Source of the DNA: Setoptus koraiensis
Taxonomy: Eukaryota; Animalia; Arthropoda
Length of the DNA stretch: 64,000 nt
NCBI GenBank assembly: GCA_048013815.1
Contig: CM106586.1
Location: 19,902,001 to 19,966,000, forward strand
Direction: 5' to 3'
The notes below the pieces were generated by a model that had not been told where the DNA came from, searched no databases, and worked only from the letters and a program-made list of their open reading frames with translations. The position numbers and the translations under genes were made by a program. Positions 1 through 64,000 of this stretch are shown here, in pieces (the stretch's first letter is position 1; every line of letters starts with the position of its first letter).

Positions 1-632
1 CCAGCTCGAATTGATGCACGCCGACATGCACGCCGACATGCACGCAGAGAGGCGCTAATCACGGCGGCCCGCTCATTGCAAAATTGTGCCACAGCTCGGC
101 TACAGCGGCCGCGGACTATAGCGCCGTTCGCGACTGCGGCGACTATAGCGACTGCGGCGACTATAGCGACCATGGCGACTGCGGCGGCTGTGCCACGGCG
201 ACGTTCGCCACTTTTTTCGTTGACATTGTCGCCGTTTGCCAGCACGCCGACACAATGGCGACCGGCGACATGCGTTACATAATCCAGTGCGCTACTGTCA
301 CCACCACTATTCAATTCGATTCATTCCAGCGAGTCGCATATCATTCACATATTTGGCCCTCATTCATGCCATCGTCGTCTGCTGTTGCTGCCGTTGTTGG
401 CGCTGTTGTTGTTGCCGCTGTTGCCGTTGTTGCCGCTGTTGCCGCCGCTGTTGTTGTTGCTGCTGTTGTTGCTGTTGTTGGCGCTGTTGTTGTCGCGATC
501 ATCATGCACAATTTAACAGTTAATTTATGCGCAGGCTCTCGCAGCGACGAGTCTATTAGTTGACTCGTTTAAACCGCTCCTCTGATTGTCCCTCTGTCGC
601 TGTTGCCAGTGTCGCTGTTGTCGGCATGTCTC

Positions 633-648
633 CAACAACAACAACACC

Positions 649-710
<62 letters not shown>

Positions 711-711
711 C
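633..711. repeat. (CAA)n microsatellite, representative of many CAA/CAG/CA tracts in the window
   Basis: Near-perfect CAA run read directly. It explains the poly-T, poly-L and poly-V ORFs in the ORF track here. Confidence 0.95.
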
Positions 712-1048
712 TGCACCGCCACTAGCAACAGTCGCAAATAATGAGCGCTAGACACACCTCTCGCGCAATATCCAAACTAGGCTCTGCTCACTTCCGCTCG
801 CCGCTATAAACACCTTGCGCCGCTTGCGCGGCGCGCTTACGTAACATGACCGTTTATTTGACTGCAGATGCCGTTGAGCGCATGCGCCGCTCACAATATC
901 ATCATTTTGTCAGCTACCAACTATTGATGTGACCAATGTCGTTTTCAAAATCGTTGTTAGTAACTGTTGCGACCAATCCAACTGTCGCAACAGCAGCGCC
1001 CGTTCGGCCGCAATCGTGCCAGCGGGCCGCGAAAACTGATCGCAGCGA

Positions 1049-1478
1049 TCAGTTGATTTCCGGCACCCACAGGCGACTCGTGACCAGTCCGATGCTGTCG
1101 TGCGGGTGCGGGTGCTGTTGCGCTGACGCGCACGAGCGCGACCACGACAACGAGTGTATTATCTCCAACGTGGCGCCCTCAAGCTCGCCAGTCTGGCTGG
1201 TCGCGTATCCCACCACAGTGACCATTTTTGTGCTTGCGGCGCCTTGCCAACTGCAGTCCATTGCGACTGGCACATTGGGGCGATTCTGATTGGCCGCTGG
1301 CTGCTTTTTTCCCGTGCAATGGCCCGACGACCATTTGTCGGCGCCCCATTGCTGCTTGTGGCCCGTGTTGGTCGCGCGATATTGGCTGGCCAGGTGGCGC
1401 TTGCTGCTGAATGGCGCGCTGCCCGTCAGTGAGCCCGTCAAATCTAGCTGTCCTGGCTGCTGCTTCCGGTTCTGGCTA

Positions 1479-1510
<32 letters not shown>

Positions 1511-2605
1511 AGTTGTTGCGCTGCCCGCTGGCTGCTTGCTGGCGCCCTGCTGCTGGTGCTCCGGGCAACCGCAGCTGACCGGCTGGCTCAATTGTTGCGA
1601 CAGTGTCTGTATGTAATCGATGGCGCAGCGCAACGTGTCCACTTTCGATAGCTTGCGCTCGTGCGGCAGCACGGGAATCCGGTAGCGGAGCGTCTGCGGT
1701 GCACATCATTTCCGGTCGCACAAGATACGCGATAATTGACATGATTTGTTAAGTTGATATGATAAGTTAATATTGTTGATTATATTATTAATTGTTAATG
1801 TTGTATGATTTGCATAATAATTACATAATTACTATGCATGAACTGCTAGCGACGCTGCCGGCGATTACATAATCATATTGTTATACTGACCTCGAAGCCG
1901 CGATTTATGGATTGCATGCGGCGCCGTTCGCGCAAATTTGCCAATTTCCTGTGATAGACCTTTATGCTGTGTATGGAGTCGCAGCTAGCGGCGTATTGTC
2001 GGCAGTCGCACTCGCTCACCGGCATGCAACCAGTGATTTTATGCGCGCTTGTGCCGTCGTTTGGGCCCATGCCTAAAATTTCGTTTGGCTGGCGCTGCAA
2101 GTGGCAAGCTCGCGCGTATTGCTGCAGGGGATAATTGGAGTGGCTCAATTGCGCTTGTTGCAACCATTGGCAATTGTCGCCGTTGTCATTCTGGCCACTA
2201 AACGCGCTCGATGCTGCGCTGTCGGTGGTCGCTTGCCGGCCAAATTGTTGTGAGCTGTTGTCGTCGGTTCATAATTGGATTATATCAATGTTAGATTTTC
2301 AATGTTTGAGCGAGAATTTTTCGTGTCGAGAATTTTAAAATTTCGTGCTAGAATCTGATTGATCTGTTTGCCCATTGGGCCATTCACTTGGGGCACTTGC
2401 TCAGCTTGCCTGGCGGCTTGTGCGCCAAATCAAGACGTGCGAATCAACAGTGATAGCGAGACAATTACCTGGACGGCTCGCAATTGGCCATTCGTTCAGT
2501 GCGCGTGCTTGTTTCAATTGGATTTGCTGCAAATGGCAAGCGGTCAGCTTGCCAGCGGCCAGGGGACCATTTTCCGGTTGCGTGATGATAGTGACTGTGA
2601 TCCAT
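1049..2605 (-). CDS. Ptf1a: PTF1A / 48-related-1 (Fer1) bHLH transcription factor
   Basis: Basic/helix 1 HRKLANLRERRRMQSINRGFE (exon ending 1891, donor GTCAGT) joins in phase 0 to TLRYRIPVLPHERKLSKVDTLRCAIDYI (exon 1693-1049, acceptor CAG); intron 1694-1890. The C-terminus has HSLSW and LWVPE, matching the two PTF1A tryptophan motifs. The 5' exon (ATG 2605 to 2469, phase-2 join to 2254) is tentative. Confidence 0.9.
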
Positions 2606-2997
2606 GAGTGTGAGTATCGCGTAGTTGGTGTCACTGTACTTACTACTTCCGTTTATGGATATCGCTTGTACGATTGCGCTGATCGCTTTACTATCTATAT
2701 TGGCCGATCGTTATAATTGATAGGCGGAATGTTGTCGGAATGTTGTCTAAGTGGCGTAGAAATTTTGTCCAAATTGCGTCAAAATGTTGCCGAAATTATA
2801 TCGAAGTGTCGCCGAAATTATGTCGAAATGTTGGCCCGAAGGCAGCATCATCGGTTAATCCTGTGCCATCTCGCTGGCTCCTCGTCGCGCATAAACGATT
2901 GTCTGGGCCGATAATTGTGTCGCTACACAGTATGCACACACTCGTACTTGATCGCCCTCACTTGATGACCACCATCGCGTCCCGTCGCCACTCCGAT

Positions 2998-3109
2998 CCG
3001 CACCGACCAATGCGCACCGGCCAATCCGCACCGGCCAATCCGCACCGGCCAATCCGCACCGGCCAATCCGCACCGGCCAATCCGCACCGGCCAATCCGCA
3101 CTGACCAAT
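2998..3109 (+). repeat. 14-bp tandem repeat x8 (CCGCACCGGCCAAT), each unit containing CCAAT
   Basis: Units counted directly from the sequence. Confidence 0.95.
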
Positions 3110-3869
3110 CCAAACGACGCAACGCAATTGGACGCAAGAGCAACTTGAAATAAAGTGACCATCGGCCGAACGCAAAGTGCACTCGCTCTGGCCGCGACAA
3201 ACATCACGTCGCGTTACGTAACGCGACAGAGTCGCAACACACATTGTTACGCAACACACATTGTTACGCAACACACATTGTTACGCAACGTGACCAAAGT
3301 GGCCAAAGTGACACCTTTCACCGGTACTTGTTTACCGTTATGTTATAGGTTATAGGTTGTATGTGTGTTTGTGAGGCGCCAATTGTGCGATTGTGAAATT
3401 GTGGCCAGGTACGAGTGGACCGAGCTCTCAAGTTGAGTGCTTGAGCAAACGCATTGTGTGATACGTGGCGCTGTTTGCAACAAACTAATTGCAAACAATT
3501 GCAACTTGCTGCAATGACAATGTTAAGTGGTGCTGTAACAACTGTATGAAAATATTGAACTGACGCAATGTCGTCGTTTGCCCGCTCCTCAGCTGTCATC
3601 TGTCATCTGTCAAACACACTGACACACACACACACACACACACACATGACAGCCAATCAAGCGTCAATCAAGCATCGCACCAGCTGACGGCCAGTAACGG
3701 CTAACGGTAATGCGCTAATTGAGGGGCTCGTTGTGGACTGTCCACTGTCCACTATCGGCTGATAGCCGATATAACCAATTGACAGTTACAACGGGGTCCT
3801 CGTGCCCACAGAGTAAGCGTTCTCATAACTGTCAATTTAACCTATCCTGTTACGTAACGTGGCGGTTAC

Positions 3870-3966
3870 ATGGCGAGCCCACTGGCGCCTCTGTCCGAGC
3901 GCTCCAGTGCTGACATCTGGTACGAAGGGCGCCAGTTGACGGTTAATACGGCACCGCGTATAATAG
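3870..3966 (+). CDS. Candidate first coding exon or uORF (MASPLAPLSERSSADIWYEGRQLTVNTAPRII), product unknown
   Basis: ATG in ACATGG context, 32 open codons, then AG|GTGAGT donor. The downstream partner exon is not established. Confidence 0.3.
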
Positions 3967-5039
3967 GTGAGTGAGTAAATGTGTGTCGGTGGCCACAGAT
4001 ACGGGCCGCTCAGTGATCCGGTGCGCGGTCCCGTCCGACGGGAGTGTCCAAACTGTTCGGAAGATGCCTAACTTCGGCTGACTACGGTCGGTCAGCTGAC
4101 GCGGTCGGAATAGCGCCCATTGCGCCATTGGGCATCGTTGCTGTTGCTGTTGCTGTTGTTGTCGTTGGCTGACAACGACAACAACAACGAGATTGTGAGG
4201 TGTTGTTGCCAGTAACTTGTTGGTAGAGTCGCTGTTGAGCGATTGTTGTTGTTTGGGGATTTTGAGATTTTATCTCTCAAGTGTCGGCAATCGCATCGAC
4301 ACATCATATCGATATCGGTGCACCACATCGACATCGACATCGGTGACATTGGTGCGGTGCGGTTGAATTTGCGCGCGGGTCTAGGCACAGATATTCAAGA
4401 TCGGCAAACGTCAGTTTGATGGCGCGATCGCGAGCCAAAGCGATACAAAGATTCACAAGCGATACAGCGATCAGGAGATACAGCGATTGGGAGATTCAGC
4501 GATTAGGAGATTCAGCGATACGGCGATTGGGAGATAAACAACAAACAGCTGTTGTGTTGTTTATCTGCGCAAATACGCACTCGACAACAAAACCAACCAA
4601 GATCACTCATTAACGACAGAGATAACCAATTAACCAGATAACCAATTAGCGAGATAACTCATTGTATTACGACTAATTGATTACGATTAATTATATCAAA
4701 CTAATATTTAGCCAATTATCGCGGGCTGCATCTCGCGACAATCGCACCAGCATCGATAGTCGCCAGCCAATCTTTGCCCATTCGTGCAATCGCCGATTCT
4801 CGGTTTCGCAACAATTCGCCGCATTTCGCCTAACTGGATTTTATTATTTTACTGCCAATCGCATTGTTGCCAATCGGCGCCAACTATTGCCAATCAGTGC
4901 CGATTATCGCCAATTATCGCCGATTATTATTATTATATTATTATTACCGATTATCGCCCAGCAGCACCGATCGTTGCCATTACATTGTATTCATTTAGCC
5001 AATTAGCGGTCAGCGACAAATTTCAGACACGAGCCACAG

Positions 5040-6422
5040 ATGGAGCGAGCAGTCGTATCGTTGGCGCTGGCCATCGGATTGGCCGGCCATTTGGTCAGTT
5101 GCGCCAGTGGCGCCAGCGTCCATCCCACATCCGGTGTCACAGAGGACGCCTCACAGAGGACGCCCGTGGTTTTCTGGCACGGAATGGGCGACACCGCGCA
5201 CGGCAGCATCGAAGTGGACAAAATTGTTTTAGAGAGGAAATTTCCCAATTTGCACGTCATGTCCATCGAGATTGGCGGAAATAACGTCAAGGACGCGCTA
5301 AGCGGCTATCTCATAAATGTCAACGATCAAATTGAGGACGCCTGCCGGCAAGTACTAAACGACTCGCTCATCCGACAGCACGGCTCATTTAACGCCATCG
5401 GATTCAGTCAGGGCGGCCAGTTTTTGCGGGGCCTCATTCAGAGATGCCCGTTGCAGGCGCACGGCATACGGGCGAAAAATTTCATATCGCTTGGTGGTCA
5501 GCATCAGGGCGTTTACGGTTTGCCCCGGTGCCCCGGAAGCAGCGGCATTTGCGACTATGTGCGCCATCTGTTGAAATATGCCGCCTACGAGGAGGCCATT
5601 CAAGAGCACGTTGTTCAAGCGGAATATTGGCACGACCCAAATCAGCGCCAAGAGTACGTGGCAAAGAGCATCTTTTTGGCCGACATAAACAATGAGCGCC
5701 ACATCAACGCCACCTACAGGCGAAATCTGCTCCAATTGGACAACATGGTGCTGGTTAAGTTTGAGCAGGACGACATGGTGGTGCCCCGCGAGTCGTCGGT
5801 AAGTTGAGCATTCGATCAATGCGTCATTTCGACGACATGATACACTATGATATTTGACAATATGTGACAATCATATTGTGCCGGGCCGCCAAATATTGTA
5901 ACAGCCGGCGGGGCGCCGTCGATGCGAGCGCTAGATCGGCGATAATCAAGCGAGCGATAACGCCAATTACGTATGCGGCCGGCAAAACTTTCCACTGGCG
6001 CCCGCGCTGATAACCGCCGACAGCTGATTGGCTCGATCGATACGATTGGCTCGATCGATATGATTGGCTCGATCGATATGATTAGCTCGATCAACTTCAT
6101 TAACCAGATTAACTAATTAGACTAACTTGATTGTTTTGATCAACTCGATTCAAACGTAACTCGTTAATCGCAATCAATGAATGGCAACCATCAATTATCG
6201 GCCCGATTATCTGTTTGGCAGCACTTTGGTTACTACAAGCCGGGCCAAAAGGACCAAATCGTGCCCATGGAGGCAAGCGAGCTGTACACACAAGATAAGA
6301 TCGGCTTAAAGGCTCTCATGGAATCCAACAGGCTCCACTTGATATCGGTTCCCGGCCAACATTTGCAGTACAAAATGAGATGGTTCATCGACAACATCGC
6401 CATGAAGTATTTGAACAATTAG
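5040..6422 (+). CDS. PPT1: Palmitoyl-protein thioesterase 1
   Basis: Signal peptide, PVVFWHGMGD, nucleophile motif GFSQGG, QAEYWHDP. Exons 5040-5798 and 6222-6422 join in phase 0 (GTAAGT...CAG); about 319 aa. Confidence 0.95.
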
Positions 6423-6892
6423 ACACACTTTTGTTGGCTCGCACTGTCGCACGCAAAACTCAAGTATCTAAGCGATATCATTTTTTCATATTTTTATCCG
6501 TCACTCATTATCCGCCACTCGATAATGATTATCTCGCGCTTGTTATCATCAAGTGGCGCCACTTGAACCACTGACAAGTGCGTCAGATATCTCGCATCGC
6601 TGGAATATTGCGCCTTGCCGGCGCGCCATTCCAGCCTCCACAAGCCGATACGAGTTATTCAAGACCAATCGTCGGCGAAATGTGACAATTTAAATATCGA
6701 CAATAAAGATCAATCAAACAAAAGTGGGCCAGCCGTCGAGCCGCAACCGCCTGTGTCACTTTTGGGCCGGCCGCTTTTTCCCGGAATGCGCCGCATTTTG
6801 CCTGCTGAGTCGACCGAACACTGTTGGCCGACTTCGGGCGACTTGGCCCATTTCGGGCGTCTGTTAGCCCATTTCGGGCCACTTTTGCCCTT

Positions 6893-7022
6893 TTTCGGGC
6901 GGTATTCGGGCGATATTCGGACGATTTTCGGGCGATTTTCGGGCGATTTTCGGGCGATTTTCGGGCGATTTTCGGGCGATTTTCGGGCGATTTTCGGACG
7001 ATTTTCGGACGATTTTCGGACG
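6893..7022 (+). repeat. 11-bp tandem repeat (TTTTCGGGCGA) x about 12
   Basis: Read directly; no spacers between units. Confidence 0.95.
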
Positions 7023-7443
7023 AGTTGAGCGTTTAAGACGCAAACAATTCGCGAATGAGTAAGTGGGGACGATGGCAGCTTCAATTGAGGTGTTTGTTTA
7101 TTGATTAGATTATTATTTAATGCAGTCGCTTATATTACATTGTATATTGTAGCATGAATGAACCATTGGACATCGTCAGTGCGTGTGAGATCATCTTGGC
7201 TGGCGCCAACTAACTCGTACCCGTCCATCCTCACTGGCCGGCCGATTGAGCAGGCACTAATTAATCAACTAATTAATCAACTAATTAATTAACTGGTTAA
7301 TCAACTAATTAATTAACTGATTAATTGAGCAATTAATTAGCCGGGTCAACCAATCAGCCGGGCCAACTTTCGCAATCGGCAAGCTGAGCTTAATTGGAGC
7401 TTTAATTGATTTGAAAATATTGATTCTACTAATTGCTAATTAA

Positions 7444-8510
7444 CTAGATCCTGTACATGAGCGATGTAACCTGGCTGGCGTGTTGTGAGTTGAGCTGGGC
7501 GCTTCTCTGTTTTCTCCTCTTGTTTACCAGTCCGTCCATCAGCGAGTCCATTTGTGCGGCTTGGGGCGCTGGTGTTGTGCTGGTTGTCGATGTCATTTTG
7601 TTGTAGTGTCTCTCTGCCAACTCTAGCAGCCTGTCAGTGTCTGTGCCATCGTCGATGTCATTTGATTTGTTGTTGTTGCTGTTGTCGGTGGTGGTGGTGG
7701 TTGCGTCACTGTCGGCTATGCTGTTGTTGTCGTTGTCGGTGTCGTCGTCGTCGCCCTCTTGGCCGCTCATTTCAGTCAGATCTGGCACCAACAAAGTGCC
7801 ACTGGCCTGCTCTTGGCTCTCTGTTGTGCCGGAAGTTGTTGCTGTCGTGCCCACTTGTTGTTGTGAAGGAAGCTGCGTTTGGTGCAATGCACTTTGCACC
7901 AGATCCATTTCGGCGGTGTTGTTGTTGTTGTTGTCGGTGTTGCTGTTGGTGTCGGTGTTTGTCGACTGGAGAGTGTCGTCGATGGTGTCAAACGTGAGCA
8001 ATTCCGTTTGAATGGTGTCAGTTTGGGTGCCGTTGATATTGTTTGTGGCGATGACAATCATGGGCAGCGACGACTGGTTGCCGCTGCTCAGCTTGAGCCC
8101 AATAGACTCCAATTCCGTCTGATTGACCGTCTTGTTGTTCGTGAAGCGAATCTTGTCGTAGTAGCTCCATTCCTGCGATAACAATGGTGACAATTAATTT
8201 TTGAATAAGTTAGTTAATTGATCGATTAGTTAATTGATCGATTAGTTGATTGATCGAGTCAATTGATCGAGTCGATCGGTCGACTCGATCGATCGAGTTC
8301 ACGCGTGAATGTCATACTTACATCACCGCACTTCCGGCAGATGCACTGGATCCAGGCGAAGTGGCCGCAGTAGCCGAGGCCGCAGCTCTGCTGGTTGCAG
8401 TATTGCTGACAGGAGCCGTTGTCGAAGGGGCAGCCCTGGTCGGCTAGCATGAGGCCCAATTGGCTGATTACTACGGCGACAAACAATGCGATAACGGTAA
8501 ATTTAGACAT
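7444..8510 (-). CDS. Secreted CS-alpha-beta defensin domain (8 Cys) with a long acidic low-complexity C-terminal extension
   Basis: Exon 1 8510-8322 (63 aa): signal peptide plus GCPFDNGSCQQYCNQQSCGLGYCGHFAWIQCICRKCGD, ending at a GTAAGT donor. Intron 8173-8321 (149 nt). Exon 2 8172-7444 starts after TATCGCAG in phase 0 (EWSYYDK...); about 305 aa total. Confidence 0.85.
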
Positions 8511-8757
8511 GGTGCGTTGTCAGTTGATTAGACTATTTATTCCAATGGTGTGTTCGTCTGACCGGATGTCGCTATTAATTATCTAATTATTGTTGGTATT
8601 ATTGTTGGTGTTATTAGTGGTGTTATCAGTGGTGTTATTAGTGGTGTTAGTAGTGCAAATTGGTGTGTGAGACGCGGTTGAGCTAGCTGTTGTTGTTGTT
8701 GTTGTTGTTGGGACTTGTGTCTAGTTGTTGTGTGTCGATTTAGACACGCGAGTGGCG

Positions 8758-8765
8758 TATTTATA
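8758..8765 (-). promoter_or_regulatory. Candidate TATA box (TATAAATA) of the defensin gene
   Basis: Consensus match on the minus strand about 250 nt upstream of the ATG; the TSS is unknown. Confidence 0.4.
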
Positions 8766-9008
8766 CCTATGGCTGTTGCGATCTGTCGTCGCATGTCATG
8801 TCGCTGGTGTTGATCTTGATAAAAAGAACGACACAACGCGACGCGAAGCGATAATTGGAAGCCGTCACGAACTGATAGTCGAACGATGATGCCATTCACA
8901 TGATTCACATTATATCACGTTATTATTGCTGTGCAGCGTTATTGTTGTATCACAATTGTTGTATAGCAGCCCGAACTAACTTGTGCTGGCTGACACAGAC
9001 AAACATAG

Positions 9009-9490
9009 AGATAAACACAAGATAAGCAGTCGCTATGTCTCACATTTATAACGTCTTGTCTGTTATCTCTGCACATATGTGATATGTGCAGAGATATATC
9101 CATACATGCGAGATACGTTTTATCCATTCTTAGATCTGGTCTTATCCATTTCAGATAGGGCCATTGTAATAGTAGAAATAATTCAGATATCATACGTGTG
9201 CGCACTTAATCGCTATCTTATGTATAATATTGAGATAAGGCCCCCGCCCCCGCACAACACAAACACAGCAAAAACACAGCAAAAACACAACACAAATTAG
9301 CAGCAATTAAAGCAATCGAAAGATTGACTTAGATAGGACAAAATAAACAGCTAGCAACTAGTTTTGTTGGCCCGAAGCCTGTTGCATTATAAAGCATTTT
9401 ATCGCGTTGTATGGTCGCCGCCATTGGCTGACAAGACATCACGGAGCCATTTTTTATCTCTCGGCTCATCGTCTTATCTCGTGTAGATAG
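9009..9490. promoter_or_regulatory. Cluster of about 10 GATA (WGATAR) sites upstream of the defensin gene
   Basis: Sites at about 9009, 9020, 9063, 9153, 9213, 9233, 9331, 9454, 9474 and 9485 on both strands. Confidence 0.55.
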
Positions 9491-12400
9491 TAAATAAACA
9501 AGAATAAAAGTTGTTGCCGTAGTCAAGGCTGACAATTGTTGCTGTTGTTGTTGTGGTAGCTTGGGCGAAATGGGCCAAACCACAACAACAACAACAACAA
9601 CAAGCACCGCTGACGCACGTCGGGCTGACAACAGTTACACAATTGACACACTATCAGCGCTCGCGTAATTAGACACTTGATTTAATTAAACATGCAAATT
9701 GCGACTGTTGGCAATAGTGGCGGCTTTGGTTGGCATGGCGACAACTGATTGACGCGTTCAATTGATGCTGGCTCGCCAATCAACACAATGCAAAATCAAA
9801 AAACATCGTCTAGATCGTCTAGACTAGATGTAGTATGTATTAGATGTAGCATGCGTAACAATCGATCAAATGAATGATGACTGAGCCCACTTTTAATTAA
9901 TACTAATTAATTGATGCTCATTGACGACAATGCAATCTGGCAACAAATCAATCTTCGCATCACGATGTTGAGTGAATTGTCGTCCAGCGACAGCGACACA
10001 CTTACACTTGTTAGTCTCCAACGAGATTACTGATACAAATAACTAGTATCAGTTATTAGTTATTTGTATCAGTAGTATTGGTGGACTGACTTGTGACAAC
10101 ACTATCTCTATAAACACAATCTCGTGTCATGTTGAGGCTAAATGTTTAACAAGTAAGCCCTTACACGCGACCGAATCATGCCTTCGCTTGGTTTGTTTGC
10201 GAACCAGTTACAACAATTACAGTGATACAATTAATTATCACGGCATAATTCATTTCATAATGAGTTATCATGATAAGTTATAATAAATTATAATTAATTA
10301 TAATAACATGTCAGTGGAAATTGGCAACTAAACACACAACGATCGCCCCCGTGTCACTCATTTTGAGCAAGGCGCAAAGGGCAAAAGTAGCAAAATTATC
10401 ACGAGAAGGGCATCAGTTCTCATTTCGCGTATTTTTTGTATTTTTTGTATTTGTTATTTGTGGGTTATTTGTGGGTTATTTGTAGTTGGGGCAATTTTTT
10501 TTCCGACATTTTCAAGGAGCAGCACTCTTTGCTTACTCACTTATAGTTACTTATCGCCATCTTTGTGCTTGGGGAATCATTGTCGTAACAATGAATTGTA
10601 ATTACTAATTAGTAATTATAAGTACTAATAAGTGATATAAGTAACAGTTAGTTGGTGTGCAAATGAGAGCGAGGTTTGTTTGTTTGCTTGGTTTAATTTA
10701 CTGGCTCATTTTTGGCACTTGTAAAAATTTGCTCTTTAGTCAACGAGGCAACGGCAAGTCGCCACGACAGTGCACCCGTACCCGGCGTTACCGTATTATT
10801 ACACACGTCACTGCTGTATTGTACATGTGATACACTGCAGATACGAGCAAATAATCATCAGATATCACACTGTATCAGACGCAATCTGACAATCTTGTGA
10901 GCGATCGTCGCGCACACTGTCAGACGGCTGTCATTGTGCGCCAAACAACCGATTGGAGACAAAAAGTCTGGCAAAGTCTGGCAAAAGTCCGACAAAAGTG
11001 TGCGACAAACGCGCCAACGCACCTTAATTAATTATGTCATGTTGCCTTGATCCATCGTGTGAATTATCCATCGTGTGCCGTTGACACAAGTGTCGATGCT
11101 TGTCCAACGCGAATTGTGTTATGCGATGGACAATGTTGGCCCGACATAAACGCACCATTGGCCGTGTCAGCCTAACATTGTTGGGCGATCGGAGTTGAGC
11201 CCCGAGCAAGCGACCGACCGAGCAAGCGACCGACCGAGCAAGGACCCGACAGTGGCGAGATTGAACTCTGGCTGGCAAATAATGCCAGTTGGCCGGCGTC
11301 GAGTTGACGACCAATCAGATCCAATAAGAGAAAGTCAATCACAGATTAATCAACAAAAAAACACTCACTGGCGATCACTGACGAACAAAGGCCGATAACA
11401 AAGTCTTATGTAATATTTTTTCTTATTTGTACACTATTTGTACACTGTTTGTACACTGTTTGTATTGTCGTACAAATCCTCCTTTGCTGTATGATGTTGC
11501 TCGGCCTGTAACAGGTTGTGTTAGTATGACAAAAACAGATAACTCATGATGCTGGCGCAATGAGCCCGGCAAACATGGCGACAGTTGAATAAACTCGTCA
11601 TCGTCACTTTCTCCGACGGCGGCAAATCCACTCAAATCGTTGGTCAGATCGCTTGTGCAATCTCCAAGGAAGCAGCAGATAAACAAAGAGAGATAACTGA
11701 GTAAACAGCATCGCCTAACAAACCCCATTTCATCTCTGTATTACATCACACAAACATTACATGTAAAGATACTGTGCTTTTATATTAATAATAGTATTAT
11801 TGTATGTTTGCGTCTCGTGATTGCGCAATTGGCAAATCAAGTTATCGCATTATGTAATAATTGCATTATATACATGTGATTGTATTACAATTGTATATCA
11901 ATACGTAATATGTATTACTGATGCTGTCACTGTTGCATTGCGACAGGATAAACGCACACTAATTATCGGTGATTGATTGTATTACATGTAGTTGAGGGGG
12001 CTGCTTGGTGAGATTTGAGCGAGGGATTTGCAAGTCAAACCGGGCAAATTAATTGCCCAGTCCGGCCAAACCGACACCTGAATGCGCAAGCGTAACAGCG
12101 CGCGACAAGCGTGCCTTATCAGCCGACCGCCACAACTGATGGCTCTCAAGTCAGGTGAACCAACAGAAACGAATGATAAAATAAACGATAAACCCGACAA
12201 AACGAGTCAACAATTAGATTATTATTATTATTAGATTAATCACAGATAATTAGCGCCCGACAGATAACTAACTTGTAACTAACTTGTAAGGGCAATTTTG
12301 TTCATTGCTCAATCTGTCGGGTTGTTATCTGTCGGGCACTAATTGATTACCAGTGTTGCACAAATTAATCATCAGTGTCACACTAATTAATTATCAGTTG

Positions 12401-15400
12401 ATTAATTATCAGTTAATTAATTATCAGTTAATTAATTATCAGTGTTACGTGGTACCGGTGCACTGTAAGCAAAACTGACTTGTCAGCTACCATGGCAACG
12501 TAACCGGAACGACAGCTCGCATTGGTTGCGCGAATATTCACTCTGAAATATTAACTCTGGAATCATCACTCTGAAATCGCGCATCCGGTCACGGCTGGCA
12601 ACATTTGGGCCAAGTTTGCAACAGACCCAAGGAGATGCTTACGAGAAAACGGCGTCCACCAAACAAGCACCAGGTTGCATGGGTCAAGCCTTTGAACTTT
12701 GTGCTCGTTTGGTCGGCGATATCTCGTATGCATCTCTTTGGCGACTATGGTCGCGCGTTGTATCATCGCGCGTTGTTGCAAAGCTCGGCAAGGCGCGAAT
12801 TTGGCGAGGACCCGCCAAATTGGGATATATACACTATATTACACTATATTACATAATATCACGTAATCACTTATTAGACGAGGCGACACTGGCAGGCGCA
12901 ACAAGCGTCACAACAACGTGAGACAAGCCAACACACCGTATAACTGTAACTAGCCAGCAACAGCCACCGAGGCATTACGTCAAGCGACAAGCGAGCGATT
13001 GATGAGCAAACAAAATACGACAAAGCATAACGTTTGTTGTTTGCGCGTCAATTGAGTCAATATTGGCCAACAACTTGCCCACTTGACTTGATTAAAAGTG
13101 ATAATTAATTATTGCTGTGCTTGTTGATCACAATGTGCGTTGCATTCAAAAACAATAATTAATTAATGTATTTTATCATTTCATCATTTCATCATTGTGA
13201 CAGTCACCAAGACGCACACACTGTCGGCCAGACTGCGCAGTCCAATAGAGAGGTTCGCCAATTGGCCAATGGGCACTTATTGACACTAACAAATGGACTA
13301 ATTGGCAGTCACCTCTCACTGATGTTGTGTGTAATTAGCTGTTTGAGACACTCACGTTGAGTGGCAATCAAACAGCCAATGCTACTCGTCATTATCATTG
13401 GTGCTATCTAGCCAATGACCGGTTATTACTCGTCTCGCATTGATGTTACTCGTCTCGCATTGATGTCACTCGTCTCACATTGATATTACTCGTCAAATGA
13501 ATTTGATTATCTCACATTATCAGCGAAAATCTCTGCAAGGTTTGCTCCACTTTGTCAACACAAAATAGCCTTGTTAATTAATTAATTAATTAGCAGCATC
13601 TAGATTATTCAACTGAGGCGTCATTGCGATTCCGGTTGCCGGTTGCCAGCGACTGGTTGAACTGACTCATTGACTCGTCGTCGCTCGAGCCAATTCAGTC
13701 AGTGCGAGCGCAATCAGTCGCCTGTGATCAATTGCGATTTATTGTCACTTGTTGTCGTTTGTTGTGATTTGTTGTCATTTGTCGTGATTTGTCGAGATTT
13801 GTTGTGATTTGTCGAGATTTGTTGTGATTTGTTGTGATTTGTTGGCGTAGACGCGCCCCAAAGTGACGCGCAGCGCAACATGAAAAACAACAACAGTCGC
13901 TTGTCATTGGCGCGACAGCCAGTCTAACTGTGTTGCCATTCATCAGCTGAGATTGTCATCAACAATCCAACCAAAACAATCAATCAATCAATCAATAATA
14001 ACCGTTAATAATAAAAGCGACAAACAAGCAAATTAAGTGTGTCAAACGACATGAATATTTGCTACGTCACACGTTGCTCGTCACCATCGTTTGTCGTGGT
14101 TGTGAGCCTTGCCGAGACAACAACAACATGTTGCTCGGTCTACATAAATGTCTCACAAGATATCTATTTTCATTGTAAGAATCTCTTTGTGTTGTTGTTG
14201 TTGTTGCCTTTTGCTGTTGATATTGCGTCGGTTTGTGTCATTGCGTCATGATTTGTGAGGCCATTTGCAGAGTTGTGAGTTTGCAGCCAGTGACAAGACG
14301 GGCAAACGTTTCCATTTCGGTTGTTGTTGACTTTATATGTTTCACATGTATAAAACGATATTAATAGATGACATTTATTTATTCCATCAGGCTCTTGGCA
14401 AATGCAATTCTTGTTGCTGCGTCACAGACACACTCGCCGGCACGAGTCCAATGTCCTCCATTTTGGCAATTGACCTCGCAATTGTCGCAATTGTCGCAAT
14501 TGTGACGATCGCGATTGCCACTAGAGCCGTCCGAGCATTGTAGCCCTAAATGGGCCTCATAATGCATGAGTCATAATGCATGAATATAGTGAAAGAATAC
14601 GTGAATATGTATTAATAAACATCATTTGGTATTTATATCACACATGTTATGTAAATAAATGTAAATTGTATTGACATTATATTTATATTGTGCACATACC
14701 GGCCATGTCAATGTTTGCCGCGCCGGCGCCGCGCCACAAGCCAACAATGGGCCCAGCTTACCTGAATGCTTTCGCTGGTGACCGCTAGCGCTTGACCGCT
14801 CCATTGGGCCAGACGAGAGTGGTCAGCAGAGCAAAATGACGCTGTCATCTGGCCAATGTGTCATGCACACAATGTTATGCACAAGGTTAGCATAATGCTA
14901 GGCAGCAAACAACAACAATCAGGCGAACATTGTGCCATTGAGCATATTGCGTAACAATGCGCTATAGTGCGTAATATTGCGTAATAATGCGGCATGTTGC
15001 ATAATTGCCGCTAAGTGTTGGCCAATGTGCGCTGACCACACCAACACAGACAGACAGACGGACAGACAGTAAATAAAGCACTGTCCACTGTAACTCTTAT
15101 TTTCTATTAATACTCTCTCGCTTGACCGCTACTATTATGCTGACCGGTATCATTACGCTTGACCGGTATTATTTGTGCGCGTAATACCCAGCCGCTCGGA
15201 CAGTGTCAAGCTCGGGCTCGGCCGGTGTCTTGTGCATACGAGACTCTCGTAAGAGAGAGCCATCTCGGCGCTGTCATCTCTGGGCTGCCCATGACAATGG
15301 CCAGTGGCCCAAGAATGCCAACAATGCAGGCCAATTGTGAATCACAATTTGTGAAGGGGGTTATATTGTTCGCGTATTTGCCACAATAATACATTTGTTT

Positions 15401-15932
15401 GTCGTTGCGTCATGTCGTGTCGTTAATAATGGCATTTAGTGGGACAGCAAGCATGCAAATAAACTTTGCATATGCTGCCATTGACACTGCACCGCTATTT
15501 ATGTACCGTGTATCGTTTAATATACTGACGTAATATACTGACGTAATATACAGTACAGTATGCAGTGTTACGTAACGTATTAGTGGCATTAGTGGCAGTC
15601 GGTATGCAGCACAAGTGATTGCGGAGCGGTCATCCATTGACATTGTGCTGTATTTGCTGTATTTCATTTCACTATTTTATCACTATTTCACTACTGCCCA
15701 CTGGCATGTCTATTGAATGCTAAGGTCCCAAGAAATGCGTGCCCCCGCCGATGCGATGTGACGGCCGACAGCAGAAACTGGAGCAATCGAGAGTTTATTT
15801 GTAACATTGTTATCGTCCATTCAGTATGCAGTTAATGCGAGCAAACGGTCACTCGATGGCCGACAGGCGCGACGAGCGCAACAAAACCGCCAGCCGACGA
15901 GCATCATAAACCAACAAACAAAGTACCTTCGA

Positions 15933-16002
15933 CGTCTTGGCAGTGTCGTCTTGGCAGTGTCGTCTTGGCAGTGTCGTCTTGGCAGTATCGTCTTGGCAGT
16001 AT
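15933..16002 (+). repeat. 14-bp tandem repeat (CGTCTTGGCAGTRT) x5
   Basis: Read directly. Confidence 0.95.
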
Positions 16003-16983
16003 CGTGTGAGTTGTAGGCAACTCAGGTATCAAGGTCACAGCGATGCTCATTGTCATTGGCACGCTCAATTGGCTTGGCATTGCATAATTGACGCTTGCTA
16101 AAACGATTTGCAGCAAAACGGCTCACGGCATTGAGGCTAGCCGCTCCGTTGGTCAGTTGCTGCGGCCGGCCACTGTTGCATGCCGGCGGCAGCATCGCAT
16201 CGTTTCTTGTGTGGCTCGTTGGCAGCTCAGGCGAGTCTCAGTGAGAGCGTCTGGGCGAGTTGGTTGGTCTTGGCGAGACAAGGTTGTTAGTGGGCTCACT
16301 AATGGGCCGTTAATAGTGCCAATAGCCAATAATGCCAATGATGGTGACACACACGATCGACGAGCCGGCTCCAACCGCGAGAGCCGGCGTGTCAGTTGTC
16401 GTGACAGCCGGCCGGCCGACAGTGTGCCAAGTCCATTAGCGGACACACTGTCCAGCGGACACACTGTCCAGTGGACACAAGAGCGCGGATAAAAAATGAG
16501 AGTGTTTAGCAGCGCTAATCGTTCGCCCGACACCTCTCACCTGTCCCACCGGCACACTGTCCGACCGCCACAGTGTGACCGCCAAAGTCCGACCGGCACA
16601 GTGTGACGTAATGGCTGACATTATGTCAGTGACATAGATCTGACATGCATCTAACTGACCCATGCTGCAATTCTTTCTCTGTAATCTGTTGGTAGGCGCA
16701 TGAAAAACGTTTGCAACCTGTGCGAACTCGGACGCTCGCCAGCGGCCTCCTCTGTTTGGCTGCGCCTCTCTGTTCGGCCAGAGGCACAGCGAACAGTGTT
16801 CTTTTTGGCGAACTGTGTGCACAGCCGGCCAAAACAACAAGCCGGCCAAAAAGAAGCGTCCAGTCGGCTCGATTCGCACTGGCCGCGCCAGGCCGTCGCT
16901 ACCTGTTGCGAGCCGTTGCGAGCCGTTGCGAGCTGTCGACCGATCTGCTCACCTGGACACAGGCCGGCCGGCGCTAACTGGCC

Positions 16984-17058
16984 AGCAAACTGGACGCAAA
17001 CTGGCCAGCAAACTGGACGCAAACTGGACGCAAACTGAACGCAAACTGGCCAGCGCAA
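16984..17058 (+). repeat. Degenerate 11-bp tandem repeat (GCAAACTGGAC)
   Basis: Read directly. Confidence 0.85.
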
Positions 17059-18720
17059 AGTGGACACAAAGTGGACAGTCCCAATGGCTGCACATGAGGC
17101 ACAATAATACTAGGCACCTGTACAATAATAAAGAGGCATGCTGTAATTGGCAGTGGCAGATGCTAATTACTTGATGTGCTCACTGGTCACGTCAACTGGA
17201 CGCATCGTCATCGTTTAACAATTAACAATTCTCATGCCATTGAGCAGTTTCGTTTGGCCGACATGGCCAAGTGGCATGCTGTTGTTGTTGCTGTTGTTGT
17301 TGTTGTCACTTGTTAGTGCCAGCCACTTGTTGATCGCTTTGCAATCGCTTGTCGCTGGACAGCGCATGTGGCCGCACTTGTCAGATCATCTGATCATCAG
17401 ATGGCTCCGTTTCCAGCGGCCGCTCCCATGCGCCACTGGACGCAATCAGACGCAATCAGACGCAATCGCATCAAACGAAACTTTTAATTATGATATCGAT
17501 GACACATATTACACAACAGCGTCGCATGTTGCGCAACAGCATCACCCGTCAAGAGTGTGTGAACAGAGCGATCTTGTCGCTATGACTCATAGTCTATGAC
17601 TCATAGTCTATGAGTAATTATCGGCGCCCATCAATGGCCGCTGTCGGTGCTCGATGGCGAGGGCGCTCAACTAACTAGCCAATCGGACACTTGTGAGCCC
17701 ATCGGCGAGCTTGTTGTCATCACTGTCACTGTAGCAGCTGACTCACCTGATGCGGCTGTCAGATGGCTGTCAGATGTCGTCCAGCACCGCTAGCCCAACA
17801 CTGCAGCCTGGCACTGCTAGCCTAAGACCGCTAGGCTAGCAGTAGTCAGCTGACAGCCGTCATCTGTCAGCGTGTTGTCGTTGTTGTCGCTGTTGTCGTT
17901 GTTGTCGCTGTCGTTAGTGTTACAAAGTTCATATTGCGACAACGACAGTTGCGTCATGTAGTGGCAGTAACGTAATAATAGTTTCTAATTGCATCCATGT
18001 CCATGTAGAGATTACCCAATGGCTTACAACAAATCAGCTACCTAACACATGGAGCTGTCAGAATGGGCGATAATTGATGTGGCCACTATTGGCTAGATTG
18101 TTATTTAGTAGTGATGCGGCCAGTGCAAAATTGTATTGATTGAATCTACTGTCCGTCTGTCTGCATTGTATTGTTTGCCCGCTCGTCAATTGTGATGCGC
18201 TAATCAATTGCTGCAAACAACAATCAATTGCGCCAACACAGACACCTGTTGCCTCTACAAATTAATACTAACGAACATGCTGCAAGATCAAATAAAAGAT
18301 CAAGTAACCCTGTCACACACACACACACACACACAGTTGCTGCCATTGAGAGTTCAAAGTTTGAACGGACGGACACAACGGGCCGCTCATGGTTCACCTG
18401 TCCACGATTAACGGTATTCGAGCCGTGCCTGGCGCAACAATCATTCAATCTGTTGCAGTATAAATAAATACTGGCAATATAAATAAATGTATGTGACTGG
18501 CTGGCGTCGCTGCCCCCTCGACGGGCCTCGTGACTCGGCGCGAATCATTTGTCATTTTCAGTGGTCGGCTGTTGTTACAGCACAAGTGACCGCATGACGC
18601 AACAACAGTGGCAGCAACAACGGCAACAACAACAACAACAACAGCAACAGCAACAACAGCAACAACAACAGCGCCCAGCGAGTAACGGCACAGGTGAACA
18701 GTGGGGGCAGCGGCAAAAAG

Positions 18721-18882
18721 TCAACTTGACTCGGCATCGTTGAACCCGATCGACACACACACACAAACAGAAATGTTACGTAACTTGTGAGCTGTCGTAC
18801 ACCCAAGGATGACCACCACTTGTTGCCAGTTGTCGTGCTTGCCGCTAGCGACACATGCAGCTCGCACGCCGCCGTTGTTGCC

Positions 18883-18913
<31 letters not shown>

Positions 18914-19227
18914 CCGTTGTTGTTGTTGTTGCCGTTGTTGTTGTCGTTGCTGTTGTTGTCAGATGGGCTCGTTGTTGGCGCCACCTCGAACCACTTCTCA
19001 CCCACAAGCTCACAATCAGTTAGCTGGCCGGACCGGCCAAGCGGCCAGCTAAGTGATTGTGGCCGGCGTTTGTTGGCCTGCCGTTCATAGCTCACGTCGT
19101 GGGCGTGAGGAACACTCCTGTGGCGCACTCCTGAAGAAGAATTCTTTTTTGTCAAGCTAGCCGGCGCAGCAGTGTCGCAGTGATACGACAAGTGTCTCAC
19201 CTGTGCAGCCATTGGCAGTTTGGTCAT
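18721..19227 (-). CDS. Candidate coding exon of an unidentified gene (MTKLPMAAQ..., Asn-rich)
   Basis: True ATG (CAACATGA), 168 open codons with mixed composition before the poly-N tract. No family motif recognised. Confidence 0.3.
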
Positions 19228-20672
19228 GTTGCTCTTGTTTGCTCACACATACATACTGCGGTGTCCTCACATTTGAGAACCGCTTGCCACTTGCAAACAA
19301 TCTTGACGTCGTTCGTTCAAAAGTTTCTCAGCCAGCGAACCTTTGAATAAATAATCTGCTTAAATCGAGCCAGCCAGCCAGCCAGCCAGCCAGCCAGTGA
19401 GCCAGCCAGAACTAATCGGATAGTGTGCCCCATTGAGCGACATTGAGTCACATCGACGATATACATCCGACCGACAGTCGCAAAGAGTGGCCAGCAAATA
19501 GAATCAAATCCGCAGTGGTAACTAATAGGCCAGACAACGTCACGATCACAGCACAACACAAACAAATTTTCTTGTCTATCCACTGTTGAAGCGGCCAGTT
19601 TTGTTACGTAATTGAGCGCCGACAACAACGTCACGTTTTCCGTTACCACTGGCGTCGCAGCAACAAGTGCATCATCAGCAGCGACAGCACCGACAACAAC
19701 GACACCGACAACAACGACACCGACAACAACGACAACGACAACGACAAAGTTTTTCATTGTTGTCATTGCGCCAAAAGCGTTATCGGCGTCGCTCCAGTTT
19801 ATTCAAGTTTATCGTTCGCGCATCTTGTTTATCGAACACACACACACACACTGACCTTGGTTTGTGACAGAAGTAGCAACAGGTGAACAGGTAGCACCGA
19901 GACAGGTGCGGAGGGGTTCGCAGCGGAGAAAAGTGACCAACAGCGACTGCACACAGCATTGCCGATCCACACATGAATATCGGCAGCAGCAACAGCAACA
20001 ACAGACGGCGACACAGGTGAATCAAATGGAAATATTAGTTGTGTGTATGTAGTTAGTTACATGAGCTGCGCCGAGATGAAACTACAAACAATATTATTTA
20101 CAATTTATTAGTATCATACTAGCAATAAAACGGCAACTGAACAGAGCGGCAGCAGCAACGGAATAAAACGGATGATTGAGTGAGCTAAGAGTGAGCACAT
20201 CCGGAACTCGATCAGTGTTGTTTATTTGGCAATAGCAGCGACAATTGTCGACAATCAATTCACAAACTGGCCACCGGCAGACACTGGCTGACATCGTCAT
20301 TTGTGTAGCCATTGTCTTTGCGTCTTGGCCGAGACTTACCGTCACCAGAAACAGCAACAACATCATCAACAACAACATCATCAGCAACAACAACAACAAC
20401 TACAACGGCAACGACAGCAACAACGACAACAGCAACAACGACAACAACGACAGCAACAACGACAACAACGACAGCAACAGCAACAGCAACAAAGAGATAA
20501 TCGGGCTCTAGTGACAACAAGGTCAACGACAGCGTCCGACGACAACAGGCTGTCATTGTGTGCCGTTGGTGTATCACTCACTTAACCAACACAGACGCCA
20601 GACACATTACGTCAGATTGAGCAGCAATTGGCCATAGACAATCAATCATTATGTAATGAACGCTCTGCTGAC

Positions 20673-20724
<52 letters not shown>

Positions 20725-21052
20725 CTCTGTGACGCAATCGTCTGACAGCCGCTCGGCCGACCGACCAAGCCAGCTGACGACAAGGAATCGCCGAGCCAGC
20801 TGACAACCGCTGACAGCGCAAATTTTCCACCAGAAATAGACACACACACACACACACAGCTTATCTAGCCATTGACAGCATATTATCACACACACAAACA
20901 GCGGATTATTGCGGCAACTAGCGGCTACCGAGAGCAAATTATGCAATCGCCGAGAGCGAGTTGTCACGAGCCGATCAACAGCAACAAGTGCCACTGAACT
21001 GTATTTATATCACCTGTAATCACCTGTAATTGTGCCGTTTGCGAGCGCGAGT

Positions 21053-24000
21053 ATGTGCACAATCGCGTGCTCGTTCCATAAATCGGTCGCGTCAGTGAGC
21101 CAATCAAGCTCGGTCAGCCACCACCATAAACTATACAAACAAACCACGATGCCGCGACACCGCAAACCGGCCCGCTCGTGCCCGTACAACGGTCGCGATG
21201 TTTCGCCCAACAACTCACCTAACAACTCACCTAACAACTCATCAAACGACTCATCAAACAACTCATTAAATAATTCATTAAGTAATTCATTAAATAATTC
21301 ATTGAATAGCCCGTCAAGTGACTCATTGAATCAACCAAACAAACCGTTGAATGCCCCATTGTCAAATAACAATAATAATTGGCTAATAACGCAACTACTC
21401 ACATGCTTGCTACTAGTTAGTGTTTGTAACTGTCGCCAGGCTCTCTGCACGGGCTACAATCCGTCGTCGGGCGGGCCCCTCAGAGATGCCGTGAGCGAGC
21501 CGCGAGAATCCGACGTCAGCATAACAAAGGTCGATTACGGCAACAGGTCGTCGAGCTCGGCGCTTGCCGACCAGGCCGCCAGGGATATTTACAAGAGCTC
21601 CTACTACGACAACGCCATCAATGTCACCAGCGGCAACAGTGCAAGCGGCGCCCACCAGTCGCCGCCAACCAATTCGTCGGCCCCAACCGGGCACCAAATG
21701 TCGATGAAAAAGAACGACAAGTTTCTCTACGACCCGGCCAGCTCCTTCGACCAGGCCGTCGGTCACTATTCGAGCGACGCCTCACTGGCGGCCGGCCCGA
21801 TGTCGGCCGGCTCAGTGGCGGCCGGCCCGACCGTCGCCAGCGGCATGGGCAGCTCATTGGGCGAGCCGGATCAATACAATCATTACAACATGAACAGCAC
21901 CAATAAGTCGCCCATGGGCACGGCGCTGCAACTGGCGCACAACAATGCGACGACCTACGACGACGACAAGCGATATTATTACCACTACCAACAACCAAAT
22001 CAGATTGTCATCAGCTACGATCACTCTAGCCTGTTCCCGTCGGCACCCGCACCCGCGCCCGTGTCCGTGGTGGTGCAGCCCCCCGCAGCGAACGCGGCGC
22101 CACCGCAGCCGTTCCAGCTGGAAGTGAGCGACGGCGGTCACACGCGGCGCAACTGGACCAAGGACGAGATTGAGGCCATCAGACAGCGGCAACAACAATT
22201 AGACAGCCCGATGGGCGGCGGCGCCAACGAGACCGGAAACGCGTCGTCGTCGTCGTTGTTGGCGCCAGACCCGACGTCGACCGATTCGTCGGGCGCGCCG
22301 CCCGAGCCCGCCCCCACGCCCGACCTGCACTACTATGCGGCGGATGGCGGCGGGTTGTCGCCGTTTGTTGGACAGCAGCAGCAGCAGCAATTGTTTCAGC
22401 ATTACACAACTTCGCAGCCAGATATACCGTTATTGCCAAATCAGCGCTTTATTACGTCATCGTCAAGCTCGTTGAATGGCTCATCGAATGACACTAGATG
22501 GCACACGAGCATTAACAGCGCCACCGCTGCCAAAAAGCCCAAACCTCCGCCCTATCTGGCAATTGTGAATAGGAAAACCGGAAGTGACCAGGCTCTCGTG
22601 GGGCCCTTCGAAACAATGGACGCAAGCGGTTACTGGCCGAACGCGTCGCAAACGTACGCGCATGCAGACAGTAACGGGTTCAGTGAGTACGGGCCGGATA
22701 AGTCGCAGCCCAAGACGAGGAAGCGCAAGAAGGGCAACCCAAAAACGACCATCGTCATCAAGTCGGCCGACTCGCCGCTGGGCCCCAATGCCACCGGGCC
22801 GGCCAACCAGCAATTTGGCGGCAGTCAGCACACTCTCATAGACACGGCGGACAGTTACTCTGATTACCAGTACCCGACCACGCTGATACAATTGCACAAC
22901 GGCACCATGCCCGGCGGAGCGCACCACATATTGCCGCAACAGGTGATCACGGCGGGCCTGACATTTGCGCCCAGCACGCCATCTACTGGGGCGGCGGCGA
23001 AAAGGCGCCGTCGCAAACCGGTGCATCAGCACGCCGGCAAGCCAACGATTTCCGGTCATTTCGCAAGCGGTCACCATGACAGCAGCAGCAGCAGCAGTAG
23101 TGTCAGGCAACCGTATCTGGATCTGATAGGAATAGGCAATCAACTGACCAGCAACAACAGCGCCCCTAGTGCGCACCATCATGCGATCACTTACGACGAC
23201 CAGGCGTCGGACGGCGGCCCGGACAATCAAGCGTTCACCCCATTATCCGCACAACACCACAACCATGGCTTGGACAAAACCGGAAGTGGCACTAGCAACA
23301 CCTACGCCGTCGTACAGAGAATACAGGGCGCCCAGAACCAGACCGGCCCGTCGCCGCCGTTCAATCACCACAGCGGCTTTCCCGTGGCCAGTCCGCCGCT
23401 CACCACGACCCCGTCGTCGCCGTACCCGCTGCAAACTGTGCTGCCGCCGGACCAAAATTACCCGCCCACCGCGGCCAGTAACGTGTCGGCCGTCATGCTG
23501 AATCACACCTCGGGCCAGCTGACGCCGCTGGCGACCTCTACCTCCAAGGGCCAGACGACCATCATAATCAGAGCGGTCAACAACAACAATCACCACCACA
23601 ACCACAATGCCTCAAACTATCAGCAATATCCGCACCGCCAGCAGTCGTTTGTGCGCAATCCGCCCTATCAGCCCAAGCTGAGCACCACCACCCGCAGACC
23701 GCCGCCCACTACCCTGGCTTCGGGCGAGCCGGCGCCCACTTCCGGTTCGTCGGACAACTCAACGCTGACGGACGGCTATACGAACAGCAAGCCGGCAAAT
23801 AGGCCGCTCAGCTTGCAGCAGCAACAATTTGACTCGTCGTCGCTCATCAAAAACAAGCTCAACGAGTACGTTTTCGGGCGACTGTTCAATCAGCAGCATC
23901 CGGCCTCGTCCATAAAATCCGCCCCGTATCCGACCAGCACGACAGTGGCGCCCTCGTACCAGCATCAGCAGCAGGCGAACAGCAGCCAGAACAGTAGTGA

Positions 24001-26818
24001 GGCAACGGGCAACGCGGGCGACATTCAGGTGTCCGCCTCCAACATGTTCAACACTCGCTACAACTCCGCCGGCCAAACGGGACCCGCGGGTATTCAGGCG
24101 GCGGCCGCCAATTCCACGAAGCCCAGGTCGAGATTTGGACCGCTCCTGGATGCGCTCACCTACCGACAGTCGTCCATAGGGCAGGCGTCCGGCTCGTCCG
24201 GGGCCGCTCAATTCAACGCTGCTGGCCCTCTGTCGGCCGGCATGGTCGGCGGGCCGGGCGCTGCGGCGGGCATCAGCCGCCGGTCGGGCTTTGGCTCATT
24301 GCTATTCTCTGGCTTCATATACGGCCTGTCCATGTTGCCCGCGCTGATGGCCATCACCGGCATCAATCCGCTGTCCGCCTCGAACGCACCCTCGCTAACA
24401 GATGGCGCGGGCCGGTCGGGATCGTCGTCGGGCTCATCACAAGCGGCCAGCAATAATCAGGCGCAATATTCCAACAGTGACAGACACATTTTGCAGCAGC
24501 AGCAAGCCAGCAAGCAGCAACAATTAAGAGATTACGCAACACTACAACAGTCAGCTGTTGTTGCGGCGCCCGGCGAGCTGACCGCCGAAAGTCTGTATGA
24601 TTACGCCAGCGCGGCGGCCGCCTTTGCTGCGGCTAACGGGGGCCACGCGGCTGCGGACCCGGCGGTGGGCACTGCCCACTTCGCGGCCATTCCCATTCAA
24701 ATTGGCGACAGCCCGTCCATGATTGCGGCTGCCACACAAACGGGCACCGCGGCCGGCCTCGATACGGCCGCTTCGGGCGCCAGTTTGTTTGCGGCCTCGC
24801 AAGCGGCCCTGGCGGACAACTTCTACAACCAACCCGTTCAGCAGCAGCAGCCGCCGGCCGCACCGGTCAACAGCAGGGGCGTGTACGCGTCCATTGTGTC
24901 CAATCAGCACCGGCACGGCCATCAAATACCCAGATTGTATTCCAGTTCGTTGGCTCACTTCACGCCCGCCTTCCACAACCATCACGATTTGAGTGCGGGC
25001 GCCGGGCCGGCCCAGCTCGACACCGCCGACACCATCGAGCTGGCCAGCAGCTCCGACGAGCAGCCCTATTTGCCGGCCGTCAACGCAAGGCACGAGCGCA
25101 ACCGGAAGTCATACGCGCCCCATTCCTACACGGCAGCGCGACAGCAGCAGCAGCAGGCATCCATGCGAAACAAGCAGCAGTATCATCATTCGCTGCTAGG
25201 CGGCGACACAATAGCAGACGGGAACAACCAGGTGCCCACGGCATCCATGTACCTCGAGGATGTGTTTGGCGATTTGTTTAGGCGCCGGCGACGCAGGGGC
25301 CTCAGCGACAAGCGGTACGGCGCCGACGCCAGGTCGGCGGTGCCGTACGCGCGTCAATTGGGCCCAATTGGGACCAAATTGACCAATGACCGACTGAATT
25401 TGACCACCGCAATGGCGCGCGCGGGCAGCATCGCGGGCACCGGCCAACAATTGTTGTTGCGACGACTCATCTGGCCGAACAGTGTCCAGTCGTTGCGTCA
25501 CAACAGTAACAATAATAATCATCAGCATATAGCACGACAATTCAAGACAATACCGGGTCAGCTGTTGGCGAAATTGCCACTTGTCAAGTCCGGTGGCACG
25601 GTGCTGCCGGCGGCGGCGCAAATCCACCGATCCACTGGGCCAATCGGCGGCCCCGAGCCCAAACGGCTGTTCCCTGGCGCCGGCTACCGGTATCAATTGA
25701 CTGACCAGCTCAATGGGGCCAACAAGTTGCACAAGTTGCCAGCAGCAAAGTTGCATCATTTCTTAAAATCGTCAGCGGGCGCCGATCAGCAGCCGGCCAC
25801 AATGCTGTCGGAGAGGACAACCGCCAATCAAATGCAAACCACTAGACAGGCGGCGACCTCTGGCGGCGCACAACCGTCGTCAGCGCAACCGGCGCCGACA
25901 AGTCAGCCGATTGTGGGCCCCACATTGGACAGCGGCAACAGCAACAACAACAACAACAACAACGACAACAAACACGACGACAATGACATTTTGAATGTTG
26001 TTGTTGCGGCAAATGACGTAACGAGAAAACCGCCGCTAGCGGGCACCACCACTGACAGTTTGCAGCAATATCAGCAGCGAAAGCAGGATCAATACGAGCC
26101 GGCCCAACAACAGCAAGCGCAACAGTTTTCCAACAGTCACACTGGCGGTTATCACGCAATGGAATCCGCGCCCCCTATGACAACGTACCGAGCCAATCAG
26201 CTGACGGCCGGCACGGACACGGTTGGCAATCAGCTGATGGGTGGCAATCAGCTGATGGGTGGCAATGGCACCAACTCGGTCAGTTCCGGCCAAGCGGGCA
26301 CCAGGCCGGGCTTTGCGCACAACAGGAAGTTGCCGCTGTCACTGGCCAGTTTGACAGCGGGCAACTCAAACCGGACAAGCGTGATTAAATTTAAATCAAC
26401 AAACAACAACAACAACAACGATGACAATGACAATAAACGCACACTCATCACGGGCTCGTCATTAAGAGCGGCAATGAAGCGTATTGCCAAGTCGCCCTGG
26501 CCGACATTGAATCATCATCAGCGGCGGTGGCAGCAGCAGAGCGGCTCGGCAAATAAGTCAATCAATATTAATAATAATAACAACGCGACAACGGATTATG
26601 TAAATGAATTTTATCGTGATAACAGTCCGTTTGACGATACAGAGTCCAACATTTGGCTGGCGCACAACATGGCCATGGGATCGGGGGTACTGAACGAGCA
26701 GCAGCAGCCACTAGAGGCACAAACCGGCCACACTGATGCGACAAACAACAGCAACAACAACAACAACAACATTGATTTATTTCGTCACTCAACAACGGCA
26801 GCAACAACGGCCGCCTGA
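21053..26818 (+). CDS. Very large single-exon, low-complexity, probably secreted or membrane-associated orphan protein (about 1920 aa)
   Basis: 5.8-kb uninterrupted ORF. ATG at 21053 or 21149. Hydrophobic stretch WLITQLLTCLLLVSVC, a second hydrophobic stretch LLFSGFIYGLSMLPALMAI, and several polybasic sites. Confidence 0.85.
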   Translation: MCTIACSFHKSVASVSQSSSVSHHHKLYKQTTMPRHRKPARSCPYNGRDVSPNNSPNNSPNNSSNDSSNNSLNNSLSNSLNNSLNSPSSDSLNQPNKPLNAPLSNNNNNWLITQLLTCLLLVSVCNCRQALCTGYNPSSGGPLRDAVSEPRESDVSITKVDYGNRSSSSALADQAARDIYKSSYYDNAINVTSGNSASGAHQSPPTNSSAPTGHQMSMKKNDKFLYDPASSFDQAVGHYSSDASLAAGPMSAGSVAAGPTVASGMGSSLGEPDQYNHYNMNSTNKSPMGTALQLAHNNATTYDDDKRYYYHYQQPNQIVISYDHSSLFPSAPAPAPVSVVVQPPAANAAPPQPFQLEVSDGGHTRRNWTKDEIEAIRQRQQQLDSPMGGGANETGNASSSSLLAPDPTSTDSSGAPPEPAPTPDLHYYAADGGGLSPFVGQQQQQQLFQHYTTSQPDIPLLPNQRFITSSSSSLNGSSNDTRWHTSINSATAAKKPKPPPYLAIVNRKTGSDQALVGPFETMDASGYWPNASQTYAHADSNGFSEYGPDKSQPKTRKRKKGNPKTTIVIKSADSPLGPNATGPANQQFGGSQHTLIDTADSYSDYQYPTTLIQLHNGTMPGGAHHILPQQVITAGLTFAPSTPSTGAAAKRRRRKPVHQHAGKPTISGHFASGHHDSSSSSSSVRQPYLDLIGIGNQLTSNNSAPSAHHHAITYDDQASDGGPDNQAFTPLSAQHHNHGLDKTGSGTSNTYAVVQRIQGAQNQTGPSPPFNHHSGFPVASPPLTTTPSSPYPLQTVLPPDQNYPPTAASNVSAVMLNHTSGQLTPLATSTSKGQTTIIIRAVNNNNHHHNHNASNYQQYPHRQQSFVRNPPYQPKLSTTTRRPPPTTLASGEPAPTSGSSDNSTLTDGYTNSKPANRPLSLQQQQFDSSSLIKNKLNEYVFGRLFNQQHPASSIKSAPYPTSTTVAPSYQHQQQANSSQNSSEATGNAGDIQVSASNMFNTRYNSAGQTGPAGIQAAAANSTKPRSRFGPLLDALTYRQSSIGQASGSSGAAQFNAAGPLSAGMVGGPGAAAGISRRSGFGSLLFSGFIYGLSMLPALMAITGINPLSASNAPSLTDGAGRSGSSSGSSQAASNNQAQYSNSDRHILQQQQASKQQQLRDYATLQQSAVVAAPGELTAESLYDYASAAAAFAAANGGHAAADPAVGTAHFAAIPIQIGDSPSMIAAATQTGTAAGLDTAASGASLFAASQAALADNFYNQPVQQQQPPAAPVNSRGVYASIVSNQHRHGHQIPRLYSSSLAHFTPAFHNHHDLSAGAGPAQLDTADTIELASSSDEQPYLPAVNARHERNRKSYAPHSYTAARQQQQQASMRNKQQYHHSLLGGDTIADGNNQVPTASMYLEDVFGDLFRRRRRRGLSDKRYGADARSAVPYARQLGPIGTKLTNDRLNLTTAMARAGSIAGTGQQLLLRRLIWPNSVQSLRHNSNNNNHQHIARQFKTIPGQLLAKLPLVKSGGTVLPAAAQIHRSTGPIGGPEPKRLFPGAGYRYQLTDQLNGANKLHKLPAAKLHHFLKSSAGADQQPATMLSERTTANQMQTTRQAATSGGAQPSSAQPAPTSQPIVGPTLDSGNSNNNNNNNDNKHDDNDILNVVVAANDVTRKPPLAGTTTDSLQQYQQRKQDQYEPAQQQQAQQFSNSHTGGYHAMESAPPMTTYRANQLTAGTDTVGNQLMGGNQLMGGNGTNSVSSGQAGTRPGFAHNRKLPLSLASLTAGNSNRTSVIKFKSTNNNNNNDDNDNKRTLITGSSLRAAMKRIAKSPWPTLNHHQRRWQQQSGSANKSININNNNNATTDYVNEFYRDNSPFDDTESNIWLAHNMAMGSGVLNEQQQPLEAQTGHTDATNNSNNNNNNIDLFRHSTTAATTAA

Positions 26819-26905
26819 TTGTCGCCCGGCCCAACCGACTGGCCCAATCGACTGGCAAGTGACACAACAACAAGATCTCACAACAACAACAGCAACACCA
26901 CCACC

Positions 26906-26937
<32 letters not shown>

Positions 26938-27407
26938 CAACAAACGACAGCAACAGCGACAGCAGCAGCGCACTGTTGCAACCGGAAGCGCACCCACAGT
27001 CCGTGGCAATAGATGGACTAGATTCGAAAGACAAAGTCAGCTGTTCGCATCGGTTGCCGGGGCCCCCGAACAGTTTGCCGGCGCAGTTTTAGTTTGCGCA
27101 CTGGGGCCGACTCATGTAGACATACTGTACATACAAACAAAACGTAATTGCGCAATTTCGCGCACAATTTCCACGACCATTCCCAGATCACAGATCTTTC
27201 AATAAACGATCATCAGCAACTACCGATAAACTTGCGTGTCCCTTGCAGTGTCGCTAGCGTGTCTCTCGCAGTGTCTCGGGGGCTCAGCGTCGCCTCATCC
27301 GCGGCTTGGCTCGCCCCTCGACATCGATCTGCCGGCTTGGGCGACTTTGAGAAAATTTCTTCGAAAAGTTTCGGCGCCCGGCCAACGGACGCCGAAACTC
27401 TCAATCG

Positions 27408-27491
27408 GCGGCCAAAAACTGCCGATCGACGGCCGAAAACTGCCGATCGACGGTCAAAAACTGCCGATCGACGGCCGAAAACTGCCGATCG
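27408..27491 (+). repeat. 21-bp tandem repeat (CGGCCGAAAACTGCCGATCGA) x4
   Basis: Read directly. Confidence 0.9.
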
Positions 27492-29195
27492 GCGCCCTTG
27501 TCGGGCCGCGACGGGCCAGAGGCTTCGCGAAGGCCGAGCGGCCGTCCGGAGCGAGCTTGTGCGCCGTTTATGGTGGCCAATCGTTTGTTGCGAGACGCTA
27601 AATTGAGGAAGTGTCCTATTGGCGATATTTTGCCAGTTATTGCCGATCAACTGGCTTCTTTTTGTCCGCTTTTGCCGGGTAGGTGCGTGTGCTTTTTTCC
27701 AGCGCTGCAGCTACCTGTTGCTGGCTGCATTCCCAGCCAGCAACGGCACACCAACGGCACACCAACGGCAGCACCATTAGGCTCTGGAGCGCCCGTTCGA
27801 GTCGAAAGTATTGGCCAACTGTCACAGACGCCGGACCAATTATCGATCGGTTAATTAATCATGAGCGAACAGTTAATTAACGGCACAATCGGCAGCAAGT
27901 GGCGCAACGAAACGCCGGCACCGAGTGAGAGTAACCTGTTTGAGTTGCGATTTGACCACGCACCAGTGATCGCGACAACGGCGACGCCAGTGATACCTGC
28001 TGCAATTGGCGGCTCAAGTGGCAGCCTGGCCGCTGCAGTGTCGCAAGGAAAGAAGCCATTATATAATAATAACTCGAACTCGAGACGACACAGGTACATG
28101 TAGAGCTTGTGTTGTTGTTGGTTGCTGCAAACAAACGACAAGTTTTTCATTGTTTGTTTGGCGTGATGGTTACATTTGTTTGGCTCGTTGTGTTGCGAAC
28201 GTTGCCTTGCCAGGCGACAACAGCTTGTGATGTGAGCCCGCCTAAGCGATATTGCTAGTTGCTTCCTATTCTGACTGCCTATTCTATTAGCCGGGCGATG
28301 GCTGCAATCTCAGCTCATGGCACTTTGGAATAGATCGGTCGATGGTAATTCCAACTGCCAGCTAATGACTGTTGGCCAGCCAATGTTGACATATTATATA
28401 ATATTATGATATAACAACGGCAGCCGTTTCCCCTCGGTGATGAACCGCCGGCAGATGATACCGCTACTGGTGCCAGCTGTACGGGTGTGCGATAGTTGCA
28501 GCACTTTGGACAGCGCTTTTGACAGCAATATGACAGCCAAGTGACAGCCAAGTGACAGTTGCTCCATTGGCCAATGCTGGATATACTAATATCTCGCCGA
28601 TGGTTGCCAGTGCGACAACGGCCGCTTTGCATAACGTCGCCGCTTCAGTCGCTTGAGCATTGCGCAACAACGCTTAAAGGGATATTTATATCTTGCGAGC
28701 GCCGCTTGCCAACGCATATAAATATATGTGAGCAGCCAGACACTTTCACACACCGACCGGCACCATCGACACCAACGACAACAGCGACAGCAGCGACGAC
28801 AACGACGACAACGACAACAACGACGACAACGACAACAACGACGACAACGACAACAACATTAGCGACAACTTTCTTCTGTAGCAAAGTGACGCGCGCCACC
28901 GACTCAAGCGACAACCGTTATAATGTTCGCAGTTGCGCCTAAACTGTCGGCTACAAATTGTCATTTGCATTTGTTTGTCGTGTCGTGACCACTCATTTGC
29001 GAACACTTCAGTCGCCTCACAACTGTGCGCCAGACCACACACAAGTTCGACACAAGCAAACAAATATCAAGCACACAACATACAATAGATTAGATAATCC
29101 ACTCGAGCCAACAAACCCAATCACTAGCATCATTTAGACTCGAATCATTTCCAGATTTCATTCAAAGTTTCGCGACACTCAATCAAGCCAGCAAC

Positions 29196-30038
29196 ATGTC
29201 GGCCAGCGAACATCAAAAAATCGCCAGAAAATCAATGAAACAAAACAGATTACTGATAACACTGTCACTGTTTGTGGTGACATTCGTGCTATTAGAGCAA
29301 GTAATTTGCGCGCCAAACAACAACAACAAACAATCAGCCACCGGAAACAACAATAATAACAAAAATTCAAACAACAACAACAAGAGGACAGGCCTGTTCC
29401 AGGGCTGGCTGCGGAGACAGGCGGCCAGCTCGTCGTCGTCTAGCAACTCGGACAAGGACGGGCCAGAGAAACAAACCGAGGACGAGACGCAAAAGATGAT
29501 GAACAATTTGCCCGTATCATTCGTAAGTTTTCCATCAGCTTAGGCTAATTTCGTTGCATAACAGTGCCCATTGATTTGAATAATCTAATTTGATTGATTC
29601 ACTAATTGCTCGGCCCTGTTGACTCGATCACAATGATTACAATTATTATAATTATAAACTTATACTTATACTGTTGTAACTGTAATATGACCCATGCCAG
29701 ACGGATCACGCGCCCAGCACGTTCAGCGAACGTCTCAGTGACACATTCGGCCTGTTGGGCGAGGGAGTCATGAACCATTTCAGGTCCCTCAGAGAGAATT
29801 TCTCTGACACTGTGGTGAGTATCGGGGGACCAATCGAGCCAGTCGCCAATTGATGGCGCCACTAATCACCAACTAACCACTAATCAACAATTAACTAATA
29901 ATCACCAACTAACTAATACCTACTTTGCTCGCATGGCTACTCCTAAACGATCTTGGGTGATTGTTGCAACTCGATACATTGGTTGCTCGATGACAGGAGG
30001 ATCTCAGAGACACATGGTCCAACGACAAGCGAAGATAA
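29196..30038 (+). CDS. Small secreted orphan protein (about 160 aa), 3 exons
   Basis: Exons 29196-29522, 29701-29814 and 29997-30038, all phase 0 with GTAAGT/GTGAGT donors and CAG acceptors. Hydrophobic signal LLITLSLFVVTFVLLEQVICA. Confidence 0.8.
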
Positions 30039-30371
30039 GATCAGACTGAGCGGATGTTTCTTATTTGTGATTTTTTTTAGCACCAAAGCAACACAGCGAA
30101 TTCCAAGGGACCAAATGCGGAAGAGATGGGACTGATAAGAAGAAGCCATAGTTTTGTCCCATAGAAATGCCTACCATAACTACTGCCACTACCATAACTA
30201 GCTACTCACATTGCAACATATACAATATATATATTATACAAAATATTATACGAAATATTATAAATAATAGTATTATATTATAATAGTATTGAGCATAATA
30301 AAGATCGACGACACAACTTGTTAATATAATTGTTAAGTTTAATATTAATATCAGCATAATTAATTATTGAG

Positions 30372-30896
30372 TTAAGCCAGAGTGTATGCAGAATACTCTC
30401 TAGTGTGGCATAAAGCAAACAGATGGAATGGATAATTTATTGGCCGAATGCATATGAAACGAGATCTAAATTTATCTCTCGCCTCTGTGTGTCCACTGGT
30501 CAGCAATGAGAGTTCAACAGACATACCAGCACATGATGATGATAATATGTAAATAGATTTACCTAAATGTTGCCATTGAACTCTGAGTATTTGTGAGTGT
30601 GTCTGTGGGGGGAGTAGCAACTACTTTCGAGATGAAAGTCTCGACAAGTCTGATGCATAATCGTATATTGCGTATATATTGGTGATACACATGGTGCAGA
30701 TCTGAGAAGGTGAACTTTTCATTGCGCTCACCGAGTCTAAAAATTGGCAAGGTCAACTTCCTGCGACTTGCATTAATTACGGATTCTTTAATTTCGGATG
30801 CTCCGAATTAATTGATTCCAACTCGACTCACTCAACTCGCTTTCGTGTTCCTTTCTCCCACCAACATTTGTCAGGCCGTTTCCATCGAGTTGTGTC
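30372..30896 (-). other. Candidate spliced transcript or 3' part of an unknown CDS
   Basis: Phase-consistent exons 30896-30832, 30760-30563 and 30495-30372. No in-frame start found; the introns (71 and 67 nt) are shorter than any confident intron here. Confidence 0.25.
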
Positions 30897-31080
30897 CTAT
30901 GGATATATTGGGATATAACACATAGAAGCTTATTTAGGCTGCCTTCAAGTTAGTGAATGCATCAGACTACTTGACCAGTGGTCACTGTCGATTCTACATT
31001 GAATTATCTTGCGTGTCTGACCATTTAGACAACAAGATATATTATCTTGCTATCTAAATGGGAAGCTTGCGCTGGACGAG

Positions 31081-31118
31081 TATAAAAAGCTGGCCAAAAC
31101 ATTTGCGTCTTATCAGTT
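31081..31118 (+). promoter_or_regulatory. TATA box plus arthropod initiator (TCAGTT)
   Basis: TATAAAA at 31081 and TCAGTT at 31113-31118, upstream of ATG 31264. Confidence 0.65.
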
Positions 31119-31263
31119 CATTCTCAATCGAAGGCCGACTTGCCAAGTGTCATCACATAGTATTCATATAATATCCATGATATACAACCACATATTCAAC
31201 AATACACATACAATAGCCACCAGTTTATAGTAGTAATTTAAATTGCACAAATTTCAATCGCCA

Positions 31264-32193
31264 ATGTTCCATTCAACTCTTAAGGGTGCCTCCTTTTCGG
31301 CTGGCCTTGTCATTGTTTGTTTCGTTGCTGCAACAATCGGTGCCAGCGAAGACGCAATAGATAGCAGCGGCCCCATCAGCAGCAGAGATGTCGCCGAACC
31401 CGATACAGAAATCCGAGACGATGCTCAAGTATTGAGATCACAACCAAACCACCAGCCAGCATCAGTGAGACGTGTAGTACCATTCAATGGACCATCAATG
31501 GCAGTGCCTCTGGCATCATCACGAGTAGCATCACCGGTTGTCGCACCAGTTGTTGCACCAGTTGTTGCACCAGTCGTTGCACCAGTTTCTGGGCCAGTCG
31601 CTGCACCGGTTGTTGCACCAGTTGTGTCGTCATCGCCGCTTGTTGCACGATCGCCAGTTGTTGCGCGATATCCGGTTGTTGCGCGAATTACGGTTGCCCC
31701 ACGATATCCGGTTGTTGCGCGATATCCGGTTGCCCCACGATATCCGGTTGTCCCAGTTTCTGGTCAGCGTGTGAACCGCAGAGTGGTGCGGCCCGTGAGC
31801 ACGGTGGTGCGACCTGTGGGCACAGTGGTGCGACCCGTGGGCACAGTGCGGGTGGGTACTGTACCAACACAAAACAGAGTAGGATACCAGCAACAAGTTC
31901 GAGGTCGCCCAGTGCCAGCGGCTTACCCGGGATACAACAGATATCAGACGGCTCTTGGCGGACTAACAGTGAACGTGAGCCCCAACTCTGGCCCATACCG
32001 ACCCGACTATCAAATCAATGGCCCATATCAGCCAGGTTACGGATACGAGCCAGTAAATGGGGTCTACGGCACTGGCTACAACACAGGTTACAACAACGGC
32101 TATGGATATAATAACGGCGGATATGTCAACGGCAACGGCTATGGATATGGTTACGGCGGAAGGCCTGGTTACAGGCCCGTAGCGGCACAATAG
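31264..32193 (+). CDS. Secreted structural (cuticle-like) protein with VAP/RYPV repeats and a Gly-Tyr-rich tail
   Basis: Single exon, signal peptide, PVVA and ARYPV repeats, GYG/GYN tail, AATAAA about 65 nt after the stop. No Rebers-Riddiford motif seen. Confidence 0.85.
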   Translation: MFHSTLKGASFSAGLVIVCFVAATIGASEDAIDSSGPISSRDVAEPDTEIRDDAQVLRSQPNHQPASVRRVVPFNGPSMAVPLASSRVASPVVAPVVAPVVAPVVAPVSGPVAAPVVAPVVSSSPLVARSPVVARYPVVARITVAPRYPVVARYPVAPRYPVVPVSGQRVNRRVVRPVSTVVRPVGTVVRPVGTVRVGTVPTQNRVGYQQQVRGRPVPAAYPGYNRYQTALGGLTVNVSPNSGPYRPDYQINGPYQPGYGYEPVNGVYGTGYNTGYNNGYGYNNGGYVNGNGYGYGYGGRPGYRPVAAQ

Positions 32194-32576
32194 AATCGTC
32201 GGACAAGCAAGCAAACAGATTACCGTGAAGGCTGTCATGATAAGCGTGTCATGCTCTAATAAAATAAACTTAAAATTACACTTGCATTCAAAAGATCCCA
32301 AAACACATTTTCGATGCGATCATTTCCGGTCACTGCAAGCCATGGTGAGACAGCTTAATAGCCTCTGATGGTGGTTGGCCCGTCATTTGTTCCGGGACGC
32401 GCCAATCTAACGAGGTAAATCTCTTTTTCGCACACATCCATCGGCTTATTTTTGCCCTGTTTGCTCCGGAAAAATTGCAAAATTCTCAAGATTTTTTATA
32501 AATCCACGCGGCCAGCCGCGTGCACGTCCGTGATCGGGTATGCATAAGTTTTTTGCAAGTTTTTACATGCTACTTG

Positions 32577-33467
32577 TTAAGATTCTCTCAATTTCTCAAT
32601 TACTACCGTCGAAAATAGAGGCCATATAAGTCGCCCAGCAACAATGAACGATTCGGAATGAAGGAATGCAATCGATTTCGCTTCATCTATCGCATGAGAG
32701 TGCCCAATTTTCTTTAGAATCCCACAAATCTTGTTCCGAGGAGTTTTACCTTGAAGCACTTTCTCCTGCCGAGTGACTACAGCTCAATTTGTCTCGACGG
32801 CTCTCTGCCTGAGTAGCAGTTCAATCAATCGTTGCATGTACTGCCGAGGGTTTTCACTAATGCATCGTCCCAATTCGCACTGATGAAATCCCAATTTGAT
32901 CTCTGCTGAAAGTGGGCTCCAGTCAGTGTGCTATATCCGTGCTATGAGCGAACGTCTGCAATAGTTGAGCTACATTTGTGGTTGTAACTTATAACTTATA
33001 ACACAAGCAAGTGTTTCGATAGTTCAATTAGTTAGTTTCTTGTGATACATCATCAGCATCACACAGATGCTCCTTCTTGCAACTTGTTAGCGACAACGGT
33101 GAGACACCGTCGAGTGCAAAGTTTAGCAAAGTTGACTTTGTTTGATTGAGCAATTAGTCGAGGAGCTCGCCCGAAGCGATTTGAAAACTCATCTCGGTCT
33201 CGTCTGCTTTCAACTGCGCAGATATTATCCTCGATGCGATGTACCTGGTGACGAACAGGCTCAAAATTGAGACAATACCTCTTGTTCATATACGGTAGTC
33301 TACGGTAGAGCCAAGGACAATCGAGCAAAGAAATGTCAATTTATTAGACAGCACAGTATATGTAATTATTCAATGCAATTAAAAATGCGTAGTCTATCAT
33401 TAATACTTTACGCTCTAATGATCGCAACAAGAAAGTTATTTTTCTTTTTAGTTTTGCTAGGATCCAT
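32577..33467 (-). pseudogene. Death-domain gene (Pelle/Tube/IRAK-like) with in-frame stop codon(s)
   Basis: Exon 1 33467-33412 (MDPSK...IIRA), exon from 33299 (LPYMNKR...), then SLIARI*HTDWSPLSAEIKLGFHQCELGRCISENPRQYMQRLIELLLRQ...ETN*...KICGILKKIGHSHAIDEAK. TAG at 32933-32931 and TGA at 32786-32784 are in one frame. The helix pattern matches death domains. Confidence 0.55.
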
Positions 33468-33975
33468 GATAGGAAGGAGCACATGATTGCAGATAGTACA
33501 CACTAAAATACTGTTTCACCACTGACTCAAAGTGACTGCTGATAAAAATAAAGCTAGAGACATAGTTAGATGCGAAAGAGAGACACCAAAGTGAGATATG
33601 AAAGTGTTGTCAAGTAGAACACCACATGATACGCCGATTCATTTTATTTTCGATAAGATTATGGTGATAACTCGAGTCTTCTTATCGCCTAACGTTCCAA
33701 CTATTTTTGCCCTGTGGAACAACAATGAATCAACAACAATCGGATACAATAGGATAGCAGAAAATACACAACATTTATTCTAATTTTCCATACATCCATA
33801 TCATCCATAAAAAAAAGATAGAGTTGTGCACCAGATCCAGAAGTACAAGGAGGACGAATAGCAAGCTAGCAATTCACTTTGATTGAGTCAGAATTATAAT
33901 TATTATTGTAAGGCGAAGACATCCATCAATTTCAGAACAATTATATACATTAAAATTCATCAAGTAGTTATCAAG

Positions 33976-35237
33976 ATGAGATTCGAATGCATCTTTCTCG
34001 TTGCAGCAATCATTATTGCGGTAAGACGCGTGACAACTGACTGCAACTCCATCGAAAACTCCAAGGACCAAATATTTCAATAATTTTCTTCTCTTGACCT
34101 TTACAGATTGTTCAATTATCTTACGCAGGTCGATGCAGACGAGAAAATGACGAGAAGGTCAAGGTGAAAGTTCTCTATGAAAGCCTTTGTCCTGACAGCA
34201 AAAGATTCTGGTGAGTATAGTTTAGATTTGGGTTCCATAGCTCGATTGGCCAGATTTGATTATGTTAAAAAAAAAAAATTCATCTGATGTATTTAATTAT
34301 ATCGTCGCTATTGTTGACGTCTCATTAGGACAAATCAAATTGCCCCCGCTTACGCATCATTATCCTCAATAATGGATGTCGAGCCGATAGCTTTCGGTCA
34401 TGCTAGTATCAAAGATGACAACTCTATGGAGTGTCAACACGGTCAGGCAGAATGTATTGGAAACCGAATTCACGTAAGTAACCGAAATATACAACTCATT
34501 TTAAAAGCAAACGTCCGGTCGCCCACATTGATTTATCTCTATTTGCAATATATTTACTTTGTTTTCTTCTAATAGGCTTGCATAATCAACTTGGAACCTA
34601 GTCAGAAGCGAATGATTGAAACCATCGATTGTATATTCCGAAACTTCAGAAGAGGTGACTGGACTAAGCAGGCGAAACAGGTAAGTCTGAGTGCCTGGAA
34701 ATCCTCTCAATCTACAGAATTACTTACAAAATCGTTTTGATATTGAATATTTGTTCTCAATTTGACTAACTACATGCCAGTGTGTCGAGGAAAAGACCAG
34801 CCTAACTTGGTTCTCCGTCTACGACGATTGTGCCATGAAACAAAAGGGTAAGTTTATTTCGTCCGCACCGAACACATCATTTGATAACAGACAATTCAAT
34901 TCAATTGAGCCTGATCAATCTTCCTGATCTACTCACTCTATCTCACAGGCTTTGATTTGATGAGGGAAAACAGCAAAATCACCGGAAATGTGGGCTACGT
35001 TCCTGGCATACTAGTCAATGGCGTTGGCGGAGAGGAGGTACAAAGTCAAGCAGAGTACAATCTGGCTAGATATGTTTGCAAACTTTACAAGGTAAATTAT
35101 CACCATAGAGACCTCCGTTCCCAAATATCTAAATTGAGCAAGTATATCCAACGAAGTGACCAATCAATGTCTCTTTTTCACCCCGCCTGCTCACCCAGGG
35201 TACCAATCGCCCAGCAAGTTGCCCGGCAAAGGCCTAA
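33976..35237 (+). CDS. IFI30: Gamma-interferon-inducible lysosomal thiol reductase (GILT)
   Basis: 7 exons: 33976-34020, 34107-34210, 34329-34473, 34576-34680, 34781-34847, 34949-35091, 35199-35237. Motifs YESLCPDS and CQHGQAECIGN; signal peptide. Confidence 0.93.
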
Positions 35238-35657
35238 TCCCAAGATCCGAACTAGTTAGGCCCGACAAATTTTGCTCACCAGCTCATTTCGATTGAGATC
35301 ATGGACCAAATAATAAATTTAAACCTTATAATGTGATCTTTTCGCTAAAGTTTGTTGCATCAGCCTATGAGATATTTCTTTTTTCTTTTAAAAAATTTTT
35401 TTTTCCTTCGAATGTCGCGCCTTTTCGAGAGCGCAACTAAAGTGCGAAAATCATCTGGCATCGGCACAAATGTGCACAAGTGCTCACTGTCGTAAAAAGC
35501 TCACCTGACTGTAATTCTAGCATTAGATTTTAGAAATTCGATCCAATCGCCATTCAGATTCGAGGAGTTGTCCAAACAATATTGGTTTTCTCTTTGATAT
35601 AATTCCCTAATTAACTCGTTATCAATCTACAGCATCTTGTCTTGTCAATTTTGAAAA

Positions 35658-36507
35658 ATGTCACGTGGATCTAGCGCCGGTTTTGATCGTCACATCACCA
35701 TCTTCTCGCCCGAGGGACGTCTCTATCAAGTTGGTTAGTATTCAAACAAAAACAATAATTGCTGTACTTGTAAATCAAACACTCTAGCCACTCACTAAAT
35801 TCATCCGACGATTATCCGTCCCAATCAATGCCCATCATGCAAACACTCCAGAGTATGCATTCAAGGCAATCAATCAGGCAGGTATCACCTCAATTGGACT
35901 CAAAGGCACGGAGAGCGTTTGTGTTGTGTCCCAGAAGAAGGTCGCCGACAAGTCAATAGATTCTGGCTCGATATCCCATATATTCCGCCTAACAAACACA
36001 ATCGGATGCTCGATCACGGGCAATCTGCCCGACTGCTATTCACAAATTCAACGAGCCCGCTACGAGGCCGCCAATTATGAGCACAAATTCGGCCACTCTA
36101 TTCCAGTTGAGACACTCACCAGGAGGTTAGCCGACATTGCTCAAGTTTACACACAAAACGCAGAAATGAGGCCTTTAGGTACCAGTATGATGCTAATAGC
36201 GTGCCCGGACGGAAAACCATCCTTATACAAGACCGATCCCGCCGGTTATTATTGTGGATACAGAGGATGCTCAGTTGGCGTTAAATCAGTTGAATGCTCC
36301 AATTACTTAGAGAAAAAGCTGAAAAAGAAACAGGACTATAACAAGACAGAAACAGTGGAGCTGGCTATCAGGGCATTGAGTCAAACTCTTGGAATAGATT
36401 TCAAGCCATCCGAGTTACAAGTGGGTCAAGTAGACAAATCTGGTGTATTTAAAATTCTCAGTGAGCAAGAGATTGAAGAGCATTTGAACGCTATATCTAT
36501 GGGTTGA
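35658..36507 (+). CDS. PSMA6: 20S proteasome subunit alpha type-6
   Basis: [28 protein letters not shown] signature; exons 35658-35733 and 35852-36507 (phase 1). Confidence 0.97.
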
Positions 36508-36773
36508 TCGCGGCGCCTAATTGTTAGGTCATGGATGAATGCAAATTGAAATAAAATAAGGTGCAGTTCAGTATTGTCGCTTAAGTACAGGTTTTATTGA
36601 TGATATTGAGATACCGGTTATTGGTGGCTAGCGAATTGAACTGACTACCACGCTTAAGCATAATATTTTGTATTTACAGTATGGATATTTGATAGATATT
36701 CTTTCAATATCAGCTATTTCACACAGATTAGAACTCTAGGGGAGAGTAGACCAAACCCTGCGATTTCTATTCC

Positions 36774-37609
36774 TTAATGATGTGGAGATTGCGTAATATC
36801 CGGCTGCATTTTTAATGAATTGATTATTGCACCCGTGATCTATTTGATTGTGAGAAGGGCGAAATAGAAAGAGAGTTATAGTCTTAATTATACTTCCATA
36901 ATCTCTTGTTGAGCGGTATGTTATAATCATTGAACTCAGACTGCTCTCAGATTTCGATCATCATCTACATATCATCTAATATACTTACAAGAAGAACGTC
37001 TGAATACAAACACGTGGAAGCTTTGTCGTGGATATCATTTATAGCCACCTGGGCCAAGTCTCGATTCCCTCTTTGAATACAATTATATAGACAATGTGTT
37101 AGCTCGACTAGAAATTTAGACGACAAAGGCACTCCGACGAGGATTCTTGAGCATAATTTGCAAATGTAAATAATGTACTGACTAGGTATCCTGCTCATAT
37201 GCTGCGAATAAATAGCAAGTATACGTCGTAAAATATTCATTTTGTTTTTTGCACAAATCGTCTCAACTGGATCATGGCTTTCTAAATTATAAATAACTAG
37301 TAATAATTGATCAACCATGTCGTCTCTATTGATGAGACTAACGCTAACAAGAGAAGGAACAAAAATCATTGTGAATGTATGTAGTTGTTCGTCGTTAGAC
37401 CTAGCGAGTTTGAGTAGATGCTTGCATAGTGTAGACATCTTTTGAGATTCTAATTTTGACTCCATAACAATATCCAATAGTTTGTCCAAAGTCCACCCCC
37501 TAAAAACCAATGGTAGATTATCAATTAGCTTTTCCAAATCCAGTGGATTCGTGGGCTGGTGTGCTATTTCGGGTGGAAGGGTTTTCAGATTTGGATTTGA
37601 AGTGGCCAT
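36774..37609 (-). CDS. FAM126: Hyccin / FAM126 (PI4KA complex subunit), compact form (about 228 aa)
   Basis: Motifs LLLVIYNLE, LCSRI, DLAQVAINDI...LYSDVLL|ITGAIINSL. Exons 37609-36989 and 36839-36774 (phase 0). Confidence 0.8.
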
Positions 37610-37720
37610 GCCTGTTAGGTGATAACTGTTTTAGTTCTTTGAATATATTATTAAAGTTAAATAAATAATGATTACTACTCTATCAATGTTCCTATGAAGC
37701 CTAAGTTTTACTCATGAGTA
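37556..37720 (-). repeat. Copy A of an inverted duplication (upstream sequence plus first 18 codons), hyccin side
   Basis: ATGGCCACTTCAAATCCA is identical to 40032-40049. Similarity continues to codon 18 and, with indels, roughly 60-110 nt upstream; the outer boundary is approximate. Confidence 0.8.
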
Positions 37721-38006
37721 AGCATTAATTGTATAAATGGACTGTTCCTTATGTAACAACATGTTTTACAGTGCCAAGTGAACATCGATATGATGAGAAA
37801 TTTATCAAAACATCTGACAGCGCTTCGGATGCATGAGTGATATCGTGTTCAGGTATTTTGTTTTTGTTCTGCGCAAATCATAGGGCGTAGCAATAATTTT
37901 AAACTTTCCCCATCAATCTTTCCGTATGTAATAATGGTGTGAATAATATATCCCCTTTTGGTTAATCAGCAATTTAATTATTGGTTTCAAAAAAGTAGTA
38001 ACAATT

Positions 38007-38978
38007 ATGATGAATTTGGGCGGTGACACTGGCGGTACGTGTAGCGTCGACCAGAAAGTATCAGTGCATGACGAAAAAGAAGTTCACCTGTCGAAATTTG
38101 AGTTCATTAGGATCTTGGAAGCATCGGTCAATCATAAAATGATCACGTTTGAGGCCCTATACAAAGGCCAAAAGGCCGTTATCAGATTGGAGAAGACAAT
38201 ACTAGATGAGCAGTCGATTTATGAGTTGCTCAAGGATCAGGGATGTGTTATAGAGAGAGATTTTCACAATGACATATATGGTAATTATTTCTCTTTTCCG
38301 TCTGGATTAGCCAAAAGTTTAACTAGCATAAAAACTACCCTCATACATCCTGCCACAGAAGCCGTCATCATCAAATATACCAAACACGAGCGTTCTCTCA
38401 TCAATGAAACTAGCGAGGATTATTACAAATTTGTAGAAGATCATATACTAAAGCGAATTGGCCCAGAAAAAGAGTCAATTCGTTGGATATATCAGATTTT
38501 AGAGCACAAATCAGAACAAGAAAGGGTTATTTTTGATTTGCAAGACGAGGAGAATGGTTTCATGATGCTGCCAGATCTTAAGTGGGGAGGAACCATTGAT
38601 GATCTCTACATGTTAGCCATCTGTTACAGACGTGATATCAAATCTTTGAGAGATCTAAATGGTCGACATCTGACGCTACTAAACAATATTCTATCCAAAG
38701 GCACGGAAGTTATTTGCTCCAAATATAATATAAGGAAAGGAAATCTCAGGGTATACATTCATTACCTCCCATCATTCTACCATTTCCATGTGCATTTCAA
38801 GAATGTCGGTGGCTCTAGCCAATCAGAAAGCTCTGATCGCGACAATCTACTAGTGACCGTTATAAACAATATTATGTTACGTGACGACTACTACCAGAAG
38901 GCGACACTGACCTTCCCATTGTCGCATCTAGACCCTCTATTCGAAATTTACCAAAACCGAGACAGAAGCGACAAATGA
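38007..38978 (+). CDS. DCPS: m7GpppX diphosphatase (scavenger decapping enzyme)
   Basis: Intronless; LPDLKW, IKSLRDL, and HIT motif HYLPSFYHFHVHF. Confidence 0.95.
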   Translation: MMNLGGDTGGTCSVDQKVSVHDEKEVHLSKFEFIRILEASVNHKMITFEALYKGQKAVIRLEKTILDEQSIYELLKDQGCVIERDFHNDIYGNYFSFPSGLAKSLTSIKTTLIHPATEAVIIKYTKHERSLINETSEDYYKFVEDHILKRIGPEKESIRWIYQILEHKSEQERVIFDLQDEENGFMMLPDLKWGGTIDDLYMLAICYRRDIKSLRDLNGRHLTLLNNILSKGTEVICSKYNIRKGNLRVYIHYLPSFYHFHVHFKNVGGSSQSESSDRDNLLVTVINNIMLRDDYYQKATLTFPLSHLDPLFEIYQNRDRSDK

Positions 38979-39939
38979 CTGACTTGCCCATTCAGCTCAT
39001 CTAGTGATAGACGCCACTTTCCTTGCGAGTTTCCGTAATGCAAGTGAACAACTCTCATTGAGCCTGTCTTTACAATGCTCGCATACTCAACTCAGTGGGT
39101 GTTCATTTTCTATTTGGTTTCTAGCTGGTGACATAGACAAAACAGGCAACTCAACTGTCGCTTTCACGGATAAATTACGTGGTACGAGATTTAGCGTATT
39201 CATTGGGGCACAAGACAATACTCTACACCGTCCGCCCGCCCCCGTAATTTGTTTATGGCAGCGACTGTAACTGTCAATCAGGTGAGAGTCTACTCTTCTC
39301 ATCGCATAATAAAGACGATTGAGGAAAGTTCAAAAACTAATTGCCACTATCCGAGGATTGCGCAGAAACAACAAATCACCTGATGTGTCCTTCTCAATTA
39401 TTTTCAGTGTGTATTTTTCTTCATCATCCCCTGTTTGTTGTCCACTTGAAGAGCTTGGCAACGAGAAACGTGTTCTTGCACCTCGTTACTACTCAAGGGT
39501 TTATTTTCAAAACAGGGTATCGCCTACTGCGTGATTATTCACCTCCGTCACCGCCGGCCAGTTTGCGGAGTAACGGCGCGCGGCTCACGCCTTTTTCTCG
39601 CCTAGTTTTCCCTTTGAGCTCGCCACAAAAAGGACCGGATATTTTGATTTTAGCACAAGATAATGTTACTTTTCTAGATTTTTTCCGTCGTCGATGTGTT
39701 CTCTCGCGATGGAACCTCTCAGTGAGTTGAGTTTTTCGTTCGCCATTTAACGTCTGAAAGGGGGCGTGAACCGCACAGTTCGTCGGAACTAGAAACGAAG
39801 CAGGTGAATTGGATCACCCTGCTGATACCCAATACCCTGTTTTTGAAAATCAGACTCATGGAGAAAAATAAAACAAATTGATCAACCACCCTACGGATAA
39901 TCTGTCTTACTCGTCTTACAGCAACATTATTCAGGAGTC

Positions 39940-40085
39940 ATGGTAATGAACTAAACTCTGGCTTACCAACAACTGATATTTGATTTTAAATAAATTCAAG
40001 GATCTATACATACAACTATTACTAAATCAACATGGCCACTTCAAATCCAATCTTGAAGAACTTCCCACCGGAGATCACATATCAA
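39940..40085 (+). repeat. Copy B of the inverted duplication, MPDU1 side
   Basis: See 37556-37720; the upstream boundary is approximate. Confidence 0.8.
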
Positions 40086-40808
40086 ACCATGGATGTCTGT
40101 AAGAAGTTGTACGAAACTAAATGCTGTCACGATCTTATTCACCACTTGAATATTGCAGATGATTGCATGAAAGTCTTTGGTGCTAAAACACTGGGCTACG
40201 GTATCATAGTTGGAGCCTCAGCAGTCAAATTGCCTCAAGTATGGAAAATATTCTCCACAAAGAGTGGGGCAGGCATCACTGTACTTGGTGTCATACTTGA
40301 GTTACTGGCTATTACATTCAATGCCTCGTACAGCTTTAGGAAAGACTTTCCTTTCTCGGCTTGGGGAGAGGCCATATTCCTAGCTATTGAGACTGGCATG
40401 ATAGCCTTCTTAGTTTTGTTCTACAGTGGCAAAAAGCTACAATCGTTTGTGTTCTCTCTCATCTATGGAATTATTATTTATTCATTACTATTCCTGGTGT
40501 CTGTGGAGACACTCTGGTGGCTTCAGTCTACTGTTTTACCAATGTCTATCATAGGAAAAAGTATACAAGTCGTTAAGAATTACCAAGCAGGCCACACTGG
40601 ACAAATATCTGCAGTGACAGCTTGGAGCATTTTAATCGGATCATTGGCAAGAGTTTTCACAACCATCCAAGAAACTGGTGACATGTTAACTGCTGTTACG
40701 TTTGCTTGCTCTTCAGCAGCGAATGCCGTGATCGCACTTCAAATTGTCTACTATTGGAAGGCAACCACGAAGCATATTGAGATGGCCAAGAAGAAGAAGA
40801 AAAATTAG
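40032..40808 (+). CDS. MPDU1: Mannose-P-dolichol utilization defect 1 protein (PQ-loop)
   Basis: KTLGYGIIVGASAVKLPQV, FSAWGE, NYQAGHTGQISAVT, RVFTTIQETGD; C-terminal KKKKKN. Confidence 0.93.
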   Translation: MATSNPILKNFPPEITYQTMDVCKKLYETKCCHDLIHHLNIADDCMKVFGAKTLGYGIIVGASAVKLPQVWKIFSTKSGAGITVLGVILELLAITFNASYSFRKDFPFSAWGEAIFLAIETGMIAFLVLFYSGKKLQSFVFSLIYGIIIYSLLFLVSVETLWWLQSTVLPMSIIGKSIQVVKNYQAGHTGQISAVTAWSILIGSLARVFTTIQETGDMLTAVTFACSSAANAVIALQIVYYWKATTKHIEMAKKKKKN

Positions 40809-40886
40809 ATTGTTTTAATTAACACTTTTAACACTGGCATATTACTTAGACTTGTTATATGTATAGATATAGTGAGCCAGATCATT

Positions 40887-41576
40887 TCAGATTATATAGA
40901 ATAGTCGCAATGTTCCAAGAATAATAAGAACCAAGATGAGAAAAAGAATAACATAGATAACCGTCCAAAATTTCATAGTGTTCTTGTGTGTTACAATAGT
41001 TTCCTTAATATTATCGCCACCAATATCGATGTTGATCAGAGCTGATTGCATGGAACTGAAAACACTGGCCACGGTTCTCCTTGTATCCTCAATATTAGAG
41101 GCTACGATCGATAGGAGCTTCTCATTCTCGCTCATGGATATTTGTAATCTTTTCAACGCTTCGATATCTATGTTGTTTGGCGGATTATTGCCGGTATTAG
41201 GTCTATGAGTTTCGTTAGAGGGAGAGTAAACCTCATCAACATTTTTTACAAACGAATAGGTTTTTGTGATTCCCGGCAAGTAATTTTGCTGCCATTCGTA
41301 CATAAAATATTGTAACTGTTGAGTGGCGATTTCATTATAGAGAGTATCAACGTCGTGTTTCTGCATGGACGATTGTATGCGTCCTATTAGTCGGATGATT
41401 TGATTACTAGTTTCACATATATCATCAATATTGCGACTAAATGAAAAGTCAGGCTCATCTTGAGCAAGTCTCATACTTTTTGCTCTTATCTTGTGGACTC
41501 TCAAGCAGCTATCCAAGGCATTGAATCTACTTTTAACTTGCTGACACAAATCTATGAGTTCGCTTAATTCACTCAT
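40887..41576 (-). CDS. Divergent syntaxin-like tail-anchored SNARE
   Basis: Intronless 229 aa: helical N-domain, linker, heptad region, basic residue then a C-terminal transmembrane segment. Confidence 0.65.
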   Translation of the reverse strand: MSELSELIDLCQQVKSRFNALDSCLRVHKIRAKSMRLAQDEPDFSFSRNIDDICETSNQIIRLIGRIQSSMQKHDVDTLYNEIATQQLQYFMYEWQQNYLPGITKTYSFVKNVDEVYSPSNETHRPNTGNNPPNNIDIEALKRLQISMSENEKLLSIVASNIEDTRRTVASVFSSMQSALINIDIGGDNIKETIVTHKNTMKFWTVIYVILFLILVLIILGTLRLFYII

Positions 41577-41747
41577 GACTTCCGATCATACTGAAATTGA
41601 GCGGCTGATTCTTATAACAAATGTTTTAATTAAAATTTTATTTTCCTCTTTGTTGGAATACCAAAAGAATTATCAAAATAGTATAGTTTATCTCTCGATC
41701 AAAGCACATTCTTACGTCAAGGATGTGTGATGTAATACAATTTTGTA

Positions 41748-42864
41748 TCATAATTTTTCCATCATTTCTGGAACAGCCTTGAATAGGTCAGCTTCTAAGC
41801 CTAGGTCAGCGACTTGGAAAATAGGTGCCTCCGGGTCTTTGTTGATAGCTACTATAGTTTTTGAATCTTTCATACCGGATAAATGTTGAATAGCCCCAGA
41901 GATACCGATAGCAATATATAGCTCAGGAGCAACCATTTTCCCTGTTTGACCCACTTGCATGTCATTTGGCACATACCCCGCATCAACAGCCGCTCGCGAT
42001 GCTCCAACGGCTGCCTTTAATTTCTCGGCCAGCTTGTAGATGAGATCAAAATTTTCTTTGCTTTTGACTCCTCTACCTCCAGAGACAACGCACGAGGCAC
42101 TCGTCAAGTCGGGGCGTTCATTCTTGCTCAATTCTTGACTAACTAACTCCGTAAGTCCTGCATATTTTTCTATGCCATCGGGTATCTTGACTTGTTCTAC
42201 TGTGGCCTTAAGGGCATCATCCAAATCGACCCTTTGGAATGCGGTTGATCGCGCCGTAAATATTTTTACTTTATCATCAGATTTGTAGGTCTGTATTGCC
42301 TGGCCTCCGTAAATTGGTCTGATGAAGGTATCTGGGGAGGTGATTCCTATTACTCCGGTGATAGGTTGAACATCTAATTTGGCGGCCACTCTAGGAAGTA
42401 GATTGCTACCGAAGGCGTTGGCGCCGGCAATGATGTGAGAAAATGAGTGCTCTTTCTGAAGATCGATAACAACTGGGGCCATGCGTTCAGCTAGCACTTG
42501 ATTGAATGAGGCATGATTCGCCACAAACACTTTATCGACATGCTTTGCTTTCTCTACTTGGGGTATGATTTTATCGGGACTGCTGGAGATAACAAGCAAG
42601 TTTATCTTACCACCGATTTTTTGAGCGGCCGCAATTGCATTAAATGTTATCGGAGTAACGAGCTCATTGTTGTGATCTACTATAACCAAATTGCTGTTGA
42701 ATCGAACTCCAGATATTCTTCTAAGATTTCTCTGCGACGAATTTTGATGATATAGAATAGATAGATAAGTATTAATTGCCGCTGTACAATGACTTAGGCT
42801 CTAGCTGGTGTGAATTTCTAGTAGCAAGACTTACCACTAATTTCAAACTGTTTGCAGCAAACAT
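41748..42864 (-). CDS. ETFA: Electron transfer flavoprotein subunit alpha, mitochondrial
   Basis: Exon 42864-42835 ([10 protein letters not shown]) plus 42731-41748. Motifs [34 protein letters not shown]. Confidence 0.97.
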
Positions 42865-43184
42865 TTTGTTGATGAATTGATGTCGTACCGGTCGAATAAT
42901 AGAACACTTGCGATATAATTTGACTTAATATATATATTTTTATTATTTATGATTTAAAGTATTAATTTGAACAAATTCAATCAGTTTTGACAATGTTGGT
43001 AGATTTTTTTATTTTACCTTATGAGTTCTGTTGTTTACGATGAACAATTTTCTTTAAACATATTTGTGTACACTAACAATGGCACGAACTCTATAATATA
43101 CCACGACTTGCGCTACTGATGGCTCAGACTGAGATTGCCTCGATTAATTGATGAAAGCCACGAGAGAGGTCGCATGAGTATAAG

Positions 43185-43985
43185 TTAGTTACTACCATCT
43201 AAGTATGAGCGGGAATAAGCAGAAGTCAACTCCTCCAAAGTTAATTCGTTAGTAAGTTCTGGGAAAGTCATCCAAATATCTATATCAGTATAATCGTACA
43301 TGACATGATGGGCATAAGTTATGGTTGATACTTGTCTTGGTGCAATATTTGCGCTTATAATTTGATTCTGATCCACGGCATAACCATAATTGCCATTAAT
43401 TTCATATGGCTGCATAACCATTATCTGTTGTTCTGGATACAATTCAACATGTTTTTGTTGATAGTCGGCCGTGGACAACGATGCCGATGACGATGGTTCT
43501 GAATCGCCACTGGCTGTATCCATGTTAGCCTGGTACACTAGTATATCACCGGAATTTTCTTGGTCTACTGGCTCATGTTGATTGTGATAGAGATGCTGCT
43601 GATCTCGTTGATGTGCATCGGGTTGCTGTTGCACGTTAGTTGAGTCGCCGAGAACCTTTGGAGGATACTTTCGTTTGATTTTGAGCAAGGCCGCTTCATC
43701 GTTTCGCCGGAAGAATTTATGCGTGTACATATTTGGACCAATTTTTCTGAATCCATACATGTGCAGTTGGCGAACGAACGATTTGGGTTCCTTAGTGTGA
43801 AAAAGCGATTTTGCGCTCTTGCCAAGGAAGTTGGCTTTGAGTTCCTTGACATTGACGAAAAAACTTGAGCCGTCCTCGTTCCAGCCGATAACATCATTGT
43901 ATTGTTCGTCATTCACCAATTTCCACAATTTTTGCGGAAATATCATCTTGTTGCCTCCTTTCCTGCTAGTTTTGCTCACTTCCAT
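43185..43985 (-). CDS. HSF-type DNA-binding domain protein lacking an obvious trimerisation coil
   Basis: FPQKLWKLV, IGWNEDGSSF, SFVRQLHMYGFRK; intronless, 266 aa. Confidence 0.88.
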   Translation of the reverse strand: MEVSKTSRKGGNKMIFPQKLWKLVNDEQYNDVIGWNEDGSSFFVNVKELKANFLGKSAKSLFHTKEPKSFVRQLHMYGFRKIGPNMYTHKFFRRNDEAALLKIKRKYPPKVLGDSTNVQQQPDAHQRDQQHLYHNQHEPVDQENSGDILVYQANMDTASGDSEPSSSASLSTADYQQKHVELYPEQQIMVMQPYEINGNYGYAVDQNQIISANIAPRQVSTITYAHHVMYDYTDIDIWMTFPELTNELTLEELTSAYSRSYLDGSN

Positions 43986-44062
43986 GATTATATATTATAT
44001 ATTAGATATTGGTGATTTGATTATAATTATTGTTTTTTAATTATTATTTAATTAATTAGCCG

Positions 44063-44248
44063 ATGTTGCTGCACGCCGATAAAAAGAGGAACTGGGGTGA
44101 GATGGGCGTATTTGTTCAACTGCGTGTGCGTGCATCTCCGGTGTGGGCACCAAAGTTCTATATGTTAATAATGATAGTGACCCCTTTTCCCCCTTTTTGT
44201 TGTTTGTTTTTAGAATTGCTGGCGCACGCTTGGCTTAGACTCGACTAA
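44063..44248 (+). other. Spliced micro-ORF or uORF candidate (22 aa)
   Basis: Exons 44063-44096 and 44214-44248. The 117-nt intron has a GTGAGA donor and a long pyrimidine tract before TAG. Confidence 0.3.
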
Positions 44249-44682
44249 CCGGCTCTGGCGTCCGTTCCTATTCGGGCTCAGACGCTCGCCGCTGTCGAGC
44301 TAACAAAGCAAAGACCAACCGGACACAATCGAACTAAATGGAACTAAATCGAACCCAAAACGGGAGGCGCGCCACCCCGGCAACAAGTTCGCTGTGAGCC
44401 GCAGTGAGTCTGCAATGCGCAGGCTACATTGCAGATTTCAGAGCTGTGACCTTTTAAAGATGGCGCCAAGCGGGCTTGCTGCTGTGCTGTCGCAGAGTGC
44501 TGCTGTGTGTGGCACGGTACGCGATGGAACGCATAAACAGCTCACAAACATTGTCAGACAAACATGGCTTTGTCCTTTTACTTGCACTGCCAATACACTA
44601 CTGGGTGTTATCCGCACTTGTGTATAGCACAACTTGTCAGCATTGTGCACTATTGCGCTTGTGTGTGTGCGTGTGCAACTCC

Positions 44683-45178
44683 TCAAAGGCGTCTAAAGCG
44701 CTTTACTGAAAATCCGCAAGATCGACGCTAGTCAGCCTTGCATGAGTAGCGCGAGCCAACGGCAGTCAACGCTGGGCCCGCAGTGCACTGCGTAGCCACG
44801 AACACGCAAACATGCAATGCGCCTCCAGAAATCACTTACGCCCAACTGCTTCAATGAACGCAATCAAGAAAAAAGAAACACTTATCGAAACAGTCCAGGC
44901 GTGGGCATGCATTTCTCCAGCGTTGCGCGCGCCCCTGGCGGCGCACATCCATAAATCGAAATGGAGGCTGTAAAAGAGCCTCACATAGTGCGCACGATCG
45001 GACAGAGGCCTGGCACAAAACAGACCAAATCAGGCACGCACATATGATTTTCAGCTTTATGCGTACAAACAGAACTTGCACAGAAATGTGCCGAGAACTG
45101 AGATTACACCCTGTAAATAATGCGTTGCGGTACTCACTCTTCCACCTGGTTAGGCATGTGTGATCCTTGTGATAACAT
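44683..45178 (-). CDS. Candidate 77-aa single-pass membrane microprotein (3 exons)
   Basis: Exons 45178-45138, 45009-44840 and 44705-44683; introns of 128 and 134 nt with GTGAGT/GTAAGT donors and consistent phases. Ends ...TVSISVSFFLIAFIEAVGLKRFRRL. Confidence 0.35.
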
Positions 45179-45431
45179 CTGGTAATTACACCGTACCAAC
45201 ATGCCATACCTGTATTTGATGCTTTGGTAAACTCGAAATACCCCCTCAATCATTTACACAACCATGATGAATTTTAAATCGCCCGTCAGGCTTAACTCCA
45301 TTCAATAATACAGCGCAGCAGCCTTGAGCAGTTCATTTCTACAACAGAATTTCCATTCTTGTTGTATTTCCTATCAATTTGTCGGCTATACATCTCTTCA
45401 CCACAACCACACTCATCTATCTTGTGACATA

Positions 45432-46821
45432 ATGGAGAACGAACTTAGCAGACGAGAGGTATTCAGTATCCTTATGCGTATGTCGCTGTTATTCGGTTTC
45501 TCATACTACGCACTCAAGTATCTGGTCGTCAAGCTAGACCCCACAAATCAGCAGAAGAAGGACGCCAAGAAGAAGGCCGAGCGACTGTTTGAGAGGCTCA
45601 ACATTCGTAATTTGAAATCTTCCCTCAACGAATATGAGCTCTCTATTGCAGCTCAACTCATCGACCCCTCCAGTATTGATGTCACCTGGCGAGACGTGGC
45701 CGGGTTGGAGAACATAATAGACGACATCACATCAACAGTTATATTGCCCATTCGAAATCCAGAGTTATTCAAAAAATCTAACCTCCATCAACCACCAAAG
45801 GGTGTGTTATTATACGGACCTCCTGGATGCGGTAAAACAATGCTAGCCAAAGCCACAGCGAAGGAGGCAGGGGCAAGGTAAGTTTGAGATCAAATTAAGT
45901 CCATCATGACCCGCAAGGAAGACACAAACACCCAGATTCATATCTCTATAAATTAATACCAATTTTCAAGTTTATTTACTCATCCATTTTTCTTCTTCTC
46001 TGTTTTTACTTTTTACACTTTACAGATTCATCAATTTGGAGGTGCCCTTATTGACTGATAAATGGTATGGCGAGTCACAAAAGCTAGCCAAAGCAGTATT
46101 CACACTTGCTGTTAAGTTGCAACCATGTATCATTTTTATTGATGAAATTGATTCATTCTTGAGATCGCGTGATACACATGATCACGAAGCCACTGCTATG
46201 ATGAAAGCTCAGTTTATGATCTTGTGGGATGGTCTTATATCGGAAAAGCATTGCCAGGTCATAGTTATGGGCGCCACTAATAGGCCACAAGATGTTGATA
46301 AAGCTATTTTGAGGCGAATGCCTTCAATGTTCTCTGTGGGATTGCCAAACGCTCAAAAGCGTAAAGACATACTCAAACTTATACTTCTCACAGAATCTCT
46401 TGATGATAATGTAGACTTAGATCGCATTGCCGAACTTACAGATGAATTCTCTGGTTCAGATCTAAAAGAGTTGTGTCGTGCTTCATCTCTACAGCGTGTT
46501 AAAGAATATGTCCAAAATAGTTGTATTTCAGAGCAGTTAAGTAGAGGAGCCTCATCCGATAGCAAAAAAGCTGCAAGTAAGAGTGGCCTTACTATCCCTA
46601 CGCAAGGCGATGGTCGTGCAAACTCATCATCGTCTTCAACATCTTCTATAGATAATTATTCACTGATGAGTGGTAATGGTCATCAGGCTTTCAATGCATC
46701 TACCCCAATCTATCTTCGTCCAATTAAGATGGATGATTTTCTTGCAGTTATACATAAGATGGTGGAAAGTAAAAGGCATTTAGGCAGTGGTAATGGACAT
46801 TCGGTTATTGGCTTGGACTAA
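45432..46821 (+). CDS. ATAD1: ATAD1/Msp1 outer-mitochondrial-membrane AAA ATPase
   Basis: N-terminal TM, Walker [15 protein letters not shown] pore loop, Walker B IIFIDEID. Exons 45432-45877 and 46026-46821 (phase 2). Confidence 0.96.
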
Positions 46822-46943
46822 TTGCTCATAAATAGTAGTGTGTTGGATTTTGATTCTCATGTAACATTGAGTGCCTAAAATTTGCGTTTGTAAAATAAAT
46901 AATAATTTGTCTTGTTAATTTCAGCATGTCAACTTATATCCAA

Positions 46944-49900
46944 TTATCCGTTGAATATCCGCCTAATAAAACTATTTGATGGATTGCTGTTAGCGGTTTG
47001 GGGTGATGTTTTCCAACATTTGCAAGAGCCATTAACTAAGAACCAATCATAGTAGACCCTAACCACGTAGCAACCCATCTTGTCATGACCATCACATTCC
47101 ACTTGATTATCGCTAGAACTTGTGGTTGTTGCTGGCGACGGCGCTGGATCGGGTCCAATGTTGTTGTTATTAAAAGTTTGTTGATTCCGCTGATTGAAGT
47201 TGACTGGTGGTGCTTGCTGCTGTTGTTGATGGTGTTGCTGTTGTTGTTGCTGCTGTTGCTGAATTGGTTGTTGACCAGTTAATAGATGAGGTAGATGCTG
47301 CATTGGTGTTACTTGCCCGACAGTATGGCCAATCATTTGTTGTATATCATTGCCAGACGGTATGTTGTCGTTGTTATTTGAATGCGACACCATCATTGTT
47401 TTTGGTACGTTATTGTTGACATCTCTTCGTTTGCGTTTCTTATTCAATAACGAATTTTGATTAGTACCCAAAAGAGCGGAAGCGTAGTCTAAATAAGGGC
47501 TCATCGAGCTGCCATAATTGGCAGCGGTATTGTACAAATACTGATTATTTATCATCTTTTGTTGCTGTTGTTGATTGGCGGTACCTGGTTGACTGTACGA
47601 GACTCCATAAGTCTGCGAATTTGGTATAAGTCCTTGGCGTTGCAACAATTGATACTGTTGGAAGCTGTTGGCCAATGATTGCATAGTAGCGGAATTTTGC
47701 GCGTCCGCCGAAGCTATCGTATCAGCGCCATTGCCAAAGGCGTTGTTAAACTGATAGTTGATATTTTGGAAGGTGTCCGTCATTTGTAATGGATCGTTAT
47801 TCATTGGTTTGGGCGAATGAATTGCCGTGTTGGGCAATTGAGACATATGAACAGAACTTGCCGACGAAGCTGGCACTTGTTGTTGTTGCTGTTGCTGTAT
47901 ATCTGTCTGATGTGACGCAACAGGGCCCCCCATTCCATTATGACTAAACAGGGTATGAGGGTAGAAGATTTCCGCCACAAGCAAGCTAATCCAACGAGGT
48001 GATTCATGGCACACACCTTCGGTGAAGTCACATCTCGATTGTCTGCTCCAATCAAATTAATCATATTGTTGTGAATAAAAATGATACCAAAATGTTAGTT
48101 TTAGGTTTAGTTGCGCCCACTTATCGATTATTTATCAATATTGTAACCGTAACGGTTATTGTGAAACTGCAATGATACTGCATACTTACACACAGGTGGT
48201 CTTTTGAATGGTCTGGGTGAAATAGCCCTCGTGGGGTATTTGCACCACATACTTCCAGGCACCCTGATAATTTCTGGCAAACGTCGGACTAATATACTCT
48301 TCGTTGGATTGACAAGGAGTGGGTGGCGGCTTACCATAGCTTCCGGCTGGCCCAATGTTTGCCGTTAGACGAGCATTATTGGCGCCATTGTTATTGTTAT
48401 TACCTGAGCCAGTTGTTAATTGCTGTTGCGTTGCGACGGTATTTTGATTTGATGGCGCCGATGCTGGCGTGTCAATATAAGTTTCGCTTGGAATGTTGTT
48501 TCTGCGTCTAGCAAAGCCATTCATTGAAGAAAACGACGGCAAAAAGTATTCAACTAAATGATTTATGGCACTTGTGGCCAAACTGTGACCACTGCCACCG
48601 ATGCCGGCGCCATTGTTATTGTTATCCTTGGTCATTTGATCAGGGATGCCATTGTAAGAGCCTGACATAGCTGACCAAATCTGAGGTATTCTGCCGCTTG
48701 TTAGGCCAGTTTTTCCATTATTAGAATCCTGAAATATGCTTGTCATGGCAGACCAAAGCGAGCTTGATGATGATGCGGCGTCCGTTGCGCTATTATAGAC
48801 ATTTGCAACTTGTTTTACAGTTGATAGCAGCGAGGATTTTTCTCCATCAATCAAGGCCAACGCGGCCTGACAGACACTGTCAATGTAAGTGGCGGACCAA
48901 ACAGAGCAGATATGATGAATTAATTCAATGGTGACCCAGTTTTAGTAGACTCATTATATCTATTCGATATTCAGATATTCAGGGCTAAGTGGGGGCTAAA
49001 TAAACGGTGCATGGTTCGTGCACAATTTAACGGGCGCTCGAAACGACCACTAACACAACATGAACCAATCGGAGCTTAGCGAAGACAACAACAACAACAA
49101 CAACAGCATCAAAGAAGCTGGCTGGATAGGAACGATGGGAGAAATCAGGAGAAAATGAAGGTGACTGGAGGCAGTAATGCATCATCAGTGGACCAGCAGC
49201 AACGAAACTGAGCTAGCTACTAAATTGCGTGCACCTTTGTTTCCAGTGACGCTCGCTCTGATTGATCCGACAGAGAAACCCAATAGAAACAGGTGCCCAG
49301 GTAGTTGACAACAACCTGTGGCAGCTACCTGTAACGGCTATTACCTGTGTGTCGTGAGCGTGTGTGTGTATCATCATTATGGACGCTACTTAAATGGACA
49401 ATCGATGGACAAAGGATGCCGTTGCGAATGCGGCATTAGAATTGCTATTAGAATTGAGAACAATCGTCAATGTGTCTCAATGGGCACACGCAATGCATTA
49501 TAGTCGCAAAATAGAGCAATTGCATGCTAACAACAAGATTGTATTGTGTAACAGTGGCCCGTCTAAGCGTCTATTCGTTTGAATGTTGCGGTTGGCCAAG
49601 ACACTTTGCGGTAATGTATTAGCATAGATGCGGCAGCCAACAATGTATAAATATGCATATTAATATCATCTTTGAGCAGCTCGCCGAATGGAAGTGGTAG
49701 CAGGGTCTCGGCAGTCGATTCCTTTCTTTCTTTCTTTGTTGTTGTTGTTGTTAGTTTCGGTGAGCGCATCATGGTCACAACGCAGTTGCGGCCCTCACAA
49801 CAAAGACGGCCAAATGAGAGAGCCATTGGAGAGCCTTCTTTCTTGGCACGGAGGCAATAAAGAAGCAAATTGACCTTGCAAAAATATTAACGGCTTTAAG

Positions 49901-50270
49901 TATTCTCGCTAAGGTGACCAATAAAATAATATATTTACAGGGAGAATGGGGGAATATTAGGGTTGAATTAAATTCGTCGTCTTCCTCCCACTCGCAGTCA
50001 CTCCATTTATGATGCGTTTGGAGTGGGCAAGCGGTAAGACTATGAGATATTCGGTTGCCGCTGCAACCTGTTGCCATTGATGATGATGCGAGGTAGCCGC
50101 TGCTTGCTGCCGTAACAATGGTATTGGCCTATAGTGGTTATTCGTCTCATTGTTGTCCATCTAATCAGTTTTCTTCTTCTGCTTCTTCTTTCTTGTTCGC
50201 TGCTTCTTTTCGGCCGCTGTTGCCATTTCACAACAGTAGCAACAGTAACAGTAACAACAACAGTAACAGT

Positions 50271-50305
<35 letters not shown>

Positions 50306-52998
50306 CTAAAGCGGTAGCCGGCGACGTAGCGGTGGCAATCGCACCGCAATCGAGCAGTGCCGTGTAAGCTAGCTGATGGCCTTGAAAAGAAACAGACGAA
50401 GAACAAGAAGCGAGATATTATGATTCAACGGAACAAACAATGACAGCCACATCCGACACACAACAAAAACAACAGCGGCACACACAGCTAAAAAGCAAGG
50501 CAAAACAAATTAAAGTTTAGCACTAGTAAACAGCTACACTATACTGTGGTGTGCGTCCTTTCTTGCCGCGATGACCAGCCTGAGCTGGCGGAATCGAGAT
50601 GAAGACAGAAAAAACACAAATTTGGCCGGAATTTCTCGAACGTCGTCGTCTCGAGATGACGCTAAGTACATAGAGTAGAGGCAGTTGTCGGGCGGTTTGG
50701 CCGATTCGAGCGTTTCGGCCATTTTTTCTCGCTGTGTGTGTGTGTGTCGCTGTGGCTTCTCGCTACACTGACCAGTATTGTTTTTATTGCTCGCCGATAT
50801 TATTCATCACCGGCAACGGCAACAACAATCGCATCAACAGCATCAATCTAAATGTAGCGTTATGTCTGCAGTTACATTGATGCTGTGTGTGTGCCTCGAT
50901 AAATAATCTCAGGTGGCCGGCCGTTGTGGCCAGTTGTGGCCGAAGAAACATGATCATTTTTTCTTTCTCTCTCTGTGTATGTGCTAGAACAACACAATTT
51001 AACTTGACACTTCCGTATTGAAGAAGGTTACGTAACACAGGAGCTGTATATCACGATAATGCGTAAACTAATACCATTGTGACCATTGTGAGTGACCATC
51101 TCTGAGCGACTGACAGAGACGGAGACTCTCCATTGGTGACACTTGTGTGACTCGAGAGAGATAGATACGGGAAGGAAGACACACACTGAATTTGACTGTG
51201 GTCAGGCAAGTCAAAGTGTGTTGTTTGTACCGTTCGACTTAATTGGATTTAGCCTATTCTCTTAGGCGAGCGGCCATGGGAACCGTAGGCGCCGTAGGCC
51301 AGAAACAAACAAACGAGGTCACCTTTGGGTGACATTGGATCAAACGGTTCGGGCAATACTCACAGTCCATTCCAAGTGGATAGCTCGGCACAGGATGTGG
51401 CCGATTGTTGATGTTGTTTGCTTTTTTCAGTCTTGCTGCTGCCGGCGCCATATGCCGTTGTGTCGGCGTTGTATTTATTTGGATTAGCCGATTGCTGTTG
51501 CGATTGCGAGCTACCAACGCTCGACTGACTGTTGCCGGCTGATTGTTGTGATGCCGAGCGAACACTCTTGTCGCTCGATGATGAGCTTGTCATTACGGGA
51601 TTTGAATTATCTCTGGCGTGCATTTCCATTGGCGGCGACGCAGATCTGTACATGGCGGCCTGCATACTATTATTTGCAATATTATCTGGAGCAAAGCCTA
51701 TGCTGGTGCTAGCGGTTGCGGCGCTGCCAACAAGTGGCAGCTTACCAGATGTGGAGCCAGCTTGACCATTGACTCCGTAGGAGACCGATGCAATCGATTG
51801 CTGCTGCTGCCGGCTCGACGATGACACCAATGACGCAACTGATGATACTGGCAATGTTGTCACATTTCTGTAGCCGTCCTTCGATATAATGGTGGCCTGG
51901 TTGTGATAGTGATAACCGTTATTGTTATTATTGTGCTGTTGTTGCTCTACATCGTTCATTATTCTGTTATTAACACCATTATGCATTTTAATAATGTTGT
52001 TGCTCGCTGCTGTCACAGGTGAATGACTCGATGATGATTGTGACGACGGCGCGGTCACTAATGATCGCTTCGCTCTAGCTAGATACTGAGACATGTCTTG
52101 TGCATTGGCGCCATTGAGTGCTGGCGGGCCAGCGTTGCCGATGCCGTTGATGCCGTTGAGCTGATTGAGCTGGTGCATTTGCTCGTATGAGATTGAATTA
52201 TGCACATTGGTCGGATTGAAGTCGGGTATATAGCGGGCAACCTTGGGTATGGTCTGATAGTCGGCCTTTAGCGTGGGCAGAGCATTGGCCAAGAACTGCA
52301 ATGTTTTTGTTTTGATCAGCTCAAACGGATAAGGCTCATTGCCTATGTATTGGGCCAGCGGATTTCTGGGAATGAAGCCCGTGTTCAAATCGCCACATAG
52401 CGTATCTTTCACCGAGAATTGGGACCACGGATCTGGATGAATTGACGCGCGCGCGGAAATCGGACGTTGTTGGTCAGTGTGTGGTTGTATAACGTTTAGA
52501 CACACACATGTCAACAGTGCGAAGGAAAGTTTTAGATGTTTGATTAGATTTTTATTTCGCGCACAACCTGATTCGTTCTAATTCATCGATACTCGGCAAC
52601 ATCTATCATCTCGCTAAATAAAAATATCCAAAACCGCTAGTGATAGATCTACGCGGCCAGTGAATGAAGCTGGACGAGACCTCGCGTAATGTGTGACAAT
52701 GTGTAGACTTACCGTTCACGCTTCCTTTGCAACCGGCCTCGGCGTGCTGGTAAGGCGGCTTCTTGACGGTGGGAGGCTCCACGCCCGGGGGCGCCACTTC
52801 GAAATTATGATGGCCTAAAATGTTGTGCTCTTGATCGCGAGCTTGATTCCTGTTGATGTAGTTTGCGTTCATTGACACGGTAACCGTTATTTGTTGCAAT
52901 AATAGACATAGTATGATGGATAGCACTTTTGTTATTTTCAGTGTTGAGGCCACGGTCACTGCCGCGACTTCGAATGTGCACGGGCATCTGGGCGCCAT
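46944..52998 (-). CDS. spz3: Spatzle-3 (cystine-knot Toll ligand family), about 1046 aa
   Basis: Exons 52998-52713, 52432-51364, 48876-48190 and 48042-46944 join in phase. Motifs CGDLNTGFIPRNP, YVVQIPHEGYFTQTIQKTTC, CHESPRWISLLVAEIFYP, GCYVVRVYYDWFLVNGSCKCWK. The start codon is tentative. Confidence 0.88.
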
Positions 52999-53667
52999 AG
53001 TTCGGCTTCAATCTGGCTGCTGTTATACCTGTTACGATACCGGTTCGGCTACGGGTGAGATGAGGACCCCAATCAGCGCCTCACAGTGTGTGTTTGTTGA
53101 TGTTGTCTTGGCGATGGTTTTGTGTGATATCGAGTGACTTTTTGTTTGATATGGAGTGGCGTTGATGATTTGTTGGCAGTGTGCAACTGGCGTGCTGTTT
53201 ACTCTCAATGTTGTCTCTCTGTCTAAGTGTGGCGAAATTTTACTGTGAATCACACATGAGACACAAACGACGAATGGACGCACGGCGTGAGTGTTGCGAT
53301 GAGCTTGCGAGACACGACAAAAGAAAATGACCAACAACAGAGCTGTAAGATGAAGCAGCCTCTAACAAAAAGTTATGCAACTTGCAGCGGTGTGTTTTTA
53401 GTAGCGGAAGGCTGTCCACTCAATGGCCGCCGGCAGCCAGCATGCACATGTATGTGGAGGCCAGTGGCAAGAACACATGATGGTCAGCGTCTCATAGAAG
53501 CCGCTACTATCACCTCTTCGGCCAGGCTCCACCTCTTGCTGTCAGTATTTGTACATGTGCGCCGCTGGCGAGCTAGCAACAAACACCGTCATCGTAGTCA
53601 TCACAGTCATGATAGTACCGAGTTATCAGAATTTGTACCGCCGGCCGCTGATGTATTCATTCATGGC

Positions 53668-53671
<4 letters not shown>

Positions 53672-53726
<55 letters not shown>
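53672..53726. repeat. (TG)n microsatellite
   Basis: Read directly. Confidence 0.97.
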
Positions 53727-53730
<4 letters not shown>

Positions 53731-56700
53731 TAGCAAACCACTACATCATCATCATGACGGCTCAGTTGGGCTAACTGTCAAACAACGGCAACAACGGCGC
53801 CAATATCAGCAGCGCCGCCAGTGGGAAAAGAATCAGATTTCTTCCACTTGTGGCTTCATATTATTTTTCACGGTCGCATGATAATGATGAGTGCACAAGT
53901 CGGGCATTAATGATGCATTGTTGTCGGTTGGCTCGGCCAGCGAGCCGAGTCTTTAATGACTCAAGCGAGCCGGATTTCATTTCATCGCGATGCTTGGTAT
54001 CATATCAATGATATCATACATACCGGTACATACTTATATGAGGGCAACGCGATGGCGGCAATTGTCGCCAAGTGACCGTCGCCTAGTGCCCGCCGACGAT
54101 GTGGCAACGTGCTGATTCTGTCCAGCTAACGGGCAGCATTATTGTCCATTATCAAGTCATGAGCCATAACACAATGCCAGTTAATTAGCTTGTTGGCCGG
54201 CGCATGGATAATCAGTGTGAGAGAGGCAAGCCAATGACACTTTTGGCGACGACACAACCGGCAGCGATTGTTGGCCTCGTCGACGTGCCCATGTATGACT
54301 TGATTATTATTGTTGGATTGAAGTGTTGGATCATCAATCACCGGCCACACTGACTGATTTGAGACTCGAGGTGACTTGTTAGTTTGTAAGGGTTGCTGGG
54401 GTGACGGGCAGTCACTAGAGAGGGCGCCAGTTGTACATGGTGTGCAATGGTTTAATGGTTTAATGGTGGCAAAACAACAGATATAAACAATCCGCTGGAA
54501 ACGTAAAACGAGCCTCGCCACTCAAAGCGAGTGTTTGTCAAAGCAACAACGTCAATTATGGCGATATAAGCCAGCCAGCCAGCCAGCCGGCTCACAACAG
54601 ATTGCGACTGTCGAGTAATTTGAGTTCATTCGCAATCAAGTCGCAGCAATGAAGCAATCAAATCAGCTTAGGTGCATGCCAAGCCAGCCTGCATTGTTGT
54701 GAGCTGTGAGAATGTGTGAAATTTTGAACAAACAACAACAACAACAACAACTACTCACTCGTCTGTAATGACGCCATAGTATGGTAACACAACAACAAAC
54801 ATTTGATGCCAACAACACCGAGATCTTAGCGACTATATGTGATATAAACTAATGATGAGGTCATATCGCCGCTCGTGTTTACATTGGCAAATGCAGCGCC
54901 AAGTGCTAGATAAGGTGCCTAGGTGCATGGCGCCCTCTTGTTGCACAGCCGTCAAATATATCCGTTTGTTGTCATGTACATGAATGATTAATGCTCTCAC
55001 CATTGCTCTATTCCGTCATATTACTATCATCTATCTGTTTTTGTTGTGACACAATTGCTCCAATTGGGACATGTGAGTGTTGTCTAAAACCGCTTATCTG
55101 CGACGACGACGACGATGATGATGACGGAACAAAGTACTCTCTTCACTTCAACTCAAGTCTAGGTGATGCCCGGCCCGTTCTACTGGGCGCATGTGACTGC
55201 TTAACAGAGGCAGCTGCTCCGTGAAGCCTTTAAGTTTGTTGTTTACGTATTTTCACGTTGACTAGACAATATTTGTTTTTAATTTTAATTTTGTCTTTTC
55301 GTTTGGTGTTTGTTTTTGCTCTGGCTGTGGCTTTAGCCAAAATGGTGGGCCTACCAATTTGTTAGCTCATTGCGAGCTAATGCGCAAATAAATAGTTCAC
55401 GTCGCATGTGAAAGAGGGCGCAGGACGGGCTCAAACAGGGCAACTAATGAGACACGACCGCTGAAACTAAATCCATAAGGATCTCGCCGTGAGCCAAGCC
55501 GAAACTGAAGCAAGCCCAACTGAAACTGAAGCAAGCCGAGCATCATTCAGTATTTGTGCCTGAGCTATAATGTTGTGTTTTAATGTTACACATGACATTA
55601 GTGTTGGTTGTTGGTGGCTGCAATATAAAAGGCATAATTGCTGGCATGACTTGGAGCGTTGGCGAGCCGAAAAAGAGTGTGTGTGTAATTGAATGAGAGC
55701 GTGCCTTTTGGTCGCACTGCAAACAGATAAATAAAACACAACAAGCGAGCGAGCTGAGCCAGAGAAAGGGAGCATCAGATTAAGACAGAGAGGAGCGCCT
55801 ATGGCAGATGTTGGCGTGTTGGATTGACAGTGTCGGTGGGTAGTAGTAGTAGTAAATTAAAGTCGACACACACACACACACAAGATACACAAACAAAAAT
55901 GATGATGGAATAGAGGAAGCAAAGAGGAAGCGTTGCGTCGCCGAGCTTACCAACACAACGCATATTGCATCGATGTCTAGGCGGCGAACCTACGACGATG
56001 ATAATAATAATGTGTGTGCTGTTTGATTAGGGATATAGACTAGCGAACAACTGCGATTGCGACAGTAACAGCGACAGTAACAGCGGCGGCTCGGCGAATT
56101 CGAATTTTCGTTCGGTGTCTAGGCGTAGTAGTCCCATACGTCATGCGTTATCGGCTTGACTCAAGCCGCTTGAGTGCGAGTGCGAGTGTGAGTGTGTGCG
56201 TTCGACGGATGCGACGATAAACGAGTGGCATTACCACCAGCAACGTAGTCGTCTTCGCGGTCTTGGTCGTCAATATAATTATTAGCAATATTCGGCAACA
56301 ACAGCAACAGCAGCGCCAGCGACAATCACCAGCAACCACGACGACGACGACAACAGCAGCGCCGCCAACAACAACGTCGTCAGCAACTACTGCTGCTAGC
56401 ACACTTTTGATGGCCATATATGGATAGTGGAGCTGCAAGTGATCTGTTGCATACTTGTACGCCCACGTTGCGCTTCGCGCAATGGCTTCTTGCGGCTGTT
56501 GCTCGCTGGGCGCGCTTATCTCGGCCCGAGATTCTCAGGCGAACCACAACAACGTTCGCGTTCGCCAGCGCAAGCTTGCCAAGCTTGCCAAGCTTGCGGC
56601 CCAACAGGCAGCAGCAGCGAGCTTGCGGCCAGAGATGCAAAGAGGCAAATAGGCAACGAGCAACAGCATGCGTTGGTGCGACTGTGCGCAACATAGTGGG

Positions 56701-57643
56701 CCAAATGTAATCAACAGCAACAAACTGTCGTCATCGTATTGTGTTATACAGCGAGCATCAATCCTATCCGCCAGCGGTGCAGAGCGGTGCGCTGCAGAGC
56801 GATGCGCTGCAAAGCGAGGCGCTGCAAAGTGGTGCACACCGCACAGTCTGTGCGCACAACGTAGCGAGGCATGTGATTAAAGATGTATCGTTGTCACTAT
56901 TAATAATTACTATTAATACTCGCTCACTTGATACACCCGCCTATAGCGCGCACACAGCAGACAATGAATCAACAAGCTAAGAAAGTTCGATTGGCGTGGA
57001 TATAGAAAATAGACTCTATTTAATATTTAATAGGAAATTGCAGCGAGTTGAGCAGATCGAACTGCGCGCTGCCGTTCGACGACTCGCACCAACAACAACT
57101 ACTGTTACTGTTACTGTCAGCTGCGCTGTGTGCAGCATCACTCACTGTATTATTATTCACTTATTAGCGATCGTCGCATGACGCGATATAGAACAGTGGC
57201 GTGTCTAGTTGTATGAAAATTCTATAATAGAATGTGCGGCCTCCGGTAGAACTTTCTACTGCGTCGGCTGGCTGGCTGCAATTTGCAACAGTTCTATCAC
57301 TACGCAGCGCAGCCCAGTGCGAGAGCCTAGCCAGTGTGAGCCAGCTCACTCGACTCAAGCGAGCAGCCGCAGCAACAGATGAGCGCTACCTCTTCATTTT
57401 GTTTTATTAGATATTTATTATTATTATTGCTATTACTATCACCACCGTAATAGAGAGTCCCTATTGATGCCTGCGAAATATTGCTGTCGTTTGTCGTCGG
57501 CCAGCCAGCATCACCCAGTGCACAGATAGTTCAAAGGCTTGCTTGTTAGAGAGAGAGAGACAACGCTAGAGAATTATAATAGTAATAATTATATTCGATA
57601 CACCAGTAGCAACAATCACACTATCGCAAACTCACCTAGATCT

Positions 57644-60217
57644 ATGGCCATTTATGCACCGAACACAGATAATGCATCATCAGCCACGCAATTGAGCAAC
57701 AGTGTAACGCCATCAGCATCGCAGGGCGCACAATACAAGAACAAGAATTACCACACCACAACCACAAATCAACACCACACATTATTGAATTGTGAATCAA
57801 TTGAGGGAAACCATTTAACAGCCAATAAGCCGTCTAATGCAACAAATAAGAAACAACTAATACAAGATGCGGATACACTGTCAGACACTATTTGCTGCAA
57901 TAACAAACAACAACAACAACAACAACAAAGCAATCCCACAAACTATAAACAAGCAACAACAATTTCTAATTGCGCAAACAATAACAAGCAGACAATGCAA
58001 CAAGCCAGCAGAAGGGAACAATTAGAATTGGACGAGCTTCTGAGTGATATCTATCGAGGAATTGAACGTTTACCTGATGTGCCCAATGCATCTAATGCTC
58101 ACTTTGATGCTAGTGATAATTTAGACGCTAAAAAGCCCTCATACGATCATTACAATAATGATTATCATTACAGTAATGACAACAACAACACACAGTCAGC
58201 CTATGATAGACATTTTAATCAAAATAATCACCACACAGTATCATTTGCAACCACAACTAGGCGAAGCAGCAAAGAATTAACTGAGCGCCAAATAAAAGAG
58301 AAAGCCATGATAGAGGAATTAAAGCGAAATTTCAAAAGTGGTGCACTAACATTGAGAAACTCATTCAAGTCATCCTCATCCTCGTCTGCCTCATCTAGAG
58401 ACAAGGTTGCACATCAACAACAACAACAACTACAAAATTATAACACCACTGGTAGCAGTAACAATAATAATTATAACTATACTCATAACAATAGTAATAA
58501 TATTAACACTCATAGTAATCTCAAAAGCCCAACACGATATAACAACAATGCTAACAATAGATCAACATCGAGATCGCCAACACCAAATAGGGTTACTTTT
58601 ATGAGACAACACTCGGATTTAACCAATTACCGATTGCCGCCATCAACAAAAGCAACGGCCAATAACAACAATCAACAGACAAACATGCCTAGCAATCCTG
58701 TCACATCATCACCTATCCAGTTGTCCGGCTACCCATTGCAGGAGCAACAGACGCAACAGCCATCCACTCATTATACCATTAATCAACAATTGATTGTAAC
58801 CAATGGTAACAATAACAACGTATTAAAGAAACAGCAGCCATTTCAACAATCGATCTTGACCTCTTCTTCATCTAATACGATGACGCAACAACAACCCCAA
58901 CAGAAAGCCATTTATGCAAACCCTCACAATTCATTATTGCAACACAAACGCGAACAGCAGAGGGCTAATCTAAATCAATGCTCCATGAGAGAATTTGACG
59001 AATTGGATTCTTTACTCAATTCACTCAAAATAACTAATGCACCGAATTTCACCAGTCGCGCCAACAACAACAACACTAGTAATATTATGCAACAATCCAA
59101 TAGCAACACGAATGGTCAGCAAAACTATAAGAACAACAATATCTACAACAATAATTACACTGCTAATAATACCCCCGGTTATAATACATCGATGCACACA
59201 ACAAACGCTTTAAATAACTATCAACAACAGCAACACCATCATCAAAATCTTGACAGTAGTGCACCTCTTTATGCCAGAGTCCAAAAGAATAATACACCTA
59301 TTCAATCAAATACCATTCAAAATTATCATTATAAAGCAAACAACAACAACGCAAGTCATGGTCAGCAACAATCGAACGCTAGAATAATACCTGTCCATTC
59401 AGCGAAAACTGGCCAAACCATTCAGACCATGCATAATAACACCGCTAGTAGTTACTATAATAATAACGGTAACAATGATAATAGAAATGGTAATGGCAAC
59501 ATTGAAGATGATATTAATGATGGCAATCATGTGCAGCAAACAACAATTGAAAATAACCAACATCAGCCAATCTATGGCCACTACCATAAACAACAACAAT
59601 ACCATTCAGAGAATCAAGATCCGCCTTTTGATATACTTCCCTCAATGGAATATTATCAACTATTGTCAAAATTTAATACTGTTAAGAATGATTATTGGTA
59701 TAAACCTAAAATGAGTAGAGAAACAGCTATAAATTTGTTGAGAGATAAACCCGCTGGAACATTTATAGTTCGTGATAGTACATCATTCAATGGAGCTTAT
59801 GGCCTTGCAGTCAAAGTTTCCAAATTGCCTCGGAATGTACTTACAAATGCTAATCTGAGAAATCCAAATACAACCTTACCAAATGAACTTATTAGACACT
59901 TTCTGATAGAATCAACATCAAAGGGTGTCAGGCTTAAAGGTTATGCAAATGAGCCAGTATTTAGTAGTCTGCCCGCTCTTGTTTATCAGCATTCAATCAC
60001 TGAGTTGGCGCTACCTTGCAAGTTATCAATACCCAGGGCCGATGTTGAGGATCCCCAATTTGCAGAGAAACAGAGAAAATTCTACGAAGAAGTACAAGCT
60101 GAGAAGGCCGATAGCACGAAGGGTATCTACGGTAAGAGTGGTACTCTGGGTGGAATGCGCAATTACGAGGGTGTACCTATTCATAGTGAACATAGAATCA
60201 TTTTTGATCGTATTTAG
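57644..60217 (+). CDS. Tensin-type SH2-domain adaptor with an N/Q-rich N-terminus and no PTB domain
   Basis: WYKPKMSRETAINLLRDKPAGTFIVRDS...IRHFLIE...GYANEPVFSSLPALVYQHSITELALPCKL. First ATG at 57644; the frame is open from 57539, so an upstream exon is possible. Confidence 0.85.
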   Translation: MAIYAPNTDNASSATQLSNSVTPSASQGAQYKNKNYHTTTTNQHHTLLNCESIEGNHLTANKPSNATNKKQLIQDADTLSDTICCNNKQQQQQQQSNPTNYKQATTISNCANNNKQTMQQASRREQLELDELLSDIYRGIERLPDVPNASNAHFDASDNLDAKKPSYDHYNNDYHYSNDNNNTQSAYDRHFNQNNHHTVSFATTTRRSSKELTERQIKEKAMIEELKRNFKSGALTLRNSFKSSSSSSASSRDKVAHQQQQQLQNYNTTGSSNNNNYNYTHNNSNNINTHSNLKSPTRYNNNANNRSTSRSPTPNRVTFMRQHSDLTNYRLPPSTKATANNNNQQTNMPSNPVTSSPIQLSGYPLQEQQTQQPSTHYTINQQLIVTNGNNNNVLKKQQPFQQSILTSSSSNTMTQQQPQQKAIYANPHNSLLQHKREQQRANLNQCSMREFDELDSLLNSLKITNAPNFTSRANNNNTSNIMQQSNSNTNGQQNYKNNNIYNNNYTANNTPGYNTSMHTTNALNNYQQQQHHHQNLDSSAPLYARVQKNNTPIQSNTIQNYHYKANNNNASHGQQQSNARIIPVHSAKTGQTIQTMHNNTASSYYNNNGNNDNRNGNGNIEDDINDGNHVQQTTIENNQHQPIYGHYHKQQQYHSENQDPPFDILPSMEYYQLLSKFNTVKNDYWYKPKMSRETAINLLRDKPAGTFIVRDSTSFNGAYGLAVKVSKLPRNVLTNANLRNPNTTLPNELIRHFLIESTSKGVRLKGYANEPVFSSLPALVYQHSITELALPCKLSIPRADVEDPQFAEKQRKFYEEVQAEKADSTKGIYGKSGTLGGMRNYEGVPIHSEHRIIFDRI

Positions 60218-61370
60218 ATGAGAAAACCCAAATTGTTTAATGTATATTGTGTATCACACTAACCCCTTGAGCCCGGTGAAAAAAGTATTATCCGGTACAA
60301 ATGAAGACAAAAGTTACTCTCTGGAAATTGTCAACACCGATTGACCGAATTCAGTTTTTGTCTAATCGACTTCAATTCAGTTAGAGCTTTAGATTTTAGC
60401 TATCTAAGAGGTCAGAGCGAGAAAGAGAGAGGGAAAGAGAAAAGATGTCTCATTCCTCTTCTACCATAGAATACTCATTACTTTTGAAATTTCAGAGACG
60501 GCTACCTTTTATCTAACTAATAACCCAGTTTATATTTCAGATAAAAGCTATGTATGAAACATTCTTATAAAAATTGAGTATAATAGAGCCGGAATACAAG
60601 TGCAATCGAACTTAATTTTTGGAACGAATGTTGATTATTGTAAATATATGATGACCAAAATCAAATAAATAAATGTTATAACGATGAAATGTATCGATTA
60701 ACTTAAATCAAGCCATATAAGTGAAAAACCGGTTCCGTTGTCGCATTGGGCGACATAAATATTTACAGATAATCAAAGATTTAATAAAACTGACTCGAGT
60801 TGAGCTGGATATTTTCCTGAGATAAGACCAACAAGTGTGGGTCGATCGCTGATACTGATTGCTCATATTAGTAGATAGTATGTTATGATTGAGCAGATGC
60901 TTTGGCCATGTTATGATACATGTTACATGGTGTTTTGACAAAAAACAAAAAGAATAATTTATAGATTAGATTGGTACTTGTTCAGCAACTCTCGCGTTGA
61001 AACCGCAAGTTGTTATATCTCAAATGACAGCTCATGTAATGTTTTTTAAAGGTTAACAAGTCGAAAGCGTAATAATCTTATTTGACAACTTTGATGTGTC
61101 TTGTCTAGAGTCTAGACTAGAAATAATCTAACCATTATTGCGGTCGCATTACTGAGCATCACTAATTTTTGACAGTTGTGCAAAGTGGGTCGGTGATATA
61201 TCGTAGTGTACTGGAAATGATGCTCGACCACTCAATCAGCATTTGACGGATATCATGTACTTACTTTGTACATCTCACAATTGAACAAATATTCGTGTTT
61301 TTTAATGTATCAGAGTGTGTAAATGTAAACTTAAATAATTGCATAAATTTATTAGTAAATTCAATGTATT

Positions 61371-62927
61371 ATGGCTCTTAATTATTATTCTAGAATTTCA
61401 ATATTCAAACATCTGACAAGCAAAGGAATAGCGTTGAATCGAGATATCAATTATTCAAGACTAGGATCAAAACGATTGTTATTGTACTTTACTGGATATT
61501 ACAAGAGACAATATATAAGTCCTATATATTATAAGAAAGTTCAAATCAACTCAGTGAGATCCATACACTCTCTGGTGGAGGATAATAGGCAGCCCAGGAA
61601 GCTCTTGCAGAACAACGATACAGTGAATTATCAAGTCAAGAAAGAATCGCCGGAATTTAGCTATAAGATCATCGACAATGTGAAAAATAAATATGGCGAC
61701 ACTGAGGAGAAAGGCCATTTCAGACATGATGATGTGGAGATCTCGATAGATGAAAATTCAAAGCTTGTATTCAGTCTAACATGGCTACGCCACTCATGTA
61801 GATGTGATCAATGTTTGCATCAGCATTCTAGACAGAGATTGAGTGATCTAACTAAATATGACAAAACAAGTTTTCAGATAGACACATGCACAATAGTTGA
61901 TGGCAACAAGATGAAAGAGATTCATGTTAATTGGATTGATGGACACCGGAGTAAATTTGGTCTAGAATGGCTACTAGAAGCGGCTAAATCATGCGAAAGC
62001 TTCGGATCATACTTGGACAGCATCAATTTAAATGATGAACAATCAAGGTTGCATCTTCCTCGGGATGACTATTATACAATTGTAGGTCAAGATAGAGATT
62101 CTAACAAGAATTATTGGACAGGTGAACAAATTGTCAATCTACTTAGGCCTGTAGAATATGATGACCTGATTGATAGAGAACATGGCGACAACTCTGCCAT
62201 ATACAGTCTGATAAAACAGTTGTATCAATACGGAATAGCCAAGATAGTTAATGTCCCAACGGAGAGAGATCAATTGCTACAAGTAGCAAGGCGACTTGCA
62301 TACGAGCGTCCAACTGGATACGGTACAACATTTGATGTAATTGCTGAACCAAGTGATCGCATTCTGGCGTATACAGCAAAGGAATTTGATCTACATTGCG
62401 ATTTACCGTATAGAGAAAGTCTTCCAGGTACACAAATGCTGCATTGTCTAATTAATTCAGAGGAAGACGGTGAAAGTTATTTTTGTGATTCTTTCAATGC
62501 TTGTAAACAATTGAAAGAACAAAATACGTATTACTACAATATACTCAGTTGTTTGCCTGTGACATTCTCAGTTATTGATCCATACAGGGAAGTTAAACTA
62601 AGACAACACTGGCCAATCATCACAAAAAATTATCTTGGTCAGTTAGATCGAGTGCACCATTCACCTTTTATGTTGCCACCCCTGGCACGTGTGAATCAGG
62701 TCAAATTGTTCTATGAGGCTTATCATCAATTCAGCAAATTGCTCCATAGCAATTCGAATAAGTTTATAACAAAAATGTGTCCGGGCGACCTGTATATTTT
62801 CCAAAATGGCAGAGTTCTCCATGGGAGAAATCATTATGACCCGCACAAAAGTAAGAGATTCCTGCAAGGTTGTTACATGGATTGGGATGAGATCGAGGGT
62901 CTATATGAAAAATTCTACTTGCGATGA
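61371..62927 (+). CDS. BBOX1: Gamma-butyrobetaine dioxygenase family (BBOX/TMLHE) 2-oxoglutarate/Fe(II) enzyme
   Basis: Zn-binding WLRHSCRCDQC, HxD motif HCDLPY, FQNGRVLHGR, RFLQGCYMDWD; intronless. BBOX versus TMLHE is not firmly resolved. Confidence 0.85.
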   Translation: MALNYYSRISIFKHLTSKGIALNRDINYSRLGSKRLLLYFTGYYKRQYISPIYYKKVQINSVRSIHSLVEDNRQPRKLLQNNDTVNYQVKKESPEFSYKIIDNVKNKYGDTEEKGHFRHDDVEISIDENSKLVFSLTWLRHSCRCDQCLHQHSRQRLSDLTKYDKTSFQIDTCTIVDGNKMKEIHVNWIDGHRSKFGLEWLLEAAKSCESFGSYLDSINLNDEQSRLHLPRDDYYTIVGQDRDSNKNYWTGEQIVNLLRPVEYDDLIDREHGDNSAIYSLIKQLYQYGIAKIVNVPTERDQLLQVARRLAYERPTGYGTTFDVIAEPSDRILAYTAKEFDLHCDLPYRESLPGTQMLHCLINSEEDGESYFCDSFNACKQLKEQNTYYYNILSCLPVTFSVIDPYREVKLRQHWPIITKNYLGQLDRVHHSPFMLPPLARVNQVKLFYEAYHQFSKLLHSNSNKFITKMCPGDLYIFQNGRVLHGRNHYDPHKSKRFLQGCYMDWDEIEGLYEKFYLR

Positions 62928-63060
62928 CACGTTTCAATGGATGGTCTCGTTTTAGATATCAATTATTACGGAATCATGAAAAATATAATTACACTATCAA
63001 CCTCAATATGTTTATCCAAAACTCGTTTCGTTATGTTAATGTTTATGCATTCTGCAAATT

Positions 63061-63354
63061 CTAGGATCCCTCAAGTTGGGCCATTCTTAATAGTGCCTTG
63101 GCAACATCGTGTCTCAGCTGATTGAACTCAGAGACGCCCAGCTCTAAGGTTGTCCAATGAGCATCCGAATCAGGGGGATAAGTTTTTTGTTCATCGGACT
63201 TATTTTGATTTCCGATCAATAATTTGAGTACTATGACATGTTCGAGTAGTTTTCGTTTTGAGTAACTCGAACAAACGATTATATCCACGTGCCATCTGGT
63301 TGATTGAATGGTAGGTAAGGTCATCAATGACTTGCCAGGCTGTAGTCTGTCCAT
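63061..63354 (-). CDS. COMMD5: COMM-domain protein, COMMD5-like, apparently COMM domain only
   Basis: LPTIQSTRWHVDIIVCSS...VIVLKLLIG...LELGVSEFNQLRHDVAKALLRMAQLE matches the COMMD5 COMM domain. First ATG at 63354 gives 97 aa. Confidence 0.7.
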   Translation of the reverse strand: MDRLQPGKSLMTLPTIQSTRWHVDIIVCSSYSKRKLLEHVIVLKLLIGNQNKSDEQKTYPPDSDAHWTTLELGVSEFNQLRHDVAKALLRMAQLEGS

Positions 63355-63382
63355 TCTCGGTGAGTTGTCTCTCGCTATTGTG

Positions 63383-63796
63383 TTAATTTTGATATTTATC
63401 ACGCCGTCTAAGCTCTTCAATGATTTCAAGCTTCTCGACCTCGTAGGTATTCCTCAGTTCCTCCAATTCGGAGTTATACAGTTTTTGTAGACCGTTGAGG
63501 AAATAATCCAATTCCTCTAATTTTAACAGGTCCCAATCTAGTCCTCCTGGATTGCCAGATTCTTCATCATAATAAACTTGAATTGATTTTTGTAGAATTG
63601 GTAGCATATCATGTGATATATCGTTAGTAGAGCTCAAATAACTCAAACTGCCACTGCTGTTATCAACCACTGTAGTTGCCACACACGGCTGTTGTTCCTG
63701 AAGCTCACTGAAGCTAGAGCACGAGTAATCGATTTGTATCGAGTTATCACTATTTACATAAGGGTAGCAGTACTGACAACGTTGTGGATAGGACAT
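63383..63796 (-). CDS. sav: SARAH-domain protein, Salvador-like, no WW domains in this ORF
   Basis: LDWDLLKLEELDYFLNGLQKLYNSELEELRNTYE...EELRRR matches the Salvador SARAH pattern W-x-L-x2-L-x2-LD-x5-L-x2-L-x3-ELE-x5-YE. Upstream exons beyond the window cannot be excluded. Confidence 0.7.
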   Translation of the reverse strand: MSYPQRCQYCYPYVNSDNSIQIDYSCSSFSELQEQQPCVATTVVDNSSGSLSYLSSTNDISHDMLPILQKSIQVYYDEESGNPGGLDWDLLKLEELDYFLNGLQKLYNSELEELRNTYEVEKLEIIEELRRRDKYQN

Positions 63797-64000
63797 ATTT
63801 GAATATAAATATTCAACTATGACAAGTTCAATGGACGGTGATACAGTCTTGTTGGATCAAATAAACAATGAAAGGATAAAAACATTTGCCTGTTATCTCA
63901 AATGAATGTCACACTGTTGGCTTATTATCAAAATGTTTCTCGGAATCGCCACTAGAGGCGCTCGTTGCACAAATGTAACTTTCATCGAGCAACAAGTCGG

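Follow-up and report, generated by a model that had tools for sequence, protein, structure and literature searches.

A C-extended CS-alpha-beta defensin precursor gene of mollusc plan, in unusual form, predicted in the mite Setoptus koraiensis

Defensins of the CS-alpha-beta class are normally small and cationic, with propieces that are short and evolve fast. In plants, those of class II, of which NaD1 is an example, carry an acidic C-terminal propeptide of about 33 residues that serves vacuolar sorting. For the gene reported here the closest described systems are those of molluscs. The defensins of Mytilus (MGD-1, 1FJN) and of Crassostrea gigas (2B68) are cationic, and in MGD precursors the mature peptide, which directly follows the signal peptide, has an acidic C-terminal extension of about 20 residues. 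In the mytilins and myticins of mussels a short, fast-diverging anionic extension is thought to neutralise a peptide of charge +4 to +10 until its release, and exon shuffling is the proposed source of the C-terminal region of the mussel precursors (PMC7168163). Canonical tick defensins have six cysteines and an N-terminal propiece that ends in the furin motif (R)VRR and precedes a C-terminal mature peptide of about 4 kDa (PMC11752866). What has been described for mites that feed on plants? The annotation of Tetranychus urticae is reportedly without defensins (PMC5474072), and the paper on the Aculops lycopersici genome does not mention them; its list of predicted secreted proteins has 612 entries, of which nearly all have no counterpart in spider mites (PMC7738191).

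The gene lies on the minus strand of contig CM106586.1 of Setoptus koraiensis, in a window of 64,000 nt, this being the whole stretch of DNA that was analysed (positions 19,902,001 to 19,966,000 of the contig). Judged from its sequence, it is a gene for a C-extended CS-alpha-beta defensin precursor of the mollusc plan, in unusual form. We know of no immune effectors in eriophyoid mites. The interest of the gene, whose setting is a plant-feeding acariform mite lineage, is that a defensin core has been frozen, has lost its positive charge and has been joined to a long orphan region with a constrained first third. Such an architecture is in keeping with the view that defensin genes evolve by exon shuffling, and it suggests a role that goes beyond attack on membranes. 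Its features are collected in Table 1. A preliminary description, made from the DNA letters, had pointed to two open reading frames with a GTAAGT donor, a CAG acceptor and a phase-0 join across a 149-nt intron, and every one of these elements was reproduced from the sequence; the CTAAC at 8213 is branch-point-like, and a pyrimidine-rich stretch precedes the acceptor. The two ORFs are in different genomic frames, 149 not being a multiple of 3, so that splicing is the only way in which they can be joined. The full predicted precursor has 305 residues before removal of the signal peptide, and the order proposed for it, i.e., signal peptide, defensin and then a long acidic tail, is borne out by the translations, the eight-cysteine framework and the charge. 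Searches were run on the exon 1 and exon 2 products separately, not on the joined 305-residue product. Within the 64-kb window tblastn found no paralogue, and an Rfam scan of the window gave no match.

Table 1. Features of the defensin gene, listed in the direction of transcription (positions are those of the window; L001 is the contig of another species described in the text)
Feature	Positions	Strand	Details
Promoter block, ~100 nt	8807-8906	minus	just upstream of TATA box; L001 counterpart about 590-690
TATA box TATAAATA, then C	8758-8765	minus	~255 nt upstream of ATG
Exon 1	8510-8322	minus	ATG at 8510; 63 codons; end ...CRKCGD
Start codon and signal peptide, residues 1-23	8442-8510	minus	predicted cleavage between ...MLA and DQGCPF
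Defensin domain, residues 24-63	8322-8441	minus	8 Cys; matches to solved defensins; AF2
Intron, phase 0	8321-8173 (149 nt)	minus	GTAAGT (8321-8316)...CTAAC (8213)...TCGCAG
Exon 2, phase 0	8172-7444	minus	242 codons, EWSYYDKIRF... to stop
Conserved proximal tail module, tail residues 1-78	7939-8172	minus	low omega; four N-glycosylation sequons
Acidic T/N/D/S/Q-rich distal tail, tail residues 79-242	7447-7938	minus	conserved islands; in-frame indels
Polybasic motif KRRKQR, tail residues 218-223	7521-7504	minus	candidate furin-type site or NLS-like motif
Stop codon TAG	7446-7444	minus	directly after conserved ...MYRI
Candidate polyadenylation signal ATTAAA	7401-7406	minus	from motif scan, inferred; 38 nt past stop

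With the tail as query a single database protein is found, P0001 (342 aa, 57% identical), and it is encoded on a Logan contig of 3369 nt, L001. That contig comes from another species and, read with the standard code, has the same layout: an ATG at 1006, a first exon that ends ...CRKCGD at 1194, an intron of 111 nt at 1195-1305 (GTAAGT...ATAG), and a second exon that opens with EWSYYDKIRF... at 1306 and closes with a TAG after ...MYRI. In the two species the donor and the acceptor are at identical codon positions. As it stands in the database P0001, from 991-2019 of L001, has the appearance of an intron-less fusion, and this was rejected: in the DNA its two additional Gln residues prove to be TAG codons, the gene call having read TAG as Gln (an alternative code), so that the exons were fused through the intron and the true stop was overrun. 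Against shuffled sequences the exon alignments between window and L001 reach z=20-23; the intron interior, at z=2.3, is not alignable, and its lengths are 149 vs 111 nt. A third and more distant lineage is represented by P0002, 61% identical over exon 1, in which the defensin ends at the same point (...CRKCGQ) and is directly followed by VS, i.e., by GT-type codons. On its contig (SRR18067565, 1697 nt) a 232-aa ORF that shares strand and frame with the defensin exon begins 157 nt further downstream, and is a candidate tail only.

Selection was estimated as omega by the Nei-Gojobori method (NG86) on the one pair of window and L001, for which dS is about 1.1-1.5 and synonymous sites are near saturation. 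With that qualification, the mature defensin, with 38 of 39 residues identical, has an omega of 0.008, and the signal peptide, which keeps its hydrophobicity despite variation, one of 0.24. Tail residues 1-78 are almost invariant (omega 0.069 at dS 1.1); beyond residue 78 the value is 0.16-0.6, and for the whole tail it is 0.235. All the indels between the two tails are multiples of 3. Two more samples, X1 and X2, provide short contigs that are 97-98% identical to the window, lie within exon 2 and have indels of 3 nt only; all four of the X1 substitutions in exon 2 are synonymous. For exon 2 there is no conserved start, since its first in-frame Met, residue 38, is Ile in L001, where the first Met is residue 87.

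Might the intron be left in place? In that case the main product would be an intron-retaining peptide of 83 residues, and exon 2 would belong to another transcript or would go untranslated. Reads or contigs of four runs were placed on 7300-8700. Those of X1 and X2 (Logan libraries labelled 'RNA?') are contigs of 215-282 nt, with a depth of 2.6-4.9, that cover 7484-7795 inside exon 2 only, and X9 and X12, two polyA/oligo-dT RNA-seq runs of 2026 labelled as the same species, yielded 0 reads and are uninformative on the splice. Among the four runs there is no junction-spanning read or contig, coverage being limited to 7484-7795; of the proposal that this is one spliced gene, the layout is upheld by L001 at identical codons, and the splice is a prediction from sequence and comparison. 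The 83-aa ORF does exist, the retained frame stopping after 20 extra codons, and in length that extension of about 20 residues resembles those of mussel precursors; an exact look-up of the ORF gave no database record. However, the read-through extension is conserved neither in sequence nor in length: it has 20 aa in the window, 36 in L001, where the retained frame stops at the acceptor TAG, and 7 in P0002, and the three are unrelated. Further, purifying selection acts strongly on exon 2 in the very frame that splicing sets, yet this exon has neither a conserved start nor its own signal peptide. A second promoter would not fit in an intron so short and so divergent, and both splice sites are conserved to the base. 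That the splice goes unused, or is minor, is on these grounds very unlikely.

The shared layout, the selection, the want of a start in exon 2 and the conservation of the promoter (below) are instead strong evidence that the two exons belong to a single transcription unit and are translated together into one protein. Additional support for this joined product comes from the tail with its four conserved N-glycosylation sequons, as they make sense only behind the signal peptide of exon 1. The 8322/8172 splice is, then, very probably used.

What sort of defensin does exon 1 encode? Of all 19-residue segments of the product the most hydrophobic is the one that starts at residue 4, and it is the -1/-3 rule that predicts the signal cleavage of Table 1; the defensin starts 1-3 residues past that point, with no N-terminal propiece. 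Its cysteines are spaced C-x6-C-x3-C-x4-C-x4-C-x7-C-x-C-x2-C, and all eight (C27, C34, C38, C43, C48, C56, C58 and C61) align with cysteines of the oyster defensin 2B68 and are invariant in the three lineages. A profile made from these lineages matches 2B68 (E=4e-4) and the scorpion defensin BmKDfsin3 (5XA6, E=5e-4) among solved structures, then micasin (2LR5, E=0.04), with weaker matches to ASABF and to MGD-1 (1FJN E=5, aligned to residues 26-62). In Pfam no family is above cut-off for the defensin, and the best, Myticin-prepro (PF10690), reaches 13 bits vs the 28.5 needed, on exon 1 only. An AF2 model of moderate confidence (pLDDT 65) places a helix at residues 33-40 and strands at 45-47 and 57-59. 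Each of its 29 Foldseek matches in the PDB is a CS-alpha-beta peptide, NaD1 being among the weak ones, with every E at 0.7 or above, as is expected for so small a domain. The charge is another matter: the head is not cationic, its net charge being 0 for residues 24-62 or -1 for 24-63 (pI 5.4-6.7), and -2 in the L001 orthologue. In cysteine framework, in similarity and in modelled fold the head is nevertheless a four-disulfide CS-alpha-beta defensin of the MGD-1/oyster type, while lacking the cationic character. For such a fold lipid II or another microbial target would be the default expectation as ligand, by analogy.

The tail carries a charge of -22 (-19 in L001) at a pI of 4.1, has no Cys, and is composed of T 16%, N 11%, S 10%, D 10% and P about 2%. 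The preliminary description had called it mucin-like, a label that does not suit a tail with so little Pro, no protein repeats and 78 strongly constrained residues at its start. A mucin (PTS) domain was likewise rejected: N and D are equally abundant and there are no protein-length repeats, TRF finding in exon 2 codon-level microsatellites only. The sequons to which attention had been drawn, NKT, NQT, NQS and NGT, are present at tail N13, N17, N32 and N47, and all four are kept in L001, so the predicted N-glycosylation would be shared by the two species. They fall in tail residues 1-78, which, going by conservation, appear to be an orphan module constrained in the manner of a folded or binding module. 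The distal tail, which is acidic and of low complexity, has conserved islands, namely TTESQEQASGTLLVPDLTEM, the stretch NNKSN-IDDGT-TD-LLELAE-HYNK, whose ...LLELAE-HYNK part is helix-forming, and the C-terminal MYRI. AF2 on the alignment of two sequences gives the tail a pLDDT of 42, with helices at 177-194 and 206-227 only, and at such low confidence the distal tail may be mostly unstructured. The KRRKQR motif, also noticed earlier, is there, about 20 residues from the C-terminus and in the least constrained stretch of the tail; in L001 a polybasic KRKR is at tail residue 216, about as far from the C-terminus, in a different alignment column. At the invariant junction of head and tail neither a dibasic site nor any other cleavage motif can be recognised.

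No search route led to relatives of the tail other than P0001, and by these searches the tail is lineage-specific. A word-indexed protein search, with the whole tail and with residues 1-78, returned P0001 only. HMMER with the two-species tail profile gave 0 matches among 1.84 billion representatives, and as P0001's own cluster was missed too, composition filtering may blunt that search. There were likewise 0 relatives in a JGI metagenome scan, 0 matches of the tail profile to the PDB and 0 of the tail to Pfam. Myb/MADF labels from the ESM Atlas were set aside, their scores of 0.58-0.68 being at noise level.

How does this locus compare with the known systems? To the mollusc defensins it is alike in the spacing of the eight cysteines, one loop residue apart, in an N-terminal GCP motif, a GYC motif and the C-x-C-x2-CG ending, and in a mature peptide that comes directly after the signal peptide and is extended C-terminally by acidic sequence. 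It is unlike them in that their peptides are cationic and the mite head is 0 to -2, in that their roughly 20 acidic residues compare with a C-terminal part of 242 residues with a conserved sequon-bearing module, in that the host is a mite, and in that similarity is only at E of about 1e-3 to 1e-4, and at E=5 for 1FJN. With mytilin and myticin precursors it shares the order of signal peptide, mature peptide and anionic C-extension. However, those have 83-106 aa with a rapidly diverging extension, whereas the mite product has 305 and its extension is constrained and balances nothing; nor is there homology to their prepro family at the Pfam cut-off. Among arachnids BmKDfsin3 is one of the two best core matches (E=5e-4 to 8e-4), has GCPF-x-G-x-C in common with the head and is, like it, chelicerate. 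Unlike the prepro-defensins of ticks and insects, the mite protein has eight cysteines, no N-terminal propiece and 242 residues after the defensin. Plant class II defensins also have a defensin followed by an acidic C-terminal part, but they are unrelated to it in sequence and have another cysteine framework.

The likeness to mussels invites the classical interpretation, in which the whole tail is a C-terminal pro-region for folding or sorting, is cut at or near the junction, between ...CRKCG and D-EW, and leaves one active product only, the free defensin with its roughly 39 residues. Signal peptide, mature peptide and anionic C-extension are in the order of the known mussel CS-alpha-beta plan (PMC7168163), the tail is indeed anionic, the defensin ends ...CG like MGD-1 (1FJN) and the best Pfam match, below cut-off as it is, is Myticin-prepro. 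However, as the defensin has a charge of 0 to -2 there is nothing for the -22 tail to neutralise, and with this the rationale is lost for the self-inhibiting or neutralising prodomain that had earlier been entertained. In addition, the extension is about 5-10 times the mussel length, an omega of 0.07 for tail residues 1-78 is far from the 'extremely divergent' mussel extensions (PMC7168163), and the junction lacks a recognisable cleavage motif. Such a pre-pro-defensin is possible, though we doubt it. An uncharged peptide, a longer extension, a proximal third no less constrained than the head and the missing dibasic site together favour a modular protein.

In that modular reading, to which we give an even chance of being right, the product would be a secreted N-glycosylated protein in which the tail has a function of its own and remains with the defensin head at least until secretion is complete. 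One TATA-driven, two-exon gene on the minus strand would give one secreted protein: exon 1 would supply the signal peptide and the unusually uncharged four-disulfide CS-alpha-beta defensin, and phase-0 splicing would attach the lineage-specific tail, there being no dibasic site where they meet. The tail would be a glycosylated carrier or partner module accompanying the head, possibly trimmed at its polybasic site, and would not be a disposable propiece for charge neutralisation.

Where would such a protein act? One proposal is that it is an effector that salivary glands deliver into plant cells, its head mimicking or binding the targets of plant cysteine-rich peptides and its KRRKQR/KRKR being a nuclear-localisation signal. 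A defensin that is not cationic does suggest a role other than membrane attack, the polybasic motif is in both species, and with the effectors of eriophyoids unknown, secreted orphan proteins are candidates (PMC7738191). However, the RNA-labelled contigs are short and of a depth (2.6-4.9) unlike that of an abundant salivary transcript, a head with 38 of 39 residues identical runs counter to the rapid evolution that is usual in host-facing effectors, and genes of immunity or of epithelia would just as typically have a strong TATA promoter and a conserved block. We regard a plant-directed effector as improbable, although it would be compatible with the gene model. The tethered defensin of the preliminary description is, like its salivary effector, speculative. 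Quite improbable too is a form of the modular reading in which the head is never released and the protein stands for a new class of secreted modular glycoprotein, a CS-alpha-beta binding head on a lineage-specific carrier that eriophyoid mites would deliver to a plant or symbiont interface, with the polybasic motif directing entry inside host cells. If an unreleased head were in fact delivered to the plant, it would be the first defined eriophyoid effector and one derived from an immune peptide.

Upstream of the coding region the two species have TATA boxes of TAATAAATAC type: TATAAATAC at 8765-8757 in the window recurs near 690 in L001, about 315 nt upstream of its ATG. Between window and L001 the promoter block shows long identical runs, e.g., GCTTCCAATTATCGCTTCG and TTCTTTTTATCAAGATCAACA, and reaches z=12.5 against shuffles, compared with z=5 only for the 5'UTR. 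This block of about 100 nt, nearly identical in two species whose synonymous sites are close to saturation, is likely the key regulatory module of the gene. The block contains a GATA-like TTATCAAG motif and a CATGTG motif. The intron consists largely of tandem repeats of 16 nt and 13 nt (8210-8298; TRF). In the 5'UTR there are 12-nt repeats of CACCACTAATAA type (8586-8655), and in the 3' flank TAATTAA-rich tandem repeats of 12/24 nt (7256-7339). Short tandem duplications seem to be the way in which the non-coding parts of the locus grow.

Downstream of the gene, some 400 nt away, 6821-7023 holds an array whose tandem repeat units are 11 nt (x12, 95% matches) and 22 nt long, from which ORFs with FGRFSGDFRAI-type repeats arise on both strands (6615-7084). 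At the syntenic place of L001, 2354-2805, there is a similar FGRF...-type ORF. The array may be a 3' regulatory element, another gene or a satellite. Further along the plus strand, an uninterrupted ORF of 1928 aa (21032-26818) lies where the window is richest in GC (0.60, with strong AT and GC skew) and has no Pfam match at E<=0.001. Also on the plus strand are ordinary animal genes, for palmitoyl-protein thioesterase (5040-5807), the scavenger decapping enzyme DcpS (38007-38978), an SH2-domain protein (57539-60217) and a TauD/gamma-butyrobetaine-hydroxylase-like dioxygenase (61371-62927).

What the first reader, a model, noticed from the sequence alone, without database searches (positions are those of the whole stretch)
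37556..40085. Two unrelated genes share a duplicated N-terminal leader (MATSNPxLKxxPPEIxxQ)
Hyccin starts MATSNPNLKTLPPEIAHQ and MPDU1 starts MATSNPILKNFPPEITYQ, with 13 of 18 residues identical. The first 18 nt are identical; six later codons differ only synonymously and five change the amino acid, which suggests selection on the peptide. Similarity extends upstream through AT-rich sequence with a probable 5'-UTR intron donor (CATGA|GTAAAA versus CATG|GTAATG). MPDU1 has a second ATG right after the leader (MDVCKK). One gene seems to have captured the other's 5' end, or both carry a mobile leader cassette acting as a shared targeting, degradation (an F-box-like LPPEI is noticeable) or translational-control tag. 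The direction of transfer is unresolved.
Basis: partly seen in the sequence, partly recalled or inferred. Interest (0 to 1): 0.78.

Follow-up and report, generated by a model that had tools for sequence, protein, structure and literature searches.

The report
Hyccin gene wearing MPDU1's front end
In this mite, the hyccin gene starts with an inverted copy of the upstream DNA, start codon and first 21 codons of the MPDU1 gene 2.4 kb away; this is a clear but fairly ordinary case of one gene borrowing a neighbour's 5' end, and the borrowed peptide seems to be a passenger, not a shared tag.

Summary
The 18-mer at the start codon occurs exactly twice in the window: at the hyccin start (37592-37609, minus strand) and the MPDU1 start (40032-40049, plus strand). 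The two peptides match at 13 of 18 residues, and the DNA similarity runs about 95-105 nt further upstream.

The direction of transfer is now resolved. About 45 mite MPDU1 orthologues begin with the same motif (M-[AS]-N-P-[LI]-L-K/Q-x-F/L-P..E-V/I). None of 70 other hyccins does. So hyccin is the recipient.

A sister species carries the same chimera with three shared derived changes, so there was one capture before the two species split. Since then the leader has had 0 amino-acid and 7 silent changes in MPDU1. In hyccin it has had about 11 amino-acid and 4 silent changes, which looks near neutral. AlphaFold2 predicts residues 1-18 as disordered.

cDNA-like contigs, which splice out the hyccin intron, run unbroken from each ATG to -96 and -81. 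This argues against the proposed 5'-UTR intron and suggests the copied module carries the transcription start region.

No F-box and no third copy were found. Other notes from this scan report at least six similar 5'-end borrowings between neighbouring genes elsewhere in this genome; I did not check them. My verdict is a new member of a known kind (chimeric gene by partial duplication), of moderate interest.

The parts
37547..37609 (-). Hyccin codons 1-21: the copy of the MPDU1 leader, now the start codon and N-terminal tail of hyccin
   Evidence: The 18-mer is identical to the MPDU1 start. There are 17/63 nt differences from window MPDU1 and 11/63 from sister MPDU1. Residues 1-18 have pLDDT below 50.
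37610..37720 (-). Copied promoter-proximal DNA and 5' UTR of hyccin, including the decayed box at 37697-37718
   Evidence: Four-way alignment A2 and local alignment z-scores. A cDNA-like contig spans 37480-37705 collinear with the genome. The nearest in-frame stop is 24 nt upstream of the ATG, with no other in-frame ATG between.
36989..37546 (-). Rest of hyccin exon 1 (codons 22-207): the native hyccin fold
   Evidence: Pfam Hyccin, E 3.6e-25. The AlphaFold2 model has mean pLDDT 88 and matches 5dse_B at Z 22, rmsd 2.4, 172 residues aligned. dN/dS is 0.12 against the sister.
36840..36988 (-). Hyccin intron (149 nt, GT..AG on the minus strand)
   Evidence: A contig joint in run X4 skips exactly 36840-36988. 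The sequence was read.
36774..36839 (-). Hyccin exon 2 (21 codons plus stop)
   Evidence: Translation ITGAIINSLKMQPDITQSPHH*. It continues the canonical ..LLVTNAIxNSL.. end of the hyccin domain seen in A6.
38007..38978 (+). DcpS gene lying between the two copies; not part of the duplication
   Evidence: Pfam DcpS and DcpS_C. The DcpS-then-MPDU1 tandem is kept in three distant mites.
39930..40031 (+). Donor: MPDU1 promoter-proximal DNA and 5' UTR, with the box at 39937-39958
   Evidence: Box search. A cDNA-like contig spans 39951-40900 collinear with the genome. It aligns with sister MPDU1 throughout.
40032..40094 (+). Donor: MPDU1 codons 1-21, the ancestral MPDU1 N-terminus
   Evidence: About 45 mite orthologues share the motif. 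There are 0 replacement and 7 silent differences from the sister.
40095..40808 (+). Rest of MPDU1 (PQ-loop membrane protein, ends in KKKKKN)
   Evidence: Pfam PQ-loop and 120 named or unnamed MPDU1 relatives.

Best explanation
A DNA segment of about 170-200 bp was copied in inverted orientation to a site 2.4 kb away, on the far side of DcpS. The segment is the MPDU1 transcription start region, its 5' UTR of about 85-95 nt, the ATG and the first 21 codons. The copy fused in frame to hyccin and became that gene's 5' end. This happened once, shortly before the window species and its sampled sister species split.

The copy now supplies hyccin's transcription start region, leader and start codon. 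The 21-residue peptide it brings is a disordered N-terminal tail that drifts almost neutrally. In MPDU1 the same peptide is an old, strongly constrained part of the protein.

Shown: the homology, its direction, its age relative to the species split, the difference in constraint, and that both leaders sit in spliced, collinear transcripts.

Inferred: that the copy acts as hyccin's promoter, that translation starts at the copied ATG, that the copy took the place of hyccin's own first ~20 codons (helix 1), and that the event was tied to hyccin moving next to DcpS/MPDU1.
For: Homology.

Direction: MPDU1 orthologues at 53-64% identity start M[AS]NP[LI]L.. (N at 31 of 49 and P at 34 of 49 of the aligned positions). 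None of the other 70 hyccins from an exhaustive search has that start; canonical hyccins begin M..V/I..EWL.E.K.L.

Single old event: the sister contig L001 has the same gene order and the same chimera. Three derived changes, I7N, F11L and Y17H, are shared by both hyccin copies.

Constraint: between the species, hyccin codons 1-21 have dN 0.186 and dN/dS 0.54, against 0.047 and 0.12 for codons 24-208. The MPDU1 leader has dN 0 and dS 0.95. Polarised counts are 11 replacements: 4 silent against 0: 7, Fisher p = 0.004, and the hyccin ratio does not differ from neutral (p = 0.76).

Structure: residues 1-18 have pLDDT below 50 and the first helix starts at residue 22, right after the homology ends.

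Transcripts: runs X4 and X5 cover exons only and splice out the hyccin intron. Their contigs include both ATGs plus 96 and 81 nt upstream. They end at aligned positions (37705 and 39951), just 3' of the shared box.

Start codon: there is an in-frame stop upstream, and no other in-frame ATG before the conserved residues 24-48.

Relocation: hyccin is not next to DcpS/MPDU1 in four other mite contigs, while the DcpS-MPDU1 tandem is kept in three.
Against: Contig ends cannot prove a transcription start, and the runs are not on record as RNA; their cDNA nature is inferred from the spliced joint and the exon-only coverage. No ribosome or protein data show which ATG is used.

With only 21 codons, weak selection on the hyccin tail cannot be excluded. 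The core L-K-x-L-P-P-E-I-x-H-Q is unchanged in both hyccin copies.

What the copy replaced is unclear. hhalign only aligns from residue 46, and the structural alignment is ambiguous at the N-terminus. A group of compact mite hyccins lacks the first three helices altogether.

A second, unaltered hyccin copy elsewhere in the genome could not be looked for.

The window lineage carries 14 of the 18 post-split changes in the two leaders (p = 0.03), although MPDU1 protein rates are equal (8 against 10). This remains unexplained.
Confidence: 0.72

Rival explanations
1. The leader is a functional tag shared by both proteins (targeting, degradation or translational control) and is kept by selection in both.
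For: 13 of 18 residues are identical, and the core LK.LPPEI.HQ is intact in both hyccin copies. A tiny 4-codon upstream ORF lies in the shared box of MPDU1 in both species and of the window hyccin.
Against: All replacements lie on the hyccin branches, and the hyccin leader's dN is four times that of the rest of hyccin. The leader is predicted disordered. There is no F-box or any other Pfam match. From general knowledge of 7-helix PQ-loop proteins with a cytosolic C-terminal KKxx signal, the MPDU1 N-terminus should face the ER lumen, whereas hyccin is cytosolic, so a common targeting role is unlikely (inference). The upstream ORF is lost in the sister hyccin, where its first ATG has become GTG.
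Confidence: 0.1
2. The two 5' modules exchange sequence repeatedly by gene conversion (concerted evolution), not through one old copy event.
For: The sister's two leaders differ at only 7/63 nt, against 17/63 in the window. The sister hyccin box is much closer to MPDU1's box than the window hyccin box is. Another note of this scan claims repeated overwriting for eEF2/RpS24 in the same genome (unchecked).
Against: Three derived changes are shared by both hyccin copies across the tract. Parsimony places the excess differences on the window branches, and at 5 of the 6 silent sites specific to window MPDU1 the window hyccin agrees with both sister copies. Within-species paralogues are never closer than between-species orthologues (7 against 7 in the sister, 17 against 7 and 12 in the window).
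Confidence: 0.1
3. The chimera arose through RNA: reverse transcriptase switched template from hyccin mRNA to the 5' part of MPDU1 mRNA, and the product inserted as a retrogene.
For: The homology begins close to where the transcript contigs begin.
Against: Hyccin keeps a spliced 149-nt intron. The box lies upstream of the contig ends. Insertion 2.4 kb from the donor gene itself would be a coincidence. No poly(A) tract or target-site duplication was seen.
Confidence: 0.04
4. The resemblance is chance, convergence or an assembly artefact.
For: The sequence is AT-rich and the peptide is short. Vertebrate hyccins have a loosely similar FKTLPE motif near their N-terminus.
Against: The 18-nt exact match plus flanking homology has an expectation of 0.04. 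Independent contigs from four runs in three studies span each copy with unique flanks. A second species has the same arrangement.
Confidence: 0.02

Closest known systems
Chimeric genes made by DNA-level partial duplication of neighbouring genes (for example Sdic in Drosophila melanogaster; the 'partial' and 'chimeric' duplicate classes reviewed in PMC3449122)
   Same: The 5' regulatory DNA and first codons of one gene are fused in frame to the body of another. The donor and recipient are close neighbours, and the donor stays intact. Direction was worked out by comparing each partner with its own orthologues, as that review recommends.
   Different: The textbook cases create an extra, new gene. 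Here the recipient looks like the lineage's ordinary hyccin orthologue, whose own front end was replaced or preceded. Only 21 codons were transferred, and they behave as a passenger. Whether an untouched hyccin copy exists elsewhere was not testable.
Other 5'-end borrowings noted by this scan in the same mite genome (IleRS/MRPL14, COQ2/MRPS23, Tid1/mRpL4, RTRAF/NIP45, eEF2/RpS24, OGDH/DEAD-box helicase)
   Same: A neighbouring gene's upstream DNA, start codon and N-terminal codons are copied, often inverted, onto another conserved gene. A related species keeps the fusion.
   Different: Several of those cases transfer mitochondrial-type leaders that could be functional. Here the transferred peptide has no evident role in the recipient. 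Those notes are unchecked AI notes that I could not test, because they lie in other windows.
Inverted duplications at rearrangement breakpoints
   Same: Short inverted duplicates of gene ends lie at sites where gene order changed. Here hyccin is next to DcpS/MPDU1 only in this lineage.
   Different: A single inversion with staggered breaks does not reproduce the present layout without also flipping DcpS, yet the DcpS-then-MPDU1 tandem is ancestral. A short templated inverted insertion during break repair fits better, but it is not shown.

Membership tests
Chimeric gene by partial duplication (5' donor plus 3' recipient) | DNA-level homology between the recipient's 5' end and the donor's 5' end, beyond chance | tested here: met
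   an 18/18 exact core; 71-77% identity over 93-101 nt; z 5.0-5.7 for the upstream part alone in three of the four hyccin/MPDU1 pairs (z 3.3 for the window's own pair).
Chimeric gene by partial duplication (5' donor plus 3' recipient) | The shared segment is ancestral in the donor family and absent from the recipient family | tested here: met
   About 45 mite MPDU1 orthologues carry the motif. None of the other 70 hyccins does.
Chimeric gene by partial duplication (5' donor plus 3' recipient) | In-frame fusion kept as an open frame in more than one species | tested here: met
   The window and the sister contig L001 both keep the ATG and the frame.
Chimeric gene by partial duplication (5' donor plus 3' recipient) | The chimeric transcript exists | tested here: met
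   Spliced, exon-only contigs of runs X4 and X5 span the copied ATG and 96 nt upstream. Caveat: these are contigs, not reads, and the runs are not labelled as RNA.
Chimeric gene by partial duplication (5' donor plus 3' recipient) | An unaltered parental copy of the recipient persists (as in 'new gene' chimeras) | not testable with these tools
   Only this 64 kb window of the genome can be read. No second close hyccin appeared in the protein searches.
F-box proteins | An F-box domain of about 45 residues recognisable by profile | tested here: not met
   No Pfam family at E <= 10 for the first 60 residues of either protein. Only five residues (LPPEI) resemble the start of the motif.
Mobile or multi-copy leader cassette | Three or more copies attached to unrelated genes | tested here: not met
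   There are two copies in the window and two in L001, by DNA pattern and by peptide tblastn. The whole genome was not searchable.
Retrogene chimera by template switching | Intronless recipient part with retro-insertion hallmarks | tested here: not met
   Hyccin has a spliced 149-nt intron. No poly(A) tract was seen.
Concerted evolution of paralogous 5' modules | Paralogues within a species are closer than orthologues between species | tested here: not met
   Window paralogues differ at 17/63 nt against orthologues at 7 and 12. Sister paralogues differ at 7 against 7. Three hyccin-specific changes are shared.
Hyccin / FAM126 (PF09790) | Profile match and the hyccin helical fold | tested here: met
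   Pfam E 3.6e-25; PDB FAM126A E 1.4e-15; model against 5dse_B Z 22.0, rmsd 2.4, 172 residues aligned.
MPDU1 (PQ-loop, PF04193) | Two PQ-loop repeats and orthology to named MPDU1 proteins | tested here: met
   Pfam E 3.7e-16. Hits named mannose-P-dolichol utilization defect 1 come from many animals.

The most novel reading that the evidence does not exclude
This is one visible instance of a systematic process in eriophyoid-type mite genomes. Conserved genes whose 5' ends are hit by rearrangement or breakage would be 're-headed' with short, often inverted, copies of a neighbour's promoter, leader and ATG module. In these extremely compact genomes, promoter and N-terminus swapping between unrelated neighbours would then be a regular route of gene survival and of regulatory rewiring.
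Probability: 0.4. Interest if true: 0.75.

Novelty: new member of a known kind. Interest (0 to 1): 0.45.

Why it matters
This is a cleanly polarised, dated example of a conserved housekeeping gene running on a neighbour's copied front end. Hyccin is the scaffold subunit of the PI4KIIIalpha complex.

It carries an internal control that is seldom available: the same 21 codons are under strong purifying selection in the donor and near-neutral drift in the recipient.

It also warns annotators that a shared N-terminal peptide need not be a shared signal.

On its own it is a textbook mechanism. Its value rises if the several similar cases noted elsewhere in this genome hold up. That would point to a recurrent way in which very compact animal genomes repair or rewire gene 5' ends.

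Tried and rejected
- Third copy of the leader. DNA pattern with 3 mismatches and peptide tblastn over the window and loci L001-L004 found only weak chance-level hits, for example NAPPEITY at 44816-44839 (E 0.15) and L001 8570-8614 (E 0.08).
- Remnant of an older hyccin first exon in the hyccin-DcpS spacer. An HMM of canonical N-termini against the three upstream reading frames found nothing.
- RNA runs. None is on record. Expression evidence had to come from two unlabelled runs that behave like cDNA.
- Shared box as a common promoter motif. It occurs only at these genes and is not recognisable upstream of MPDU1 in distant mites.
- Which hyccin helix the leader replaced. hhalign, MAFFT and structural alignment disagree, so this is left open.
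- MITE-like element in the DcpS-MPDU1 spacer as the vehicle. It ends upstream of where the homology starts, so I rejected it.
- Single staggered-break inversion. Rejected because the DcpS-MPDU1 tandem is ancestral.
- Literature. Full-text search found no description of 5'-end swapping in eriophyoid genomes.
- Step left out.
Full report
**What is there**

The window segment 35.9-42.7 kb holds these genes:
- a proteasome subunit (+)
- hyccin (-)
- DcpS (+)
- MPDU1 (+)
- an unnamed tail-anchored-looking gene (-)
- ETF-alpha (-)

Hyccin has two exons, 36989-37609 and 36774-36839. They are separated by a 149-nt GT..AG intron that one public contig splices out exactly. MPDU1 is a single ORF, 40032-40808.

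The two start codons lie 2423 bp apart and face away from each other, with DcpS between them.

**Check of the observation**

The 18-mer at the ATG occurs exactly twice in the window, at the two starts. The chance expectation is 0.04.

Self-blastn of the window recovers the pair at 71% over 101 nt. The window hyccin 5' end matches the sister species' MPDU1 5' end at 77% over 93 nt, E 9e-15.

Upstream of the ATG, local alignment scores beat all 300 shuffles for three of the four hyccin/MPDU1 pairs (z 5.0-5.7); the window's own pair only ties the best shuffle (z 3.3). A 22-nt box about 95-105 nt upstream of the ATG is shared by MPDU1 in both species and by the sister hyccin. It is decayed in the window hyccin.

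Homology stops sharply after codon 21.

Contigs from four runs in three studies cover each copy with its unique flanks, and a second species has the same layout. So this is not an assembly artefact.

**Direction of transfer**

The word-index search returned 120 MPDU1 relatives. About 45 of the mite-like ones, at 53-64% identity, begin M-[AS]-N-P-[LI]-L-[KQ]-x-[FIL]-P-x-[ED]-[VI]. The leader is therefore an old part of MPDU1. Vertebrate MPDU1 proteins still show a related ..LL.P.LLPE.CY.. stretch.

Position 20 is Met only in the window and its sister, so the 'second ATG' is not the ancestral start.

For hyccin, the word search found only the sister orthologue. I therefore ran the exhaustive representative search, because the claim rests on what hyccin relatives lack. 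It returned 71 hyccins. Apart from the sister's, none has this start. Canonical hyccins begin M..(V/I)..EWL.E(F/Y)K.L.

Hyccin is the recipient.

**Age of the event**

The sister contig L001 (MPDU1 92% identical, hyccin 87%, DcpS 81%) has the same gene order and the same chimera. Both hyccin copies share three derived replacements: I7N, F11L and Y17H. That points to one capture before the species split.

Only about 3 changes lie on the stem branches, against 18 after the split, so the capture was not much older than the split.

**How the two copies evolve**

- MPDU1 codons 1-21 between the species: 0 replacements, 7 silent changes (dS 0.95).
- Hyccin codons 1-21: dN 0.186, dN/dS 0.54. Hyccin codons 24-208: dN 0.047, dN/dS 0.12.
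- Parsimony over both species gives 11 replacements : 4 silent on the hyccin branches and 0 : 7 on the MPDU1 branches (Fisher p = 0.004).
- The hyccin ratio does not differ from the neutral expectation (p = 0.76).

One is silent drift under strong constraint in MPDU1. The other is near-free replacement in hyccin.

The AlphaFold2 model of hyccin exon 1 (mean pLDDT 88, pTM 0.84) has residues 1-18 below pLDDT 50 and its first helix at residues 22-30. The rest matches human hyccin in the TTC7B complex (5dse_B, Z 22.0, rmsd 2.4, 172 residues aligned).

**Transcripts**

No run is labelled as RNA. Two runs of one study (X4, X5) nevertheless cover only exons, and one of their contigs removes the hyccin intron, so they behave as cDNA.

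Their contigs run collinear with the genome over 37480-37705 and 39951-40900. The proposed GT donors are also not kept in the sister.

The two contig ends fall within one column of each other in the alignment, just 3' of the shared box. This suggests, but cannot prove, that the transcription start region was copied too.

Upstream of the hyccin ATG there is an in-frame stop at -24 (-69 in the sister). There is no other in-frame ATG before the highly conserved residues 24-48. The copied ATG is therefore the only plausible start.

**Context**

The DcpS-then-MPDU1 tandem is kept in three distant mite contigs, and none of them has hyccin nearby. Hyccins of other mites sit among unrelated genes.

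So hyccin's position here is lineage-specific. Its arrival may be linked to the loss of its own 5' end, but that is an inference.

No remnant of an older first exon is left in the spacer.

It stays open whether the copy replaced hyccin's helix 1 or was simply added in front. The N-terminal length before helix 3 is about the same as in canonical hyccins: residue 46 aligns to profile column 45. However, the conserved Trp of helix 1 has no counterpart in the leader, the alignments disagree, and a group of compact mite hyccins lacks the first helices altogether.

**Ideas that failed**

- F-box: no profile hit.
- Mobile cassette: two copies only.
- Retro-chimera: the intron is present.
- Concerted evolution: hyccin-specific changes are shared, and paralogues are never closer than orthologues.
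- Shared targeting role: also unlikely on topology. From general knowledge of PQ-loop proteins with a C-terminal KKxx signal, the MPDU1 N-terminus should be lumenal, whereas hyccin is cytosolic. This is an inference.

**Unexplained**

14 of the 18 post-split changes in the two leaders fall on the window lineage (p = 0.03), although MPDU1 protein change is symmetric at 8 against 10.

**Relation to what is known**

The mechanism belongs to chimeric gene formation by partial duplication of neighbouring genes (review PMC3449122). I found no paper describing such swaps in eriophyoid genomes.

Other notes of this scan report at least six similar borrowings between neighbours elsewhere in this same genome. 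I could not check them. They raise the possibility that this is a recurrent process, not a one-off.

**Verdict**

The 'capture' reading is right, with the direction MPDU1 to hyccin. The 'shared functional tag', 'cassette', 'F-box' and 'UTR intron' readings are not supported. This is a new member of a known kind, of moderate interest.

Noticed in passing
window 39504-39848: A MITE-like element lies in the DcpS-MPDU1 spacer, with 17-nt terminal inverted repeats (39504-39520 and 39832-39848, 88% complementary). The sister contig has matching ends at L001 8137-8335 but a different interior. The spacer here is about 1.05 kb, against 0.4-0.6 kb in other mites.
   Followed up: partly
window 393-483, 7656-7751, 18882-18960, 19658-19746, 20364-20493, 26884-26949, 28778-28870, 56293-56391: A dispersed family of short repeats (about 60-100 nt, 72-89% identity, both orientations) turned up in the self-blastn of the window.
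   Followed up: no
window 38979-39378: cDNA-like contigs continue 220-400 nt past the DcpS stop codon (X4 38835-39197, X5 103-nt-offset contig 39103-39313). This is either a long DcpS 3' UTR or an unannotated transcript in the spacer.
   Followed up: no
window 39940-39954 and 37701-37715 (-); L001 8874-8888: The shared box holds a 4-codon mini-ORF: ATG GTA ATG AAC TAA in MPDU1, ATG CCG ATG AGC TAA in sister MPDU1, and ATG AGT AAA ACT TAG in window hyccin. It is lost in the sister hyccin. It matters only if transcription starts upstream of it.
   Followed up: partly
window 40054: One X4 contig joins 31 unrelated GC-rich letters to MPDU1 at 40054, inside the leader, with no AG acceptor there. 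It is probably an assembly chimera. The foreign letters are absent from the window.
   Followed up: partly
window 36989-37546 versus L001: Hyccin's silent divergence from the sister (dS 0.40) is about half that of its neighbours MPDU1 (0.79) and DcpS (0.98).
   Followed up: no
window 38007-38978; L002 7439-8854; L003 7315-8841: DcpS is 323 residues here and 322 in the sister, but is called as 471 and 508 residues in two distant mites. Either those carry an N-terminal extension or the ORFs were over-called.
   Followed up: no
window 40887-41576 (-): A 229-residue ORF has no Pfam match and a hydrophobic C-terminal tail (tail-anchored, SNARE-like look). The sister has a called gene in the same position (L001 9804-10391).
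   Followed up: no
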